DNA of 64,000 bases from Fimbriimonadia bacterium (lineage in GTDB: Bacteria > Armatimonadota > Fimbriimonadia > Fimbriimonadales > JABRVX01), in the NCBI GenBank assembly GCA_041483895.1, contig JBGPGO010000003.1:202792-266791 (forward strand), in the 5' to 3' direction. This document shows positions 1-64,000 of the stretch, piece by piece. A program made the position numbers and the translations under genes. Below the pieces are notes generated by a model. It saw nothing but the letters and a program-made list of their open reading frames with translations. It was not told the origin of the DNA and did not search any database. How positions within the stretch are numbered: the first letter of the stretch is position 1; the number at the start of each line of letters is the position of its first letter.

Positions 1-701
1 ATCGATCGGTCGCACAAATCGGGCCGATGGGCGGCGGTGACAAATGCCGTGACCACATCGGAGACATGGATAAAGTCCCGGCGCTGCTTGCCGTCGCCGT
101 ACACGATGGGTGGCAACCCGGCGACCATTCGGGACAGGAAGATCGGAACCACCGCCGCATACGTCGAGTCATGTCGCTGCCCTGGCCCAAACACGTTGAA
201 AAGGCGCAGAGACAGGACCGGCAGCCCGAATTCCCTCGAGTACAGGCCGGCCAGCCGTTCCGTTTCTAATTTGGAAAAACCATAGGGCGAGAGCGGTGCC
301 GTCGGGTCCGTTTCCGAAACCGGCTTGCCGTCGGTTTGCCCATATACGGCGGCGGAACTGGCCAGCACGCAGCACTTGACTCCATGCAGCCGGGCCTCTT
401 CAAGGACATTGAGGGTGCCCATCACGTTGACGGAATAGGTGTACCGTGGATTCTTCATCGAATTCGGTACGGAGATGTCCGCGGCAAGATGAATGACGCG
501 ATCGACGCCCGGCATTGCCTTTCTGACATCCAGCTCATCGCGAACATCCCCATATATGAAGTCCGTGCCGATGCACACCTGGTCCCGATGTCCCGTGCTC
601 AGATTGTCAAGAATCCGGACCTCCGCCCCGGCAGCCAGCAAATGGGAACAGATATGCGGGCCAATAAAGCCTGCCCCACCGGTGACGAGAAGCCGTTCCA
701 C
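1..701 (-). CDS. NAD-dependent epimerase/dehydratase (nucleotide-sugar SDR), truncated by the window edge
   Basis: Not in the ORF track. Manual minus-strand translation from GTG at 701 gives MERLLVTGGAGFIGPHICSHLLAAGAEVRILDNLSTGH (Rossmann TGGAGFIG). It directly abuts the stop of the sugar transferase. Confidence 0.9.
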   Translation of the reverse strand, partial: MERLLVTGGAGFIGPHICSHLLAAGAEVRILDNLSTGHRDQVCIGTDFIYGDVRDELDVRKAMPGVDRVIHLAADISVPNSMKNPRYTYSVNVMGTLNVLEEARLHGVKCCVLASSAAVYGQTDGKPVSETDPTAPLSPYGFSKLETERLAGLYSREFGLPVLSLRLFNVFGPGQRHDSTYAAVVPIFLSRMVAGLPPIVYGDGKQRRDFIHVSDVVTAFVTAAHRPDLCDRS

Positions 702-1385
702 CTAGTAGGCGCCCGAGCCTTTCATTACGGCCGGGATTGTGAGCAGCAAAATCTTAAGGTCCAGCCAAAAAGACATGTGCTCAATGTAAAAACGGTCCAT
801 CTCCACCCAATCCTTGAACGAAACGTCGCTTCGCCCGCAGACCTGCCACAGACAGCTGATTCCCGGCGTCACGCAGAGCCGCTCGAAGCTGATATCGTCG
901 TACTTTTCGACCTCCCTGGGCAAAGGCGGCCTGGGACCAACGAGGCTCATGTCGCCTCGCAGGACATTGATCAGTTGGGGAAGCTCATCGAGGCTGTATT
1001 TTCGCAGAAACTTCCCGACCGGCGTCACGCGCGGATCGTCTCTGATTTTGAAGATCGGACCGTCCTTCTCGTTCTTCGATACCAGTTCGTTCAGCCGCTG
1101 TTCCGCATCCATGTACATCGACCGAAATTTGAGGAATTCGAACGTCCTGCCGCGCAACCCGACGCGCCTTTGGCGAAAGACTACGGGCCCGGGAGATGTC
1201 AACCTTACACAGATGGCAATCGTCAGCATCACCGGGAACAGAGCCACGAGCAAGAAGCCGGATCCCACGATATCCAATAGCCGCTTGAATATCGAATACC
1301 GTACATTGCGCTCCGGGATCCGCCGCTCCAAGATCGAAATGGTCTCGACGGCGGCCCCCGACTTGTCGTACCTCATGCCACTCAC
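702..1385 (-). CDS. Priming sugar transferase (bacterial sugar transferase, WcaJ/CpsE-like)
   Basis: KRLLDIVGS, FLKFRSM, DPRVTPVGKFLRKYSLDELPQLINVLRGDMSLVGPRP motifs. Confidence 0.93.
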   Translation of the reverse strand: MSGMRYDKSGAAVETISILERRIPERNVRYSIFKRLLDIVGSGFLLVALFPVMLTIAICVRLTSPGPVVFRQRRVGLRGRTFEFLKFRSMYMDAEQRLNELVSKNEKDGPIFKIRDDPRVTPVGKFLRKYSLDELPQLINVLRGDMSLVGPRPPLPREVEKYDDISFERLCVTPGISCLWQVCGRSDVSFKDWVEMDRFYIEHMSFWLDLKILLLTIPAVMKGSGAY

Positions 1386-1442
1386 CGACTGGACGCTCTC
1401 CTTCTTCCTGGTTCATCCAGGGGTCAAACCAGCAGATTGAGT

Positions 1443-3677
1443 CTATGCTTCGTCGTCATCGTCTTCTATCGTTGGCCGCGGCATGGGCTTCGGCTTCGGT
1501 CTGCCAAACTTCTTGCGTTCGGCGCCGTTGTCCAGCGTACTTGCTCGCGATACGCTGGCGCCGGCCAGCTCGCGACCGAGCAGGGAGGCCTCGTACGCGC
1601 GCTTGTAGCTGATGTATCCGTGGCAGTCCTCGGGTCGAACCTTGTTTAGCGCCACGCCGACGATGTTGACCCCGAGGCGCTCGAGACGCCTATGGAAGTC
1701 CATCTCCGCCGCGGTTGCCGGCGACCCTGCCTCATGCACCAGCAGGACATTCTGAACCCCGCCGGCGATGACATCCGCGTCAGCGAACGTCGATCCGGAC
1801 GGACTGTCGAAGATGATGAAATCCGTGGCCTTGGAGACCTGCTCGATGAACCGCTCAAAATTTTCATCCCGAAGCAGTCTGACCGGGTTGCTCGGCGGCT
1901 TGCCGGCGGTGACGATGAGGAGCCGGTCCACCGGGGTCGGCATGGCAACATCCTCGATGTTGGCGGTGCCGGAAAGGATATCGACGAGTCCGGCGCGATT
2001 CTCAACATCGAAGTGCCGGTGCAGCGATGGCTCACGAAGGTCCGCGTCGACCAGCACCACGCGCGCCCCGTCGCGTGCCAGGGCGACCGCCAAATTCGCG
2101 GCAACCGAGCTGCGGCCGGAGTTCGGTTCGGCGCTTGCGACAACCAGCGACGGTCCTTGCATTCTCCCCCGCGTCTCCATCAAGTTTGTGGACAGGATCT
2201 GGAACGCGACGGAAAGCGGGGATGGGCTGTCAATCGTTTTGGGCAGCTCGGCCTGGCGAGTTCGGGGCAGGGACGCGATGACCGGGAAGCCGAGGGCGTT
2301 CTCGGCCTGGCTCGGATTGTAGGCGCCGGCATCGAACTGGCCGAGGATCAGCACGAGGCCAACCGACAACGCAAAGCTCAATCCGAAGGCAAGCGCCACT
2401 TTGATCCATGTCTTTTTCAGGATGATCGGCGCGAATGGGCTGTCCACCATCGTGATGTTTAGCTGCGTTGACTTGGCCTGCTTGATTTTCGCTTCCGTCA
2501 ATCGGGTGTTCAGTAGATCGATGTCGTTGCTGCGCGCCCTGAATTCCGTTTCCAGAACAGACAATTCTTTTTCTTTTGACGGAATTTCATCCAACTTCTG
2601 ATCAATGTCAGTGATCTGCTCGTTGCACTTCAAGATTGTTGCGGAGGCCATCGCGTTCTGTGCAACGGCTCTGTCAACGCTTTCCTGCGCTGTCATGCGT
2701 TGCGGATTTCGCTGTGTGGATTCGCCGATCTGCTTCATCACGTCTCCGGCTTTCTCGATCACAGCCATTTGTTTGATGATTGCTTGGAGTTGCTTGCTGC
2801 GCTCCTTCATCTTTGGGTGATTGGGACCCAGCGTCTGGGAATCGGCTACCAATTGCGCTTCGAAGCTGGCGCGCGACAACTGGAGCTGTGCGTAGACCGG
2901 ATTCAGCTGGGTGTTCTCCGCAGCAATAATCATCGGTTTATTCTTCTGCGCGATGAACTGTGACGTGTACACCTGAAGCCCTCTTTGGCCCATGATCAGA
3001 TTTCTTTGCGCTTCGTTCCGCCGCGTCATCAATTCCGACTTCATCCCCACGAGATTGCTTGTTTCCGCTTGCAGAGAGACCGCCTTATTGGCCTTTTTAT
3101 ACGAGGTGAGATCATCGACCGCTTGCACAAATTGGGTTTTCGAGTCCTCAAGCTGCTTCTGGATGAACTCTGTTTCCTGGCTGCTTTGTTGGCTGTTCAG
3201 AGCAATGTAGTGCTCGCGGAAGTTCTCATAGAGACGCTGAATTCCTTTCAAAGCCTCTTTTTGCGTATCGGCGCGGAAGTGGACGCGAATGTGCTCAGAG
3301 CCACGGACCGGCTCAATTTCCACACGGTTCTTGAACTCTTCCCGTATCGCTTCCGGGGACCCAGAGGACGGCTTCCATTCGCCGTAGTTGATCAAATCTC
3401 TTAGGGTCTTGTCGAAAACCGTGTAGCTGCCGATCGTCTGCATAAGGTTGTTGATGCGCGTTTCCGGATCCATGATCCGTTGCGACAAGTCCGGATAGAT
3501 GCTTACCTTGGATTCCTCATTCAATCGAGTTTCCGTTACGGTCACAAAGCCGTCGTATTGCGGGGGAGCAAGGATCGACAGCAACGCCGTGATCAGGCAG
3601 ATCGGCAAGACGATCATTGCGATAATCCACCACCGGCGCCGGATTGGCGAGAGAAACTGAAATATTCCTGTTTGCAT
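1443..3677 (-). CDS. Wzc-like polysaccharide co-polymerase / BY-kinase-family protein
   Basis: N-terminal TM, long coiled-coil periplasmic region, second TM, then CapB-like domain (EPNSGRS, VLVDADLREP, IIFDSP). Confidence 0.88.
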   Translation of the reverse strand: MQTGIFQFLSPIRRRWWIIAMIVLPICLITALLSILAPPQYDGFVTVTETRLNEESKVSIYPDLSQRIMDPETRINNLMQTIGSYTVFDKTLRDLINYGEWKPSSGSPEAIREEFKNRVEIEPVRGSEHIRVHFRADTQKEALKGIQRLYENFREHYIALNSQQSSQETEFIQKQLEDSKTQFVQAVDDLTSYKKANKAVSLQAETSNLVGMKSELMTRRNEAQRNLIMGQRGLQVYTSQFIAQKNKPMIIAAENTQLNPVYAQLQLSRASFEAQLVADSQTLGPNHPKMKERSKQLQAIIKQMAVIEKAGDVMKQIGESTQRNPQRMTAQESVDRAVAQNAMASATILKCNEQITDIDQKLDEIPSKEKELSVLETEFRARSNDIDLLNTRLTEAKIKQAKSTQLNITMVDSPFAPIILKKTWIKVALAFGLSFALSVGLVLILGQFDAGAYNPSQAENALGFPVIASLPRTRQAELPKTIDSPSPLSVAFQILSTNLMETRGRMQGPSLVVASAEPNSGRSSVAANLAVALARDGARVVLVDADLREPSLHRHFDVENRAGLVDILSGTANIEDVAMPTPVDRLLIVTAGKPPSNPVRLLRDENFERFIEQVSKATDFIIFDSPSGSTFADADVIAGGVQNVLLVHEAGSPATAAEMDFHRRLERLGVNIVGVALNKVRPEDCHGYISYKRAYEASLLGRELAGASVSRASTLDNGAERKKFGRPKPKPMPRPTIEDDDDEA

Positions 3678-3699
3678 CGTACTGCTCCCTGCGATAAGT

Positions 3700-4659
3700 C
3701 TAGCGAAGTGCGTTCGTCAAAGCGTCGAATGGGTTGGCCCGCAATAATACTGTAGTAATGTACAGCGTATCCATCATGTTCTTGAACCGAGTCGTATCGA
3801 GATTGTTCGTCTTCGGAACCAATACGAAGTCCTGTCGCTCCAAAACAATATCCTTATTCGGATTCTGCAGTGCCTCAAAGTAGTTGACCTTCATCTTCGT
3901 CTGCTTTGCCGGATTGTACGGGTCCGTTCGGAAAATCGTAACCTTGGTCAATTGTCCGCGTTCAAAAGTACCGCCCTTGGCGTTGGCAATCGCTTCCGTC
4001 ATACGCATGCCTTCACGAAAGCCCTGTGGACCTGGACTGTTGACTTCGCCCGCGACCGTGATGTAGCCCTTTTCGTCTCTGGGGACGATGAGCTGATCCC
4101 CGTCCTTGAGCAAGTAATTCTGATCGTCTCGACCCTCTTGAATGAGCGTGCGCAGATCGATCGGCACCTGTTCGGGGCTGTCCTTGCGCTGGAATATCGC
4201 GCCGCGCATATCGGCAACTCCGGCGACCGGGCCGCCGGCAAGTCCGATAAGATCTCGCAGCCGCTGCCCGGGTCGGAATTCATATTGATTGGGCGCCCGC
4301 ATGGTTTCTTGGCCAATGACCGTGGCGCGGGGTTTTCGGAAATTCACCACCGTGATATTGACTGTCGGTTCGACGAGTATGCCGGCCGCCACCAGACGCT
4401 GCTCGATCTCTTCTTTGATTTCAGCGACCGTTCGGTTCTTGATTTTAACCTGGCCGATGTACGGATAGCTCATAAATCCGTCCGTGCCCACCGTCGCCTG
4501 CATGTTGCGTTCGGTCTCTTCAGCCAACGTAATAAATATTACGTCCTCTTCCTGCAAACGGTAATCCGGGGCGGGAGCGACACCAGACGGCGTCGGATTC
4601 TGGGCAAGCGCTGTGGACAACACTCCCAACAAACTTACAAAAATGGTCAGAATGCGCAT
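3700..4659 (-). CDS. Polysaccharide export protein (Wza-like, Poly_export + SLBB domains)
   Basis: Signal peptide MRILTIFVSLLG..., DYRLQEEDVI, DGFMSYPYIGQV, VAGEVNSPG; GGAGG SD before ATG 4659. Confidence 0.88.
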   Translation of the reverse strand: MRILTIFVSLLGVLSTALAQNPTPSGVAPAPDYRLQEEDVIFITLAEETERNMQATVGTDGFMSYPYIGQVKIKNRTVAEIKEEIEQRLVAAGILVEPTVNITVVNFRKPRATVIGQETMRAPNQYEFRPGQRLRDLIGLAGGPVAGVADMRGAIFQRKDSPEQVPIDLRTLIQEGRDDQNYLLKDGDQLIVPRDEKGYITVAGEVNSPGPQGFREGMRMTEAIANAKGGTFERGQLTKVTIFRTDPYNPAKQTKMKVNYFEALQNPNKDIVLERQDFVLVPKTNNLDTTRFKNMMDTLYITTVLLRANPFDALTNALR

Positions 4660-4891
4660 TAAAAAACCTCCATCCGAGTCCTGTTCCACCTGCTTCGGTT
4701 GGCTACCCCGTTGAATTTTCGGGTACGACGCCAGTTCGCCACAGGTGAATGCAGTTCAATACGGAACACAGTTCGCTATCATCACCCTTAAGCAACCGAT
4801 TGTATCTACTTTTTTTTATTTCCCAGGCATTTTCATGCCTTGTTGTGTGAAAAAGTTGCAATTGCCCTCGCACAGTTACGGGGTTCTGCCA

Positions 4892-5182
4892 TTAATTCGG
4901 GGTCAGCTTGCAACAGCCGGGACCGCATGCCTCGGGTTCCGCCTTCGGCTCCGACTTGGGAGCTTCTGCCTGCTCGGTCTTCGGGGCGTCCGTTTGGCCG
5001 CCGCTTCCGGCATAGTCATTGATATGGAATCCGCTCCCTTTGAAAGCGATGCCGACCGGGAATATCAGCTTGGACACCGGCCCGCCGCACTTCTCGCACT
5101 TCTTGATTGGGGGCGCGGTGAAGCTCTGGACGACTTCGAACTGATGTCCACATTTCTTACATTGGTAGCCGTAGGTTGGCAT
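4892..5182 (-). CDS. FmdB-family zinc-ribbon protein
   Basis: MPTYGYQCKKCGHQFE...CEKCGG...FKGSGFH signature. Confidence 0.9.
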   Translation of the reverse strand: MPTYGYQCKKCGHQFEVVQSFTAPPIKKCEKCGGPVSKLIFPVGIAFKGSGFHINDYAGSGGQTDAPKTEQAEAPKSEPKAEPEACGPGCCKLTPN

Positions 5183-5189
5183 TCTGCAG

Positions 5190-5957
5190 TCAAACTCCTT
5201 TGGTCGAACTAGGCTCGCGCAGCACCTTCATCACGAAAATCGGCAGCGCGGCCACCTTCTTAAACTTTCTCGGATTGAGGGCCAGTCGCCAGGCCCACTC
5301 CATTCTCAATTTCTGCACAAAGCGCGGGGCTCTCCGGGCGACGCCGGCGAATACGTCGAGCGTACCACCGACTCCCATCGATACGGGAACCCGCAAATTT
5401 CGCATGTTCCGGGCGATCCACTGTTCCTGCTTCGGCATCCCCATCGCGACCAACAGCACATCGGGTTCCGCGGCTCTAATTCGATTGAGTATCTCCGGTT
5501 CGCCGGTTTCGTCGAAAAAGCCGTTGTCCGTCCCCACGATATGGCAGCCCGGATACTTGGCTTCCAGATGCCGGGACGCCCGGACCGCAATCCCCGGTCC
5601 CCCGCCCAAAAGGTATATGCGGTATCCAGATTCTACGCTGCGGCGGCACAATTCATCAGCAATATCACATCCGGAGACCCGATCGGCCAGGTGCGCCCCC
5701 TTGCGCCGAAGCGCCCATACCACGCCGGTGCTGTCAGGAGTTACGAGGTCGGCGCGATTCAAAAGGTCCCGCCATGCCGGATCGTCCGTCGCCATGACCA
5801 GGCCGCTGGCATCGGCGGTAATGATTAGGCGGGGAATTCGCTCTTTGATGAACTGATCCAGGATGTTCAGCGTCTCGGTCATGGAAACCAGGTGCACAGT
5901 GCAGCCGAGTACGCTGGCGGAAGGGATCGAATTCTTAGCGAGTTCGAGCGACGTCAC
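5190..5957 (-). CDS. WecB/TagA/CpsF-family glycosyltransferase
   Basis: ADLVTPDS, RVSGCD, IYLLGG, VAMGMPKQEQW, MGVGGTLD, RAPRFVQKLRMEW motifs. Confidence 0.92.
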   Translation of the reverse strand: MTSLELAKNSIPSASVLGCTVHLVSMTETLNILDQFIKERIPRLIITADASGLVMATDDPAWRDLLNRADLVTPDSTGVVWALRRKGAHLADRVSGCDIADELCRRSVESGYRIYLLGGGPGIAVRASRHLEAKYPGCHIVGTDNGFFDETGEPEILNRIRAAEPDVLLVAMGMPKQEQWIARNMRNLRVPVSMGVGGTLDVFAGVARRAPRFVQKLRMEWAWRLALNPRKFKKVAALPIFVMKVLREPSSTKGV

Positions 5958-8415
5958 GATGGGCCGATTCTACCTGCCGGAGTATCGCGGGTTTCGGCTG
6001 GACCTTGCGCTGCCGGGCCGACTGGCACGGTCCAATTGCCAATTCCAGCACCTCGTCGGCGCTCGTGACATAGTGCACCGTTACGGCTTTGCGGACCTCT
6101 TCCGGCACTTCCTCTTCGATATCCTTTTGGTTTCGCTTTGGGATGATCAGCGTTCGGACGCCGCCGCGATAGGCGGCAAGCACCTTATCTTTGACGCCGC
6201 CGACCGGAAGCACCTGTCCCTTCAGGGTGATTTCGCCGGTCATCGCCAGTCGGGGCGGGATCGATTTCGCGCAGGCGAGGCTGGCGATGGCCGTAAGCAT
6301 AGCGATGCCTGCGCTGGGACCATCCTTGGGAATCGCCCCGGCAGGGACGTGCACATGGATATCTTTTCCTTCGAAGAATGACTGCTTGATTTCGTGTTTG
6401 TGACCCTCAGCCTTCAAATAGGTAAGCGCCGCTTGCACCGATTCCTGCATTACCGCTCCCAGTTGACCGGTCAGGATTAATCCCTTCGTGCCCGGAGTGG
6501 CGGAAGCTTCGATGAAGAGAATCTCGCCGCCGACTGGGGTCCACGCAAGGCCGATGGCGACGCCCGGCTCCAATTTCCTCTCCAACACCTCTTCGCGGAG
6601 AAAGTCCGGAGCGCCCAGCATGTCATGGACGGTCTGAGGGGTGATCGTAATTGGGCCTTCTTCGCCCTCCGCGAGCCGGCGGGTCGCTTTTCGGCAGATG
6701 GCGGCGATTTGGCGCTCCAGATTGCGGACCCCCGCCTCTCGCGTGTAGCCGGTTATCAGGGCCCTGATCGCTTGCGGCTGGAATTTCATGATCTTCCGAC
6801 TGATACCGTGCTCGTCCAACTGTTTTGGGATCAGGTGGCGGCGGGCGATGTTTATCTTTTCCTCTTCTGTGTATCCGCTCAATTCGATGACTTCCATGCG
6901 GTCTCGCAGCGGGCTTGGGATCATTTCGATCATGTTCGCGGTTGTAATAAAGAATACACGGCCCAGATCGAAGTCCACGTCGAAGTAGTGATCTCGGAAG
7001 GTGTTGTTCTGTTCCGGATCGAGCACTTCCAGCAAGGCCGATGCCGGATCGCCGCGAAAATCCGCCCCAAGTTTGTCGATTTCGTCGAGAACGAAGACAG
7101 GGTTGTTGGAGCCGGCGCGACGAATTCCCTGCAATATCTGGCCCGGAAGCGCGCCGACATAGGTCCGCCGGTGGCCCCGTATCTCCGCCTCGTCCCGCAT
7201 GCCGCCGAGGGAGATGCGAACGAACTTTCTGCCGAGCGCATGGCCGATCGAACGGGCGAGAGAGGTTTTACCGGTTCCCGGCGGGCCCGTGAACGCAAGG
7301 ATCGGCTGGCGCACGGTCCCTTCTTTCTTGAACTTTCTCACGGCAAGGAACTCGATGATCCGTTCCTTGATCTTCTCCAGGCCATAGTGGTCCTTGTCCA
7401 AAATGCGCTTGACCCGCGCCATGTCCAGGTTGTCGATTGTCGCGGACGACCAAGGGAGAGCGACCATCCAATCGATGTAGGTTCTCGCCACGGAGTATTC
7501 CGGCGATCCGGGGGACATGCGCCGCAATCGATCCAGCTCCCGCCGGCACTCCTTTTCCGCTTCCTCGCTCATCTGGGCCTTCACGATGCTCTGCTCCAGC
7601 TCGTCCAGTTCCAGGCCCGTATCGTCCGTCTCACCCAGCTCGCGCTGAATCGCCCGTAGCTGCTCCCGGAGATAGTAGTCCCGTTGAGATTTGCTTAGCT
7701 CCGACGTGACCTCGTTTTGGACCTTGCTGCTGAGCTCGAGCACCCGGACCTCGCGGCCCAAAGCGGCCATCAGCTCCCTCATGCGGGCGTTGATGGGAAC
7801 CGTCTCCAAAATCTTCTGCTTCACTTCCACGGAGAACGGCATGTGCGCGGCGACCAGGTCCGTCATCACGTGCGGCTCCGGGACCTGGTGCGTCAGGGTC
7901 CTCAGCTCATCGGGGAGGTTTTGGCTGTAGGAGATCGCACGGTCGAACAGGCTGCCGATGCCTCGCCGAAGGGCTTCGATTTCGATCTGCTCCTCGCCCT
8001 TGGGCATCTCCGGCTCATTCAGAATCTCGACCCGGGCGCGCAGGTACGGCTCCTCTTGAAGGGGCTCGACGATCTTGAAGCGGGACAGCCCCTGAACGAT
8101 GAGGCGCACCCCATCCGCCATTTTGACCATCGTTCGGATGATGACGGCGCAGCCGACGGTGTGGACATCGGCGAAGGTCGGCTTTTCCACCGCCGGATCG
8201 CGCTGGGCGATGACCCCGATAATCCGCCGGTTGCCCAGAACGCTGTCGTCAACGAGTTGGATGGAATGGTCCCGTCCGACCGCCAGCGGCGCGATCAGCA
8301 TTGGGAAGACAACGGCATCGCGAAGGGGCAGCAGATTGAGCTCGGCCGGAATGTCCGGTCGAGGCTCGGTATCCGATATCTCCTCCACGATTTCATTGAC
8401 GACGGGCAATTCCAT
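5935..8415 (-). CDS. lon: ATP-dependent Lon protease
   Basis: LLPLRDAVVFP N-domain, Walker A GPPGTGKT, LDEIDK, PKDGPSAG catalytic Ser. Start reassigned to ATG 8415 just after the hsp20 stop. Confidence 0.97.
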   Translation of the reverse strand: MELPVVNEIVEEISDTEPRPDIPAELNLLPLRDAVVFPMLIAPLAVGRDHSIQLVDDSVLGNRRIIGVIAQRDPAVEKPTFADVHTVGCAVIIRTMVKMADGVRLIVQGLSRFKIVEPLQEEPYLRARVEILNEPEMPKGEEQIEIEALRRGIGSLFDRAISYSQNLPDELRTLTHQVPEPHVMTDLVAAHMPFSVEVKQKILETVPINARMRELMAALGREVRVLELSSKVQNEVTSELSKSQRDYYLREQLRAIQRELGETDDTGLELDELEQSIVKAQMSEEAEKECRRELDRLRRMSPGSPEYSVARTYIDWMVALPWSSATIDNLDMARVKRILDKDHYGLEKIKERIIEFLAVRKFKKEGTVRQPILAFTGPPGTGKTSLARSIGHALGRKFVRISLGGMRDEAEIRGHRRTYVGALPGQILQGIRRAGSNNPVFVLDEIDKLGADFRGDPASALLEVLDPEQNNTFRDHYFDVDFDLGRVFFITTANMIEMIPSPLRDRMEVIELSGYTEEEKINIARRHLIPKQLDEHGISRKIMKFQPQAIRALITGYTREAGVRNLERQIAAICRKATRRLAEGEEGPITITPQTVHDMLGAPDFLREEVLERKLEPGVAIGLAWTPVGGEILFIEASATPGTKGLILTGQLGAVMQESVQAALTYLKAEGHKHEIKQSFFEGKDIHVHVPAGAIPKDGPSAGIAMLTAIASLACAKSIPPRLAMTGEITLKGQVLPVGGVKDKVLAAYRGGVRTLIIPKRNQKDIEEEVPEEVRKAVTVHYVTSADEVLELAIGPCQSARQRKVQPKPAILRQVESAHRDVARTR

Positions 8416-8416
8416 C

Positions 8417-8878
8417 TTATCCCTCCACGATCGGGATGGTCCGCTGCACAACCTCTTGCTTGGATTTAGGAACGGCGATTCGCAGGATTCCGTTTCGGCA
8501 CGTCGCGACGATGCCTTCTGTGTCCAGGGGGACATCGGGCAATTGGACCTCCCGCAAGAAGTCGCCGTAATAGATCTCAAGCTGGTAGCACCGTATTCGG
8601 CAGTCGGCCTCCTGCTCCTGCTCGGCCCGGAATCCCCGTATGATAAGCGAATGCCGGTCCGGAGCGAAGGACAGGTTGATCGATTCGACATCGACCCCGG
8701 CGATTTCGGCAGTCACGATAATCGATTCTTCCGATTCCGAGACGTCGACGCGCGGTTCCCAGAAGCTCCGGGTCCGGATGGACGTTGGATTGACGCGCAG
8801 CAACTCCTCGGAAAGAGAGCGAAGCTCGGATCCCAACTGCCAAAACCATTCAATCTCTCGCCGATTTGGCATGATCAC
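8417..8878 (-). CDS. Hsp20/alpha-crystallin small heat-shock protein
   Basis: WEPRVDVSE, AEIAGV, YGDFLREVQLP, NGILRIAVPK. Confidence 0.92.
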   Translation of the reverse strand: MIMPNRREIEWFWQLGSELRSLSEELLRVNPTSIRTRSFWEPRVDVSESEESIIVTAEIAGVDVESINLSFAPDRHSLIIRGFRAEQEQEADCRIRCYQLEIYYGDFLREVQLPDVPLDTEGIVATCRNGILRIAVPKSKQEVVQRTIPIVEG

Positions 8879-10512
8879 TTCTCCTTTGGCGGTTCGAGGA
8901 CCGGCGGCGTGGTCGAGAAACTGAAATTAATCGACACTTCATACGCTCTTGGCCACGGAAGCGAGACCCGTACGTCTGCCAGGTCCTGCAGAACTTGGGG
9001 ATAGCCGTCCAATCCGCCTGGTATCACAGTCCCCTTGAACCCCAACTTAAAGAACGTTTCCAACATCTTTCTTGTGTGCTTATCGACGAATCGCTGCAGT
9101 TGGAGCAGCTTTTCTCCGCTGATCTCCTCTTTTGCGCCCTTCAAGTCCTCTTTGGCGAAATCGTACGCAAGCGGACGGATGTAATTGTCGTACCCATATT
9201 CGGAGGCAAAGCGCGTCAGCAGGAACAGTTGCTGAGCCATCTCCCGATCCGCCACTTTGAGATGAGAATCTCGACGGGCGATTGCGTAGACGATGGCGTG
9301 CGGGATCGCTGTTCCGATGGTGTTGCTGGCCGTGTTCCAGCCGGAATAGGCCATGAGCCGCGTCCCCAGCCGGGACTCCAGCAGATACCGGATCAGCGCC
9401 TCGTCTCCCTGGCCCAACTTCAGATTCAGGTCGACAAGGGCGACCCGTCTGCCCGCCTCAATTTCCGCGGTGAACTGTTCTTTGAGCTTCTGGAAGTCTT
9501 TCTCCGACCGCTTCGGCGTGTTGACGTAGAGGGTGAAGTCCGAATCCTCCGTCGGCGTTGCGATGCGCCCTCCACAGGCGGTGATTTGCGAATAGAGCGC
9601 CCGCTCGACCGTCTGACCCTCGTTGGGCGGCACGTCGCGCTTGCCGTTGTCATCCGCCCAGACGACCTGGAGCGTTGGGGTCAAACCCTCGTCCTGCGAA
9701 AGAACTCGTGCCAGCAGCGTGCAGGCAATCTGGTCGATTCCGCCCGAGAGCATGGCCCTGTCGTCCAGTCCAAACTTGTGGATGCCTTCCAGTAGGCGTT
9801 TCCGTTCCAACCGCTGCGGACCGTACGGTTCGGCATCGTCCTGGCCGTAGATCAGGAAATCGACGGTCTTGTTCTGGGCGAGCGATAGCATCGCCTGAAG
9901 GACTTTGAAGTTTCTGTGACGAGTGTCAAGGTATTTCTGCAGGGCGTCCTTCGGGATCTTCGTGTAATGGAGGGCAGCTTCGGCATGGGCATCTTTGTTG
10001 CCGGTCGCCGCAGCCTTGTCCTTCTTGTATAGATAGTTCGCCAGGTCCAGCCGCCAGGTGGCCGCCTCCCGAGTGGCGGTCGGGGCGGCCCGCATGATGC
10101 CGGCGAACAGAAAAATGGGGAGATTTGGGTGGCTCGTCTTGATCCTCTTGAGAATGGCCAGCCGCTCCATCGCGTCTTTAACCGTGACCCCAGACTCGCG
10201 GGAAGGGACGAGGCCGCCGTAGCACAGCATGTCGGCGGAGACGATGAGCGCGTCCGCCTCGTCGCTTGATCGGTATAGCCAGGCGGTCAGCGCTCCATAG
10301 TCCCCCGCCTGAGTGAACCGGCCCAGGTTCTCTGCCGGTGGCATCAGGAAACGGACCCCGGCGATTTCGGCCATCATTCGCGGCATCTGCGTGCATACGG
10401 GCCGGCTGTCGAGAGGCAGCAGGGCCACGGTGATCGGCCTTTGCGGCTCTTGAGCGAATGACGGAGCGGCGCCGAGCAACGCAATCCAAAGACATGGTTT
10501 GACGAAAGACAT
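8875..10512 (-). CDS. DUF4127-like secreted protein
   Basis: Signal peptide; LPLDSRP, SADMLCYGGLVPSR, GQDDA, YSGWNTASNTIG motifs. Confidence 0.75.
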   Translation of the reverse strand: MSFVKPCLWIALLGAAPSFAQEPQRPITVALLPLDSRPVCTQMPRMMAEIAGVRFLMPPAENLGRFTQAGDYGALTAWLYRSSDEADALIVSADMLCYGGLVPSRESGVTVKDAMERLAILKRIKTSHPNLPIFLFAGIMRAAPTATREAATWRLDLANYLYKKDKAAATGNKDAHAEAALHYTKIPKDALQKYLDTRHRNFKVLQAMLSLAQNKTVDFLIYGQDDAEPYGPQRLERKRLLEGIHKFGLDDRAMLSGGIDQIACTLLARVLSQDEGLTPTLQVVWADDNGKRDVPPNEGQTVERALYSQITACGGRIATPTEDSDFTLYVNTPKRSEKDFQKLKEQFTAEIEAGRRVALVDLNLKLGQGDEALIRYLLESRLGTRLMAYSGWNTASNTIGTAIPHAIVYAIARRDSHLKVADREMAQQLFLLTRFASEYGYDNYIRPLAYDFAKEDLKGAKEEISGEKLLQLQRFVDKHTRKMLETFFKLGFKGTVIPGGLDGYPQVLQDLADVRVSLPWPRAYEVSINFSFSTTPPVLEPPKEK

Positions 10513-10577
10513 CTCTCTCCTATTTTTGCATGGCGGCGATCTCCAGCGCGATCAATCATTCGGGTAGAGTTCAGGCA

Positions 10578-11066
10578 ATGGCGGACCTTAGTCACATCGA
10601 TGATGCCGGCGGCGCTTCCATGGTGGACGTTGGCGGCAAGCCGGCGACCCATCGCAAGGCCGTCGCCCGTGGCGAGGTGCGCCTCCCTTCGGAGACGCGT
10701 CGGCTCTTGGCAGAAAAGGCCCTGCCGAAAGGCGACGTGCTCACTGTCGCGCAGGTCGCCGGGATTTTGGGGGCCAAGCGGACATCGGACCTGATTCCCA
10801 TGTGCCACAACATCGCTCTTACTCACCTGTCCGTGGAATTGGAACCAACGGAATATGGCATCGAGGTGCGGGTCGAGGCCGTGACCGAAGCGCAGACGGG
10901 GGTCGAAATGGAGGCCCTGGTGGCGGTCAGCGTTGCCGCGCTCACAATCTATGATATGTGCAAATCGGCGGGCCATGGAATATCCATCACGAACATCGAG
11001 CTCATCAGCAAGACCGGGGGGAAGCCTGTCCCGAACCGGAGGGAGGGAAGCGATTGGCAGAAGTAG
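10578..11066 (+). CDS. moaC: Cyclic pyranopterin monophosphate synthase
   Basis: LSHID...MVDVGGK, KGDVL, LIPMCH, TGVEMEAL, IYDMCK, KTGGK. Confidence 0.96.
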   Translation: MADLSHIDDAGGASMVDVGGKPATHRKAVARGEVRLPSETRRLLAEKALPKGDVLTVAQVAGILGAKRTSDLIPMCHNIALTHLSVELEPTEYGIEVRVEAVTEAQTGVEMEALVAVSVAALTIYDMCKSAGHGISITNIELISKTGGKPVPNRREGSDWQK

Positions 11067-11551
11067 CCATTGCCGACATTCGATTTGGCGTCATAACCGT
11101 CAGCGACCGGTGCTCGCGCGGAGAGGGAGAGGACCAGTCCGGACCTAGAATTGTGCGGCATATCGCACAAGCGGGCGGCGCCGTCCTAACGGCCCAAATC
11201 GTGGCCGACGACCTTGAGGCGATATCGCTAGAAATTCTTTCAACCGCCAAACGGTGCGACGTGGTCCTGACCACGGGAGGGACGGGCCTTTCCCCAACCG
11301 ACATTACGCCTGAAGCCACGATGCACGCGATGGATCGAGAGGCGCCCGGCATCGCGGAAATGCTGCGGGCGATAGGAAGGCAGAAAAACCCGATGGCGGA
11401 CCTGTCCCGTGGCGTCTCAGTCCTCGTTGGCAAGTGCCTCGTTATCAATCTTCCCGGTTCTCCCAACGCCGTCCGCGAGTTGATGGAGCCGCTGCTGAAG
11501 CTGCTCCCCCATGCCGTCGCTGTGCTGCGCGGCGATTCTTCGCACGACTGA
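11054..11551 (+). CDS. Molybdopterin adenylyltransferase (MogA/MoaB family)
   Basis: ITVSDR, DQSGP, TTGGTG, DITPEA, NLPGSP. TTG start at 11054 after a GGGAGG SD. Confidence 0.92.
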   Translation: MAEVAIADIRFGVITVSDRCSRGEGEDQSGPRIVRHIAQAGGAVLTAQIVADDLEAISLEILSTAKRCDVVLTTGGTGLSPTDITPEATMHAMDREAPGIAEMLRAIGRQKNPMADLSRGVSVLVGKCLVINLPGSPNAVRELMEPLLKLLPHAVAVLRGDSSHD

Positions 11552-12315
11552 TGCGGCTCATCGACACCCACTGCCATCTGAATACCACAGCAGCATATCC
11601 CGATCTCGGGGAGGTGTTGGCGCGAGCGCGAGAGGCCGGCGTGGAGAAGATGCTGGTGGTTGGGATCGACCGGGGCAGCACTCCGGAGGCGTTGCGCTTC
11701 GCGATTGCTTATTCTGAGATCTATGCCATCGTCGGTGTGCATCCCAACAGCGCGGCGGGATTCGGCGACCGGGAGATGGCTGAGGTGCGGGAGTGGCTCC
11801 AGGCGCCAAAAACCGTCGGGATCGGCGAGACGGGTCTTGACTATCACCATCAGGACGCCTCGAAGGACGATCAGGCCCGGGCCTTCGAATGGCACCTCGA
11901 TCTTGCTGCGGAGACCGGACTGCCGCTCAGCATCCACTGCCGCGAGGCCTACGACGACCTCCTTGCGATTTTGGAGCGGCGCGGCGGGCCGTATCGCGGT
12001 GTTCTTCACTGTTTCGGCGGAACCGTGTCCCATGCGGAGCGGGCGATCACTTTGGGGTTCCACTTAGGGGTCGACGGCCCGGTTACCTACAAGAAAGCCG
12101 ACGATTTGCGGGAGGTGATTCGCCAAGTTCCCCTCGATCGCCTGTTGCTGGAAACCGATTGCCCCTATCTGCCGCCGGTTCCGCATCGGGGCAAGCGCAA
12201 CGAGCCGTCCTACCTCCCGCTCATCGCCCAGGCCGTGGCCGACGCAAGAGCGGAGCCCTTAGAAACCGTTGCGGAAGCGACGACAAGGAACGCGATCAAC
12301 CTGTTCGGTTTGTAG
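11551..12315 (+). CDS. tatD: TatD-family DNase
   Basis: IDTHCHL, GVHP, IGETGLDY, IHCREA, HCF, LLETDCPYL; ATG overlaps the upstream TGA. Confidence 0.95.
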   Translation: MRLIDTHCHLNTTAAYPDLGEVLARAREAGVEKMLVVGIDRGSTPEALRFAIAYSEIYAIVGVHPNSAAGFGDREMAEVREWLQAPKTVGIGETGLDYHHQDASKDDQARAFEWHLDLAAETGLPLSIHCREAYDDLLAILERRGGPYRGVLHCFGGTVSHAERAITLGFHLGVDGPVTYKKADDLREVIRQVPLDRLLLETDCPYLPPVPHRGKRNEPSYLPLIAQAVADARAEPLETVAEATTRNAINLFGL

Positions 12316-13540
12316 CGACCCGATGCTTTCTTCGCAATCCGAGCCCCAATCCCGCGACGGCCAGGCAGGCCATCGAACTCGGCTCCGGCGTCACTTGAAG
12401 CGTCGGAAACGGCGACAGAGTAACCGGACGCACGCCGTCATCGGCGATGATTTCGAATCGGTCTATGCCCGCGTGGATGGTCGCCGTAAGGTCCACCGAG
12501 TAAAGCCCGGCCCCCAAATCGAATATGGACCCAATCGAAGTCGCTTGTGAGCTGTCCGCCGCATGCCTTACTGTGAGCGACTTCATGGAATGGGTGATCG
12601 CCTGGCCGCGCCAGTCGAGCAGTTGGATCATCATCGTCGAAACCGACATGCCGTCATTGGGGAGCATGTCGTCCGAAAGCGTTGCGGTCGAAACGATTCC
12701 GTCTGGCCGGCCCACAAGGCCGCTGCGCCAAGTATCGAAAAGCCCTTCCATTTGGATGACGGGATCGGGATCGGCGAAACCGCCCTTGGTGATGTTGAAA
12801 TTCATCAGATAGTTGCCCTGCGCATAGCCATTCGCATTGGCATTTCCGTTTATGTCTCCCAGGCGCGCGTCGATCATAAAGCCGACATATGCCGATCGAA
12901 CGAAGTGAGCAGGCGGAGAACCGCATCCTTCTGGGTTGCTGCCACAAGAGCATCGTCCGTCCCCGCCCATGGATCGCGCCGCCTCCATACCCGCCATCAG
13001 CTTTGCCGGCAGGTCCCCGGCAGTCTCCAATATCGCCTTTTGCGCCATCAGGATCACAGGTTCTCCCGTAAGCACATTGCCCTGGATTGCGTACACCGTA
13101 TCGCCAAAGGATCCGATCAGGCCGCCGCGCCATCGTCCGTCTTGCGTGCCGGTAAACGTTGCGGAACGGCTTCGGGTATCCGCGATTCCATATTGACGGG
13201 TCTGATGACTCGGGTCTCTTGCCGCCAAGCCTGTGATAATGTCGTTCGGATCCGTGCCGAGTTTGAGCTGATCGTAAATGTATTTGCGATTGGCCCCAGT
13301 TTGATCGACTGAACTCTGCGCCGCCGCCGCGCCAACTCCCACGACGACAACGGGCAGCCATTGGCGCAGATCAAATCCTTGGAGGCAGGTCGCAGAGCCG
13401 ATGGCGATCTCTTTTGTCCGGGAATTCGCCATGATGATGGACCAGGTAGCTGACACAGGAGTCAGTGTGAGAAGGCAGAGGCTCGCCGCCGCGAGCCCCT
13501 TGCCGATGCGGATCGCTGCAATGCAGTTCATAATTCCCAT
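12296..13540 (-). CDS. Secreted DUF1028 (Ntn-hydrolase-like) protein with Ig-like domain and PEP-CTERM sorting signal
   Basis: Signal peptide then TWSII; RQYGI, AIQGNVLTG, GGDGRC; C-terminal TPEPSSMACLAVAGLGLGLRRKHR. Confidence 0.82.
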   Translation of the reverse strand: MGIMNCIAAIRIGKGLAAASLCLLTLTPVSATWSIIMANSRTKEIAIGSATCLQGFDLRQWLPVVVVGVGAAAAQSSVDQTGANRKYIYDQLKLGTDPNDIITGLAARDPSHQTRQYGIADTRSRSATFTGTQDGRWRGGLIGSFGDTVYAIQGNVLTGEPVILMAQKAILETAGDLPAKLMAGMEAARSMGGDGRCSCGSNPEGCGSPPAHFVRSAYVGFMIDARLGDINGNANANGYAQGNYLMNFNITKGGFADPDPVIQMEGLFDTWRSGLVGRPDGIVSTATLSDDMLPNDGMSVSTMMIQLLDWRGQAITHSMKSLTVRHAADSSQATSIGSIFDLGAGLYSVDLTATIHAGIDRFEIIADDGVRPVTLSPFPTLQVTPEPSSMACLAVAGLGLGLRRKHRVATNRTG

Positions 13541-13690
13541 CCTTCAAAAACAATAATATGCATCCCATGCGAGGATGCCGAACTCTGATACATCAATTTC
13601 GAGTGCCATTTCGGCTTGACAGCATTATAACATGGAATTGGTGCGTTTAGCACCAACGTTCAGCGTAAATTCGTGCAACCTGAAAGAAAG

Positions 13691-13719
13691 TTGCGTCCTG
13701 GCTAAACTTGGTGTAAACT
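13691..13719 (+). promoter_or_regulatory. Putative sigma70 promoter
   Basis: TTGCGT-N17-TAAACT about 45 nt upstream of ATG 13763. Confidence 0.45.
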
Positions 13720-13762
13720 GAGGCGTCGATTGGTTTTGCATATCTGGACAGGAGTGGTGAGA

Positions 13763-15046
13763 ATGTTTCGCAGCCTTATTTTCCTCAGCATATTTGCCGC
13801 GTCTTGCGTCGCGTACGCGACCGACTTCCCCGAACACGAGCCGAACAACTCTTTCCCGCCGGGAGCGAGCCTTGGCCTTCTGAGCTCCGGCGATCGAATC
13901 GTGGGAGACATATCGTCAAGCTCCGACGTCGATTGGCATTATTTTGACACTTTAGGGACGGGCAGCTTCGGTCTCTATCGGTACACGTTCACCACTCAAA
14001 TCCCGGCCGGCAAAGATTCAATTCTCATGATATTTGATTCGAATCCCGTTCCGGATCCCGACTTTCCCGATTCACCGAAGTATGTCTTGAATTACAACGA
14101 CGACGCGGTACCTGGCGTGGCAGCGTATAGCCGTTGCGAATACGATATGTTCACGAACGGTCAGAACGTCCGATGGGGGGCTTTCATTGAAGGTTTTACA
14201 TCGCAAGACGTTTGGGCCTATGGAATACAAGCGACGTGGGAGAAAATCATACCGGTCGACGTTGGCGCTTATGCTCCGGGCAATATCGTCCTCGACACCA
14301 CGAAGTCAGCGGAGATGGATGACACGGAGATTGTTGTCTTCGATGCAAACGGCAATATGGTGGCCTACAACGATGATATCGATGGTACGCATCGCTTGTC
14401 GCATTTGGAGAAGAACCTAGCTAGTGGCGACTACTACATTTGCCTCACGTCCGCCGCCGCCTATCTGCCGACCGCGGGCCAAGATCGCACCGGCGTCGGT
14501 CCTGGCGACCTGTCGGACGGCGCGTACACATTGACCATCAACGGGACGGATTACAACGGATCGATTACCATAGGAAGCGCCAACTGGTACATTGTTCATA
14601 TTGGCAACCCGAAGACGATCTCCGGAACGGTGACCTTGGAAGCCATCAAGGGCGATCCGGCGACGGTGGCGGTCACGTTTGAAATCCGTGAACAGGGGAC
14701 ACAAAACGTGCTCCAGTCCACCACAAAGAACCTGAACAGCGACGGTTCCTACTCGTTCAGCACGAGCCTGACGGGGACAGTGGACATCGCGGCAAAAGGA
14801 CCCGTCTACCTGCGATCCAAACAGACGGTCGATCTTTCCGGATCGACAAGCGGTATCGATTTCGAACTCACAGCGGGCGATACAACAGGCGATAATGTCG
14901 TCGATCTGAAGGATATATCACCCATTTTCGTCTATTTCGAAACGACGGGGCTGTGGACGGAAGGCGATATCAACGGCGATGCAATCGTCGACATATTCGA
15001 TCTCAACCTGCCGTTCCTTCATTTCGGCGAATCCGGAGCGCCATAG
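13763..15046 (+). CDS. Secreted protein with PPC/DVUA0089-like beta domains and C-terminal Ig + dockerin-like module
   Basis: Signal peptide; EHEPNNS, two DS/DT...YNDD repeats; GDTTGDNVVDLKD and GDINGDAIVDIFD Ca-binding loops. Confidence 0.75.
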   Translation: MFRSLIFLSIFAASCVAYATDFPEHEPNNSFPPGASLGLLSSGDRIVGDISSSSDVDWHYFDTLGTGSFGLYRYTFTTQIPAGKDSILMIFDSNPVPDPDFPDSPKYVLNYNDDAVPGVAAYSRCEYDMFTNGQNVRWGAFIEGFTSQDVWAYGIQATWEKIIPVDVGAYAPGNIVLDTTKSAEMDDTEIVVFDANGNMVAYNDDIDGTHRLSHLEKNLASGDYYICLTSAAAYLPTAGQDRTGVGPGDLSDGAYTLTINGTDYNGSITIGSANWYIVHIGNPKTISGTVTLEAIKGDPATVAVTFEIREQGTQNVLQSTTKNLNSDGSYSFSTSLTGTVDIAAKGPVYLRSKQTVDLSGSTSGIDFELTAGDTTGDNVVDLKDISPIFVYFETTGLWTEGDINGDAIVDIFDLNLPFLHFGESGAP

Positions 15047-15137
15047 CCACTGAGCCGAGGCAAAATTATGCACGTTCGTCTACATTTTTTTGGCTGATCC
15101 CTGGCATCGGGCGCCTCGCGGAAGGTAGCCTCTAGGC

Positions 15138-17327
15138 GTGGTGGCGACCCTCGATCTTTCCATCCTGAATCCGGCGCAGCGCGAAGCTGTCATGCATCCC
15201 GGCGGGCCTCTGCTCATCTTTGCGGGCGCCGGGAGCGGGAAAACGCGGGTCATAACCTATCGAATTGCCCGTCTGGTTGAAGAGGGCGTCCCACCCTATC
15301 GGATCCTTGCTGTGACGTTCACCAACAAGGCCGCAAACGAAATGAAAGAGCGGCTCGCAGACCTGCTGGGGGATCGAATCCGGAGCCTCTGGGTAGGGAC
15401 ATTCCACTCCACCTGCAGCCGGATTTTGCGGGAATCGGGAGAGGCAATCGGGGTGGACCGCGGCTTCGTCGTTTACGACGATGACGATCAACTTTCGCTG
15501 ATCCGCCAAACGCTCAAGGAATTGGGAATCGACGACAAGCAGTTCGCGCCACGTGCCGTTCTGAGCGCTATCAGCCGGGCAAAAGAGAAGCTGATTTCCG
15601 CGGAACAGTTCCCGGAGATGTTCTCTTCGTACTTTGACCGGATTGTGGCCCAGGTCTACCCGGTATACCAAAGGAAGCTGAGGCAGAGCGGCGCGCTGGA
15701 CTTTGACGATCTGATCTTCACGACCGTCCGCCTGCTCCGCGAGCGGGAAGACGTGCTCGCCAAATATCAAAATCGATTCGAGCACCTATTGGTCGACGAG
15801 TATCAGGATGTGAATCAGTCTCAGTACGTTTTGGTCCAGCTTTTGGGCGGCGCACATGAAAACGTAACCGTTGTGGGAGATGACGACCAGTCCATTTACG
15901 GTTGGCGCGGGGCGGATGTATCCCTCATCCTGCGGTTCAGCAGCGATTATCCGAACGCCAAAGTCGTCACATTGGAGCAGAACTACCGCTCGACGCAACG
16001 AATTTTGGAGGCCGCGAACGACGTCGTGCGCAACAACCGCAGCCGCGCTTCTAAAAAGCTATGGACCGACAACTCGGAAGGGACTCCGGTTACGGTCACG
16101 ATGTGCGGGACCGAGCATGACGAGGCTCAGCTCGTTGCCAAGACGGTCCAGCAGGAGCTTGCGGCGGGAAAACGGGGCTTCCGGGATTTCGCCGTTCTGT
16201 ACCGTACGAACGCTCAATCCCGCGTGTTTGAGGAGGTGTTCCTCAGCCTTCGCATCCCGCATCAAATTGTTGGCAGCATCCGATTCTATGAGCGCAAAGA
16301 GATCAAGGACATGATCGCTTATCTCCGCGTCCTCGCCAACCCGATCGACTCCATTTCCATCAAGCGCATCATCAATACCCCGGTGCGCGGGATTGGGGCG
16401 ACAACCATCACGGCTCTCGAACAGCACGCCGGCGATTTCGATCAAACCCTGTGGGATGCCCTCAACGACCCGGATGTGCTCAACCGCTTCGGCGCGGGGC
16501 CAAAAAAGAAGCTGATGGAGTTTGTCAAGCTGATCACCCGTCTGCGCGAACTGCCGCTCAATGGTCCGGTCACGCCGACGTTGGAGGCTGTCCTTACAGA
16601 ATCCGGCTACCTCCAGGCCTTGGAAGCGGAGCACACTTTGGAAGGGCAGGACCGCGCCGACAACGTCCGGGAGCTCTTGACCGTCACGGAGGAATACGAT
16701 AACAGCGCCGATCCGCCATCGCTGGGTGAATTCTTGCAGAATGTCGCCCTGGTAAGCGACGCGGATTCGGTGGGTGAAAAGGCCAATTCCGTGGTCCTGA
16801 TGACGCTGCATACCGCGAAGGGGTTGGAGTTTCCCGTGGTCTTCCTAACAGGCTTGGAAGAAGGGGTGTTTCCGCATGCCCGATCGCTGGCATCGGATTC
16901 GGAAACGGAAGAAGAGCGGCGACTCTGCTATGTCGGGATGACCCGGGCCAGGGAAGAGCTGCATCTCACATTGGCGAGCCGCCGATCATTTCGGGGCCAG
17001 GCCCAATTCAATCCGCCGTCTCGATTCATCAAGCACCTTCGCCAAGAGCGGATCGCCACGTTGGGAGGATCCATCCAACCGACGATTGGCACTCGGCCCG
17101 GGACGCAGCGCTCGAGCCAAGTGGCCGCCATGATGGAGACACCGCACCATGACGACTACGAGGCCCCGTTCAACGTGGGGCAGAGAGTGCGGCATCCGAA
17201 GTTCGGAAGCGGCGTGGTTGTCGCCTGCGCCCGCGTGGGAGATGACAGCGAAGTCACAGTCGCATTTCCTGGTATTGTTGGAATTAAGAAGCTTTTGCAA
17301 AGATTCGCCCAACTGGAGCCGCTGTAG
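15138..17327 (+). CDS. pcrA: ATP-dependent DNA helicase PcrA/UvrD
   Basis: LNPAQREAV, AGAGSGKT, VDEYQD, VGDDDQSIYGWRGA, LEQNYRS, TLHTAKGLEF, EEERRLCYVGMTRA; C-terminal Tudor-like domain. Confidence 0.97.
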   Translation: MVATLDLSILNPAQREAVMHPGGPLLIFAGAGSGKTRVITYRIARLVEEGVPPYRILAVTFTNKAANEMKERLADLLGDRIRSLWVGTFHSTCSRILRESGEAIGVDRGFVVYDDDDQLSLIRQTLKELGIDDKQFAPRAVLSAISRAKEKLISAEQFPEMFSSYFDRIVAQVYPVYQRKLRQSGALDFDDLIFTTVRLLREREDVLAKYQNRFEHLLVDEYQDVNQSQYVLVQLLGGAHENVTVVGDDDQSIYGWRGADVSLILRFSSDYPNAKVVTLEQNYRSTQRILEAANDVVRNNRSRASKKLWTDNSEGTPVTVTMCGTEHDEAQLVAKTVQQELAAGKRGFRDFAVLYRTNAQSRVFEEVFLSLRIPHQIVGSIRFYERKEIKDMIAYLRVLANPIDSISIKRIINTPVRGIGATTITALEQHAGDFDQTLWDALNDPDVLNRFGAGPKKKLMEFVKLITRLRELPLNGPVTPTLEAVLTESGYLQALEAEHTLEGQDRADNVRELLTVTEEYDNSADPPSLGEFLQNVALVSDADSVGEKANSVVLMTLHTAKGLEFPVVFLTGLEEGVFPHARSLASDSETEEERRLCYVGMTRAREELHLTLASRRSFRGQAQFNPPSRFIKHLRQERIATLGGSIQPTIGTRPGTQRSSQVAAMMETPHHDDYEAPFNVGQRVRHPKFGSGVVVACARVGDDSEVTVAFPGIVGIKKLLQRFAQLEPL

Positions 17328-17338
17328 GAGATTGTGAA

Positions 17339-18103
17339 TTGTTGAGAGACAACGCGCGATTGTGCTGGACGATAGGATTTGCGATTACGGTGCTTGCGCT
17401 GGGTTTAGTCGGATGCGCCTCAAGTCCAAAAGCCACAAAAAACACGTCGACTGATAAGGACCACGACATCAATGCCAACCCCGTCAGTCTCGACCCATCA
17501 AAGTACCCGATTACGGATTTTTATCCGATGAAGTCCGGCATGGTTAAGGACTACGTCCGGTCGGAAGGATTCAAAAATTTTCCGGTGAAAGCCACGTTCG
17601 GTCAGGTTACGGACAGTGGTGGCAAGAAGATGGTGATCGTCACGTCCGTGAGCTTGGACGACAAGGGTCAGCCTCGCCTTGATGCCAATAAGAAACCGAT
17701 TCCGAAATCGGTGGAAACTCATTTGTGGGATCCGAACGCCGGCCTATTCATCGACGGAACGAAGGTGGGCGAAATTACCGCTGCCGGGCAAAAGGTTCTT
17801 CCCGCGAAATGGGAAGAGGGCGCCCGATGGCAACGGCACATGCAGTTGGGTACCGCCAAAAAGCCCACCCCCGCGACGCTGTTCGGCGTCGTGGGAAAAC
17901 CTGAGCGTGTCGATACGCCGGCGGGTCAATTTGAAGCGATGACTTCGGAAATTACGATTTCTTGGATCGCTGTCCAAAATGGTCGTCCAGGAACCGGTTC
18001 ACTCTACAGCAAGTACTGGTTCGTCAAAGATTTGGGGATCGTTAAGGTGTCCCAAGAGTCAAACAACCAACGCGTCTCCCTGATGCTAGCAAAGAAGCCA
18101 TGA
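17339..18103 (+). CDS. Lipoprotein of unknown function (VxTPAGxF beta-rich family)
   Basis: Lipobox LVGC; RVDTPAGQFEA...YWFVKDLGIVK. Confidence 0.7.
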   Translation: MLRDNARLCWTIGFAITVLALGLVGCASSPKATKNTSTDKDHDINANPVSLDPSKYPITDFYPMKSGMVKDYVRSEGFKNFPVKATFGQVTDSGGKKMVIVTSVSLDDKGQPRLDANKKPIPKSVETHLWDPNAGLFIDGTKVGEITAAGQKVLPAKWEEGARWQRHMQLGTAKKPTPATLFGVVGKPERVDTPAGQFEAMTSEITISWIAVQNGRPGTGSLYSKYWFVKDLGIVKVSQESNNQRVSLMLAKKP

Positions 18104-18696
18104 TCCATACCTTCGCGCTGGCCATCCTGGCACAAAGCGCCGCTATCCCGGCCGAGCAATACCAGCCGCTCAAAATCGGGAACTCGTGGACATACCGACT
18201 GAAGGATGGAGCGAGAACTTCCGAATACGTTCACAAAATCAGCGGCATCAAAAAGACAGATGGGCGCAGCGCGTTCCTGATGGAGGTGGTGGTGAAGGGC
18301 AAGCCCATTTCCAGCGCACTCCTCTATTGGTCACTCGACGGTCTGCGACAGTCGGAAAGCGGAACCGTGAAAATGACTCCCCCGCCCATCGAGTTCCGAC
18401 TCCCGCCGAAGCTGGGGAGCAAGTGGACGTGGAGCGGCACGGCAACGATCTCCGGCATGGACTGCCCGGCAAAGGCGGACTGCTCCATATCCGGCACGGG
18501 AAAGGTGACGGTGCCGGCCGGAACGTTCCTCTGCCTGGTTGTGACGAAGAAGGTTCATATGATGGTGCAAGGAAAGCCGTATTACTTTGTTTTGACGGAA
18601 TGCTACAGCCAGGGTGTGGGACTCGTGAAGACCACCAACAGCTCGCCGGAACGCAAATCCGTGGCAGAGCTCATGACGTACAAGTTGGTGAAATAG
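18100..18696 (+). CDS. Secreted protein, apparent paralog of the upstream lipoprotein
   Basis: Signal peptide; YQPLKIGNSWTY, KVTVPAGTF, CYSQGVGLVK; ATGA overlap. Confidence 0.72.
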   Translation: MIHTFALAILAQSAAIPAEQYQPLKIGNSWTYRLKDGARTSEYVHKISGIKKTDGRSAFLMEVVVKGKPISSALLYWSLDGLRQSESGTVKMTPPPIEFRLPPKLGSKWTWSGTATISGMDCPAKADCSISGTGKVTVPAGTFLCLVVTKKVHMMVQGKPYYFVLTECYSQGVGLVKTTNSSPERKSVAELMTYKLVK

Positions 18697-18697
18697 C

Positions 18698-19456
18698 ATG
18701 CTTTTGTCCGGGAAGAAGGGCGTTGTTTTCGGCGTCGCCAACAAATACTCCATCGCCTGGGCGGTCTGCCAATCGGCGGTGGAAAACGGCGCGCAGGTGG
18801 CGATTGGATATCAGGACGAGCGCATGAACGATAGCGTGCTGAAGCTGATCGACGGAGACGAGCGCTTCATGGCCTATCAGTGCGATTTGAACAAAGAAGA
18901 TGACATCGTCGCGCTTTGTCGTGCTCTCCAATCCGATTACGGCACGATCGATTTTTTGGTCCATAGCGTGGCGTATGCGCAGCGCGACGATCTGGGGGGA
19001 CGGTTTGTCGATTGCTCGCGGGAGGGGTTCAAGATTGCGTTGGAGACCAGTTGCTACACGCTGGTGGCGGCCTGCCGGGCGCTGGAGCCGCTCATGAACG
19101 AGGGCGGGAGCATAGTGACGATGACCTACCTGGGCAGTGAGCGTGTGGTGCCGATCTATGGGATCATGGGGATCGCCAAAGCGGCGTTGGAAAGCGCGAC
19201 AAGGTATCTGGCGTATGATTTGGGACCGAAGAATATCCGGGTCAATGCCTTGTCGCCGGGGCCGATTGGGACTGTTGCGGCCCGCAGCATCCCCGGCTTT
19301 AGCAACATGGCTTCCGAAATGAAAGGCACACAGCCCCTGAAGCGCGAGGTGGCGCAAACCGAAGTGGGGGACGCGACGCTATTTCTTTTGAGCGAGCTGT
19401 CGCGCGGGATCACCGGCGAGGTGATCTTCGTGGACGGCGGATTCCATTTGCTATGA
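18698..19456 (+). CDS. fabI: Enoyl-ACP reductase
   Basis: GVANKYSIAW, LVHSVAYA, YGIMGIAKAALE, VNALSPGPI. Confidence 0.96.
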   Translation: MLLSGKKGVVFGVANKYSIAWAVCQSAVENGAQVAIGYQDERMNDSVLKLIDGDERFMAYQCDLNKEDDIVALCRALQSDYGTIDFLVHSVAYAQRDDLGGRFVDCSREGFKIALETSCYTLVAACRALEPLMNEGGSIVTMTYLGSERVVPIYGIMGIAKAALESATRYLAYDLGPKNIRVNALSPGPIGTVAARSIPGFSNMASEMKGTQPLKREVAQTEVGDATLFLLSELSRGITGEVIFVDGGFHLL

Positions 19457-20343
19457 CGCGGCCTCCTCTCCTCGCCGTGCCGAACTTTTCCGAGGGCCGC
19501 TGCTACCATTTCTATCGCACGATGAAGGCTCTGATCGCCCAACACAAGGTGTACTTGCACTCTATCGGCTGGGATGTGGATCACAACCGCACGGTCGTGG
19601 CGATTTCCGGTGACCCGGAGCCGCTTCAAAACTGCCTGCAGTCGCTAGCGGTGTTTGCCCTGCAATTGATTGACATGCGGCGGCACCGGGGCGTCCATCC
19701 CCGAATTGGGGCGATGGATGTCGTCCCCGTCATCCCGACCGAACCACAGCATGAAGAGATGGCTCAGGAGTTCGTGTTGACTTTGGCGGAGTTCATCGGT
19801 ATGTTGCCCATTCCGGTTTTCCTCTACGGCCGATCCGCTCGGCCCGGCCGGATTTCGGAGCTGCCGGCCTTGCGGAAAGGGCAGTTCGAGGGATGGGCGG
19901 ACAAGGAGCTGACCGGCGACCACGCGCCGGATTTTGGGATGCAGTTCTTGCATCCGTCGGCCGGCGCCTGCATCATCGGCGTGCGGGGCCCTCTCATTGC
20001 ATTTAATGTAAATTTGTGGGATCCCGATCCGGCGTTGGCCAAGGAGATAGCGGCGGCGATTCGGGCGGAGCGGACCAACAAGCCGAAGCTGCCCGGCGTG
20101 CAGTCGATGGGGGTTCCGCTGGAATCACGTGGGATGTCCCAGGTCTCGACGAATATCACCGAACCGGACCGCGTTGGTATTGCGGATGTTTTCGCGTTCG
20201 TTCGAGGCCATGCCCTGGAAAAGACCGCCTGGTCCGAGCTGATCGGCGTCATCCGCCGGTCCGACCTCGCTCGCGCGGAGGCTCTGCCTATCTTCGAGGG
20301 GATGGAACTTCGCTACTACGCGGAGCAGGTGCTGGATTATTAA
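19453..20343 (+). CDS. ftcD: Glutamate formimidoyltransferase
   Basis: VPNFSEGR, DHNRTV, HRGVHPRIGAMDVVP, LIAFNVNL. Confidence 0.9.
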   Translation: MTRPPLLAVPNFSEGRCYHFYRTMKALIAQHKVYLHSIGWDVDHNRTVVAISGDPEPLQNCLQSLAVFALQLIDMRRHRGVHPRIGAMDVVPVIPTEPQHEEMAQEFVLTLAEFIGMLPIPVFLYGRSARPGRISELPALRKGQFEGWADKELTGDHAPDFGMQFLHPSAGACIIGVRGPLIAFNVNLWDPDPALAKEIAAAIRAERTNKPKLPGVQSMGVPLESRGMSQVSTNITEPDRVGIADVFAFVRGHALEKTAWSELIGVIRRSDLARAEALPIFEGMELRYYAEQVLDY

Positions 20344-20364
20344 GACACAAATAGCGAAATCCAA

Positions 20365-20530
20365 GTAGCCGCAGTTCCTCGCGCCGATGTCCATTGGAAT
20401 TTCCACCCCCAAGAACTGCGAAATCCCGTTGGAGTTGACACGTCGTATCGGTATTGGCAATTCCGCATGCGTTGCGCGGTTCTTGTGGTCGTCGATTCCC
20501 GCCGTTGTCGGCACGCGGAACCGCGGCTAC
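20365..20530. repeat. GTAG-type REP inverted pair (REPIN-like)
   Basis: GTAGCCGCAGTTCCTCGCGCCGA (20365-20387) and inverted TCGGCACGCGGAACCGCGGCTAC (20508-20530). Confidence 0.8.
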
Positions 20531-21675
20531 GCACAGAGCGCGACGATCTTTTGTGCCGCCTCTTGCATAGTGGCTGCTCCGGTGATTTTGGAGCCTTCCA
20601 GCAATGCCAGTCCTTCCGCCGCGCGGGTGCCTTCCAGTCGCAGGACGACGGGAACGCGGATGGAGAGGGAAGACATCGCCTCCAAAATCCCTTTCGCCAC
20701 TTCGTCGCAGCGGGTGATGCCGCCGAAAATATTAATAAGGAGCCCCCGCACGTTCTCGTCCATCAGCACCAGCTCCACCGATTTGCGAACCTGGTCGGCC
20801 TGCGCGCCGCCGCCGATGTCCAGGAAGTTGGACGCCTTGCCACCCGCCCGCGCCACCTCGTCCAGCGTGCACATCACCAGCCCCGCGCCGTTGCCGATCA
20901 CCCCCACATGCCCGCCGAGCCGCACGTAGGCGATGCCGCGCCGGTGCGCCTCCGCCTCGATCGGGTCGTCCGCCGACTCGTCTTGTAGCGCGGCGAACTC
21001 CTTCTGCCGGTACAGCGCGTTGTCGTCAATCAGCACCTTCGCGTCCGCCGCCAGCACCTTGCCCTCTGGCGTCACCGCGCACGGATTGACCTCCACCATC
21101 GAAGCATCCACGCCGTAGTAGACCTTGACCAGCCCCTTGATCAGCGCGCCCAACTGCCTATGGTCCACTTCGTCGATCCCAGCCTCTCGCAGCAGATTGC
21201 GGACCTGAAAGTCGTCCAATCCCCAGGCCGGATCGATGTGGAGCCGGATGATGGCGGCCGGGTCGGAATGCGCGACCTCCTCGATGTCCACCCCGCCCTT
21301 GCGCGACAGGATCACCACGTCCTTCTGCGCCGCCCGGTCCAGCGTGACGGCTACGTAATATTCCTTCGCGATGTCTATCAATTCTGTGACAAGGACCTTC
21401 TCGACCACCATGCCCGCCGGGTTTTGGATGGAGACCAGGCGTTTGCCCAGCATCTCGCGGGTCTCCTTTTCGGCGTCCTCGGCGGTCTGGACCAGCTTCA
21501 CGCCGCCGGCCTTGCCGCGCCCGCCCATGTGCACCTGGGCCTTGACCACTGCCTTGCCGCCGAACTCCTCCGCGATGCGCCGCGCCTCCGCCGGGTCGCT
21601 GGTCACGCGCCCGCGCTGGGTCGGGACGGCGTATCGGTCGAGGATTTCCTTGGCCTGGTATTCGTGAAGTTTCAA
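20527..21675 (-). CDS. sucC: Succinyl-CoA synthetase beta subunit
   Basis: MKLHEYQAK, VKAQVHMGGRGKAGGV, GNGAGL, NFLDIGGG, NIFGGITRCD. Confidence 0.97.
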   Translation of the reverse strand: MKLHEYQAKEILDRYAVPTQRGRVTSDPAEARRIAEEFGGKAVVKAQVHMGGRGKAGGVKLVQTAEDAEKETREMLGKRLVSIQNPAGMVVEKVLVTELIDIAKEYYVAVTLDRAAQKDVVILSRKGGVDIEEVAHSDPAAIIRLHIDPAWGLDDFQVRNLLREAGIDEVDHRQLGALIKGLVKVYYGVDASMVEVNPCAVTPEGKVLAADAKVLIDDNALYRQKEFAALQDESADDPIEAEAHRRGIAYVRLGGHVGVIGNGAGLVMCTLDEVARAGGKASNFLDIGGGAQADQVRKSVELVLMDENVRGLLINIFGGITRCDEVAKGILEAMSSLSIRVPVVLRLEGTRAAEGLALLEGSKITGAATMQEAAQKIVALCA

Positions 21676-21696
21676 AATGGGCTCCTTGGTCGCACG

Positions 21697-21733
21697 TATA
21701 GGTCATATAGGTCGTATAAGTCCTATAGGTCCG
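21697..21733. repeat. Four degenerate 9-bp tandem repeats
   Basis: ATAGGTCAT ATAGGTCGT ATAAGTCCT ATAGGTCCG between the divergent sucC and nth genes. Confidence 0.8.
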
Positions 21734-21783
21734 AGAGATTCTACCCAAGCAGGTTCGGAGGGCAAAGCGGCGAAAGGGAGCGC

Positions 21784-22446
21784 ATGGCCCGGCCCGCAGA
21801 CATCCCCACCATCCTCAAACGCCTCGAGAAGCAGTATGGCAAGATCGTCCGGCGCCCGCGTTTCGATGCGGTAGACGAGCTAATCTGCTGCATCCTCAGC
21901 CAGCACAGTTCCGATGTTGCCTCCTTTCCCGCCTTCACCAAGTTGAAATCGACCTTCCCGACATGGCAACAGGTGGTGGATGCGCCGAGTGGCAAGGTGG
22001 CGGACGCGATCCGCAGAGCGGGGATGTACAACCAGAAATCCACGCGCATCCAGAATGCTCTGCGCGAGATCAAGGAGCGGGTCGGGGAATATTCGCTGGA
22101 CCATCTGTATGGAATGCCGTGGCCGGAGGCGCGAGCGTGGCTCATGTCGCTGCCGGGCGTCGGACCCAAGACCGCGGCGATCGTCTTGTCCATGAACATG
22201 GGAATGCCCGTCATCCCCGTGGATACCCACGTCTTCCGGGTCGGCTGGCGGCTCGGGTTCTATGACAAAAAAATTGGGGAGGCCAAGGCGCACGAAGTGG
22301 TGCAGGAAATAGTGCCGCCGAAGTTGGCGTTTTCCTACCATGCGCTCCTTATCCAGCATGGCCGCAATCTGTGCGACGCGCGGAAACCGCGGTGCGTCGC
22401 CTGTCCCGTATTGGAGTTTTGCGATTACGGGAAGACGCAAGCGTAG
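21784..22446 (+). CDS. nth: Endonuclease III-family HhH-GPD DNA glycosylase
   Basis: ILSQH, LPGVGPKTA, PVDTHVFR, CxxxxxxCxxCxxxxxC Fe-S motif; GGGAG SD. Confidence 0.88.
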   Translation: MARPADIPTILKRLEKQYGKIVRRPRFDAVDELICCILSQHSSDVASFPAFTKLKSTFPTWQQVVDAPSGKVADAIRRAGMYNQKSTRIQNALREIKERVGEYSLDHLYGMPWPEARAWLMSLPGVGPKTAAIVLSMNMGMPVIPVDTHVFRVGWRLGFYDKKIGEAKAHEVVQEIVPPKLAFSYHALLIQHGRNLCDARKPRCVACPVLEFCDYGKTQA

Positions 22447-22465
22447 CCGCGGATCCTCATGCTGA
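22443..22465 (+). repeat. Single degenerate GTAG REP copy
   Basis: GTAGCCGCGGATCCTCATGCTGA resembles the arms at 20365 and 20508. Confidence 0.55.
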
Positions 22466-22562
22466 CTCGTGATCGAATTGCCACCGCCAAGACCCGCGCG
22501 ACAATGGCAAGAGCTGGAGTTTAATGATTACGGAAACACAAAGAATCGGTAGAATAGGATCC

Positions 22563-22967
22563 ATGAAGGTAATCGCGCTTCATAAGGTGCCATTCGATCC
22601 GCAGAAATTTGAGCAGGATCTCCTCGTTGTTGCCGGCGCACCGGAATACGTCAAAGAATTTCGGCCTCAGGTCTTGGAGAATTGGAATAACTCATGGTAC
22701 ATCGTCGTTGAGTGGCCGGGCGGCGAGGGTGATGTGGATTGGAACGCCTTCGAGCATCAGCATAAAGATCCGCGGTATTGCAGCCAGGCTGCTTGGGAGG
22801 AGCTGTTTCTCGGCACGGAAAGTGGTGTGAGCCGGGGGATGTTCTTCATGCACTACGTCGATACCAGTCAGCCGCTCATGTATGGGGCGGAAGCGCTCTC
22901 TTGGCCGGAAACGACGCCCGCTCCTCCAGAACTTGTCAAACTGCGACCCTACTGCGCCCCAGACTAA
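22563..22967 (+). CDS. Hypothetical protein
   Basis: Protein-like ORF filling the gap; TAGAAT 7 nt before ATG 22563. Confidence 0.6.
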   Translation: MKVIALHKVPFDPQKFEQDLLVVAGAPEYVKEFRPQVLENWNNSWYIVVEWPGGEGDVDWNAFEHQHKDPRYCSQAAWEELFLGTESGVSRGMFFMHYVDTSQPLMYGAEALSWPETTPAPPELVKLRPYCAPD

Positions 22968-22978
22968 TTGCGAAAGAA

Positions 22979-23028
22979 ACCCCCACCCTAACCCTCCCCG
23001 TTACTCGTACCTCGCAAGGGGGAGGGGA
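22979..23028. repeat. CCCCACCCTAACCCTCCCC...GGGGAGGGG palindromic repeat
   Basis: Reverse complement of the copies at 57624-57662 and 57763-57800. Confidence 0.75.
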
Positions 23029-23081
23029 CTTAGAGGGACCGCCAGGCAAAATTGCGCGTCACAATAGGGTAGGAGGCAAGA

Positions 23082-24491
23082 ATGATTTTTCTATTTGCGC
23101 TCGCAGCCCTGGCCCAGGGCGTTTCCAAAGACATCGACCGTGTCGAGATCACGGTCTACAACCAGAATTTTGGGGTGGTGAAGGAGACCCGGACGGTGGA
23201 TATCAAGCCGGGAATCAGCACCCTGGCCATCGAAAACGTCGCGTCATCCATCGACGCCACCACCGTGCATTTCAAATCTCTCGACGACCCCACAGGTGTT
23301 CGCATCCTCGAGCAAAACTACCAGTTCGATCTCCTCAGCCCGACCGCAATCTTGGAAAAGTCGGTAGGGAAGAAGGTCCGTTGGCATCGCACCCTGCCGG
23401 ACGGCAAAAAGGAAACGGTCGAGGGCACCTTGCTCACACCGCCATCCCAGGGCATCGTGGTCCGCGCCAATGACGGCCGCTTGCTTCTCACCCCCAGCGG
23501 CGAGGTGGAAGTGCTCGAGCTGCCAGAGGGACTGATCCCGCGCCCGACCCTCGTCTGGCAATTGGATGCGGACAAAGGCGGACGCCAGAAGACCGAGGTC
23601 AGCTACATGACCGACAACATCAACTGGCAGGCCGATTACGTGGTGACGGTCAACAAGGACGACACGATGCTGGACCTGGACGGCTGGGTGACGCTGAGCA
23701 ACACGTCCGGCGCAAGCTACAAGGACGCGAAACTGAAGTTGGTTGCCGGGGATGTGCGTCGGACACCGCGATACAATGTCGGTATTGGGGGTGCGCCGGC
23801 CGGTGGCGGACGAATGGGAGCCAAGTCCGCGCCACAGTTCGAAGAGAGCTCTCTGTTCGAGTACCACCTTTACACGCTGCAACGACCGACCACTATCAAG
23901 AACAAAGAGATCAAGCAGGTCTCACTTCTCACGGCCAGTGGCGCGACGGCGCACAAGCTGCTCATCTACGAAGGCCAGCGATTCTATTACATGAACTACG
24001 GTCCGGAGGCAAGGCCGGGACAGGGCGAGGATACGGACCAAAACTCCAAGGTCGCGGTGTACATCGAGGTCAAGAACAGCGAAGCCAATCACTTGGGAAT
24101 GCCACTTCCGAAGGGTACCGTCCGGGTCTACAAGCAGGACAACGAGGGGCAGCTACAGTTCGTGGGCGAAGACACGATCGACCATACTCCCAAGGACGAA
24201 ACGGTCCGGCTGTGGCTGGGGAACGCATTTGACGTGGTGGCAACTCGAAAGCGGACGGATTTCAAGACCATCAGCCCTTTGATTTGGGAAGAGACGATTG
24301 AGATCAACGCCCGCAATCACAAGGACTCCCCGCAGGACCTCACGATTGTGGAGCATCCCTGGGGCGACTGGGAAATGCTGTCTAAGTCCCAAGAGTACGC
24401 CAAGCGCGACGCCCACACCATCGACTTCCCGGTCACCATCCCGGCGAATGGCGAGGTGACGGTCACGTACCGCGTCCGAATGAAATGGTAA
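23082..24491 (+). CDS. DUF4139-domain secreted protein
   Basis: ITVYNQNFGVVKE, ILEQNYQFDL, WQADY, LFEYHLY, GMPLPKGTVRVY, IDHTPKDE; AGGAGG SD. Confidence 0.88.
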   Translation: MIFLFALAALAQGVSKDIDRVEITVYNQNFGVVKETRTVDIKPGISTLAIENVASSIDATTVHFKSLDDPTGVRILEQNYQFDLLSPTAILEKSVGKKVRWHRTLPDGKKETVEGTLLTPPSQGIVVRANDGRLLLTPSGEVEVLELPEGLIPRPTLVWQLDADKGGRQKTEVSYMTDNINWQADYVVTVNKDDTMLDLDGWVTLSNTSGASYKDAKLKLVAGDVRRTPRYNVGIGGAPAGGGRMGAKSAPQFEESSLFEYHLYTLQRPTTIKNKEIKQVSLLTASGATAHKLLIYEGQRFYYMNYGPEARPGQGEDTDQNSKVAVYIEVKNSEANHLGMPLPKGTVRVYKQDNEGQLQFVGEDTIDHTPKDETVRLWLGNAFDVVATRKRTDFKTISPLIWEETIEINARNHKDSPQDLTIVEHPWGDWEMLSKSQEYAKRDAHTIDFPVTIPANGEVTVTYRVRMKW

Positions 24492-24501
24492 GAGACTTCC
24501 G

Positions 24502-24570
24502 GTAGCCGCACGCTTCAGCTTGCGTTCAATCAAGGTCGATTATATTGCGCAAGCTAAAGCGTGCGGCTAC
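24502..24570. repeat. GTAG-type REP inverted pair (second family)
   Basis: GTAGCCGCACGCTTCAGCTTGCG ... CGCAAGCTAAAGCGTGCGGCTAC. Confidence 0.85.
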
Positions 24571-24585
24571 CATGGGAGTTCGAGG

Positions 24586-24608
24586 CCCCGTAAAAAAGCG
24601 GGGTTTTT
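24586..24608 (+). terminator. Possible intrinsic terminator after the DUF4139 gene
   Basis: CCCCG-loop-CGGGG followed by TTTTT. Confidence 0.5.
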
Positions 24609-24628
24609 GTTAGGAACGTCTAAAGGAA

Positions 24629-24724
24629 ATGCCCGCCTGCGCCGAAACTGAAACTGGATCGAGTTCACCTTCCTTCCTTGGGGGTGGTAGGCTTTGCTCT
24701 CCTTTCACTGCCGCCCCCTTTTTT
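24629..24724 (+). ncRNA. Candidate small RNA with C/U-rich anti-SD segments
   Basis: 11-bp stem GGGGGTGGTAG/CTGCCGCCCCC (G-U pairs work on the + strand) plus T6; loop contains CTCTCCTTTC; CCTTCCTTCC upstream. Confidence 0.45.
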
Positions 24725-24769
24725 AATTCTTGGTTCATGGATGCTGAACAACCCTTTGGCTCCGCGCTC

Positions 24770-25099
24770 GATGTGTCGGGGTCCTCGCCTGCCGATATTT
24801 GTGGTTCGCCTGCATCCCCAGACCCCGACACGGACGAAGAGGCCTGCGCCTGAAAAAAGGGCAGGGCTTTCCAAAATTGCCTGGATGTGTCGGGGTCCTC
24901 GCCTGCCGATAACTGTGGTTCGCCTGCATCCCCAGACCCCGACACGGACGAAGAGGCTGACGCCTGAAAAAAGGGCAGGGCTTTCCAAAATTGCCTGGAT
25001 GCGTCGGGGTCCTCGCCTGCGGATATCTGTGGTTCGCCTGCATCCCCAGACCCCGACACGGACGAAGAGGCCGGCGCCTGAAAAAAGGGGAGGGCTTTC
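24770..25099. repeat. Tandem array of ~2.9 x 114-bp palindrome-containing units
   Basis: Units start at 24770, 24884 and 24998; each holds a GTCGGGGTC...GACCCCGAC hairpin. Confidence 0.95.
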
Positions 25100-25104
25100 A
25101 ATCG

Positions 25105-25740
25105 TTACCCCTGTTCCTCAGCCGGCCTCCTTCGGCGACGCAAATGGCTGTACACGAACCAGACAATCCCGACCAGAATCAGCACAATGATGAGAGTTTC
25201 GAACCGGTTCATATACCGTTGGACGGTCTCCCACTGTTCGCTCGCCCGGTATCCCACGTAGGCAAGGCCGTAGCACCAGGGCAGGGAACCGACAAGTGAA
25301 AGCGCCAGAAACGGCCAAAAGCTGACTCCGTGGATTCCGGCGGGCAAGGAGATGAACGTGCGGATGACCGGCACCATGCGCCCCAGGAACACCGCCCCCT
25401 GCCCATATTTGTGGAACCAGCGATCGGCGACTTCGAAGTCGTGTGCCCGGAACAGCACGTATTTCCCGTACTTTTCAAGGAAGGGCCGCCCCCCCTTTCG
25501 CCCCGCCCAATAGGACAGCGCGGAACCGATCATACAGCCGAACGCGCCCAAAATCGCAGCCGCATGAAAACATATGCCGCCCTTCTGCGCGACGATTCCG
25601 GCGGCCACCATCACCACTTCGCTGGGGATTGGGATACAGGCGCAGCCGATCGCCATGAGGGCGATGATGCCGGGGTAGCCGGTGGTCGCAACCACCTGTT
25701 CGCACCAGTCCTTCAAGGTTGTGAGCAGCGATTCGACCAA
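25105..25740 (-). CDS. DedA-family membrane protein
   Basis: PIPSEVV, YWAGRKGGRP, WFHKYG, GRMVPVIRTFISLPAG. Confidence 0.93.
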   Translation of the reverse strand: MVESLLTTLKDWCEQVVATTGYPGIIALMAIGCACIPIPSEVVMVAAGIVAQKGGICFHAAAILGAFGCMIGSALSYWAGRKGGRPFLEKYGKYVLFRAHDFEVADRWFHKYGQGAVFLGRMVPVIRTFISLPAGIHGVSFWPFLALSLVGSLPWCYGLAYVGYRASEQWETVQRYMNRFETLIIVLILVGIVWFVYSHLRRRRRPAEEQG

Positions 25741-25796
25741 AGGAGACCCCTTTGCTGATTATTGCCGGACGGTCAAGGATACCTAGGCGCCATCCG

Positions 25797-25895
25797 GAAG
25801 CCCTCCCCTTTTTTCAGGCGGCAGCCTCTTCATCCGTGTCGGGGTCTAGGGATGCAGGCAAACCACAGATATCGGCAGGCGAGGACCCCGACACA
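25797..25895. repeat. Inverted copy of the 114-bp unit
   Basis: Reverse complement matches the 24770-25099 unit (CCCTTTTTTCAGGCG...CGAGGACCCCGACAC). Confidence 0.92.
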
Positions 25896-25918
25896 ACGGG
25901 TTGGGTGGGGGTCTTTCG

Positions 25919-28900
25919 CTACGGACCCTCTTCGCGACCGGACTTCGGTGCGACGCGCACCTTGGTAGTAAGTTCCCGCCATTCCCGAATCGGTTTCGTC
26001 TTCGCCTCACCCGAGCCGGCCTTGATGGCCAGCGTTCGGATCTCCTGTGGATGGAGCATGCCGGTTTCGGCGTCCATGGGAATCCCCAATAGATTCGTGG
26101 TCGTCATTCCGGTCTGGTCGTAGCCGATCTTTAGGTCCGCCTTGCCGGATTTGCCGGATAGGTTGACCAATCGCAACACCTGGCCCGCCCCCTCTCTCCG
26201 GAGTGCGGCAGCGACGATATTTGGTCCTGTTTGTAGATAGCTCTTCTCCGCTGCCAGGTTTCCGCCGCCGGTTGACACGGTCATCGCGATCAGTGGTTCC
26301 TCGTACTTCCACGATTCAGCGGCGATATTCGTGCGATTGTCGTGAGGCAGCAGTGCATATTCGAACTCATTGATTCCGTTCCCGGCGAGCGATGGGCAGG
26401 GATGCTCGATATATTGGGGAAGGCTGTTGAGAAGCAGAAGGGCAACGTCGTCGCCGTATGCCTCTCGGTTGGTGATCCCTTTGTCCAGAAGCGCCGCCCC
26501 GCCATGATCGCTCCAACCGACGACGGGAAACAGGCCCTCCCCCCGCTGTTGCCGCCCGTAGGGAATCCCCTGTTCGGACTGCCCGTTCCCGGGAAGTCGA
26601 AAGTGCACGGATACGATCTTCGATTCGCCCCGCCAGTCCAGGCGCGTCTTGAAGTCAATCCGTGGGCTGTGGCGATACAGGGTGATTTGGCGGCGCAGAG
26701 GCGAATCCTTTCCCAGAGAGTTCTCCACCGTAATCACCCAAGCGAGCGGCCCTTCTTCCACGGCGATGGCCGGCTTCGTCTCTCCGGATGTCCCAACGAT
26801 CTTCCGTTGTTGGCGCGGAGCGGGAAAATGCTGTTCCGCCCCTGTTTCGATGCGCAGCTCATTCGATTCCCCACTGAGCAGTTCTTTGCCGCCTTTGTCC
26901 TTCAGGCTTGCGATTGCCCCTGATGTCGGGTTAATGGTCAGTGTGTAATAGGGAGTCTTGATGGTGGCGGCCTTCGTGCTCTTTGATTCGGTTGGCACGC
27001 CCGAAGAAACGTGAAGGGTTGTGTAGCCAAGCGCCGGCGTCTTCACAAGACCGACAACCTTGCCATCCAAGGTCTGTGTCGGTATGAGTCGACCCGTGTT
27101 GTCCCGCACGATTGTCCCCGGAGCGATGGGCAATTCGCACGTTTCCTCGCGCGGCCAAGAAAGGGGATTGAATACCAGAATCGTCGCCTCCTCCTTGCTC
27201 GCCGCCATTTTGCCACCCACGTACCGCAACGCATCTTCCAACACCCGCCCAGCTATCCGGTCCACAAAATCAAACCGATCCGTCGCGTTCCACTCCTCAT
27301 CCCCCCGGAAAACCGACTCGATCGCCGCGCCCCAAATCGTGTTGCGATCCATGTTGAGCAGCAACTGGATCCAGCAGGTATACAAATCCTGTGCCGGGTA
27401 ATCGAACCCGTGCAGGTTCGCCAGAGTTGCCGCCTTCTCCGCCTCCATCAGCAAATGCTCCGAATGGCGAAACCGCTGCCGGACCCACGGCATATTGACG
27501 TTGAACGCGAGCCAGCTATACCCCAGCTCGCCGTCTAGGACCGGCAAGCCGTCGCTCTTTAGATTCTTTAGGAACGACGAGGGGGTTGTGAATTGGAACT
27601 TGTCCTTCGGGTGGGCCGCGTTCCACTCTTCAATCAGTTGCTCGGCAAATCCCGGTTTGGCGGGGGGCAGGGAGTAGTCGCCATACCCGGTCGGGACCAA
27701 CGCCGCGTCCGTGGGCGAGTTCAGTGCAATGTATCGCTTCGTTTCTTCAAAATCACGCAACGCGTTCTCGTGGACTGTAGCTTCGGCAAAGACGCTCCCT
27801 GGATGTTCCGGTTGGCCGAACCAGCCGTACACGGGCCAGTTCACGCCGAACAGCTCGCTTCCATCCGGGGATCGCCATCGGAAGACCGTGCTGCCGGTCG
27901 GATTGCCGCGCGTGAACACGATGGAGGAGATGCCGGTCTTGCTGACTATCTGGGGCATCTGAGCGTGCATGCCGACCGCGTCTATCATCCAGCAGGTTGA
28001 AGGCGTGCGCCCCATTTCCTCCTGTTGCCATCGTACACCCTGGATAGCCATCTGGCACAGCGCTTCGCCATCTGCCAAGTTCGTATCCGGCTCCAGAAAG
28101 AAGCTGTTCACGAGCTCCACCCGCCCCGCGTCCATCTCCTCTTTCAGCCGCATCCACTGGTCGTCCGTCAGCTTCTCTTTGGCAGTGATCAGGTTTGGGA
28201 CCTCGGAAAGCGCGAACCGATAACTGGGTTGGTTTCGCATGTAGTACAGGTGCTGGTTTAGAATGTCCGCGACTTTCTGCCGTTCGCCCGACCAGGGCAG
28301 AAGCCATCCGCAGATCGTGCCGTGCGAATTGGGGACCATATCGACCGTGATCGGACGGTTCATCCATTGGCGCACTGGTGAAATATCGAACCACTTGTGG
28401 CCGGCGAGATAATCTAGGGCGTTCCTCGTCAGCCGCTCCAGGTTGGCGCGATAGCGGTTGTTCGCGCGGCCATAGTCCGGCAGCCGCCAACCGATGGCGA
28501 GAATGCGACCCTTCCCGACCGCGTACTCGACAATCGGCCACTCGCCTTCATCGGGCCAAGCCTGCGCTATCGGAATGCCCTCTATTGGACCGCCCGTCCC
28601 ATGGAAATCGGCCGTTGGTGGATGACCGCCGGACGTGACGCTTGTCTCGCCGGTCAGTCCTTGGAATAGTGGGTGGGTTTTGGTGGGGATCAGCGGTCGA
28701 AACCCGGCGACGAAGTTGTCGGAACCCGCTTCCAGGCGGCGTAACGGCGCGCTTTCGATCCCGACGGAGTTGAGACTTGTCAGCGCGGTACCTGTGAGCA
28801 GCAGCCCCCCACCCTTCTCCACAAATTCGCGCAAATGGGGCGTAAGTCCGGAGGTCGGGCTGGTCTGGTCGCCGTGCCACCACACTGTATCGAAGCCGTC

Positions 28901-29035
28901 GAACCTGTCGTCCACCATCTTGGCGTGGAGGCTTTTGAGCGCGAATTCCTTCGCCGAACTGTCTCCCTTGTCAACAAACCCGATGGAGTGCGGAGCGATT
29001 CCCGTCAGAACACAAATTACAAGTGTCATCATCAA
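25919..29035 (-). CDS. GH38 alpha-mannosidase-like glycoside hydrolase with N-terminal accessory domain
   Basis: Signal peptide; GRVELV, EPDTNLADGEAL, WMID, FRWRSPDGS, VFNPLSWPR, RIDFKT. Confidence 0.8.
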   Translation of the reverse strand: MMMTLVICVLTGIAPHSIGFVDKGDSSAKEFALKSLHAKMVDDRFDGFDTVWWHGDQTSPTSGLTPHLREFVEKGGGLLLTGTALTSLNSVGIESAPLRRLEAGSDNFVAGFRPLIPTKTHPLFQGLTGETSVTSGGHPPTADFHGTGGPIEGIPIAQAWPDEGEWPIVEYAVGKGRILAIGWRLPDYGRANNRYRANLERLTRNALDYLAGHKWFDISPVRQWMNRPITVDMVPNSHGTICGWLLPWSGERQKVADILNQHLYYMRNQPSYRFALSEVPNLITAKEKLTDDQWMRLKEEMDAGRVELVNSFFLEPDTNLADGEALCQMAIQGVRWQQEEMGRTPSTCWMIDAVGMHAQMPQIVSKTGISSIVFTRGNPTGSTVFRWRSPDGSELFGVNWPVYGWFGQPEHPGSVFAEATVHENALRDFEETKRYIALNSPTDAALVPTGYGDYSLPPAKPGFAEQLIEEWNAAHPKDKFQFTTPSSFLKNLKSDGLPVLDGELGYSWLAFNVNMPWVRQRFRHSEHLLMEAEKAATLANLHGFDYPAQDLYTCWIQLLLNMDRNTIWGAAIESVFRGDEEWNATDRFDFVDRIAGRVLEDALRYVGGKMAASKEEATILVFNPLSWPREETCELPIAPGTIVRDNTGRLIPTQTLDGKVVGLVKTPALGYTTLHVSSGVPTESKSTKAATIKTPYYTLTINPTSGAIASLKDKGGKELLSGESNELRIETGAEQHFPAPRQQRKIVGTSGETKPAIAVEEGPLAWVITVENSLGKDSPLRRQITLYRHSPRIDFKTRLDWRGESKIVSVHFRLPGNGQSEQGIPYGRQQRGEGLFPVVGWSDHGGAALLDKGITNREAYGDDVALLLLNSLPQYIEHPCPSLAGNGINEFEYALLPHDNRTNIAAESWKYEEPLIAMTVSTGGGNLAAEKSYLQTGPNIVAAALRREGAGQVLRLVNLSGKSGKADLKIGYDQTGMTTTNLLGIPMDAETGMLHPQEIRTLAIKAGSGEAKTKPIREWRELTTKVRVAPKSGREEGP

Positions 29036-29262
29036 GGGATCCTATTCGCCTCTCACAGGCGATTCCCTTGAGGACAGATGCAAACAGGAGGCGGCCGGCC
29101 GCCTCCTGATCGGATCGATGGCAATGCTCCTTGGCTACTTCGGCATGTCGCCGGCTCCATTGCAACGGTGGTTGTCCGGCGTGAAATGGGTCATGCCACT
29201 TTCGGGTCCCGACCCCAATCAGTCGGCTTGCGGGCCGGTAGCAATTCACCGACCTTTGCGGG

Positions 29263-29271
29263 TGCTATAAT
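29263..29271 (+). promoter_or_regulatory. Extended -10 promoter for carB
   Basis: TGCTATAAT 38 nt upstream of GTG 29309. Confidence 0.55.
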
Positions 29272-29308
29272 ACACGGGTTCCCCCCAACTCTCCCGGAAA
29301 GGCTGCCT

Positions 29309-32300
29309 GTGCCACGCGACGCGAGCATCAAGAAGGTCCTGGTCATCGGTTCAGGTCCGATTGTGATCGGGCAGGCGGCGGAATTTGATTATGCCGGGAC
29401 ACAGGCGTGCCGGTCGCTTCGCGAGGAAGGCGTTTCCGTCGTCCTCGTCAACTCCAATCCCGCAACAATCATGACTGACGCGGCTACAGCGGATCGGGTG
29501 TACATCGAGCCGCTCACGATCCCCTTTCTCGAGCGCATTATCGCCATCGAAAAACCGGATTCGCTGTTGCCGTCGCTAGGGGGGCAGACCGGACTCAATC
29601 TCGCCGCCCAGCTCGCGGACGAGGGGATACTAGAAAGATATGGCGTCCGTCTTCTGGGTACGCCGCTCTCGGCGATTCACAAAGCGGAGGACCGGGAGAT
29701 GTTCCGCGATGCCATGCGGCATATCAATGAGCCCGTTCCGGAAAGCTGGGTCGTCGTGTCGCGGGAACAGCTAGCGGATGTCGCGGAGATTGCTCCGTAC
29801 CCGTGCATCATCCGCCCCGCCTACACTCTCGGCGGCACGGGCGGCGGCGTGGCCCATGACAAAGAAGAGCTGATCGAGATCGGCCGACTCGGTCTCTCCC
29901 TCTCCATGCGCAATCAGATATTGGTCGAACGCAGCCTGCTCGGTTGGAAAGAGCTCGAGTATGAGGTGATGCGCGATGGCGCGAACAACGCGATCACCAT
30001 CTGCAACATGGAGAACCTGGATCCGATGGGAGTGCATACGGGTGACAGCATCGTGGTCGCTCCCAGCCAGACGCTGAGCGATATCGAATATCAGTTGCTG
30101 CGGTCCGCATCGTTGCGAATCATCCGCGAGCTTGGCGTAGAGGGCGGGTGCAACGTACAATTTGCCGTCAGCCCGCACGGCTTCGATTACTATGTGATCG
30201 AGGTCAATCCGCGCGTGTCACGGTCTTCCGCGCTGGCATCTAAGGCGACGGGATATCCCATCGCGCGCGTATCGGCAAAGGTTGCGATCGGTCTTCGGCT
30301 GGACGAAATCGACAACGCCGTGACGAAGAAGACCAAGGCATTTTTCGAACCGGCATTGGACTATTGCGTGGTGAAAATCCCACGATGGCCGTTCGACAAA
30401 TTCTTAGAGGGCGACCGGCGGTTGGGCACGCAGATGAAGGCGACCGGAGAAGTGATGGCGATCGACCGGACCTTTGAGGCGGCCCTGATGAAGGCGCTCC
30501 GCTCGCTGGAATTGGACGCCCACGATCTCCGACATCCCCGCTTTTCCGGTATGCCCGATGACGAGCTTTGGACCGCGGCCCGCACCGCCACCGACGATCG
30601 CCTGTGGGCTGTCATCGAGGTTCTCCGACGTTCTGGAGGATTAGTGTCTGGAGGGCTCCGTTCCATCGGAGCCGATTTGCGACATGGCTCCGATGGAACG
30701 GAGCCCTCCAGAACGGAGTCTTCCAATAAAGCCGGCTCCGATGGAACGGAGCCCTCCAGAACGGAGCCCTCGATCCGGGCGCTCGCGCGCGAAACGGGCA
30801 TCGACTTGTGGTTTCTGGAAAAGCTCCACCGGCTCGTGCAAATCGAAAAAGAGATTTCGGACACGCCGATGGATGGCAACAGCTTGCGCCGATGGAAGCA
30901 GTTAGGTTTCTCCGATCGCACGATCGCCGCAATGCTGGGAATGACGGAAAGGGAAGTGCGGGAACGGAGGAAGATCGAAGGCATCCTTCCCGCCTACAAA
31001 ATGGTCGATACGTGCGCCGGGGAGTTTGAGGCAGTCACGCCCTATTATTACTCCACCTATCATGGCGAATCCGACGACACTCCTCCGCGCGACGGTTCGG
31101 CTATCCTCGTCCTCGGCTCCGGTCCCATCCGCATCGGCCAAGGCGTGGAGTTCGATTACTGCAGCGTCCACGCCGTCCAAGCGCTGCATGACGCCGGTCG
31201 GCGATCGGTCATCATCAACAGCAATCCGGAAACCGTCAGCACCGACTTCGACATCTCCGACGCCCTCTACTTCGATCCGATAACGCTCGAAGACGTGCTG
31301 AACCTGTGCAATCACGAGCAACCGGAAGGGGTCATTGTGCAGTTCGGCGGGCAGACTGCCGTCAACCTCGCCCGGCCGCTGCAAGAAGCGGGGATCAAGC
31401 TGATGGGGACCTCGGCGGATGCGATGGAGGCGACCGAAGACCGCGACAAATTCGAGCAGCTTCTCACGCGATTGGACCTGCCGAAGCCGCCGGGGCAAGG
31501 AGTGACGGCGTTGGTGGACGCGCGAAAAGTGGCCGCGCGGATCGGCTATCCGGTGCTGGTCCGGCCGTCGTTTGTTTTAGGGGGCCGGGCGATGCGAGTG
31601 GTTCACGCCGAGGATGAGCTGACCGCCTATTGGGCGGGCGCGGCGGCGGCATCGGCGGATGCGCCGGTACTTGTAGATAAGTTTATCGTTGGCGGTGAGG
31701 CGGAAGTCGATCTGGTATGCGACGGATCGAACGTGGCACTCAGCGGCATCATGGAGCATATCGAAGCGGCCGGCGTGCATTCCGGCGACAGCATGGCGGT
31801 TACTCCTCCCATCACGCTGACGGCAACCGTATGCGAGCAGATCGAGGAGAGCGCGCGCCGAATCGCTTTGGAGGCGGGGATAGTCGGCATGCTCAATATC
31901 CAATACGTGATTCGCGATGGCGTCCCGTACGTTTTGGAAGTGAATCCGCGCGCCAGCCGAACCATCCCGTACATTAGCAAGGTGATTGGCGTTCCGCTCG
32001 TTCAGCTTGCGGTGCGGGCCATGTTGGGAGAGCCGATAGCCGAGGTCGTTCGCGCCACCGGCAAGGTCTACGCGGTCAAAGCGCCGGTGTTCAGCTTCCA
32101 AAAGTTGACCAGGGTCGAACCGATGCTGGGACCCGAGATGAAATCCACGGGCGAGATTATGGGGGTGGACGACGACTATCCCTCGGCGTTGCTCAAGGCC
32201 TTCATCGCCGCCGGGATGCCGCCGCAGCCGACGGGTTTGGCGCTTCTCACCGTGTCGGATCGCGATAAGGAGCGGATCGTGCGAATCGGGAAAAAGCTCA

Positions 32301-32632
32301 TCGATCGAGGGTACGAAATCGCGGCGACGCTGGGGACGCATGAAGCCCTCCAATCGGCCGGTGTCGCGTCGGCGCCGGTGCAGAAGATGCAGCAGGGGTC
32401 GCCGAGCATTCTGGACCTCGTTCGTGGCGGAACGGTTTCGCTACTCATCAATACCATCTCGCACACTGTCGAATCGGAGGGGCATTCGGTCAAGATTCGA
32501 CGCGCTTGCGTGGAACAGGGCGTCCCATGCGTTACATCCCTGGACACCGCCGAAGCGCTCATCGAGGCGATAGACGCCGCCAAGAACCCGTCCGCAGTAG
32601 ATTGCCGGGCCTTGACGGACTATGTGCACTAG
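29309..32632 (+). CDS. carB: Carbamoyl-phosphate synthase large subunit (with repeat-derived insertion)
   Basis: KKVLVIGSGPIVIGQAAEFDY, IEVNPRVSRSSALASKATG, second ATP-grasp, MGS domain; start reassigned to GTG 29309. Confidence 0.97.
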   Translation: MPRDASIKKVLVIGSGPIVIGQAAEFDYAGTQACRSLREEGVSVVLVNSNPATIMTDAATADRVYIEPLTIPFLERIIAIEKPDSLLPSLGGQTGLNLAAQLADEGILERYGVRLLGTPLSAIHKAEDREMFRDAMRHINEPVPESWVVVSREQLADVAEIAPYPCIIRPAYTLGGTGGGVAHDKEELIEIGRLGLSLSMRNQILVERSLLGWKELEYEVMRDGANNAITICNMENLDPMGVHTGDSIVVAPSQTLSDIEYQLLRSASLRIIRELGVEGGCNVQFAVSPHGFDYYVIEVNPRVSRSSALASKATGYPIARVSAKVAIGLRLDEIDNAVTKKTKAFFEPALDYCVVKIPRWPFDKFLEGDRRLGTQMKATGEVMAIDRTFEAALMKALRSLELDAHDLRHPRFSGMPDDELWTAARTATDDRLWAVIEVLRRSGGLVSGGLRSIGADLRHGSDGTEPSRTESSNKAGSDGTEPSRTEPSIRALARETGIDLWFLEKLHRLVQIEKEISDTPMDGNSLRRWKQLGFSDRTIAAMLGMTEREVRERRKIEGILPAYKMVDTCAGEFEAVTPYYYSTYHGESDDTPPRDGSAILVLGSGPIRIGQGVEFDYCSVHAVQALHDAGRRSVIINSNPETVSTDFDISDALYFDPITLEDVLNLCNHEQPEGVIVQFGGQTAVNLARPLQEAGIKLMGTSADAMEATEDRDKFEQLLTRLDLPKPPGQGVTALVDARKVAARIGYPVLVRPSFVLGGRAMRVVHAEDELTAYWAGAAAASADAPVLVDKFIVGGEAEVDLVCDGSNVALSGIMEHIEAAGVHSGDSMAVTPPITLTATVCEQIEESARRIALEAGIVGMLNIQYVIRDGVPYVLEVNPRASRTIPYISKVIGVPLVQLAVRAMLGEPIAEVVRATGKVYAVKAPVFSFQKLTRVEPMLGPEMKSTGEIMGVDDDYPSALLKAFIAAGMPPQPTGLALLTVSDRDKERIVRIGKKLIDRGYEIAATLGTHEALQSAGVASAPVQKMQQGSPSILDLVRGGTVSLLINTISHTVESEGHSVKIRRACVEQGVPCVTSLDTAEALIEAIDAAKNPSAVDCRALTDYVH
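30647..30772. repeat. Palindromic repeat cluster inside carB
   Basis: TCTGGAGGGCTCCGTTCCATCGGAGCC (30647-30673) and two exact reverse complements (30686-30712, 30734-30760). Confidence 0.95.
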
Positions 32633-32636
32633 GTAG

Positions 32637-32674
32637 TTCCAAATTCTGAATTCTAGAATATAGAATGGTATACT
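32637..32674 (+). promoter_or_regulatory. Putative operator plus extended -10 of the TA pair
   Basis: AT-rich ATTCTGAATTCTAGAATATAGAAT containing palindrome ATTCTAGAAT, then TGGTATACT 6 nt before the ATG. Confidence 0.6.
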
Positions 32675-32680
32675 GGCGCC

Positions 32681-33181
32681 ATGCTAAAGCCTCAAGATGT
32701 ATTGATCGTACTAAAGCTCCAGGCCATCGGCAATAAAGAAACGCTCCAGAAACTTAGTTCGATGCTTGGTCTGAGCGCATCTCAAGTACACGCATCCATG
32801 CAGCGGCTCAAAGTCGGAGGATTGGTAAATGATGTCTCCGCGGTGCAACCGAGGGCCGTATATGAGATGCTCCTAGCACTAAGATATTTCATGCCCGCGG
32901 AAAAGAACGGACTGGTCCGGGGTATTCCTACGGCATACGCCGCGCCGCCGCTTTCGAACAAGATCGTTGCGGGCGACGAGCCTCCACCGGTATGGTCGGA
33001 TGCGGAGGGCACTGTGAAGGGCATGTCCATTTCGCCGATCCACAAAGTGGTGCCTGTGGCAATAAAGCAGGATCCAGTGCTTTATGAATATCTCGCACTC
33101 GTGGATGCGCTCCGCATTGGACGCGCGAGAGAGGTTCAATTGGCACGTGACGAATTGAAGGCGAGATTTGGCATTTCGTGA
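32681..33181 (+). CDS. HTH protein, probable type IV TA antitoxin (AbiEi-like)
   Basis: MLKPQDVLIVLKL, HTH-like LSSMLGLSASQVH, GIPTAYAAPPL, LALVDALRIGRARE; coupled to a nucleotidyltransferase gene. Confidence 0.6.
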   Translation: MLKPQDVLIVLKLQAIGNKETLQKLSSMLGLSASQVHASMQRLKVGGLVNDVSAVQPRAVYEMLLALRYFMPAEKNGLVRGIPTAYAAPPLSNKIVAGDEPPPVWSDAEGTVKGMSISPIHKVVPVAIKQDPVLYEYLALVDALRIGRAREVQLARDELKARFGIS

Positions 33182-33879
33182 TGCGATCTTCTCCGCAATT
33201 AGACATGATCGTGAAGGCATCGGGTGCACTGGGCCCTTTGAACGACAACGTTGTCTTTGTTGGAGGCTCGGTCCTCTGCTTGCTGCTGACCGATGAGTCC
33301 GCCGCAACGCCGAGGCCGACAGAAGACGTTGACGTCATTATCGAGATTGCATCGCGGAAGCAGTACTATGAACTCGAAGACAAGCTACGAAATCTCGGTT
33401 TTCAACAAGACCCATTTGAGTCGAACATATGCCGCTGGCGTATTGAAGATTTGGCGGTGGACATTATGCCGATCAAAGAGGAGATATTGGGGTTTACCAA
33501 CGATTGGTATCTTTCGGCGATGACTCATGGCACCAGGATCGAACTTCCGAATCGTATGGTAATTGCAAGGATCGATGCGCCGCACTTTGTCGCAACGAAG
33601 CTGTCGGCCTTTCGTGATCGTGGCGGCGGCGACATGTTCTCGAGCGTCGATATGGAAGACGTCGTTACAATTCTTGATGGCCGACCGGAATTGATCGAGG
33701 AAGTTAGTCTGTCCCCGGCCGACCTGTTGTCGTATCTAGCTTCTGAGGCTCGCCGGCTCCTCGAAGAACAACATTTGGAATCCGCGATAGAAGGCCATCT
33801 TCGAACTGTCCTCAATTCGGCCGCGCGCGTTCCGATCGTATTGGATCGAATTCGCCTGTTGACCGAGATAAAGGGCTAA
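33178..33879 (+). CDS. Nucleotidyltransferase, probable AbiEii-like toxin
   Basis: VFVGGS, RPTEDVD, VDIMP, ATKLSAF.DRG, DMEDV. Confidence 0.7.
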   Translation: MMRSSPQLDMIVKASGALGPLNDNVVFVGGSVLCLLLTDESAATPRPTEDVDVIIEIASRKQYYELEDKLRNLGFQQDPFESNICRWRIEDLAVDIMPIKEEILGFTNDWYLSAMTHGTRIELPNRMVIARIDAPHFVATKLSAFRDRGGGDMFSSVDMEDVVTILDGRPELIEEVSLSPADLLSYLASEARRLLEEQHLESAIEGHLRTVLNSAARVPIVLDRIRLLTEIKG

Positions 33880-33912
33880 CGCCGCCGGACGGCGAAACTG
33901 AGTACCGCAAGG

Positions 33913-34983
33913 ATGCTAGGTATCTGGACCACTCTCTTCGGGTTTTTTGTGGGAGCCGCCGCCGGGAGCTTCGTCAACGTCCTTGTCTGGCGGCTCCCGC
34001 GCAACCAGTCCATCAATAACCCCAAGTGGAGCTATTGCCCGAACTGCAAGGCCCGCCTCACGCTTTTGGACCTATTCCCCCTGCTCAGCTTCCTGTTCAG
34101 CCGTGCCCGGTGCCGCCACTGCGGAAAGCCGATCGCGTGGCGATATTTTTGGGTAGAGATTATGTGCGCCTCCCTTTGGGCCGGTCTGTGGTATCAGAAT
34201 ATGGTGATCGGTTGGCAGCCTGCCGTCTTCCTGGCCTACGCGCTTTTTGCCACCGCTCTCGTCGCGATCGTATTTATCGATATCGAGTTTTTCCTCATCC
34301 CCGACGAGCTGAACACCTGGCTTCTCCTGTGCGGCATCGGGCTTGGAGTCTATTTCCTGGTGATCGGAGACCTGCGCGGCTGGCAGCAGGTGGGTTCGTT
34401 GCATCTGCCGGCATTCTTGGTCGGGATGGTGGCGGGTACGGCAATTCTGTGGCTAATCGCGTTTTTGGGCAGAATTCTGTTTCGCAAAGATGCCATGGGG
34501 CATGGGGACATCAAGATGGCGCGGGGCATGGGGGCGCTGCTGCCGTTCCCGTTTCTGGTGGCCTCTATCGGATTGGCAATCGCGTTTGGGGCGGTGATTG
34601 GGGTCATTTTGCTGATACTGTTGGGGAACAAGAGTGAGCCGGAAGTTGCGCAGGAAGCGCCGGAAGAGGAAAATCCCAAGCCAGAGCCGGTTGGGGTGCT
34701 TCTCGTCGCCCTCCCGATCTATCTCCTCTGTCTGGATGCCATTACGACCCTCATCCCGCCGCTCATGAAGCCGCTGGATGGCGTTACTACGCGATTGATA
34801 AAGTCCGTCGCACCTGGTTGGGAGCCGCCGTCCGAAGACCCGGCAGAAGATGACTGGAAGCCGACCGCGTCGACAATCCCATTTGGCCCCTGGCTGGCGG
34901 CGGGGGCATTGTGCGCCATGCTGCTTGCGGGGCCCATCGAAACCGGCGTACGAGCCTATATCCGATGGGCGACAGGGGGTTGA
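33913..34983 (+). CDS. pilD: Prepilin peptidase (A24A)
   Basis: GSFVNVLVWRLP, CPNC...CRHC, FIDIE, MGHGDIK, IPFGPWLA. Confidence 0.92.
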   Translation: MLGIWTTLFGFFVGAAAGSFVNVLVWRLPRNQSINNPKWSYCPNCKARLTLLDLFPLLSFLFSRARCRHCGKPIAWRYFWVEIMCASLWAGLWYQNMVIGWQPAVFLAYALFATALVAIVFIDIEFFLIPDELNTWLLLCGIGLGVYFLVIGDLRGWQQVGSLHLPAFLVGMVAGTAILWLIAFLGRILFRKDAMGHGDIKMARGMGALLPFPFLVASIGLAIAFGAVIGVILLILLGNKSEPEVAQEAPEEENPKPEPVGVLLVALPIYLLCLDAITTLIPPLMKPLDGVTTRLIKSVAPGWEPPSEDPAEDDWKPTASTIPFGPWLAAGALCAMLLAGPIETGVRAYIRWATGG

Positions 34984-34991
34984 CGTCGTCC

Positions 34992-35056
34992 GATGTGTTT
35001 GGGTCTTGGGTATCGGTGCTAGGGCGGATATCGGAACGCGTGAACCCCGACACTTC
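34992..35056. repeat. Degenerate copy of the GTCGGGGTC...GACCCCGAC hairpin family
   Basis: GATGTGTTTGGGTC...ACCCCGACACTTC. Confidence 0.55.
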
Positions 35057-35071
35057 TGGGGTAAGGCTTAA

Positions 35072-35159
35072 ACAATAAAGACGGCCCGAAGGCCGTCTGT
35101 TTTATAAGTGGGGCCGCATCCGTGCGGCCTCCTTCGTTCCCACCATCCTTGGTGTCCAC
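35072..35159 (-). ncRNA. Candidate GGA-rich small RNA (CsrB/RsmY/RsmZ-like)
   Basis: Own promoter and terminator; hairpins CACC-AAGGAU-GGUG and GGCCGC-ACGGAU-GCGGCC; five GGA motifs; no ORF. Confidence 0.7.
35074..35104. terminator. Bidirectional intrinsic terminator
   Basis: AGACGGCC-CGAA-GGCCGTCT (UUCG loop on the - strand) with A/T-rich flanks. Confidence 0.85.
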
Positions 35160-35164
35160 TGCTT

Positions 35165-35194
35165 ATCTTAGCAAACCACTTTAACGTTTGTCAA
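35165..35194 (-). promoter_or_regulatory. Near-consensus sigma70 promoter
   Basis: TTGACA-N18-TAAGAT with TGn extension on the minus strand. Confidence 0.8.
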
Positions 35195-35212
35195 CCCCTA
35201 TCCCGGTATTTT

Positions 35213-35848
35213 TTACAAGTTTTCGTCCTTGGGGGCGGTTGGGCGGGGCAGGGGGAATAGGTCTTCCGGCCTCGTCATGCTGTACCAGGGGCCTCCCAAA
35301 CGTCCGATCAGATCAATTTTCGTCGTGTCCGGAACCCCATCCGTCAGGATGGATTCGTCGTAATGGCACATCACAATCTCGCCGATCACATAGTTCGCGG
35401 CGAGCGGACCTTCCCCGTGCCGGACGACCTGGAACAGCTTGCATTCGAAATTCGCCGGACTTTCGGCCACCAGCCAGGGCCGGATTTTCGTCGCCGGTTT
35501 CGGCGTGAACCCGGCTTTTTCCCACTCGCTCACCCCATACGGATACTCATAGCTGGCCTCGTTGACCTTCGAGGCCATCGACCGGGTGACGACCGAAATC
35601 ACATACTCCCCCGTCGCTTCGACGTTCACCAGCGTGTGTTTGGGAGCGGAATCGCGGGTGTTGGTTGGGGAAAAGGTCAAGCTCGGCGGATTGGAGCCGC
35701 CCATGATGAAAAAGCTGAACGGAGCGAGGTTGGGAACTCCTTCCGGCGATAGGGTGGATACGAAGGCGATCGGGCGAGGCGCGATGCACGGAAGGATCTT
35801 GGCGTATCGTTCGCGCGGCGGCAGCTCGGCGGGGTCGAACGAAAGCAT
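35213..35848 (-). CDS. Flavin reductase-like (DIM6/NTAB) protein
   Basis: PRPIAFVST, NLAPFSFF, KHTLVN, ESPANFEC, GRLGG. Confidence 0.9.
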   Translation of the reverse strand: MLSFDPAELPPRERYAKILPCIAPRPIAFVSTLSPEGVPNLAPFSFFIMGGSNPPSLTFSPTNTRDSAPKHTLVNVEATGEYVISVVTRSMASKVNEASYEYPYGVSEWEKAGFTPKPATKIRPWLVAESPANFECKLFQVVRHGEGPLAANYVIGEIVMCHYDESILTDGVPDTTKIDLIGRLGGPWYSMTRPEDLFPLPRPTAPKDENL

Positions 35849-36999
35849 CAGCGCTCCTGGATGTCGAAGCCCCGCTTGCGCAGCTCTTCCATGTATCGTG
35901 TGCCCGTTACCGCCAACTCATAGGGAATCGCTCCTGGCTTCACCCGTCCCTGCGCAATCTCGATGGCGTAGATCGAGGTGCTGAAGCCGGTCATTCGCTC
36001 CATGGCCGTGAAGCCTGTGGCGTCGTCGTGATAGTCCACAATATCAACAATTCGCTCCACGCTCTGCCCGCCCTTTACCCCTTTTGCCCAGCCGCGCACG
36101 GCGACGAGGTCTTTCGAATCGTTGACGAGGCGTGGACCCATCAGGGTGTGAAACACCTCTCGCGGTACGGCGGAACCGGTCCGTGTTTCGATTTCCGCCT
36201 GATCCCAGTAACCGAAGTCCTTGAAAATCTTCATGAGATGGCAGTGGCCGGGATATCGGAAGGTCTTGTACTCATAATTGCGAACACGGCCCTTGAAGCT
36301 GGTCGGGGCGGTGCTGGTGCCGCCGCTGGTGACAAAAGCCTCTAGCTTGCCAAGTTTTGGATGATCGACCTCTTCCAATTCTGTGAGAGTCGGGATGTGG
36401 ATGATTTCGCCGTTTCGCAATGCGGTCGCTTCGCCGCTGTACTCGGTCACGAGCCCTTCTACATTGAACACCAGTTTATAGTTGAAGGGCGGTTTGGGAT
36501 CCTGCGGCAGGCCGCCGCAATAGAGCTTTACGTCCGTGGCTTCGTCCATCGATTCCATCAGATAGGTCGCGATGTTGTTCACCATGCCTGGGGCCAGTCC
36601 GGTGTCGGGGACCACCGAAACGCCGGCGGCCTCCGCCCCGGCCGCGGCCGCGAGGGTCGCAAGGGTGATGTCCGTGTTGCCACCCAAGTCCACCATGCTG
36701 GTCTTGGCTGCCACGGCAACGGGTGCGATGCGCGGGTGCATCCAGTACGGAACGCAGCTCACGACGATGTCCATCCCGCTGAGGAACGAGCCCAGCTCCT
36801 CGGCGTCCAGGGCATTGACATGGTCCGGTTGGCAGATCTCCGATCCGACCAGCTTGTTCACCCGCTCCGCCGCACGCTGAGCCTGCGCCTTGTCCGAATC
36901 CCCCATCACAATGCGGTGCGGATTGCCGAACCGAGCGAGATCATAAGCGACCGACGTGCCCTGCATCCCCGAACCCAAAATTGAATAAACCGCGCCCAT
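35848..36999 (-). CDS. Saccharopine dehydrogenase / lysine 6-dehydrogenase family
   Basis: ILGSGMQG, DTGLAPG, CGGLPQ, EAFVTSGG, YKTFRYPGH, TAMERMTG; GGAGG SD before ATG 36999. Confidence 0.88.
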   Translation of the reverse strand: MGAVYSILGSGMQGTSVAYDLARFGNPHRIVMGDSDKAQAQRAAERVNKLVGSEICQPDHVNALDAEELGSFLSGMDIVVSCVPYWMHPRIAPVAVAAKTSMVDLGGNTDITLATLAAAAGAEAAGVSVVPDTGLAPGMVNNIATYLMESMDEATDVKLYCGGLPQDPKPPFNYKLVFNVEGLVTEYSGEATALRNGEIIHIPTLTELEEVDHPKLGKLEAFVTSGGTSTAPTSFKGRVRNYEYKTFRYPGHCHLMKIFKDFGYWDQAEIETRTGSAVPREVFHTLMGPRLVNDSKDLVAVRGWAKGVKGGQSVERIVDIVDYHDDATGFTAMERMTGFSTSIYAIEIAQGRVKPGAIPYELAVTGTRYMEELRKRGFDIQER

Positions 37000-37195
37000 A
37001 TTGCCTCCCTGCGCCGTTGCAGGCACAAATAATTGAGGAGCCCGCCCAAGACAAGCTCCCCGTCGCTAAGAAGATACCCCAGGGAACCATCGGAAATCAA
37101 GGCCCGTTAAGTTTCATTTTCGGCGATTTGCTTCCATTTGCTCGTACTTTGTTCCTACGGCAGGACCGGTTTTGGCTTGGACGAATTGGGTCTCA

Positions 37196-38644
37196 ATGAA
37201 GATTTTATCGGGCGCCCAGATGCGCGAGATGGACCGGCATACGATTGAAACAGTCGGTATCCCGTCTCTGGAGCTGATGGAAAGAGCCGGGCGGGTCGTT
37301 GCGGATTTCGTTTTGGAGCGGTTTCCTTCGGCTTCGCGGATATTGGTCGCGTGCGGGCGCGGGAACAACGGCGGGGATGGGTGGGTGGTCGCGCGCCGGT
37401 TGGCGGATGCCGGGAAGGACGTCTTCGTAAGCGCTCTCGAAAAGCGCGAGGATTGTTCCCCGGACTGCCAGGAAATGTGGCGGCGATCAGACATCGAGCC
37501 GAGCCGGGAGTACCATCCAAATCCCGATCTGGTTGTCGATGCGATATATGGCACGGGTTTCGACGCTTCGCGATCGGGTGATTTGGACGATCGGGTGACC
37601 GGGATGAGCAAGGCCGACGCTCGAATTGTAGCGGTGGACATCCCATCCGGATTGGACGCCACGACGGGAAAGATCGGAGCGGCTGCGGTGCGGGCAACCG
37701 CGACCGTGACATTCCAGAATCCGAAACTTGGATTTTTCCAGGCCGCCGGTCCGGACCATGTCGGCGAGGTGTATGTGCGCGACATCGGACTCGTGCCGGC
37801 GGAAGAGCACGCCGATGCGCCGGAGTTCCTGCTCGATCCGCGAATGCCATCCTTGCCCCGCACGGCGCACAAAGGAACGCGCGGCCATGTACTTTGCGTT
37901 GGCGGCTCGACGAGCATGCCCGGTTCCATCGCCCTCACCGCCATCGCCGCATTGCGAGCGGGCGCCGGCCTCGCCACCTGCGCCGTGCCGGAAACGATCC
38001 AACCCATCGTCGCCGGATATCACCCGGAAGTGATGACGATTCCATTGCCCGACGGCGGCACTGGACGCCTCACCGAAGCCGGAGCTAACAAAGTCCTGGA
38101 AGTTCTGCCGAAGTATAGTGTGATGGCGCTGGGTCCGGGGCTCACCGCGGAACCGGAAACCCAAAAGGCCGTGGAACTGCTTTTGCGCCAATCGGTTATT
38201 CCGATCGTGCTCGATGCCGACGGCCTCAACTGCCTTGCCAACATCGGACCGATTGCGATTCAAGAGGACCTGATCCTCACACCGCATCCGGGAGAAATGG
38301 GACGGCTGATGAACGTGCCGACGGAGAAGGTGCTGGAAAATCGGCTTGAAATCGCGAAGGCGTGCGCGATGAAATACAATGCCACCGTAGTCTTAAAAGG
38401 TATGTATAGTTTAATCGCCCATCCGAATCGCCCGACGATTGTTAATTCCACCGGCGGCAACCGCCTCGGCACCGCCGGCAGCGGCGACGTGCTGACCGGG
38501 GTGATCGCCGCGATGCACAACGAGCCGGCCACGGCGGTGTATCTGCATGGCCTCGCGGGGCAACAGGCGACGGCGTACCTGACCGCCACGGACCTGAGCA
38601 AGCGAATCTCCGCGTTGCGCGGCCGATTGGAGCACGACCATTAG
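37196..38644 (+). CDS. nnr: Bifunctional NAD(P)HX epimerase/dehydratase
   Basis: LMERAG, CGRGNNGGDG, VDAIYGTG, DIPSG, HKGTRG, DADGL, LTPHPGEM, AGSGDVLTG. Confidence 0.95.
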   Translation: MKILSGAQMREMDRHTIETVGIPSLELMERAGRVVADFVLERFPSASRILVACGRGNNGGDGWVVARRLADAGKDVFVSALEKREDCSPDCQEMWRRSDIEPSREYHPNPDLVVDAIYGTGFDASRSGDLDDRVTGMSKADARIVAVDIPSGLDATTGKIGAAAVRATATVTFQNPKLGFFQAAGPDHVGEVYVRDIGLVPAEEHADAPEFLLDPRMPSLPRTAHKGTRGHVLCVGGSTSMPGSIALTAIAALRAGAGLATCAVPETIQPIVAGYHPEVMTIPLPDGGTGRLTEAGANKVLEVLPKYSVMALGPGLTAEPETQKAVELLLRQSVIPIVLDADGLNCLANIGPIAIQEDLILTPHPGEMGRLMNVPTEKVLENRLEIAKACAMKYNATVVLKGMYSLIAHPNRPTIVNSTGGNRLGTAGSGDVLTGVIAAMHNEPATAVYLHGLAGQQATAYLTATDLSKRISALRGRLEHDH

Positions 38645-39848
38645 ACACTTTTTTGCGGCGCTCATTCTTCTCATCGGTTCTGTGGCATTTGCCGCCAAGC
38701 TGACGATCAAGTTCCCGGCAAAGGGCGACTATTCCATCTGGTTCGAGACTTCGGACGGAAAGCCGGCAGGCGACAAGATTCAGATCGAGGGAATGCAAGG
38801 CACGGATGTGGATGTTCCCGGCGATGCGAAGAAGCTGGTGGTGGAAAAGGCGGATACATTGGCGGTGGTGAATTTCAAGCCGCCATCGGTGGACATCGGC
38901 ACGAAGGATTTCAAATACGCCAAATCGCTGACGGTTAACGTTCAGCACGAGGGCAAGCCGGTGGCGTCCGCATTGGTCAAGCTGAAGGACCAAGACGGCA
39001 AGCGGGATCTGCTGATCTCGCCTGACATGAAGGGCACGGTGGCATTCGATCGCGTGCGATTGGGTGCGGTGGTCGCCGCCGTTGAATATACATTCGAAGG
39101 CAAGAAGAAAACCGCGGCGGAACTGCATGCCAATGTGGAGGCGGGCCAACCGACAACGCTCACCGTCGCGATTTCGGACAAGGTGGTGACGGTAGGCGAA
39201 GAAAAGGGCGCGCCAAAAGAGGCCGAGCCGTCCAGCGGATTCAACATCGGCTCGATGATCACGATCCTGCTCGCTCTCGTGGTCGGGGCCGGAGGGCTGT
39301 ATGCCGTAGTGCGTTTTGTGCAGCATAAAAGAGATTGGGTTTCGGCGAAGATGGAGGCGATGGGGGTCCAGCTGCCGTCCGACCCGGCGACGGGCGATCC
39401 GGGGGCGGTCCATACGTCCGGGTTCCGGGATGACGCCGCCCCGCCGCCACCCCTTGTGCCGGAAGGCGCCTGCCCGTTTTGCGGCCAGCCGAAGGGTCCG
39501 GACGGCTCTTGCGGATGCCAGATCGGCGGTTCGGTCGCGGCCGTCGCGGTTGCGACGTCGCCGCGACTATTTGCCATGAAGGGCCCCTATTCCGGTCAGC
39601 CGTTCGATCTGGGGGCCGATCCGGTGTCTGTGGGGCGCGAGCCGGGAAATACGATCTGCCTGGAAAACGACACAAGCATCAGCCGCCGCCACGCACAGTT
39701 GCAACGCCAGGATCGCGCTCTGCTCGTCGAGGATTTGGGTAGCACCAATGGCACCTTTGTCAATGGCCAGAAAGTGAGCGGACAGGTCACCGCCCAACCC
39801 GGTGACACCGTGCAGTTCGGAGAAAGTATGTTTAAGTATGAGGCCTAA
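38640..39848 (+). CDS. Single-pass membrane protein: extracellular beta domain, TM, Zn-ribbon, C-terminal FHA
   Basis: GRE...SRRHA...DLGSTNGT FHA motif; CPFC...CGC. A complete signal peptide needs a start at ATT 38640 (ORF track uses GTG 38682). Confidence 0.82.
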   Translation: MRHFFAALILLIGSVAFAAKLTIKFPAKGDYSIWFETSDGKPAGDKIQIEGMQGTDVDVPGDAKKLVVEKADTLAVVNFKPPSVDIGTKDFKYAKSLTVNVQHEGKPVASALVKLKDQDGKRDLLISPDMKGTVAFDRVRLGAVVAAVEYTFEGKKKTAAELHANVEAGQPTTLTVAISDKVVTVGEEKGAPKEAEPSSGFNIGSMITILLALVVGAGGLYAVVRFVQHKRDWVSAKMEAMGVQLPSDPATGDPGAVHTSGFRDDAAPPPPLVPEGACPFCGQPKGPDGSCGCQIGGSVAAVAVATSPRLFAMKGPYSGQPFDLGADPVSVGREPGNTICLENDTSISRRHAQLQRQDRALLVEDLGSTNGTFVNGQKVSGQVTAQPGDTVQFGESMFKYEA

Positions 39849-39851
39849 AAG

Positions 39852-41276
39852 TTGATCGATAGGCTGTTCTATCTGCTGATCGCGGGCGGCCTCGGTGGCC
39901 TTCTCGGCTGGCTGTGCAGCGAGCCGTTCATGCCCGGCGAGATTCTTCCGGTCGGCGTCAACATCAACTCTGCCGAATGGCATGAGCTGTATCGGAGGAT
40001 CGTTTTTCAACAGAATCTGCTAGGGTTGTTCACCGGGCTGTTTGTCGGCGGCCTCATCGGTGGAGCCAGCGGATGGTCGCAAGGATCGCGCGCGCAGATC
40101 AAGCGGGGGCTCCTATGGGGCAGCGTCGCCGGGGCCATAGCCGGCACGATCGGGGTTCAGATTGCGGCGACGGTTTACTCTTGGATTCAGTCCGTCCAGC
40201 CCAGGGCCAGAGAAAACTTCATTGGCGAACCCGTGCAGCTCATCGCGCGCGCGCTGGGTTGGGGGGCGTTCGGCATGCTTCTCGGAGCGGGCCAAGCCGT
40301 CGCGACCCGGTCCTGGCAGCGCGTTCGGCAGGGGGCCATCGGCGGGCTGATCGGCGGTGTCATCGGCGGCATCGCTTTTGAGGTGGTCGCGCCGCTGACG
40401 CAGGGAATCTCCCAAGCCGCCGAATCCGGTCGCGCGGAGGTCGGTCGCTTCAGCCGAGCGGTCGGGTTGGTCTGCATCGGCTCCGGCATCGGCCTGTTCG
40501 TCGGCCTGACGGAATTCCTATTGAGATCGGCCTGGATCCGGGTGCTGATCGGCCGCAACGAGGGGAAAGAATTCCTGGTGGACGCGCCCCGCACGCTGAT
40601 CGGCCGGTCAGAATCGGTCGACATTCCGCTCTTCGGCGACCCATCCGTTGTCCCGCAGCACGCCGCCATCGATCGCGCTGGGAGGGAGTACGTGCTGACC
40701 GCCGCGGGACCGCAAGCGCCGGTTTTCGTCAACGGCCAGCCGGTCGGACAGATGGCGTTGCGAGATGGCGACGTGATGCAGATCGGCCAGTTTCAGCTTC
40801 AATTCCGCCTGAAATCCGGCCAAGGGGTTCGTGCTCCGGTGGACATGCGCAGGTCGGCGCCAGTCCCCATGCCGTCCGTGCCCGCAAACGTGTGCCCCTA
40901 TTGCGGCCAGGTCAAGGGACCGTCCGGCGAATGCGCATGCACACCGGTCGCCGGTCAGACAGCCCCGATTGGAAGCGTCGCAACCGCCGCCAAGGTTCAG
41001 GCCGTAGTGGTGATGGATGGGCCGATGGCCGGGCAACGCTTTCCGCTCGCCGGTGCAATCATAATCGGCCGAGAGGCGCTTGGCGGGATACAGATCGGAT
41101 ATGATCAACTTTCCAGCAGGAAACATGCGCATATCGAACCGGCCGGCAGTGATTGGATCGTCTGCGACGACGGCAGCACGAACGGAACGTTCGTCAATGG
41201 CGTTCGAATCAGCAGGCAGCCCGTCGTTCCGGGCGACGTTATCACAATTGGAGCGACAAACTTCCGGGTAGAGTAG
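39852..41276 (+). CDS. Gly-rich polytopic membrane protein with two FHA domains and a Zn-ribbon
   Basis: About 6 Gly-rich TM segments; degenerate FHA (IGRS...QHA); CPYC...CAC; canonical FHA (GRE...SRKHA...GSTNGT). Confidence 0.85.
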   Translation: MIDRLFYLLIAGGLGGLLGWLCSEPFMPGEILPVGVNINSAEWHELYRRIVFQQNLLGLFTGLFVGGLIGGASGWSQGSRAQIKRGLLWGSVAGAIAGTIGVQIAATVYSWIQSVQPRARENFIGEPVQLIARALGWGAFGMLLGAGQAVATRSWQRVRQGAIGGLIGGVIGGIAFEVVAPLTQGISQAAESGRAEVGRFSRAVGLVCIGSGIGLFVGLTEFLLRSAWIRVLIGRNEGKEFLVDAPRTLIGRSESVDIPLFGDPSVVPQHAAIDRAGREYVLTAAGPQAPVFVNGQPVGQMALRDGDVMQIGQFQLQFRLKSGQGVRAPVDMRRSAPVPMPSVPANVCPYCGQVKGPSGECACTPVAGQTAPIGSVATAAKVQAVVVMDGPMAGQRFPLAGAIIIGREALGGIQIGYDQLSSRKHAHIEPAGSDWIVCDDGSTNGTFVNGVRISRQPVVPGDVITIGATNFRVE

Positions 41277-41285
41277 GAGCAGGTG

Positions 41286-42644
41286 ATGAGCATTCCAGGC
41301 AGCGACCCCAACAAGACGCAGATTTTTGGCCCCGCCGACCCCAACAAAACCCAAATGGTGGGAGCGCCCGATCCCAACGTCACCCGCATGACCGGTCTCG
41401 CCCCGGGCAAAGCATTGTCGCTCGAAATCGTCGCGGGCCGCAAAGTAACGCTGGCCAACACGATGTCACGCGAAGCTTTCCTCATCGATTTGGTCGCGGG
41501 GCAGTCTCTCGGCGGGACTCGCCAGCCGCTCAACCTGTGCCTGGTTATAGACCGGAGCGGTTCCATGGAGGGCGAGCCGCTGGAATATGTGAAGCGCGCC
41601 TGCGACTATGTCGTGGACCTGCTGGACCCAAACGATGTGCTGAGCATCGTGACGTTCGAAGAGGTGGTCGAGGTGCTGATGCCGCCGCGCAAGGTGGTGA
41701 ACAAGGACCTGGTAAAGCAGCACATTCAGCGAATTGCTCCCGGCAACACGACCAACCTATTCGACGGAATCCAGTTGGGCGCGCAGCAGGCATTCTCTGT
41801 CGCGGAACCCGGCCGCCTGTCCCGTCTGGTGCTCCTGACCGACGGCGACCCGACGGCTGGAATAAAAGACTTCCCAAGCATCGTCAACCTGGTAGGCGAT
41901 CTCAAGCAGCGGGGTCTGACGATAACTGCGCTCGGTTTCGGGCCGGAATATAATGAAGAGCTTGTCGCCGGCATCGCGCGAAAAGCCGGGGGAAACTACT
42001 ATTTCATCGCCCGGCCGGACCTGATCCCAGAGGTGTTCCGCAAAGAGCTGGAACGCATCATGACCACGACCGCGCTCAACATCAAGATGAAGCTGCGATT
42101 CTCCCGATGGGTGCAGCCGAGGCAGATATACGGCCATCAAGTGAACCTGACCCAACGCGAGATCGATCTGGCGCTGCCCGATGTGGAAAAGGGAACGACC
42201 GTCGGCAATGTGGTCGAAATGGATTTTCCGAACCATCCGGTCGGCGATTACCGCGTGGCAAAAGTGACCGTAACCTACGACGATGCGGTGTCCGGCCAAA
42301 CGGAGATTCTTGATGGAGATATCGTGATCCAATTTACCGGCGACCGATCGAAGGTACCTCTCGAGCCGGATCCGCGTGTGGCTAGAGAAATTCAAGCGGC
42401 GGCGGCATCCCGCGCGATGGAAAAGACATTGATGGGAATGCGCACGCAGCAGGTCAATGCCGCGACGGCTGTGTTGGAGCTTCAGAAAACCCAAGCCATG
42501 CTGGCCGGTCAGGGCCGCGCGCAGGAAGCGCAAGAGGTGGCCCAGGCGATCCGTGAGCTGCAAAAGGGCGATACCGGCGCGGTGGAAAAGACGCTGATCG
42601 GCACGGTTATGAACCTGGATCAGGGCAAGAGGAGCGGGAACTGA
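41286..42644 (+). CDS. vWA-domain protein (YfbK/CLCA-like)
   Basis: MIDAS DRSGS...T...LTDG; GGNYYFI; N-terminal DPNxTx repeats. Confidence 0.88.
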   Translation: MSIPGSDPNKTQIFGPADPNKTQMVGAPDPNVTRMTGLAPGKALSLEIVAGRKVTLANTMSREAFLIDLVAGQSLGGTRQPLNLCLVIDRSGSMEGEPLEYVKRACDYVVDLLDPNDVLSIVTFEEVVEVLMPPRKVVNKDLVKQHIQRIAPGNTTNLFDGIQLGAQQAFSVAEPGRLSRLVLLTDGDPTAGIKDFPSIVNLVGDLKQRGLTITALGFGPEYNEELVAGIARKAGGNYYFIARPDLIPEVFRKELERIMTTTALNIKMKLRFSRWVQPRQIYGHQVNLTQREIDLALPDVEKGTTVGNVVEMDFPNHPVGDYRVAKVTVTYDDAVSGQTEILDGDIVIQFTGDRSKVPLEPDPRVAREIQAAAASRAMEKTLMGMRTQQVNAATAVLELQKTQAMLAGQGRAQEAQEVAQAIRELQKGDTGAVEKTLIGTVMNLDQGKRSGN

Positions 42645-43504
42645 TGGCCGAGATGGATCCCAACGCAACCCAGGCGCTTGTTGCCGACCCAATGAAAACG
42701 GCGATGGGAATGCCGGCGCCGGGGCTCGGCGCGACGCAGGCCATCGCGCCGGTCCAGTGCCCAGTCTGCAAGCAGCACAACCCGCCGGGTGAAATTTATT
42801 GCGTGGAATGCGGACTGCTATTTACATCGGAAATGGTGGAGGAACCGGTTGCCGAAGCCGCGCCGTTGCCGTGCCTGGTGGAGGCGGGCGGCAGGGAACA
42901 GCATTTGCGGCTCGGGTCCAACATTATCGGACGCGACGGGACGGACATTTTGCTCAATGATTCCCGCGTTTCGCGCCGCCATGCGGACCTGTCTCTCGCG
43001 GAGGACGGCAGCGCAACGATTGAGGATTTGGGCAGCACGAACGGCACGATGGTCGGAACGGCTCGACTGGAGTCGGGCCAAAAGATTCCGGTAGAGAACG
43101 GGACCAAGCTGTTTTTCGGCGGGCTGGAGATGACGCTCTCGCTGCCGGGCGAGGCGATGAGAACAGCCGCCATGCCCGCCGCCGCACCTCCGGCGGAAGA
43201 TGCCGTTGACGCGGTCGCCCATCTCGTCGGGCCGGATGGAACAAAGCATCCAATCATCGAGGGGGAGACAACTCTTGGCCGCCGCTCGACCAACAACATC
43301 GTTATCCCCGACGCTTTTCTTTCCGGCAACCACGCAAAGTTTGTTTCCAAAGACGACGGACTGTATTTCGTGGACATCCGCAGCACCAACGGCTCGGCAT
43401 ACAACCAGCGAAAAGTGGAGCCGAATGAAGAAGTCAAGATCGCCGATGGCGACGAGATCACGTTCGGGCAAACCACCTACGTCGTGCGGTTTCCTGAAAA
43501 GTGA
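42644..43504 (+). CDS. Zn-ribbon + tandem FHA domain protein
   Basis: CPVC...CVEC; GRD...SRRHA...DLGSTNGT; GRR...SGNHA...STNGS. Confidence 0.9.
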   Translation: MAEMDPNATQALVADPMKTAMGMPAPGLGATQAIAPVQCPVCKQHNPPGEIYCVECGLLFTSEMVEEPVAEAAPLPCLVEAGGREQHLRLGSNIIGRDGTDILLNDSRVSRRHADLSLAEDGSATIEDLGSTNGTMVGTARLESGQKIPVENGTKLFFGGLEMTLSLPGEAMRTAAMPAAAPPAEDAVDAVAHLVGPDGTKHPIIEGETTLGRRSTNNIVIPDAFLSGNHAKFVSKDDGLYFVDIRSTNGSAYNQRKVEPNEEVKIADGDEITFGQTTYVVRFPEK

Positions 43505-44415
43505 CCTGTATTTCTTGCGGATCCGATAACCCGGAAGGGGCAGTCTTTTGCACCCATTGCGGCGCGGAATTGGTGGAGCGCACGCAGGAATTCGCGCTGC
43601 CCGATCTCGGTGAATACACCCCTCCGCCGCTGCGAATGCGACCGGTGATTCGCGTCGCCGCAAAAACCGACATGGGCCGCGTCCGCGAAAACAACGAGGA
43701 CAAATTCGAATACTATCAGCCCGACAAGCCGCCCGTTGTCGCCGCGCGCGGATCGGCGTTTGTTGTTTGCGATGGCATGGGCGGGCATGCGGCGGGACAG
43801 ATCGCCAGCGAGATTGCCGCGAAGACATTTCTCGATATCTACTATCGCAGCAGCGCCGCCTATTTTCCGGATGCGGCAACAGCCGGGGTGTCTGAGGCGA
43901 ATCGATATGTGGCCGACGTGGCGAAGACGATTCCCGATCGGCATGGGATGGGGACCACGCTGACCGGCCTCATTATTTGTCAGGACCAAGCGTTGGCGGT
44001 CCATGTCGGGGACTCTCGAATGTATCGCCTGAGCGGGTCGGAATTTGGGATGGTGACGACCGACCAAACATGGGTGGAAGAGCAGGTGGCTTCCGGAGCG
44101 ATGACTCACGAGGAAGCGATGCACTCGCCCTACGCGCATGTGATCACGAATGCCGTTGGTATGATGACGACCACCAAGCCGGACCTGATCCCCATCGAGC
44201 CCAAAGTCGGGGACCGCTATCTTTTGTGCAGCGACGGGCTGACCAACCATGTGAAGGATAACGAGATACGGGACCATCTGATGGAATACGGACCATCCGA
44301 TGCCTGCTGGCGGCTGGTGAATTTGGCCCTGGATCGCGGCGGCAGCGATAACTGCACGGTGCTGGTTGCGGAGCTTACGGACCTGATTCCGGCTGATACC
44401 CAATCGGAAGTTTGA
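43501..44415 (+). CDS. Zn-ribbon + PP2C (PrpC/Stp1-type) Ser/Thr phosphatase
   Basis: CISC...CTHC; GRVRENNED, CDGMGGH, MGTT, HVGDSR, LCSDGL, GGSDNCT. Confidence 0.93.
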   Translation: MTCISCGSDNPEGAVFCTHCGAELVERTQEFALPDLGEYTPPPLRMRPVIRVAAKTDMGRVRENNEDKFEYYQPDKPPVVAARGSAFVVCDGMGGHAAGQIASEIAAKTFLDIYYRSSAAYFPDAATAGVSEANRYVADVAKTIPDRHGMGTTLTGLIICQDQALAVHVGDSRMYRLSGSEFGMVTTDQTWVEEQVASGAMTHEEAMHSPYAHVITNAVGMMTTTKPDLIPIEPKVGDRYLLCSDGLTNHVKDNEIRDHLMEYGPSDACWRLVNLALDRGGSDNCTVLVAELTDLIPADTQSEV

Positions 44416-45271
44416 GGCAGTCCCGCAACACGATTCCAAACGTTCTGGGCTTGAATGGCAATCGCAGAATCGCACCCATTGTGTTTAAGATTCGGCATAA
44501 AAAGCTGTACAATCCTCCCTTGTGGATGCGAAAGTACAACTCTTTCCCGCAATTGTAAAGCGACACCATATCCGCCCGCCTTACCGCTCCGCTGGCACCG
44601 AGCGCGTGGCGAAACACGGCGTCATGCACGTACCAAATCTCCCCGGAGCGAGAGAGCCGGTGGCACAGCTCCGTGTCCTCGCAATAGAGAAAGAACTGCC
44701 CATCGAAGAGCTGGAAATGGCCGTCCGGTTCCCGCCGGAGCAGGAGGCAGGCCCCCATCACCTGCCGGACCCGCCTCGTCGATGCGTGGTCCCACCAGGT
44801 CATAAAGTAGGACCCGAACAGGCGCGACCAGGGGAACAGCTTGGACAGCCCGCTCTGTTCCAAGAAGACTGCCCACAAGGTGAGGCGACCCGCGCAAGAC
44901 GGTTGCAGCGAACCGTCCGGATTTACCAGCTTGCCACCGCATGCGACCGCAGAGGGATGGGCATCCATGAACTCGACCAGCCTCTCGACCGCTCCCGCCT
45001 CCACTTCGATGTCGGCGTTGAGAACCAGCGCGTACTCTGTCTCGCATTCCGCCAGCGCGATGTTGGCCCCGCGTCCAAATCCGCGATTGACGTAGGATTG
45101 GATCAAGGCGACGCCGGGAAACTCATGCCGCACCATCTCTCCGGAGTGGTCCCAGGATGCGTTGTCCACCACCGCCGTCTTCACCCCCGGAGGCAGGCTG
45201 GCAAGACACCGCCGCAACGCGTCCCGGGTGTTGTAGCTGACGATGATAACGGAGACGCTTTCGGGGCTCAC
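44375..45271 (-). CDS. GT2 glycosyltransferase (WbbL-like)
   Basis: VIIVSYN, VDNAS, LNAD, FFLYCEDTELC; GTG start overlapping the upstream TGA. Confidence 0.9.
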   Translation of the reverse strand: MSPESVSVIIVSYNTRDALRRCLASLPPGVKTAVVDNASWDHSGEMVRHEFPGVALIQSYVNRGFGRGANIALAECETEYALVLNADIEVEAGAVERLVEFMDAHPSAVACGGKLVNPDGSLQPSCAGRLTLWAVFLEQSGLSKLFPWSRLFGSYFMTWWDHASTRRVRQVMGACLLLRREPDGHFQLFDGQFFLYCEDTELCHRLSRSGEIWYVHDAVFRHALGASGAVRRADMVSLYNCGKELYFRIHKGGLYSFLCRILNTMGAILRLPFKPRTFGIVLRDCLKLPIGYQPESGP

Positions 45272-47436
45272 GTCGGCAATTTCGGATGGACGGCATTCGT
45301 ATCTTCCGTCCATTGCGAGGCATCGTCGTGACGCTTCAGATCGAGGTACACATTGAAAACACTTTCGACGGTTTTTTTGAACATATCCGACACGTGTCTC
45401 TGCCACGGCTCCAACGTGTCGTCGCGCCGGATCGCCAGACTCGCCTTCACCGAGCTCAAATACATATCCCGGTTCTTGGCTGCTTGTTCATCCGTTATGC
45501 CACTGTACTGCCCCCGCCGCAGATAGATCGGATAGGTGGTGCGCATATAGCTGTCCAAATCCTCGAACGCCTCTTGTAGCCTCCGATCGCGATCATCTCC
45601 CTCCTTCGCCAAGATAAGATTCGCCTCAGAGTAGATCGTTTCCACCATCTCGGGCACCGCGCGGGTAGTGGCATACGTTGTCTCCCGTTGTGCTGCGACC
45701 TTCCGAGCAAGCGCAACCATTTGCTCGTTTCGCCCAGCTGTCCGGTACAAATCGAGCAGCTCCATCTCGGCGGTGGGTGAATAGGGGTCCTTTTCGAGAG
45801 CTGCGCGAAACGATCGCTCCGCATCTTCCGGTTCGCGCATGGCCAGATACAGCCGGCCCGCCCCGACATATGCGTCCGCGGAAGGCTCCGCCGCGACAGC
45901 AGCCTTTACCTGTTCTTTCGCCTTCTTGGAATCCCTGGCCCAATTCAAAAGTCCGCCGTATGCCAGCAGATACCGCCGATCCGACGGCTGCCAATACACT
46001 GCGTTCGCAAACCCCTCTTCCGCCGCAGACAGTTCGCGCCGCACGACCGCAGCTTGGGCAGACGACGCATAGTTCGCCCCAATCGCCATCCGTCCCACAA
46101 GCGTGAGCGCGAAAATCGCGATCGCCGACCCCATTAGGCCCAGCGCCGGCTCCGGCACCCGCACGGGCATCGTCCCATCAACCGCCAACGCCAATGCCAA
46201 TCCCATCAGCCCCCACATAGTGAGGTTGTTGGCGAACAGATAGGCCTGGCTGTCGATCATGTTGTGGACCAACGCCGCCAGGACGCCTGCGACAGCCGCC
46301 GACCGGATGAGCGGCGCGCGCAAACCCAAAAGCTCTTCCCCCGGCACCTCGCCGCTTGCCTCTCTGGGAAAGGTTCGGCGTCCCCACGCAAGGAACAGCG
46401 CGAACAGCACAACGACGGAGGCCACGCCGGATTCGGTCGCCAACTGAATGAACGTGTTGTGTGCGAGCCGCGTAAATCCGACGGTTGCAAATTCGGTGCG
46501 CGCCCACGGGTAGCTTCCGAGGCCGAACCCCGCCATCGGTTTTGCCTGGATCATCGCTTTCGCATCCTGCCACAGATGCAATCGGAATGATCCGGAATGA
46601 GCCTCTTGCGACGAGCCGGGCGCCAGCCGCCCCCCGCCCCCTTGCGATGAGACGAGACCAAACGTACCGATTGCGATGAGAGTCGACACGGCGACCGCAA
46701 TCGCCACGCGCCGATCCAGCGACCGATTCCACGCACTGAGCGCCAAAAACGAACCAATGCCGACTCCGGCGGCGATCAGGCCGCCCCGAGAACCGGTAAG
46801 CACCAACGCCGGCAATGGCAGGAAAGCAAGCAGACGCAAAATGGGGGACAGGCTGCCACGAACGTGCGCCAAGAATGCGATGCAGAGCGGCGTCGCCATC
46901 GCAAGGTAGCAGGCAAGAAAATCCGGGTTGAAGAAGGTCCCGAACACCCGCCAGTTCGGATCGCCCCGAAACGATTCGGCGTACTCACGAATCGCGACCG
47001 CCGCCTCCAGGCATCCCGCCAGCGCGATGATCCCGGCGAACGCCAGCGCATACCGGCCCCGCCCCAACGTGCTCGCCGCCAAGACGAATGCGGAAAGCGA
47101 GACCGTCCAGATGCCGAGCTCCCGCCATCCGGCCGCGCGAAAATCCGACGAAACGATTGAGAGCAAGAGCCAAACCCAAAAGAGGCAGAGAAACGAGAGA
47201 ATCCATCCCTGGGGAAACCGGGCAACCGGCGACTTCCACGCCGTCACAACCAACGGCGTCATCACGAGCAGCCCAATGATGAGATACCCAATCTCCGGCA
47301 CTCCGGATCCGCCCGGAAGAAAGTTTATCTTCTGCAAATCTTCGGACGCAATGATGGAGAAACCGAACTGTCCTGCCAAAAACGGCGCGAGGAACAGCGC
47401 TGCCGTGAACAGCCACCATTCCCATCGCAGCCTCAC
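45268..47436 (-). CDS. O-antigen ligase/Wzy-family membrane protein with C-terminal TPR region
   Basis: RVFGTFFNPD, LTGSRGG, RLHLW...P..GFGLGSY, AHNTFIQ; start reassigned to GTG 47436. Confidence 0.87.
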   Translation of the reverse strand: MRLRWEWWLFTAALFLAPFLAGQFGFSIIASEDLQKINFLPGGSGVPEIGYLIIGLLVMTPLVVTAWKSPVARFPQGWILSFLCLFWVWLLLSIVSSDFRAAGWRELGIWTVSLSAFVLAASTLGRGRYALAFAGIIALAGCLEAAVAIREYAESFRGDPNWRVFGTFFNPDFLACYLAMATPLCIAFLAHVRGSLSPILRLLAFLPLPALVLTGSRGGLIAAGVGIGSFLALSAWNRSLDRRVAIAVAVSTLIAIGTFGLVSSQGGGGRLAPGSSQEAHSGSFRLHLWQDAKAMIQAKPMAGFGLGSYPWARTEFATVGFTRLAHNTFIQLATESGVASVVVLFALFLAWGRRTFPREASGEVPGEELLGLRAPLIRSAAVAGVLAALVHNMIDSQAYLFANNLTMWGLMGLALALAVDGTMPVRVPEPALGLMGSAIAIFALTLVGRMAIGANYASSAQAAVVRRELSAAEEGFANAVYWQPSDRRYLLAYGGLLNWARDSKKAKEQVKAAVAAEPSADAYVGAGRLYLAMREPEDAERSFRAALEKDPYSPTAEMELLDLYRTAGRNEQMVALARKVAAQRETTYATTRAVPEMVETIYSEANLILAKEGDDRDRRLQEAFEDLDSYMRTTYPIYLRRGQYSGITDEQAAKNRDMYLSSVKASLAIRRDDTLEPWQRHVSDMFKKTVESVFNVYLDLKRHDDASQWTEDTNAVHPKLPT

Positions 47437-48320
47437 CGCGCCAGCCACCGCTTCAGCGCGTCCCATTGGTTTTTCAGAATGAACAGAGTTCCTCGCAGCC
47501 ACAGTCCAAAGGGTACCAGTGGTCGCAAGAGCAAAGGCACTTTTTGAATCGTGTGCTTTTTGTAGAACAGCCACATGCTGTGATGGAACATTCGAATGGC
47601 CTTGTTCGCGATCAGGTCCGTGCTGCGCCCGATGATGTGCGTTATCACCGCCGACGGCACATACCAGACCTCCCATCCCGCTTGATGCGCCCGCAGCGCC
47701 CAGTCCACTTCTTCGCAATACATAAAGAATTGCTCATCGAAACCACCCAATTGTTCCAAAAGGGATCGGCGCACCATCATTGCCGATCCGGAAACCCAGT
47801 CCACCTGCCGAGGCTCATTGTGCAGCCAACTCTTCATCAAGTAGTCGGAGGCAAATCTGTTGTTGGGGAAGAGACGCCCGAGCATGGTGTTGCGAAAGAG
47901 CGCTGCTTCGATGGTCGGAAAGCGGCGACAGGAATACTGCAACGACCCGTCGGGGTTTAGTATTTTCGGGCCGAATATGCCACCCTTTTCATGCGAATCG
48001 GCAAACGCGACCAGTTCATCGAGGGCATGCGGATGGACGGTCGCATCAGGATTCAGCATCAGCAAGTATCGGCCAGTCGCCCGTTCCATGGCCCGGTTAT
48101 GCCCAGCGCCAAAGCCCAAATTCTCATTCGAAGCACACAGCTCAACGGAAGGAAATTCTTGAGCAACCATATCGGGAGTGCCGTCCGACGATGCGTTGTC
48201 CCACACTATGACCTCGTGCGAAACGGAGTCCGGGAGCGCGCAAATCGCGCGGAGACAGTCGCGAAGGCAGTCGCGTGAATTCCAACTAACGATTGTGATC
48301 GACAGGTCCAAACCCGGCAT
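47433..48320 (-). CDS. GT2 glycosyltransferase (WbbL-like)
   Basis: IVSWN, DNASSDG, LNPD, SCRRFP, DWVSGS, FDEQFFMYCEEVDW. Confidence 0.92.
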   Translation of the reverse strand: MPGLDLSITIVSWNSRDCLRDCLRAICALPDSVSHEVIVWDNASSDGTPDMVAQEFPSVELCASNENLGFGAGHNRAMERATGRYLLMLNPDATVHPHALDELVAFADSHEKGGIFGPKILNPDGSLQYSCRRFPTIEAALFRNTMLGRLFPNNRFASDYLMKSWLHNEPRQVDWVSGSAMMVRRSLLEQLGGFDEQFFMYCEEVDWALRAHQAGWEVWYVPSAVITHIIGRSTDLIANKAIRMFHHSMWLFYKKHTIQKVPLLLRPLVPFGLWLRGTLFILKNQWDALKRWLAR

Positions 48321-49128
48321 GCCATCCTTTGGCTCTCACCCACGCCCCGGTCCAAATCAGGCCCGTCAGCAGCCAGGTGAGCGGTGGGAACGTTCGCGCC
48401 TTCACGTGCTTGTCATAGTACCTGAGCAGGCTCCGGTGCGACTCCCAGATCATGGCTTTGCGAACCTGCCGCGTGCTCGCCCCGCCGTGGTGCAGAACCT
48501 TGGCCGCTGGATCAAACCATATCTTCCACCCCGCCTTCTTGGCTCGATAGCACCAGTCCACATCGTTGAAAAAGATGGGAAACGGTTCATCAAGTGGGCC
48601 GACCTGGTCCCATGCTTCGCGCCTCACCAGCCAACAGGTCGCCATCGGCTGGTCCACTTCTCGTGCCGTTTTGTGGTCGAAATCGGACATTCGATATTTG
48701 CCGCCGAAGCCGAGCATGGCTTTGAGCAGCGGCCACGGCTCCGGGAACCTGCGGCAAGACATCTGCACCGAACCGTCCGGGGATACAAGCTGGGGCGCGA
48801 CCAAGGCGATCTTTGGGTCCTCCGACAATCGCTTGACGAGCGGCGCGAAGCTGTCCGTGCGCAATTCCGTGTCGGGATTGAGGAAAAGCAACAGGTCGCC
48901 GGTCGCCTCCGCCGCAAGCTGATTGTTGGCCGCGGCATAGCCCCGATTGGCTTCGCTTGCGAACAGGCGCACTGCGGGAAACTCCGTTCTCACCATTTCC
49001 GCCGAACCATCTGCGGACGCGTTGTCGGCGACGAGAACCTCCTGCGGTTCTCGCACCAAGGCGATCGATGCCAGGCACGCCCGGAGTAGTTCCCGCGTGT
49101 TCCAGTTGACGATGAGGACGGAGATCAT
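48286..49128 (-). CDS. GT2 glycosyltransferase (WbbL-like)
   Basis: IVNWN, DNASADG, LNPD, SCRRFP, FFNDVDWC. Confidence 0.92.
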   Translation of the reverse strand: MISVLIVNWNTRELLRACLASIALVREPQEVLVADNASADGSAEMVRTEFPAVRLFASEANRGYAAANNQLAAEATGDLLLFLNPDTELRTDSFAPLVKRLSEDPKIALVAPQLVSPDGSVQMSCRRFPEPWPLLKAMLGFGGKYRMSDFDHKTAREVDQPMATCWLVRREAWDQVGPLDEPFPIFFNDVDWCYRAKKAGWKIWFDPAAKVLHHGGASTRQVRKAMIWESHRSLLRYYDKHVKARTFPPLTWLLTGLIWTGAWVRAKGWHAGFGPVDHNR

Positions 49129-49161
49129 TCGCCAGATTGTATCCGCAACGCTGCCTCTCAC

Positions 49162-49214
49162 GTAACGCCGGCAGCCAGCAGGCATTGAATGTGCCGGCTG
49201 GAAGCAAGCGTTAC
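49162..49214. repeat. GTAA-type REP-like inverted pair
   Basis: GTAACGCCGGCAGCCAGCAGGCA ... TGCCGGCTGGAAGCAAGCGTTAC. Confidence 0.7.
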
Positions 49215-49855
49215 AAAAGTTCTGTCAACTCGGCCACAACCAGGTCCGGCGGGCAGGTCGCGAAGTGGAACTCGTCCCGGCCCGGTGGCAGTACGCCGAT
49301 TGTGGATGCGTTTATGTTCCGGCCACCGCGCACATCCATCGGATGGTCGCCGATCACGCACACCCCTTGTCGGGGCCGGTCCAATTGGGAGGTAATGCTC
49401 CAGTAGTGTTCCGGGTCCGGCTTCACGCGGCCGACGTGCTCCCGCGCGACCACGCAGTCCACGGCGATCCGCGCTCCCACCAGCATCTTCGTCGCCAGCG
49501 CGCCGCTGTTTCGGGTCGCGACCCCGACCGCGATGTTCATGGATCGCAGTGCGTCCACCAGGTCCTTGGCGCCTTCGCGGGCCACGACTTCCAAACAGTA
49601 TTCTCGCTCGATCGCCTCGAATTCGGCAAAAGCCCGGTCGCGAAACTCTTGCTCGCGCCGCTCGGGCAGCCAGCCGCACACCGCGTAGACCACTCTCATC
49701 GCATCCTGGCCATCGAGCGTTTCGATCGGGAAGCCCGCTGCGCTTGCCAGCTTCATCGCCGCCGCACGGAGTCGTGAGAAGTCAATCGCGCTGTGGACCA
49801 GCGTGCCATCGAGATCGAAAATGACCGTTTCGGCGGTAGAAAGCAGGGTGTGCAC
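49211..49855 (-). CDS. HAD-superfamily hydrolase
   Basis: IFDLDGTL, ATRN, KPDP, IGDHPMD; start reassigned to GTG 49855. Confidence 0.88.
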   Translation of the reverse strand: MHTLLSTAETVIFDLDGTLVHSAIDFSRLRAAAMKLASAAGFPIETLDGQDAMRVVYAVCGWLPERREQEFRDRAFAEFEAIEREYCLEVVAREGAKDLVDALRSMNIAVGVATRNSGALATKMLVGARIAVDCVVAREHVGRVKPDPEHYWSITSQLDRPRQGVCVIGDHPMDVRGGRNINASTIGVLPPGRDEFHFATCPPDLVVAELTELL

Positions 49856-49980
49856 TGCCAAAGGATACCAGCCCATCGCCCTGAACGAAGAACCCCGTAG
49901 CATTATCATCTTCCATGGCACACCGCCTGCTTCAACATGAACCAAGAGATTTCACAACGACACTTCCCGTGGCGTACGCG

Positions 49981-50010
49981 AAGAGCCGGCTCGTACGAAC
50001 GGGCCGGCTT
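49981..50010. terminator. Probable terminator hairpin after the protease gene
   Basis: AGCCGGCTCGT-ACGA-ACGGGCCGGCT. Confidence 0.55.
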
Positions 50011-50023
50011 TGGCAGTCCCGAT

Positions 50024-52441
50024 CTAGTTGTCGCCGACCTGCGCAAAATTCGTGAACACGACATTGAGATCGGGCAGGGACACTTGACCATCGCAATCCA
50101 CATCCCCATCACCGCTCAAGGTGAAGTTGGTAAGGACCGCATTCAGGTCCGTCAGGTCAATCTGATTGCTATCATCCGTATCGCCGTTGACCAGAGAGAA
50201 ATCCGCGACCGTCGGTCCACTCACTGTTTGAGAACCGCGAACCTGGCGCAACCAGGTGGATCCTTTCGCCGCGATATCGTAGGTGCCTGTCAGGGCCGAT
50301 GCGATGCTGTAGTTGCCGGAATCGTCCAGCGCTACCGGATAGGATGCGACCACAGTTGTCGTTCCCGGATCGCGGAACTCAATCGTAACGGCTTTTCCCA
50401 CAGGCGAGACAGCGAGATTCTGCAGGTCGATGTTCCCCGAAAGGCTGGTCGGCTCTGGGCAGACAAAGGACACGACGTCGACCGCGTCCACCCCGGCCTC
50501 CACAACGGAGCCGTTCAGGAGGTCGCCGGCGTCGAATCGAAGTCTCATCAGGGAGGTCGGCGCAACGAAGTCGCTGACGACAAAGTCATGAGTAAACCAG
50601 CCGCCGCTCACCTGCGAACCCGTCGGCCCCACCGTTTCCACCGTCGTCCAATTTGCGCCGTCATCATTCGAAATGGAAACTATGAACGTGTCTTCGAAGG
50701 GATTGTTGCCGGTTGAGTTGGAATACCATCGCGAATAGCTGATCATCCCATCGGATCCCGCAAGGCTGAATGGTGGGGAGATGAGGTACGTCGTGCCGCC
50801 ATCCACGTCGGTATCTCCCGCGCCGTTCTGTGTGAGGTAGCAGGGGCCGGAACCGTCGTAATCCGTCGGTGGATCGCCGCGCGCGCCGCCGCCGGTCGGC
50901 GCCCCGCGCTCCCATGCTCCGGAAGTCAGTCCGCTGTCGTTCTGAACCGTCCAGCCCATGTCAGTTTGAAAGTTGTCCGCCAAGACCGTAATCGGCAATG
51001 AGGCGCCGTATCCGGTGTACGTGGTCGTGGGGGCTCCTGTAGGACTGTAGCGAGTGTCGCCGACCGTGGATTGGGCGCTGAAGTAATATCGATTCTTGGT
51101 CTTACAAGGCACGGCAGGGAAGACGGCGTCGTAGACGTTGGCGGATACCACATTCATCTTCGCCGAAGAAAATCCGCTGCCCGTATCGTAATACATCTTT
51201 CCCGAATCCGCCAGCGGAGTCAGACCGTTTTGACCGGAGATAATGACTCTGACCGTAGTCGTGGAATTCTGATCGAATACGAACGGAAGTCCATTGGGAA
51301 AGCCGAACGCAAGGCCGGCCGCACAGACGCCTGTCGGATTCGCCAGCGCGGTTTGCAACCCGGCATTATTGACCCCCGTGCCCCAATTGTTTCCGCTGAA
51401 AGTGCTGCAACCGCTATGCGTATGGATTCCGATGGCCTCGCTCGTATCTTCATCGATCACGGGAGATCCGGAGTTGCCGCCGGTGGTGTCAACCTCGTAA
51501 CCCAGTGTTGAACCGCTGAAGATGACATAGGGTCCCACGCCGGTCTTCTGCACCTGGTTCCATGTCGGAGTTACCGGCGATGTCGTTGTCCCGTATCCGG
51601 TCACGCGCAGCGTTTGACCTGCGACCGCAGGCGGCGTGGAGGCGAGGTTGAAAAATGCGCCTTGTGCCTGATAGGGCGTCAATCCGGTTGTACTATTCGC
51701 ATAACATCCATAGTAGCAATAGTCGTTCCCGACCCCGCCGTCGGTGAACTGAATGGAGCTAGCATCGACGGTATACTGATCGCTCGGTGGCGGATGCACG
51801 ATGCTGCCGTTTCCGGTTGATAGCGGCACGTTGAATTCAGCCACGGTCATGGTTCCTGGGGAGGCACAATGGCCGGCGGAAAGCATGCAATGGTTAATAT
51901 CGTTGATCATATATCCGGTGCAGCCGACCGGCACCAGTCGGCAGGCCCGCGAATCGCTGGAAAGGACTCGATCATCGAAGGAGCCGCAAATGGAAGCGAT
52001 ACCTACCTCGTCATCCCATGGCGCGCCGGCGGTTGCCTGGTCAATGATGATTCGGTTGGGTTGACCGTTCGGGGCCGCGAGAAGCTCGAGAAGAACGGCG
52101 GGACCGTTGAAGTAGGCGCTGGTATTGCCCCACTCCCGCATGCTCTTGGCGTCGAGCAGTTGGACCGCGCCGTCTTCCAACGACGTAATCCGCAATGTTG
52201 AGCTGCCGATGATGAGCGGATGATCGCCGAGAATGGCCACGCGAAATTTTAGGCGGACCCAAACCGCGTCGGGCAGATAGATCGTCTTGGACCAGACGGT
52301 CTTTGATTCGGAACCGTTGTTAAAGAGGAGATCCGAGTCGGCGCTGACCGCTACGTCCCAACTGGGAATCGAATGGGTCTGGCATAGACCCGCGACAGCA
52401 AACACGACCGAGCAAATGACAAGCCAAAAGCGCGTCCTCAC
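50024..52441 (-). CDS. Secreted trypsin-like (S1) serine protease with accessory beta domains and C-terminal Ig + dockerin-like module
   Basis: Signal peptide; SICG pro-junction; SAGHC, ND, GGNSGSP triad; GDTDDSNQIDLTD and GDVDCDGQVSLPD. Confidence 0.88.
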   Translation of the reverse strand: MRTRFWLVICSVVFAVAGLCQTHSIPSWDVAVSADSDLLFNNGSESKTVWSKTIYLPDAVWVRLKFRVAILGDHPLIIGSSTLRITSLEDGAVQLLDAKSMREWGNTSAYFNGPAVLLELLAAPNGQPNRIIIDQATAGAPWDDEVGIASICGSFDDRVLSSDSRACRLVPVGCTGYMINDINHCMLSAGHCASPGTMTVAEFNVPLSTGNGSIVHPPPSDQYTVDASSIQFTDGGVGNDYCYYGCYANSTTGLTPYQAQGAFFNLASTPPAVAGQTLRVTGYGTTTSPVTPTWNQVQKTGVGPYVIFSGSTLGYEVDTTGGNSGSPVIDEDTSEAIGIHTHSGCSTFSGNNWGTGVNNAGLQTALANPTGVCAAGLAFGFPNGLPFVFDQNSTTTVRVIISGQNGLTPLADSGKMYYDTGSGFSSAKMNVVSANVYDAVFPAVPCKTKNRYYFSAQSTVGDTRYSPTGAPTTTYTGYGASLPITVLADNFQTDMGWTVQNDSGLTSGAWERGAPTGGGARGDPPTDYDGSGPCYLTQNGAGDTDVDGGTTYLISPPFSLAGSDGMISYSRWYSNSTGNNPFEDTFIVSISNDDGANWTTVETVGPTGSQVSGGWFTHDFVVSDFVAPTSLMRLRFDAGDLLNGSVVEAGVDAVDVVSFVCPEPTSLSGNIDLQNLAVSPVGKAVTIEFRDPGTTTVVASYPVALDDSGNYSIASALTGTYDIAAKGSTWLRQVRGSQTVSGPTVADFSLVNGDTDDSNQIDLTDLNAVLTNFTLSGDGDVDCDGQVSLPDLNVVFTNFAQVGDN

Positions 52442-52508
52442 ACCCTCTCCTTCAAGCAAGACCTGGTTGGTACAGTGTATCACAGGTTTCCTCGCATGGA
52501 ATACAAGC

Positions 52509-52543
52509 AAAAACCCCGCGGGACGAAACTGTCCCACGGGGTT
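52509..52543 (-). terminator. Intrinsic terminator
   Basis: AACCCCGTGGGAC-loop-GTCCCGCGGGGTT followed by a T-run on the minus strand. Confidence 0.8.
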
Positions 52544-52564
52544 GAATCGCGTGCGTATTCAGCC

Positions 52565-53116
52565 CTAATTGACGGCTACAACTCCAACAGCTTCGGAAAG
52601 CGTTTCGAGTCCGGCCTTGTCGGCCTTCAGGTTCACGAAATTGGCGGTCACTTTCTTGTCTTTGTACACGATGACGGTGTTCTTCGCGTCTTCGTTAAAC
52701 TTATAGCGAGAAACCGCGCCGTCGCTCTTGTTCAGGTACGCGATGTGTACGTTGTCGTTTTCCGTTTTCTGTGTGGCAATGGCGGCAACCGGAGCCTTGC
52801 CGTCGGTAAGAACAATCACGAAGGCCTTGAATTCCGCCTTGTTGTACTTGGTCACGGCAGAACTGAGCCACTTGGTAATCTCTGCTACGTTCTTTGGGTC
52901 ATCCCCATTGACCCAGACCTGAACGGCCGGTCGGTCGCCATAGGTACAGGGCGGGCAGGAATCCGTACCCTTGAGCGGGCCGGAGACGTGCTTGGGGTGG
53001 AACGGGGTGACCATCTCGCCGATGGCCAGGCCGGATTTCAGGGAACCGGCGAATACGGGGATCGCGATGGCTGCAGCGGTCGCGAACAGGGCAGCGCCCC
53101 AAATAGACTTACTCAT
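52565..53116 (-). CDS. Secreted protein, possibly thioredoxin-like fold
   Basis: Signal peptide; CPPC motif followed by alternating beta/alpha segments; GAGG SD. Confidence 0.6.
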   Translation of the reverse strand: MSKSIWGAALFATAAAIAIPVFAGSLKSGLAIGEMVTPFHPKHVSGPLKGTDSCPPCTYGDRPAVQVWVNGDDPKNVAEITKWLSSAVTKYNKAEFKAFVIVLTDGKAPVAAIATQKTENDNVHIAYLNKSDGAVSRYKFNEDAKNTVIVYKDKKVTANFVNLKADKAGLETLSEAVGVVAVN

Positions 53117-53212
53117 GCAACGAGGCCTCCATTCAAAGTTACAGCATTATACGTCCGATTCGCACCAAATGTTTCGTTATTGTGCGATGAATTGGACGCA
53201 CTGAGGCGACTT

Positions 53213-53752
53213 TCACCTTTCGTCATCATGGGAGCGGAAGCCAAATTGTCGCTCCGGCTCCTCGGGAGACCGGATTAATTCGTTTAGGGCGGCAATAATG
53301 GCACTCAGTTGTTCGTCATGGGAAACGCCTAGTGCTTCCAGTTGTTCCACACGGGAGAGAAGGTCCGCGTACCCGATCACGGCCCGCCGAAGGTGGATAA
53401 AGGCGCGCACCACAATAATGCTGGCTTCTATTGCCCGATCGCTACTGAGCACGCTTGCGAGCATTGCCGCTCCGTGCTCCGTGAACGCGTAAGGCGGGTA
53501 TCGGGCGCCACCTCGATCCTTTGAGGTCGCAAAATGCGATCTCAAAGCAGCCCATTCTTCCTGAGTTAACTGAAACATGAAATCTGGAGGAAACCGCTTC
53601 GGATTCCGCTTTACGGCTTCATTCAGCCGGCGGGTTGCGACATCGTACAACCTTGCAAGGTCGTGGCTGAGCATGACCCGCTGGCCACGTATCGTATAGA
53701 TTAGGGTTTCAACCTGGGTGGCGACGGCGAGCGACGGGTCCGGATGACTCAC
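53213..53752 (-). CDS. ORF6N-domain DNA-binding protein
   Basis: IRGQRVML..DLARLY.V.TRRLNEAVKRN..RFPPDFMFQLT, PYAFTEHGAAMLASVL; GTGA overlap. Confidence 0.9.
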   Translation of the reverse strand: MSHPDPSLAVATQVETLIYTIRGQRVMLSHDLARLYDVATRRLNEAVKRNPKRFPPDFMFQLTQEEWAALRSHFATSKDRGGARYPPYAFTEHGAAMLASVLSSDRAIEASIIVVRAFIHLRRAVIGYADLLSRVEQLEALGVSHDEQLSAIIAALNELIRSPEEPERQFGFRSHDDER

Positions 53753-54864
53753 TTGAGGCGGTCCGCGTTCAACCCGCCTAATTCCGGCAAGACGAACTCC
53801 CCGTCCTTGCGGATCAGGGTGTCGTCGAACCATATCTCCCCGCCGCCGTACTCCGGCCGCTGGATCATCACCAGGTCCCAATGCACGATGGACTTGTTCC
53901 CATTGAACGCCTCATCGTAGGACGCCCCCGGCGTCAGATGGAACGACCCGGCGATCTTCTCATCGAACAGCGTGTCCTTCATCGGATGCAGCACATGCGG
54001 GTTGAACCCAATGGCAAACTCGCCAAAATACCGGGCACCTTCGTCGCTGTCCAAGATGCTGTTGATCTTCTCCGTATTATTTGCAGTGGCCTCAACAATC
54101 TTCCCATCCCGCACCTCGAAGCGCACCGAAGAAAACACGGTGCCCTGGTTCAGGTTCTCCGTGTTGTAGGAGATCACCCCGTTCATCGATTCCCGGACCG
54201 GAGCGGTGAAGATCTCCCCATCCGGAATGTTGTACTCGCCCGTGCAGGGGATGACCGGAATGTCCTTGATGCTGAACGCCAGGTCCGTCCCCGGTCCCAC
54301 GAGCCGCACCCGATCCGTTCGAGCCATCCGTTCCCGCAGCGGCTCCACGGCCTCCTCCATCTTTGCGTAATCCGCCGTGCAGACCCGGAAGTAGAAGTCC
54401 TCGAACGCCTCCGTGCTCATCCCGGCCTGCTGCGCCATGCTGGACGACGGCCAGCGCAGCACGCACCACTTGGTCTTCGGCACGCGGGTCTTGAAATGCA
54501 CCGGATCGGCATAGTTTCGGCCCCACATTTTTACCTGCTCGTCCGGCACATCCGAGTTTTCCGCGTAGTTGAAGCCACCCCGAACTCCGATATAGGCCTG
54601 CATCTGCTCCATCCGGGCCTTATCCAGCAACCCCATCGCCGCCGAGCTTTCCTCCGTGATGGACCGCAGGACCTCGCGCTGAACCAGATTGTGGTAGGTG
54701 GCGACAAAAGGGTTGGCCCCGACCTTTTTGGCCGCCCGCATCAACTCGGCCGTGCATTCCGCCGGAATATCAAAGGCTTCTATCAGTATGTTATCCCCTG
54801 GCTTCAGTTTTGTGCTGTGAGTTACAAGCAGTTCGGCCAGCCTGGCCATTCTAGGGTCTTTCAA
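53749..54864 (-). CDS. M29 aminopeptidase (AmpS/AmpT family)
   Basis: NIPDGEIFTAP, GEFAIG, LFDEKIAGSFHLTPG, SIVHWD; TTG start with AAGGAG SD. Confidence 0.92.
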   Translation of the reverse strand: MKDPRMARLAELLVTHSTKLKPGDNILIEAFDIPAECTAELMRAAKKVGANPFVATYHNLVQREVLRSITEESSAAMGLLDKARMEQMQAYIGVRGGFNYAENSDVPDEQVKMWGRNYADPVHFKTRVPKTKWCVLRWPSSSMAQQAGMSTEAFEDFYFRVCTADYAKMEEAVEPLRERMARTDRVRLVGPGTDLAFSIKDIPVIPCTGEYNIPDGEIFTAPVRESMNGVISYNTENLNQGTVFSSVRFEVRDGKIVEATANNTEKINSILDSDEGARYFGEFAIGFNPHVLHPMKDTLFDEKIAGSFHLTPGASYDEAFNGNKSIVHWDLVMIQRPEYGGGEIWFDDTLIRKDGEFVLPELGGLNADRLK

Positions 54865-55049
54865 GTTCCACTCTCCTTTGCTCCCAATTGTACCGGTGGC
54901 GGTTGAGTCCCCTTGCGGCAGAACTACGGTGATGGGTTTGATCCTGATGTCATTGATGTCTCCCACGCACCAGTGCCAGTTTGTGGATCGAGCCTGATCA
55001 AACAGTCTAGCTTTTCGGCGTCCTGGGTCGACAGGTGGCCGATGATCAC

Positions 55050-55095
55050 TGTCGGCAGGCGGACAGGATCGTCCGCCGGGATGCCGACATGGAGG
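55050..55095 (+). promoter_or_regulatory. Structured GGA-rich leader upstream of pilC
   Basis: TGTCGGCA-GGCGGAC-AGGATC-GTCCGCC-GGGA-TGCCGACA hairpin followed by the GGAGG SD. Confidence 0.55.
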
Positions 55096-55104
55096 TTGCG
55101 GTAG

Positions 55105-56316
55105 ATGGCACGGTTCGTTTACAACGCCGTGGATCCGCAGGGTCGTACTGTCCGCGGAACCATGGATGCAGACAACGAGGAGTTCGTCCTAGCAAAACTG
55201 CATGAGCAGCAGATGCACGTGACGAACGTAAAGCAGGCACGTGCCGCCTCGGAAGGCAAACGTGGTTTTGGCCCGGCCAAGAAGATAAAGCTCCAGTCGC
55301 TTGTCGTCTTTTCTCGCCAGTTCGCCACGATGATCGACGCGGGTATCCCAATTCTCCGCTGCCTCGACATTCTCCATGGCCAGACAAAGGACCAGATCCT
55401 AAAAGAGACGCTGAACCTGGTTCGCGGAGATGTCAAGGGCGGTATGTCGCTCAACGAAGCGATGGCGAAGCATCCCAGAGTTTTCAGCAAGCTGTACGTC
55501 AACATGATCCGCGCGGCCGAAATCGGCGGTATCTTGGACCTCATCCTGGACCGGCTCTCCCACTTTCTCGAATCGGAAATGGAGATCCGCGGCAAGATCA
55601 AGTCCGCCATGATGTACCCGACGATGGTGTTGTGCGCTTCGTTCTGCATGCTGTTCGCCCTCTTCACGTTCGTCCTCCCGAAATTCAAGGACATCTTCCT
55701 TGGGATGGATGTGGAGCTGCCTGCGATCACGGCGGCCCTGTTCACTATCGGCGACATCTTCCAGGCCTATTGGTGGGCGATTCTGGGAACGATAGCCGGC
55801 GCCTTTTTCGGAATCAAGAGCTACGGGAAGACGAAGAAGGGCCGCTATCACATGGACTACCTGAAACTCCGTGCGCCGATCATTGGCGATCTGAGTCTCA
55901 AGCTCTCGGTGGCACGGTTCTCCCGGACGTTTGGAACGCTCATCGGCAGCGGCGTCCCCATGATGCGGTGCCTGGAAATCACATCGGAAACGAGCGGCAA
56001 CACGGTGTTGGCCGGGGCAATCGATGCGGCAAGAGCGGCGATCCGAGAAGGAAAGCAGCTCAGTCATCCGTTGGCGGCAAGCGGTCTGTTCCCCACGATG
56101 GTAACGCAGATGATCGACATCGGGGAAGAGACCGGTCGGCTCAACGAAATGCTTGTAAAAGTGTCCGACTTCTATGACGCTGAGGTTTCCCAGACGGTCA
56201 AAGGATTGACCTCGATGATAGAACCTCTCCTCATAGTTTTCATGGGCCTGATCGTCGGCTTCATCGCGATCTCGGTCATGACTCCCATCTTCAAGCTGGT
56301 CAACTCAGTCAAGTAA
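55105..56316 (+). CDS. pilC: Type IV pilus / T2SS platform protein (PilC/GspF)
   Basis: FSRQFATMIDAGIP, KIKSAMMYP, RFSRTFGTLIGSGVP, IGEETGRL, SMIEP. Confidence 0.95.
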   Translation: MARFVYNAVDPQGRTVRGTMDADNEEFVLAKLHEQQMHVTNVKQARAASEGKRGFGPAKKIKLQSLVVFSRQFATMIDAGIPILRCLDILHGQTKDQILKETLNLVRGDVKGGMSLNEAMAKHPRVFSKLYVNMIRAAEIGGILDLILDRLSHFLESEMEIRGKIKSAMMYPTMVLCASFCMLFALFTFVLPKFKDIFLGMDVELPAITAALFTIGDIFQAYWWAILGTIAGAFFGIKSYGKTKKGRYHMDYLKLRAPIIGDLSLKLSVARFSRTFGTLIGSGVPMMRCLEITSETSGNTVLAGAIDAARAAIREGKQLSHPLAASGLFPTMVTQMIDIGEETGRLNEMLVKVSDFYDAEVSQTVKGLTSMIEPLLIVFMGLIVGFIAISVMTPIFKLVNSVK

Positions 56317-56339
56317 GACGCAAGGGAAAGGACTGAATT

Positions 56340-57614
56340 GTGTCTGAATATGTAAGTAAGAGGCATTCACCAGAAGAGCTGGTGGCGGAATACTCGGCAA
56401 ACAAGCGCGCTGATCTGCGGGATGTAATCGTTGCGCACTATGCATCCATGGTGGAGCGGATCGCCCGCAGATTCTCGGGCTCATCGGAGCAGCAAGACGA
56501 TTTGGCACAGGTCGGTTTCATAGGGCTGCTCAATGCGCTGGAGCTCTATGATCCGATGAAGGGTGTCAAGTTCTCGACCTACGCCACGCACCTGGTGGCC
56601 GGGGAGATCAAGCACCACCTCCGCGACAAGAGCAAGATCATCAAAGAGCCCGCGTGGCTCCAAGAGTTGAATCAGCGCATCGATCGTGTCATCCAGGCTT
56701 TATCACAAGAGCTCGGCCGGCAGCCCACGCCGGCCGAGATCGGCGCCAACATGCACATGACCGAGGAGTCGGTGACGGAAGTGCTGATGACGCGCGATAT
56801 CTTCCGGGTGATCTCGCTCGATGGCGTGACGGAAGATGAGGATTCGGACAATCCGTACGATCTGGACAAACTGGAGGCGAAAGAGGAAGCGACCTTCCAC
56901 CTGCCGATTGAAGACAAGATGATGCTGGAAACCGCTGTGATCCAACTCAAGGAGATCGAGCGCAAAGTCATCAATCTGTTCTTCTATGAGAGCCTCAATC
57001 AGACCGAGATCGCCCACGAGCTGCAGATTTCCTGCAACTACGTGTCGCATATTCTGCGGCACTCCATGCAGAAGCTGCGCAAGATTCTAGTGACGGAAGA
57101 CCTGAAAGAGCGGCAGTTGAGAACCCGTCAGCACGTCGCGGAGAAGTCGGATGTGATCGACGAGCAGACGGGCCTGTTTGGGCCGGACTATTTCCAATCG
57201 CGTGTATCCGAAGAGCTACAGCGGGCCTCGCTCAACGATAACCAGGTGGCTGTTGTGGTGGTCCAGTTCGCCGGGCTGGAGCGTCTGCGGAGCTTCTATG
57301 GGGACATGACTGTTGGCGAGTTTATGTCGCAGGCCGCCGCCGCCATCCGGGGCGCGGTGCGGAAGATGGACATTCTTTGCCGCGCTGGGGAGTACGCGTT
57401 CGGGCTTATCTTCCCCTATGTGGAGACGCTGCGCGGGGAGATCGATACGGAGATTTCCGGGATGCTCCACGAATGGATCGGAAGGCTTTTCTCCGCCCAC
57501 AACGAGGTGTCTATCACAGTGGGCCGGGCCGACTCCCCGGACGATGGCCACGCGGCGCGCGAGCTGCTGCACAAGGCATGGAATCCAGCCCCAGCCCTCC
57601 GCCAAGCGGCCTAA
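56340..57614 (+). CDS. SigB/SigF-type sigma factor fused to a degenerate GGDEF domain
   Basis: DDLAQVGFIGLL...KFSTYA...GEIKHHLRD; region 4 HTH QTEIAHELQISCNYVS; DEQTGL...RKMDILCRAGEYAF. Confidence 0.88.
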   Translation: MSEYVSKRHSPEELVAEYSANKRADLRDVIVAHYASMVERIARRFSGSSEQQDDLAQVGFIGLLNALELYDPMKGVKFSTYATHLVAGEIKHHLRDKSKIIKEPAWLQELNQRIDRVIQALSQELGRQPTPAEIGANMHMTEESVTEVLMTRDIFRVISLDGVTEDEDSDNPYDLDKLEAKEEATFHLPIEDKMMLETAVIQLKEIERKVINLFFYESLNQTEIAHELQISCNYVSHILRHSMQKLRKILVTEDLKERQLRTRQHVAEKSDVIDEQTGLFGPDYFQSRVSEELQRASLNDNQVAVVVVQFAGLERLRSFYGDMTVGEFMSQAAAAIRGAVRKMDILCRAGEYAFGLIFPYVETLRGEIDTEISGMLHEWIGRLFSAHNEVSITVGRADSPDDGHAARELLHKAWNPAPALRQAA

Positions 57615-57623
57615 GACTCATGA

Positions 57624-57868
57624 TCCCCTCCTCCGCTTGCGGGGGAGGGTTAGGGTGGGGGTTGCTTCGGTTTCCGTGTTGCGGTCTTTGGAGTCAATGT
57701 GAGATCTGGTATTGGCGGACGAGGACCCCAACACATCGAGGCGTCGCCGCAGTGTCCTCAAATCCCCTCCTCCGCTTGCGGGGGAGGGTGAGGGTGGGGG
57801 CTGATGTGCCGGGGTCCTCGCATTGCATCAACCTTTCTCCCACGAATCCCTACGACCCCGGCACTTCG
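57624..57868. repeat. Mosaic of two palindromic repeat families
   Basis: CCCCTCCTCCGCTTGCGGGGGAGGGT.AGGGTGGGGG twice (57624, 57763), alternating with GGGGTC...GACCCC hairpins (57674-57738, 57803-57868). Confidence 0.88.
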
Positions 57869-57934
57869 GGAGTTAGATGTAACCAATGCCGGCTGGAAGC
57901 CAGCGTTACGGGTATATCCGGTATCCTGTGAATA

Positions 57935-58861
57935 ATGATCAGCCTCGTCACAATCCTACTCCTTGCCCAAACACAATCGCCTGACCCTATGCGCATGCAG
58001 ATCGGCGATCCGTCCCGGAAATCGCTACAGCTCAAAGTCGAGCCAGGCGGCATCTATTCCGACCACACCGGCGGGAAGACCACCATCGCCGACATCGTCT
58101 CGGCGGCAAATGGCGTGCAGTTTCTTTTTATCGGCGAGAACCACGACAACCCGGAACACCATCAGTTCCAGGCGGACGTGATTGATGCATTAGTGAAATC
58201 AGGCCGCAACGTGATCGTCGGAATGGAGATGTTCCAGCGACGGAATCAGACCGCCCTCTTCCGTTGGACGCTCAACAAAACGTCCCAGGACGAGTTCATC
58301 ACTGAATCGGATTGGAAGAACGTGTGGGGCTTCGACTACGGCCTGTACAAGCCGATCTTTGACGTGGTGCGCGCAAACCGCCTGCCGCTCGTTGGCCTCA
58401 ACATCCCGCGCGACTGGGTCCGCAAAGTCAGCAAGGACGGCGCGAAGGCCCTGACCGCCGAGGACCGAGGCTCGATGCCGGAGCTGGACCTGACCAACTT
58501 GGAGCACCGCGCCCTGATCAAGGCGATGATTGGCGACATGCCCGGCCACGCGGTCGGCGATGGCACCTTCGCGGGGCAAATCCTGTGGGACACCGCGATG
58601 GCCGACACGGCGCTGACCTATTGGGAGCGGATGCCGCGCTCGCCGCAGTGGATCTTCGTCGTCCTGGCCGGCAGCGGGCACATTATGTACGACCTGGGAA
58701 TCCCCTACCGCCTGGGGCAGCGCGCGTCCTATAAAAGGGAGAGCATCGTTTGCCTGGAAGGTCCGGAAACCGTGTCTCGCTCCATCGGCGATTTTGTCTA
58801 CTGCACTAAGACGTATACCCGTCCGGATGAGCCTCAAACCACGCCCAAGCGTGGGAAATGA
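57935..58861 (+). CDS. ChaN-family (haem-uptake/Tiki-like) secreted protein
   Basis: IGENHDNPEHH, GMEMF, YKPIF, GLNIPR, QILWDTAMA, LAGSGH. Confidence 0.82.
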   Translation: MISLVTILLLAQTQSPDPMRMQIGDPSRKSLQLKVEPGGIYSDHTGGKTTIADIVSAANGVQFLFIGENHDNPEHHQFQADVIDALVKSGRNVIVGMEMFQRRNQTALFRWTLNKTSQDEFITESDWKNVWGFDYGLYKPIFDVVRANRLPLVGLNIPRDWVRKVSKDGAKALTAEDRGSMPELDLTNLEHRALIKAMIGDMPGHAVGDGTFAGQILWDTAMADTALTYWERMPRSPQWIFVVLAGSGHIMYDLGIPYRLGQRASYKRESIVCLEGPETVSRSIGDFVYCTKTYTRPDEPQTTPKRGK

Positions 58862-59789
58862 TGGTCTCCAGGTCCGGGTAGCGGGGTGACCAGCCTAGCT
58901 CCTTGCGAATCTTGTCCGAGCTGGCAACGAGCCGTGCGGGATCGCCAGCGCGGCGCGGCGCGGCAACCGACGGAATCGGCCGTCCAACCACCTTCTCGCA
59001 CGTCTCGATCACCTGCTTCACGCTGAACCCTTCGCCGTTGCCCAAATTGTACGCAGAGGTCGTCGGCCCCGATCGCAGGGCGTTGAGGGCCCGCAGGTGG
59101 GCGTCCGCCAAGTCCACCACATGGATGTAGTCACGGATGCAAGTGCCGTCCGGCGTGTCCCAATCGGTGCCAAAAACCTTCGTCGTCTCCCGCTTGCCCA
59201 GCGCGGTCTGCAAAATGACTGGGATGATGTGCTGCTCCGGCTCGTGGTCCTCTCCCAACTCGCCGTCCGGGTCCGCGCCCGCCGCGTTGAAATATCGCAG
59301 CGAAATCGATCGGATGCCGTACGCCCCGTAATACCATTTGAGCATCCGCTCCATCACGAGCTTGGTCTCACCGTACGGATTTGTCGGGAACTGGATGTGG
59401 TCTTCCGGGATCGGGATCTGGGTCGGCTCGCCGTAGGTGGCTGCGGACGAGGAGAAAATCATCTGTTTCACGCCCGCCGCCCGCATTGCCTCCAGCAGGT
59501 TGAAACAGCCATTCACATTGTTGTCGTAGTACTTGGCGGGGTTTTCGACCGAATCGCCGACGGAGGCATAGGCGGCAAAGTGCATGACGCATTCGATTTC
59601 CGTCTCTTTGAAAAGCCGGTCCAGCATCCCCCGGTCGCGCAGGTCGCCCTGGACCAAATCAGCGCCCTTGACCGCCTGCCGATGGCCCAGCTCCAGGTTG
59701 TCCAGCACCAACGGCTTTTCGCCGTTCTGGAGCAAATACTTGACCATGTGCGAGCCGATATATCCCGCCCCACCGATTACCAAGATCAT
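58806..59789 (-). CDS. galE: UDP-glucose 4-epimerase
   Basis: GGAGYIGSH, HFAA, FSSSAATYG, YGETK, LRYFNAAGA, DGTCIRDYIHV. Confidence 0.96.
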   Translation of the reverse strand: MILVIGGAGYIGSHMVKYLLQNGEKPLVLDNLELGHRQAVKGADLVQGDLRDRGMLDRLFKETEIECVMHFAAYASVGDSVENPAKYYDNNVNGCFNLLEAMRAAGVKQMIFSSSAATYGEPTQIPIPEDHIQFPTNPYGETKLVMERMLKWYYGAYGIRSISLRYFNAAGADPDGELGEDHEPEQHIIPVILQTALGKRETTKVFGTDWDTPDGTCIRDYIHVVDLADAHLRALNALRSGPTTSAYNLGNGEGFSVKQVIETCEKVVGRPIPSVAAPRRAGDPARLVASSDKIRKELGWSPRYPDLETIISHAWAWFEAHPDGYTS

Positions 59790-59925
59790 CTGTGCGACCC
59801 CCTCTTCATCGATCTTACCTACCCAGCTATTATCGGCAGGGACCGGGAACGGAACGGCGAACAAAGACACGGCGTAACCGGCGGGCGTGTGTGCCGTCGA
59901 ACGATATGCAGCTACGGAGGGATGG

Positions 59926-62900
59926 ATGACTCGAATTGCCCGGATTGGGCTCCTGGTGGCGTTTGCTTGCTCGGCCTGCCACGCACAGACCTACCAAAAC
60001 GTAAGAAATCAACCGTTCGCGACCGTCTCAAGCGGTCCGCAAGAGGCTATCGTTGTGGATATCGACGGCCTCTCGCCGGAAGCGATCAAGGCAACGGTGA
60101 TCGGTCGCGTTCGCGAAGTCCAAAAGGTTATGAGCGACGCCGCCCGGCCCATTATCCGCGAAATGAAGACCCACGGAAAGCTCCCTCCGGACAGTCAGCT
60201 CCCCATCACCCAAATCGTCATCCTGCGCAAGAACGGCAAACTGCTCACCGGCGATCTGCACCACGACGGAATCTCCGCGCAGGCATGCCTCAGCCTAGCT
60301 TTCTCCAGTGTCCCTGCTGAAAAGTTTGACGATCCCTACCGCCTTGCCATCCAGCAGGCATTCGACGATTCCACGCCGGTGATCGACGGGCTGTACGGCG
60401 CTCCGTTCGCATGCGGACCCATCAACGTCATCAATTACGACGCGCAGATCGGCGATAGAGACGCCGTGATTGGCGGCATCTTCCTTCCCAGCGACCCCAA
60501 TCACGGCAACCAGCCCACAATCCTGTTCCCGGTCTACAACAGCCTCTCAACCGCCGCGGTCAACCTTATCAATCTGCTCGTCCATGCCTACCACGGATCG
60601 GCGGTGATGGACTACGACGCCTGGGAGCATGGCTTCAGCCGCGCCGTCACGATGGCCGTCGTGCGCCAGCTTTACCCGACTGGCAACCTGACCTTCCCGC
60701 AGGCCGATCTGGTGCTCGAAGCGACCTACGAGTTTCGGCAGATGTACGATTGGCACAATCAGCCCTCGCTCGGCAACAACGTTTTCATCGCCCCGTCGCT
60801 AAAAGATAAGCCGATCGGCAACGGCACATTGGGCGGCGTCTTTCAGTTTCGATACATGATGAGCGCGTCGGCATGGGCGAAAGTCATGGCTGAATACCCC
60901 AGCTTCTTCAAGAATTTCAATGCCTCCTACTACGCCGACGTCGCCAACCTGAAGGGCAACGTGCCCGGCCTCCGCTCGGTTGCGCTGGCGAACGCGCCGA
61001 TGGTGGAGGGGCTCGCGTTCGACGACTGGTTCGTCCGGCAGTACGTTCTGGATACGAGCGTCCTTGGGGGCCGGAAGCTGTTCTGCTGGGTCGTCCCGGT
61101 CTTGGACAATCTGTTCGCCGGCGAAACGGGGGCCTACCGGCTGTTTTACGAATACTTTCAGACGGACAAGACCGGCGACGAATTGGCCCTGATGGGAACC
61201 GGCTTTCCGATCTATTGGACCCGCGATTTTGCCCGCATGAACCTCGGGCCGCAGTATGAGCGCATCGACTTCACGTCCGGAACCGGCACCGTCGTTCCAT
61301 CGTTCACTGACAACACCCAGAACATCACGATCGACATGCCGGTCGCCGATGTTGTCAACCGCCTTGTCCTGCCGCTCGGCACCGTGGCGCAGCAGACGTT
61401 CGCGAACAATGTCTTCGGTACCGTGCTCGGCCTGACGCAGAGCGATGTGAATGGCAAGAACGGCACGGCGACGCTAAAGCTGGCGAGCGGCGATACGACG
61501 ATGGACATTACAAATGGAGCGTTTGGGGCGACCGTCGTCGCGTTGGTGAATGCCCAGCGCGCGACGATAGAAATCCGCGATCTGAGCGACACGCTCGTCC
61601 TGACACGCCAGTTGGATACAGGCCCGGAGCTGCTCGGAGTAAATATCAAACTCACCGAGCAGACTTCGCTGGCGCGCCAATTCCCCAAAGGCATTCAGAT
61701 GGTCAGCCTGCCGCTCTATCCGTTCGAAAAGGATTCGGCCAAGCTGTTCGGTCTGCCCGCGAATCAGTTCCTATTTGCACGATGGCGTCAGGACCTGTTC
61801 CGATATGCCCTGTATCCCAGCACGCCGCCGGTGCGACCCGGAACCGCCTTCTTCTTCAAACCCACCAATCCCGTGCAGCCGGTGACATTCAACGGCATCA
61901 TCCCCCCAAGCGATCAGGCATTTGCCGTCCCGCTGCAGGTCGGCTGGAACCAGGTCGGAAACCCGATCCTAGCGGCCGGCTCTACCGACATCGGAGACGT
62001 ATGGGTGCAGTCCGGTCCCGACGATCCCGCCATCGGTTGGAGCGAGGCGGTAACCAAAGGATACGTCTCTCCGGTCGTCTTTCGGTTCGACCAGGAGATC
62101 AGCAATCCCGACGCGGGAACCAGCGTGCCGACGACCACCTTCGACGCCTTCTCCGGCTATTGGGTTCGCGTGGAGGCTGCGGAAGGCGTCACGATACTGT
62201 TCCGGCCGACGTTCGGCCTGGGCCCGCACAAAGGCTACCAGCCTCCGCAGCCTGCATGGAGCGCCAAGTTCACGATGGTCAGCGAGATGGGGGACCGAAC
62301 GGGAGCGCTCATAGGGCTTGATCGCTCGGCCGGGAACGGGTTTGACGTTCGATTTGACGCGCCCCTGCCGCCGCCGTTCGGCGCCGCCTTCCAGCTACAA
62401 ATTCCGCATGACGATTGGGGCCCCAAGAAGGGGGATTACTACAGCGATGTGCGGCCGGACGGACAGAAACAGGAATGGACGCTTCGGGCGACGGGGTTGA
62501 CCGCTGGGAAAAAGTACACCCTCACATGGCCCTCGCTGTCCACCCTTCGCCGGGAGATGCGGGTGACGCTCGCCGACAAATCGACGGGAAGAAAGGTGAA
62601 CATGCGCTCCGCCACCACATTCGAATTCACGGCCGATTCGGCGAACAAGGACCTGACGGTCTCGGTCGATCCCAGGCCGCAAGGCGGATTGCAGGTGCTC
62701 GGCATGGCGATCACCCGAACGCGCGGCGGAGTAGGGGCCAGCTTCTCGCTCTCGCAAGACGCCGGGGTCAGCATCGAAGTGATCACCGCCACCGGCAAAC
62801 GGGTGAAGCAGTTGATGGCGACCGCGCCACTGACGGTCGGTCTTCACACAGTCAGTTGGGACGGTAGGGACGCGCAAGGAACCAGCCTTCCGCCCGGCCA

Positions 62901-62979
62901 ATACATTGTGTCCGTGAGCGCGGTCGCGGAAGACGGGACCGTGGCGCGTGCGGCCCTCCCGGTGGTGCTGACACGATGA
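59926..62979 (+). CDS. Large secreted protein with C-terminal FlgD-Ig-like domain
   Basis: Signal peptide; GWNQVGNP; C-terminal GKRVKQL...WDGRDAQG..LPPGQY; GGAGG SD. Confidence 0.8.
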   Translation: MTRIARIGLLVAFACSACHAQTYQNVRNQPFATVSSGPQEAIVVDIDGLSPEAIKATVIGRVREVQKVMSDAARPIIREMKTHGKLPPDSQLPITQIVILRKNGKLLTGDLHHDGISAQACLSLAFSSVPAEKFDDPYRLAIQQAFDDSTPVIDGLYGAPFACGPINVINYDAQIGDRDAVIGGIFLPSDPNHGNQPTILFPVYNSLSTAAVNLINLLVHAYHGSAVMDYDAWEHGFSRAVTMAVVRQLYPTGNLTFPQADLVLEATYEFRQMYDWHNQPSLGNNVFIAPSLKDKPIGNGTLGGVFQFRYMMSASAWAKVMAEYPSFFKNFNASYYADVANLKGNVPGLRSVALANAPMVEGLAFDDWFVRQYVLDTSVLGGRKLFCWVVPVLDNLFAGETGAYRLFYEYFQTDKTGDELALMGTGFPIYWTRDFARMNLGPQYERIDFTSGTGTVVPSFTDNTQNITIDMPVADVVNRLVLPLGTVAQQTFANNVFGTVLGLTQSDVNGKNGTATLKLASGDTTMDITNGAFGATVVALVNAQRATIEIRDLSDTLVLTRQLDTGPELLGVNIKLTEQTSLARQFPKGIQMVSLPLYPFEKDSAKLFGLPANQFLFARWRQDLFRYALYPSTPPVRPGTAFFFKPTNPVQPVTFNGIIPPSDQAFAVPLQVGWNQVGNPILAAGSTDIGDVWVQSGPDDPAIGWSEAVTKGYVSPVVFRFDQEISNPDAGTSVPTTTFDAFSGYWVRVEAAEGVTILFRPTFGLGPHKGYQPPQPAWSAKFTMVSEMGDRTGALIGLDRSAGNGFDVRFDAPLPPPFGAAFQLQIPHDDWGPKKGDYYSDVRPDGQKQEWTLRATGLTAGKKYTLTWPSLSTLRREMRVTLADKSTGRKVNMRSATTFEFTADSANKDLTVSVDPRPQGGLQVLGMAITRTRGGVGASFSLSQDAGVSIEVITATGKRVKQLMATAPLTVGLHTVSWDGRDAQGTSLPPGQYIVSVSAVAEDGTVARAALPVVLTR

Positions 62980-63860
62980 CGCGCCTCGCTCTTCTCCTGC
63001 TGATTTTGCTCTGCATCGGCGGCTGTGGTGGTGGAGGCGGTGGCGGGGGCGGCGGAGGACTGCCGCTGACCGGTACGGTGCTGCTCATCGGAACCGGCGC
63101 GCCGCCGAATGTCCAATTCTCTGTCACGGCAAGCGGAAAATCGACGTTGACCAACCTAGCCGATGGGACGTTCAGCTTAGCGGTGTCCAAGGGAACGACG
63201 TCGCTCGTCCTCTCCGCAACGGGTTTCCCATCGTTCACATACACCTTCCCTCCGGTGAGTTCCGCCACCAATTTAGGCTTTTTGTTCGTTGGCCCGCAGC
63301 AGGTTGCGCTGAAAGGGACTGTGGTGGATGCCTCTAATCAGCAGCCGGTTGCCGGAGTCACGATCGACGTTTTGGGCCGGCAGGGAACCTCCCTGGCGGA
63401 CGGTACTTTCCGCATCGAAGGTCTGGCATACGATCCGAATGGATTGGTTTCCGTCGTATTCAGCCTCTCAAAAACCGGATATATCCCGCGCGATGTCCCG
63501 ATCACGCAACCGGCAATCGGCGGGGAAATCGACGAGCAGAATGTGCTATTCGCGCCGGAAAGCAGTACCGATCCGCCGCCTGGCCCGTCTAACCTCTACG
63601 GGTTCGTCACCGAAACAGGAGTTGGCGGCGGAGGCGGGAACGGTGTGCTGGTCACTTTGAAGAAGAAATCGGACGGCACGATCGTTTCCAGCTTTGTGAC
63701 CGGACTCCTCGCCGGCGCGGCCAACGAGTACGCCTTCTGGGTCCCGATCGACCAGTACTCGATGGAATTCGAAAAGCCGACGGGGACCTTGCGAAAGACC
63801 GTGGATGCGAACGTGACGAGCCTAGACACGCCATTGCGGATTGACGTGGTTCTGCCGTAG
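62976..63860 (+). CDS. Lipoprotein with poly-Gly linker and carboxypeptidase-regulatory-like beta domains
   Basis: IGGC lipobox + G11; LKGTVVDASNQQPVAGVTI...DGTFRI. Confidence 0.8.
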   Translation: MTRLALLLLILLCIGGCGGGGGGGGGGGLPLTGTVLLIGTGAPPNVQFSVTASGKSTLTNLADGTFSLAVSKGTTSLVLSATGFPSFTYTFPPVSSATNLGFLFVGPQQVALKGTVVDASNQQPVAGVTIDVLGRQGTSLADGTFRIEGLAYDPNGLVSVVFSLSKTGYIPRDVPITQPAIGGEIDEQNVLFAPESSTDPPPGPSNLYGFVTETGVGGGGGNGVLVTLKKKSDGTIVSSFVTGLLAGAANEYAFWVPIDQYSMEFEKPTGTLRKTVDANVTSLDTPLRIDVVLP

Positions 63861-63907
63861 TGGTGGTACAATCTCGCAGCCAAGAACGGATTTAGGAAGG
63901 TTCTAGT

Positions 63908-64000
63908 ATGAGAGTTAATCAGTTCAAGAATGCGGCTCTTTTGCTGACGGCGGTCACGGTTGGCGGCGTTTTGACCAGTTGCGGCGGCGGCGGCGGCACG
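63908..64000 (+). CDS. Lipoprotein with poly-Gly linker (partial)
   Basis: Manual translation MRVNQFKNAALLLTAVTVGGVLTSCGGGGGT; runs off the window. Confidence 0.75.
   Translation, partial: MRVNQFKNAALLLTAVTVGGVLTSCGGGGGT

Follow-up and report, generated by a model that had tools for sequence, protein, structure and literature searches.

A single-copy small RNA of the Fimbriimonadales with predicted CsrA-binding loops: a candidate minimal CsrA sponge beside or instead of FliW

We analysed a window of 64,000 nucleotides (contig JBGPGO010000003.1, positions 202,792 to 266,791 of the forward strand) from the 3.9-Mb genome of a Fimbriimonadia bacterium, called the source genome (G000) below. The features of the locus are collected in Table 1. 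On the minus strand at 35072..35194, in the interval between pilD and a flavin reductase-like gene, the sequence of a candidate small RNA (sRNA) gene was as an earlier note had described it. The promoter named there, TTGACA-N18-TG-TAAGAT, was confirmed: hexamer agreement is 10/12 (TTGACA plus TG-extended TAAGAT), and it was the only promoter-like site in 34500-35800, against 0.5±0.6 in shuffled sequences. The same note had counted five GGA motifs, two of them as ANGGA in hairpin loops, which is correct for the core of the source genome (loops AAGGAU and ACGGAU). It missed, on the other hand, the basal stem in which 5' GUGG pairs with 3' CCAC to close a multiway junction, as well as a third ANGGA situated in that junction; the 5'-most of the five GGA sits in the basal stem. 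The 8-bp UUCG terminator is present at 35098-35079 but scores on both strands, and it is probably common to the sRNA and the convergent pilD. Folding of a 91-nt stretch of this copy gave a z value of -4.2, none of 200 shuffles being equally stable, and the minimum-energy fold did not contain the basal stem P1. Nowhere else in the whole 3.9 Mb do two C-ANGGAN-G hairpins lie within 60 nt of each other as they do in the candidate sRNA, for 0.02 pairs expected and 51 single hairpins of this type genome-wide. No paralog was found in the source genome, where the second-best match of covariance model R1 scored 20.8 bits, and tRNA/tmRNA prediction over the window returned nothing.

Table 1. Coordinates of the candidate sRNA, its predicted elements and its neighbours in the window
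Feature	Position	Strand	Remark
-35 hexamer TTGACA	35189..35194	-	also kept in G001/G002
-10 hexamer TAAGAT with upstream TG	35165..35170	-	spacer to -35 box of 18 nt
Predicted sRNA transcript, ~86-90 nt	35070..35160	-	start inferred from -10 box, end from terminator
Conserved core	35108..35159	-	basal stem P1: 35159-35156 pairs with 35111-35108
Hairpin P2 (CACC/GGUG), loop AAGGAU, predicted CsrA site 1	35141..35154	-
Junction GGAACGAAGGA with AAGGA, predicted CsrA site 2	35130..35140	-	P3 not formed in the family of G000
Hairpin P4, 6 bp, loop ACGGAU, predicted CsrA site 3	35112..35129	-
8-bp UUCG terminator	35079..35098		scores on both strands
pilD, prepilin peptidase	33913..34983	+	PF06750, PF01478; convergent neighbour, outside the element
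Flavin reductase-like gene	35213..35848	-	PF01613; ends 19 nt before the -35 box; outside the element

Two further features were observed in the window. Within carB (30654-30760), REP-like palindromes have been inserted in frame, adding a repeated peptide; they have 39 genome-wide matches at <=2 mismatches. On one strand the loop of these palindromes reads ANGGAN, but it is closed by G-C. Between carB and pilD, the segment 32681-33879 (+) holds two overlapping ORFs of 166 and 233 aa without Pfam match, which give the impression of a regulator and nucleotidyltransferase-like pair.

BLAST recovered the core in both genomes of the same family (2/2), with 49 of 52 bases identical and one compensatory pair change. 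These two homologs kept the promoter hexamers and had different neighbours; the proximity to pilD, to which the earlier note had drawn attention, is thus true of the source genome but incidental. Covariance models were built in three rounds (R1, R2, R3). Of 151 Fimbriimonadales (Armatimonadota) genomes, 93 yielded one copy scoring >43 bits with R3: the source genome, 2/2 genomes of family f1, 71/98 of f2 and 19/20 of f5, for 0/1 in f3 and 0/29 in f4. All other R3 matches in the order scored <28 bits. No copy >43 bits was found in the remaining 58 of the 151 genomes, so the sRNA is dispensable or has diverged there. These order-wide tallies include the unpublished genome G036, which is one of the 93 RNA-bearing genomes and also one of those with csrA and no fliW discussed below (1 of 17, and 1 of the 16 that keep the RNA). 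Weak R3 matches in G078, G066, G122, G061 and G074 and second matches in G103, G138 and G147 were inspected and not counted. The second match of G147 (L273, G147:C50:97313-97361 +) has a -10 box and lacks both loop GGAs; it is possibly a decayed duplicate.

Outside the order no strong match appeared, the best scoring 27.4 bits with R2 (137 genomes) and 29.4 bits with R3, and none of the weak matches inspected had both the complete architecture and a -10 box in place. In searches over 40 genomes 37 candidates per genome were scored, so weak relatives may escape. csrA itself was found in 78 of 151 genomes sampled across the phylum. A pattern scan of GTDB returned 107 stretches; among the 80 listed, 72 scored >48 bits and the other eight, at <25 bits, were judged to be chance matches. 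Seventy of the 72 carry Armatimonadota, Fimbriimonad or Chthonomonas in their title. The two others, L172 (on a 1.7-kb contig) and L201, fit the family in sequence and flanks, and we read them as binning or labelling errors. Viral contigs gave 0 pattern matches. Two loci of family f27 (L296, L300) hold tandem repeats of single ANGGAA-loop hairpins, and csrA was not found in either genome.

The analysis of structural conservation covered 75 of the copies found, 73 of them distinct, as selected by the loci retrieved. In a four-helix model 98.7% of the cells were paired and 10 of 15 pairs were compensatory, a value reached by none of 500 shuffles; controls in which the model was slid along the alignment gave 36-51% paired cells. 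As the alignment behind these figures (A6) was fitted to the model, we also ran MAFFT and RNAalifold unfitted on 29 sequences, which recovered P2 and P4 and not P1; folded one by one, 20 of the 29 formed P1. In the 73 distinct sequences, three of the four P1 pairs change on both sides and 99.7% of cells are paired. Four of the five modelled P4 pairs are compensatory. P2 is nearly invariant (CACC/GGUG) and for that reason has little covariation support. One pair in the junction is U-A in 38 and A-U in 30 of the 75 copies, which suggests that a 2-bp mini-helix, P3, closes the junction in other families.

At the predicted CsrA sites, ANGGA is present in loop 1 of 61/75 copies (GGA in 66/75, lost in nine), in the junction of 71/75 and in loop 2 of 70/75, so that the loops are kept in homologs while the stems covary, and what is conserved family-wide is three ANGGA, not five GGA. 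Within the sites A and GGA are fixed and N and X are free: among 68 six-base motifs of loop 2, N is G24/C23/A14/U7 and X is U33/A16/C14/G5. The pair closing loop 2 is C-G in 66 and U-G in 7 of the 75 copies. Three divergent copies (G037, G072, G119) have GGA at all three sites on rewritten stems. According to the accessible text of PMC4005645, the high-affinity site for CsrA/RsmE is an ANGGAX hexaloop sitting immediately on a stem, its N and X being looped out; the loop pattern of the sRNA agrees with such a hexaloop on a C-G pair. The sequence of P2 (CACC/GGUG) and of the junction is more conserved than a sponge would require, a hint of some further constraint.

Several features point to an independent transcription unit. 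In 61 of 75 homologs a TAnnnT box precedes the core by 2-12 nt, for 4, 5, 4 and 7 of 75 in four control windows lying farther away on the upstream side; among the 61, 19 also have TTG at a spacing of 16-19 nt. Crude ORF picks in 35 loci with long flanks gave 19 in which the next ORF runs in the same direction as the sRNA and 15 in which it is on the other strand; one locus had no next ORF. Pfam searches assigned the neighbours, co-oriented ones included, to unrelated families, and in eight loci, that of the source genome among them, a Pfam-supported convergent gene lies within 125 nt. Since neighbours are variable and often convergent, the RNA appears to be a stand-alone gene. No ORF is conserved in the family, as the earlier note had stated for the locus: the AUG of loop 2 would open merely five codons in the source genome. 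The -10 box, the neighbours and the lack of a conserved ORF thus define an independent non-coding unit from sequence alone. The length of ~88 nt given earlier is predicted for the copy of the source genome but does not describe the conserved unit, which spans ~55 nt. A separate terminator-like hairpin follows only nine of the 75 homologs, and elsewhere the basal stem is followed by a pyrimidine-rich tail (75%, versus about 57-63% further on), which puts the probable length of the conserved RNA at ~55-65 nt. We regard it as almost certain that this is a real, conserved and uncatalogued sRNA family.

Both csrA and fliW, which the earlier note had proposed to look for, were found in the source genome, in a flgL-fliW-csrA cluster on contig C18. 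The CsrA protein (PF02599, 89 bits; NCBIfam csrA above cut-off) keeps R44, present in 34 of 34 genomes examined, and N55, and has a C-terminal extension. N55 is described in the accessible part of bioRxiv 10.1101/2020.07.02.184341 as a CsrA residue critical for control by FliW. In 33 of the 34 genomes the ribosome-binding site (RBS) of csrA lies under an ANGGAN hexaloop whose stem has 3 bp or more, closed by C-G in 30/34 and with N evenly spread; the type is GCC-ANGGAG-GGC (e.g. L001:1475-1500). For comparison, a C-G-closed hairpin occurs at 26 of the 791 ORFs of the source genome that have ANGGAN near a possible start. Its recurrence at csrA across the order points to a conserved autorepression. 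The source genome also has two flagellin leaders, one with an ACGGAC hairpin and AAGGAGG, the other without ANGGA sites. We take this to indicate that the motif of the sRNA loops is the one that the CsrA of this lineage would read. A PilC/GspF-family gene at 55105-56310 (+) has its RBS inside a C-ANGGAG-G hairpin; with flagellin it belongs to the 26 candidate CsrA targets of the source genome, which are leads only.

Among the 151 genomes of the order, 147 have csrA and 130 have fliW; with csrA near-universal, its co-occurrence with the sRNA is barely discriminating. The 93 RNA-bearing genomes comprise 76 with csrA and fliW, 16 with csrA and no fliW, and one with neither (G129, in 160 contigs, probably an assembly gap), so that csrA accompanies the RNA in 92/93, related genomes not being independent. 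Flagellin was absent from all 17 genomes with csrA and no fliW (for G138, as judged from its absence in the match list) and present in 8/8 other genomes tested. The sRNA is kept in 16 of these 17. Their CsrA (L274-L289; 16/16 examined) has lost N55 and the C-terminal extension and measures 60-65 aa, whereas that of fliW-bearing genomes has N55 and 68-81 aa (18/18). The 17 genomes belong to two families whose other members retain fliW, so that, counted by family, fliW was probably lost at least twice. In genus g3 the sRNA is present in 9/10 genomes without and 5/18 with fliW, a trend only, because these relatives are not independent. Conversely, no free-standing copy >43 bits was found in 26 of the 102 genomes of f1, f2 and f5 that have both csrA and fliW, nor in the 29 of f4.

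The two families without a strong copy gave weaker candidates. In the f3 genome (G004), a 16.7-bit candidate with three ANGGA, not recovered by R3, lies at L137:1048-1107 (-); its contig also carries csrA, ~6 kb away. It follows a small ORF that also precedes the sRNA in six f5 loci, three of which show nrdJ as well; on account of this nrdJ-ORF-RNA synteny the candidate is probably a divergent ortholog. In f4, 15 of 29 genomes gave matches of 20-27 bits inside the 3' end of nrdJ, which encodes a class II ribonucleotide reductase. The fold lies in the last ~140 nt (L081, L082, L084, L256-L267; e.g. L082:1501-1559, minus) and has a basal stem of 9-13 bp, an A(C/U)GGAC hairpin and a second GGA. 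Codons for invariant residues are themselves invariant at 7/12 places within the fold, versus 8/62 upstream and 0/9 downstream; the fold also contains one synonymous pair change that is compensatory, and at the N position the residue changes between Thr and Met. This look-alike fold may be a source or a relic of the sRNA gene.

The reading of the locus that we prefer, with a probability of roughly three in four, is that of a minimal sRNA that would sequester CsrA, acting beside or instead of FliW and having no sequence relationship with CsrB/RsmZ. The RNA would be transcribed from its own sigma70-type promoter and fold into a compact branched structure, in which two stem-closed ANGGAN loops and the junction ANGGA would mimic CsrA-repressed RBSs, including those of csrA and flagellin. 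By binding CsrA dimers it would titrate CsrA off mRNAs and set a threshold on repression, and it might affect motility or envelope genes. In flagellated Fimbriimonadales it would work alongside the allosteric antagonist FliW; in lineages without flagella and FliW it would be the only known candidate antagonist. We consider it very likely that the RNA binds CsrA, and likely that it acts mainly as a sponge. The protein-sponge reading of the earlier note thus remains the best supported; counting against it, three sites in ~55 nt offer a small capacity beside that of CsrB.

This low number of sites, the extra conservation in P2 and the junction and the co-oriented downstream ORF in 19/35 loci would also suit an RNA that binds CsrA without titrating it, either because CsrA stabilises or presents it for pairing with an mRNA or because it is the CsrA-sensing leader of a co-oriented gene. 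CsrA-assisted sRNA-mRNA pairing is known for B. subtilis SR1 (accessible text of PMC7652899). The conserved single-stranded parts of the RNA are however the GGA sites, no other conserved seed being visible, and a leader is difficult to reconcile with the eight convergent neighbours within 125 nt and with co-oriented neighbours that are mutually unrelated. We consider this explanation unlikely. Nor is it probable that the RNA binds a different protein or forms a housekeeping ribonucleoprotein, the GGA serving another partner or a tertiary fold, even though a single copy, an order-wide presence, a conserved multiway junction, a near-invariant P2 and the failure to find it in other csrA-bearing Armatimonadota would fit such a role. 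The pattern of variation (A and GGA fixed, N and X free, C-G closure) fits CsrA recognition instead, the csrA RBS lies under the same hairpin throughout the order, and neither tRNA/tmRNA prediction nor any Rfam housekeeping family accounts for the RNA.

Twin hairpins right after a promoter, with ACGG in 26/61 loop-1 and 23/68 loop-2 motifs, recall a cis-acting riboswitch-like leader. The guanidine-II riboswitch, for example, has twin ACGR-loop hairpins and lies upstream of guanidine-related genes. In the sRNA, C is not invariant at the second loop position, the downstream genes are unrelated and often convergent, and no riboswitch family matched, which makes this reading very improbable. Least probable of all is that the locus is a repeat element, a small ORF or the product of chance: hairpins form easily in GC-rich genomes, the source genome has REP-like hairpins with ANGGAN-like loops and GGAGG precedes the loop-2 AUG in some copies, but the comparative data contradict it, with a single copy per genome in 93 genomes, covariation, a positioned promoter and a loop-2 AUG that requires X = U, true in only 33/68 hexaloops.

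If the RNA is indeed a sponge, its distribution bears on how the two forms of CsrA antagonism relate. Reviews describe sRNA mimicry and FliW binding as 'two mutually exclusive mechanisms' (accessible text of PMC7366521), and whether both work jointly in any species 'remains to be determined' (accessible text of PMC7652899). The 76 genomes with csrA, fliW and the candidate sponge hold the very pairing that reviews treat as exclusive, and together with the 16 RNA-bearing genomes without fliW and flagellin they form matched natural pairs for a shift of CsrA from flagellin control to wider regulation. A three-site RNA of ~55 nt is easily synthesised and would define a near-minimal sponge. A broader scenario, to which we give somewhat better than even odds, is that an independently evolved minimal sponge alongside FliW let CsrA outlive the loss of the flagellum at least twice in one order. 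There, a CsrA without N55 and the FliW-binding tail would have been left to an RNA antagonist, repeating on a small scale the change from a protein to an RNA antagonist that took place in the Gammaproteobacteria, with the f4 nrdJ fold maybe as source or relic of the sRNA gene.

The candidate was compared with known RNA families and systems. By sequence, the likeness to CsrB/RsmZ proposed in the earlier note did not hold: no Rfam family reached its threshold, PrrB_RsmZ (RF00166) scoring 23.9 bits in the source genome for a cut-off of 44, and no Csr/Rsm family appeared at E<=5 in 20 homolog loci. The RNA therefore belongs to a separate family. It nevertheless resembles CsrB/CsrC and RsmX/Y/Z in being a stand-alone small RNA with several ANGGA in stem-closed loops, in a genome with CsrA. 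It differs from them in its three sites in ~55 nt (CsrB has 22 GGA, according to the accessible text of PMC7652899), its closure by a basal stem and its consensus sigma70 promoter. In ~200 nt upstream of the copy in the source genome, no match to a GacA/UvrY-type box consensus was found at <=3 mismatches. Its host also sets it apart from Gammaproteobacterial sponges, being an armatimonadote and mostly fliW-positive. The RNA thus likely works like a Csr/Rsm sponge and yet stands outside those families.

Closer in architecture is TwoAYGGAY (RF01731), described as two GGA-loop hairpins on a common basal stem in the accessible texts of PMC4333381 and bioRxiv 10.64898/2026.09.22.753630. The sRNA likewise has two hairpins on a common basal stem, but its loops are ANGGAN and not AYGGAY (in loop 2, N is a purine in 38/68 and X in 21/68) and its third site lies in the junction. 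TwoAYGGAY is multicopy and repeat-associated in Pseudomonas, whereas the sRNA is single copy with its own promoter. The family gave 0 matches at E<=10 in the source genome and none in 20 homolog loci. Bacillaceae-1 (RF01690) matched neither the locus of the source genome nor the 20 homolog loci. Its reverse complement is likewise a predicted two-site CsrA binder outside the Gammaproteobacteria (PMC4333381, accessible text), of uncertain strand, while that of the sRNA is fixed by the promoter. Both families are presented in the accessible parts of PMC4333381, bioRxiv 10.64898/2026.09.22.753630 and PMC2864571 as proposed, unvalidated CsrA binders outside the Gammaproteobacteria. The novelty claimed in the earlier note stands for the lineage, no description having been found in the largely open-access literature searched (a non-Rfam motif catalogue could hold the RNA). 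The idea of a CsrA-binding sRNA outside the Gammaproteobacteria is not new, since candidates from other lineages had been predicted before (accessible text of PMC4333381).

The system nearest in its proteins is that of FliW, CsrA and flagellin, as at the hag leader of B. subtilis or the flaA leader of C. jejuni, with which the source genome shares the flgL-fliW-csrA cluster, a CsrA with N55 and C-terminal extension, and a flagellin leader with two ANGGA. In that system the flagellin mRNA leader is the only RNA antagonist described, as far as the accessible text of PMC4894983 extends; to this arrangement the Fimbriimonadales add a dedicated candidate sRNA gene.

Follow-up and report, generated by a model that had tools for sequence, protein, structure and literature searches.

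A group-3 sigma factor fused to a catalytically degenerate GGDEF domain behind pilC in Armatimonadota: a candidate c-di-GMP-sensing regulator of motility genes

The GGDEF domains of PelD from Pseudomonas aeruginosa and of PopA from Caulobacter lack the catalytic motif, carry RxxD at the I-site spacing and are reported to bind c-di-GMP through it (PMC2170427, PMC12564702), their outputs being a polysaccharide-synthase partner and a proteolysis adaptor, respectively. In PelD the R402A exchange, equivalent to loss of the third arginine of the site, is reported to abolish binding (PMC2170427). The I-site of PleD is described as R359, D362 and R390 together with R313 of a partner domain, and in the product inhibition of PleD and WspR the cross-link immobilises an active cyclase (PMC7288161). 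Among sigma factors, the RsiG-(c-di-GMP)2-WhiG complex of Streptomyces and Rubrobacter places a group-3 member under the control of c-di-GMP (PMC8325347, PMC12871210); RsiG is a separate coiled-coil anti-sigma factor carrying the motif E(X)3S(X)2R(X)3Q(X)3D, and its partner WhiG belongs to the sigma28 clade. According to PMC8325347, no other sigma/anti-sigma complex is known to be a target of c-di-GMP, a 2026 preprint (PMC12871210) makes much the same claim for sigma28-family factors, and the targets proposed for Rubrobacter WhiG include type IV pilus genes (PMC8325347, PMC12871210). Inhibition by c-di-GMP is reported both for WhiG and for the transcription of pilA in Myxococcus (PMC8325347). 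A further group-3 sigma factor tied to type IV pili is SigF of the cyanobacterium Synechocystis, which drives pilA1 from a promoter with a -12 element GGTAA (PMC2532724). A literature search for a sigma-GGDEF fusion, with subscription journals mostly outside its coverage, returned no description; the parts are known, and their combination is apparently undescribed.

The fusion gene described here lies in the window, the whole 64,000-nucleotide stretch of DNA that was analysed, which belongs to an Armatimonadota genome of the order Fimbriimonadales (labelled G000). It occupies positions 56340-57614 on the forward strand, starts with GTG and encodes 424 amino acids, and its orthologs are full-length. 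Directly ahead of it lies pilC (55105..56316, +), which encodes the type IV pilus platform protein of 403 amino acids (PF00482 twice; top NCBIfam model NF052607 at 414 bits, below its cut-off), and the gap between the pilC stop at 56316 and the fusion start is the 23 nt originally predicted. The complete set of sigma regions that had been claimed was recovered intact, each region above its Pfam cut-off: region 2 (residues 31-99; 56430..56636, +; PF04542, E 1.6e-18), region 3 (residues 109-165; 56664..56834, +; PF04539, E 2.3e-12) and region 4 (residues 202-248; 56943..57083, +; PF04545, E 3e-13). Region 2 begins at residue 31 with no region 1.1, as is found in group 3 of the sigma-70 family, and H92 and R95 within it are invariant in 92/92 sequences; in region 4 the recognition helix S-x-N-Y-x-S is conserved, with S231, N233 and Y234 each present in 90/92. 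The predicted SigB/F type is the nearest sigma family, and formal membership is not reached: the top NCBIfam model was TIGR02980 (SigB/F/G) at 193.3 bits against a cut-off of 234.35, two orthologs scored 182.6 and 178.8 bits and also fell below it, the second-ranked model was PRK07408 (cyanobacterial SigF) at 163 bits against 261, and the FliA/WhiG model TIGR02479 gave 127 bits against 189.6. The top Foldseek match among crystal and cryo-EM structures was SigB of Staphylococcus aureus (8x6g).

Behind region 4 comes a linker (57084..57155, +) that is predicted to continue the region 4 helix and then to form a loop, and that varies in length across the family, the spacing from L246 to D274 ranging from 19 to 45 residues in 92 sequences. 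It leads into a degenerate GGDEF domain (residues 273-413; 57156..57578, +), whose predicted fold was borne out by PF00990 (E 2e-14; 54.1 bits against a cut-off of 23.8) and by an AlphaFold model of region 4, linker and GGDEF domain built on 81 sequences (pLDDT 89.6; linker helix at 41-75), which matched the solved GGDEF domain 4urs at Z 18.8 (rmsd 2.9, 145 residues aligned) and PleD 1w25 at Z 16.9 (rmsd 3.0, 144 aligned). In coordinates, Pfam domains and fold match, the observation behind the original prediction is thus confirmed as a whole. The protein ends, as do many orthologs, in Ala-Ala (57600-57611), an ending that we take to resemble ClpXP degradation signals. Two REP-like GC-rich palindromic repeats of ~40 nt (57623-57665 and 57762-57800) lie 3' of the gene, with 75 blastn matches across the genome, partial ones counted; on the minus strand, an ORF6N-domain gene resembling phage antirepressors (53213-53881) stands amid housekeeping genes; and Rfam detected no riboswitch in the window.

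The GGDEF domain had been read as catalytically dead with a retained RxxD site, and both parts of this reading held in a comparison with PleD based on a 90-on-90-residue match with an offset of +18, the correspondences being read from the match ranges and not from a displayed alignment: R295 (57222..57224, +) corresponds to R313, R341 to R359, D344 to D362 and GEYAF to GGEEF. By sequence comparison the active-site motif has decayed to G350-E-Y-A-F354 (57387..57401, +) and the metal-binding DxD is replaced by Q309-F-A311, so that, with Q309 at the metal aspartate, the residues of an active diguanylate cyclase are not present. The motif R341-K-M-D344 (57360..57371, +) ends five residues ahead of GEYAF, with its arginine and aspartate nine and six positions N-terminal of the GGDEF position, which is the canonical I-site spacing, and R295 stands at the position of the secondary, cross-linking arginine of PleD-type dimers. 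The third primary I-site residue (R390 in PleD, R402 in PelD), overlooked in the original prediction, is Glu371 in the window's protein, at the end of the stretch from R365 to E371 (57432..57452, +); active cyclases have the arginine of their AER motif at position 371. Most family members retain the third arginine and in this resemble PelD and PopA, but the window's copy does not: position 371 is Arg in 87 of the 92 sequences, Leu in G001, G002 and one more, Asn in one, and Glu in the window's protein alone. Of six near kin, five carry R365 without R371 and the sixth carries R371 without R365. This swap was probably one evolutionary event, and the gain of R365 hints at compensation, possibly as a substitute for the lost third arginine.

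Different parts of the fusion show different levels of conservation. In the alignment of 92 sequences from 91-92 genomes, to which G127 contributed two copies, mean identity was 60% for sigma region 2, 59% for region 4 and 32% for the GGDEF domain. Both R341 and D344 occur in 92/92, so that the RxxD conservation for which a check had been proposed was found throughout the family, and R295 is Arg in 87/92; together with R371 these positions hold rate ranks 5-8 of 141 sites, in the near-tied slowest class, whereas the positions matching PleD D327, K332, N335, H340, D344 and E370 hold ranks 90-118 of 141. The four I-site positions, all of which correspond to residues of PleD/WspR product inhibition (PMC7288161), are shown by these rates to be under purifying selection, across a family tree that spans about 50 substitutions per site. 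The catalytic motif has drifted over the same tree, with a GG[D/E]EF-type motif intact in 0/78 orthologs, 63 distinct pentapeptides at that position and again 0/117 intact in further orthologs matched by pattern, and RxxD was found in 119/119 further database proteins (117 by pattern, 2 read from sequences). Even in family f8, a very diverged fusion, the R-D-R triad is kept in 5/6 members; RxxD has been lost from L413, also of f8. R288, E291, E292, D274 and T277 are conserved as strongly as the I-site residues and could form an alternative protein-binding face.

An RxxD in a lone sequence is weak evidence for c-di-GMP binding, because it is also found in 26 of the 29 best-scoring active cyclases in the phylum; RxxD with the third arginine occurs in 13/29, and the R390 equivalent in just 16/29. 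The five other GGDEF domains of G000, with motifs GG[D/E]EF or GGEQF, carry RxxD in 3/5 cases. In a control set picked by similarity to the query, and hence biased, intact domains had RxxD in 80/83 cases and the R295 equivalent in 76/83, and degenerate domains had them in 54/63 and 51/63; these residues are therefore partly ancestral consensus, being common in intact and degenerate domains alike. What is informative, and the strong part of the evidence, is that the family has kept RxxD invariant and its pocket as a whole even as the catalytic residues decayed.

The fusion is widespread within Armatimonadota. A search by domain architecture, which had been suggested as a check, recovered it phylum-wide, with orthologs in 38 of 41 relatives and a single ORF in 20/20 order loci; 268 of 301 phylum genomes matched the profile at 1e-40, unfused paralogs included, and among the best 150 matches 149 extend to model position 369 or further. 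Family f35 has an ortholog of about 260 aa that is not fused, and unfused members of the sigma subfamily were seen at L094, L415-L419 (family f35) and L096 (G075). G127 has two fusion copies (L086 and L087), one adjoining pilC and the other detached. A single-protein scan of genome contigs gave no match to the fusion, a metagenome scan gave one partial contig in which the GGDEF part was absent, and database names for family proteins are just 'sigma-B factor' or 'sigma-70 family'.

Linkage to pilus genes recurs across these loci. The ortholog has pilC immediately 5' in 40/40 order loci, and pilC is present in 63/78 ortholog loci, a set that overlaps the 40 and in which flank sizes vary; the run pilM-N-O-Q-B-T-C is closed by the fusion gene in 10/20 long loci, single run members being undetected in three of them. 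Orthologs are mostly last in the pilus operon or in a pilC-sigma pair; the gene is divergent from pilT-pilC in family f16 and detached, without any conserved neighbour, in families f11, f30, f18 and f12. No conserved partner genes apart from pil genes were found near orthologs, nor any conserved anti-sigma gene, and no RsiG was seen among these neighbours. In G000 the remaining pil genes lie elsewhere in the genome, flagellins are also present, and a separate FliA/WhiG sigma gene stands at C1:362241, as such a gene does in 38/41 relatives. The RLG residues form the motif of the MshEN domain; the G000 PilB closest to the operon-linked PilB (C17:12560-14329) has an MshEN domain without them, and a PilB-like protein (C6:92861-94612) retains them. 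Genome-wide, a prepilin N-terminal motif is seen in 45 ORFs of G000, most of which belong to the larger 'FTLIELLVVIAII' type (about 220-300 aa).

Co-occurrence was followed in an author-chosen panel of 80 genomes (22 further candidates left out), of which 21 carry the fusion and 59 lack it, absence being assigned mostly on low profile scores, with G051, f8 and f35 inspected. A close PilC ortholog, defined as 48% identity or more, was present in 14/21 fusion genomes against 10/59 others, and flagellin in 15/21 against 21/59; kin are non-independent and several genomes fragmented, so these counts carry no statistic. GGDEF matches per genome numbered 4-36 (median 10, n=21) in fusion genomes, where the fusion itself may be counted as one, against a median of 2 (n=59) in the others, and the fusion was absent from 9/9 GGDEF-free genomes. 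Among the 41 relatives, fusion and flagellin are absent from the same three genomes; the order genomes G021, G036, G037, G231, G278 and G283 have no fusion, linked PilC, flagellin or putative major pilin; and similar joint absences occur in families f11, f12, f25, f29 and f30. The joint-absence pattern and the panel contrast hold without G036. Exceptions run both ways, as G083 and G118 carry the fusion without close PilC or flagellin, f27, f36, f17 and f6 carry flagellin without the fusion, and in f11 and f30 the fusion persists despite an absent close PilC ortholog. Orthologs thus tend to be lost jointly with linked PilC, flagellin and most cyclases. The proposed tie to type IV pilus or lifestyle genes stands as far as pilC linkage goes and has to be widened beyond pili alone, to a broader motility network that includes flagellin and a sigma28-like promoter.

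That promoter is suggested by a sigma28-like -10 element, GCCGATGAT (55038..55046, +), which lies 66 nt 5' of the pilC start with no TAAA -35 element and probably serves the pilC-sigma unit as its promoter. Among 41 regions upstream of pilC, 7 were excluded since pilT abuts pilC; in the remaining 34 order loci CCGAnnAT occurred 40-110 nt 5' of pilC in 28, compared with 101/3604 genes of G000. The same element precedes flagellin genes in 14/31 cases, with TAAA at 7/15 such sites, and it stands before the fusion gene itself in 6/18 loci where pilC is detached against 1/39 where it is attached. At L231, pilC is preceded by a perfect TAAA-N16-GCCGATAA, the sigma28 consensus as quoted in PMC8325347. 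TAAA accompanies the pilC CCGAnnAT sites in 1/30 cases, and CCGAnnAT may have another reader than FliA/WhiG; a G000-wide scan for CCGAnnAT[CT] upstream of genes found no enrichment (41, compared with 48 for the reverse strand). Reading of CCGAnnAT by the fusion itself was downgraded, as the element is common to flagellin genes and most of the genomes examined have a FliA/WhiG gene.

A second element was found at the putative major pilin gene, where TGGAA occurs 35-135 nt upstream in 25/30 loci against a background of 492/3604, making RTGGAA a candidate -10 element for the fusion sigma; the pilin site of G000 itself reads TGGCAT. RTGGAA resembles the GGTAA element of SigF at pilA1, and the fusion stays below the cut-off of the SigF model. 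Cyanobacterial SigF is not known to carry a fused sensor. G000 also has CsrA, a protein that binds GGA motifs, and GGA lies in a hairpin loop in 5/25 pilin loci. RTGGAA upstream of pilM (10/30) was rejected, as these matches look like part of the preceding gene's coding region, and autoregulation through TGGAA was not supported (8/41 pilC regions against a 14% background). A pilin-derived matrix yielded no interpretable or wider regulon in G000, and Rfam on 20 of the 30 pilin loci gave no riboswitch, just a tRNA fragment. A short pilin pair with conserved TGGAA upstream was seen at C6:13222-13978 (-) in G000 and at L349-L378, often with a GCGGGG...CCCGT hairpin ahead of the ribosome-binding site; the pair is missing from the same order genomes that are without linked PilC.

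Taken together, the family is best read, by a modest preference, as a group-3 sigma factor with a catalytically dead GGDEF domain in which c-di-GMP at the I-site would switch off the protein's own transcription of motility genes. Family members would very probably bind an intercalated c-di-GMP dimer through R341, D344 and R371, as judged from pocket conservation; the window's copy would, on a slight balance in favour, also bind, probably more weakly and perhaps by way of R365. Binding would then quite plausibly change sigma activity directly. The CCGAnnAT promoter shared with flagellin genes, together with its sigma28 match, points to a FliA/WhiG-type sigma28 as the probable transcriber of the pilC-sigma unit. 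More tentatively, two copies could be joined in the manner of PleD, with ligand in the I-site of one contacting R295 of the other, and the resulting dimer could be held off RNA polymerase at high c-di-GMP. This bridged inhibitory dimer is suggested because the cross-linking arginine is kept, the linker spans 19-45 residues and c-di-GMP is inhibitory in the known analogs. A linker of such variable length suits a tethered domain better than a relay of fixed register. Since the fusion has no catalytic site, the cross-link, which in PleD immobilises a cyclase, would here act on the attached sigma factor. A complex prediction with two copies of region 4 plus GGDEF and four c-di-GMP scored 0.10 against a mark of 0.42, a score that speaks neither for nor against the dimer. 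A similarly tentative target is the gene of the putative major pilin, for which RTGGAA would serve as the -10 element. Inhibition as the direction of regulation is inferred by analogy. The originally predicted one-component, c-di-GMP-regulated sigma factor is favoured by the single ORF, the dead catalytic site, the slowly evolving I-site positions and the cyclase-rich genomes, and is weakened by the absence of the third I-site arginine here and in the closest kin.

The same I-site conservation would serve the opposite direction, in which the empty GGDEF domain acts as a built-in anti-sigma on region 2 or region 4 and the ligand releases it, giving pili at high c-di-GMP. The conserved R288/E291/E292/R295 helix face could dock onto a sigma domain, a conserved anti-sigma gene was not found among ortholog neighbours, and c-di-GMP is reported to promote Vibrio pilus extension through MshE (PMC8325347); with the MshEN RLG residues missing from the best-matching PilB of G000, such control could have shifted to transcription. 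Activation is nevertheless considered unlikely, as the unit lies behind a sigma28-like promoter and is lost along with flagellin, and the full-length model (pTM 0.38) shows no domain packing with confidence. The usual effect of c-di-GMP on flagellar motility is inhibitory, which also counts against it.

A role without direct effect on RNA polymerase binding, in which ligand binding would direct the protein to the cell pole, to the pilus machinery or to a protease, would follow PopA, where RxxD is described as serving localisation and proteolysis (PMC12564702). The Ala-Ala terminus of the window's protein and many orthologs and the position of the gene beside that of the membrane platform PilC are compatible with such an adaptor, which is judged improbable, given that pil genes are the sole conserved neighbours and the fusion persists in f11 and f30 without a close PilC ortholog. 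Loss of sensing, at least in this lineage, would leave RxxD as an inherited or structural feature of a dimerisation or protein-binding module; E371 in the window's copy, Leu in G001 and G002, the commonness of RxxD among GGDEF domains generally and the unfused f35 ortholog all lean this way. Against it stand R341 in 92/92 and R371 in 87/92 over ~50 substitutions per site, when the R390 equivalent occurs in just 16/29 active cyclases, and the fact that the fusion genomes are the cyclase-rich ones, so that loss of sensing, too, is very doubtful.

Under the preferred reading of inhibition by c-di-GMP, the fusion differs from PelD and PopA in having a sigma factor as its output, and from RsiG-WhiG in that the candidate sensor is a fused GGDEF domain in place of a separate anti-sigma, on a sigma factor nearer to SigB/F/G with a FliA/WhiG gene alongside. 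On balance we lean toward a one-component c-di-GMP-sensing sigma factor of Armatimonadota that, with no anti-sigma, may gate the pilin tier of a sigma28 to sigma-GGDEF cascade at RTGGAA promoters. The family provides its own natural controls in the window's copy, which adds a natural loss of the third pocket arginine, in L413, which has lost RxxD, and in the unfused f35 orthologs. If true, the fusion would represent a second, independently evolved route from c-di-GMP to promoter choice, contained within a single, easily purified polypeptide.
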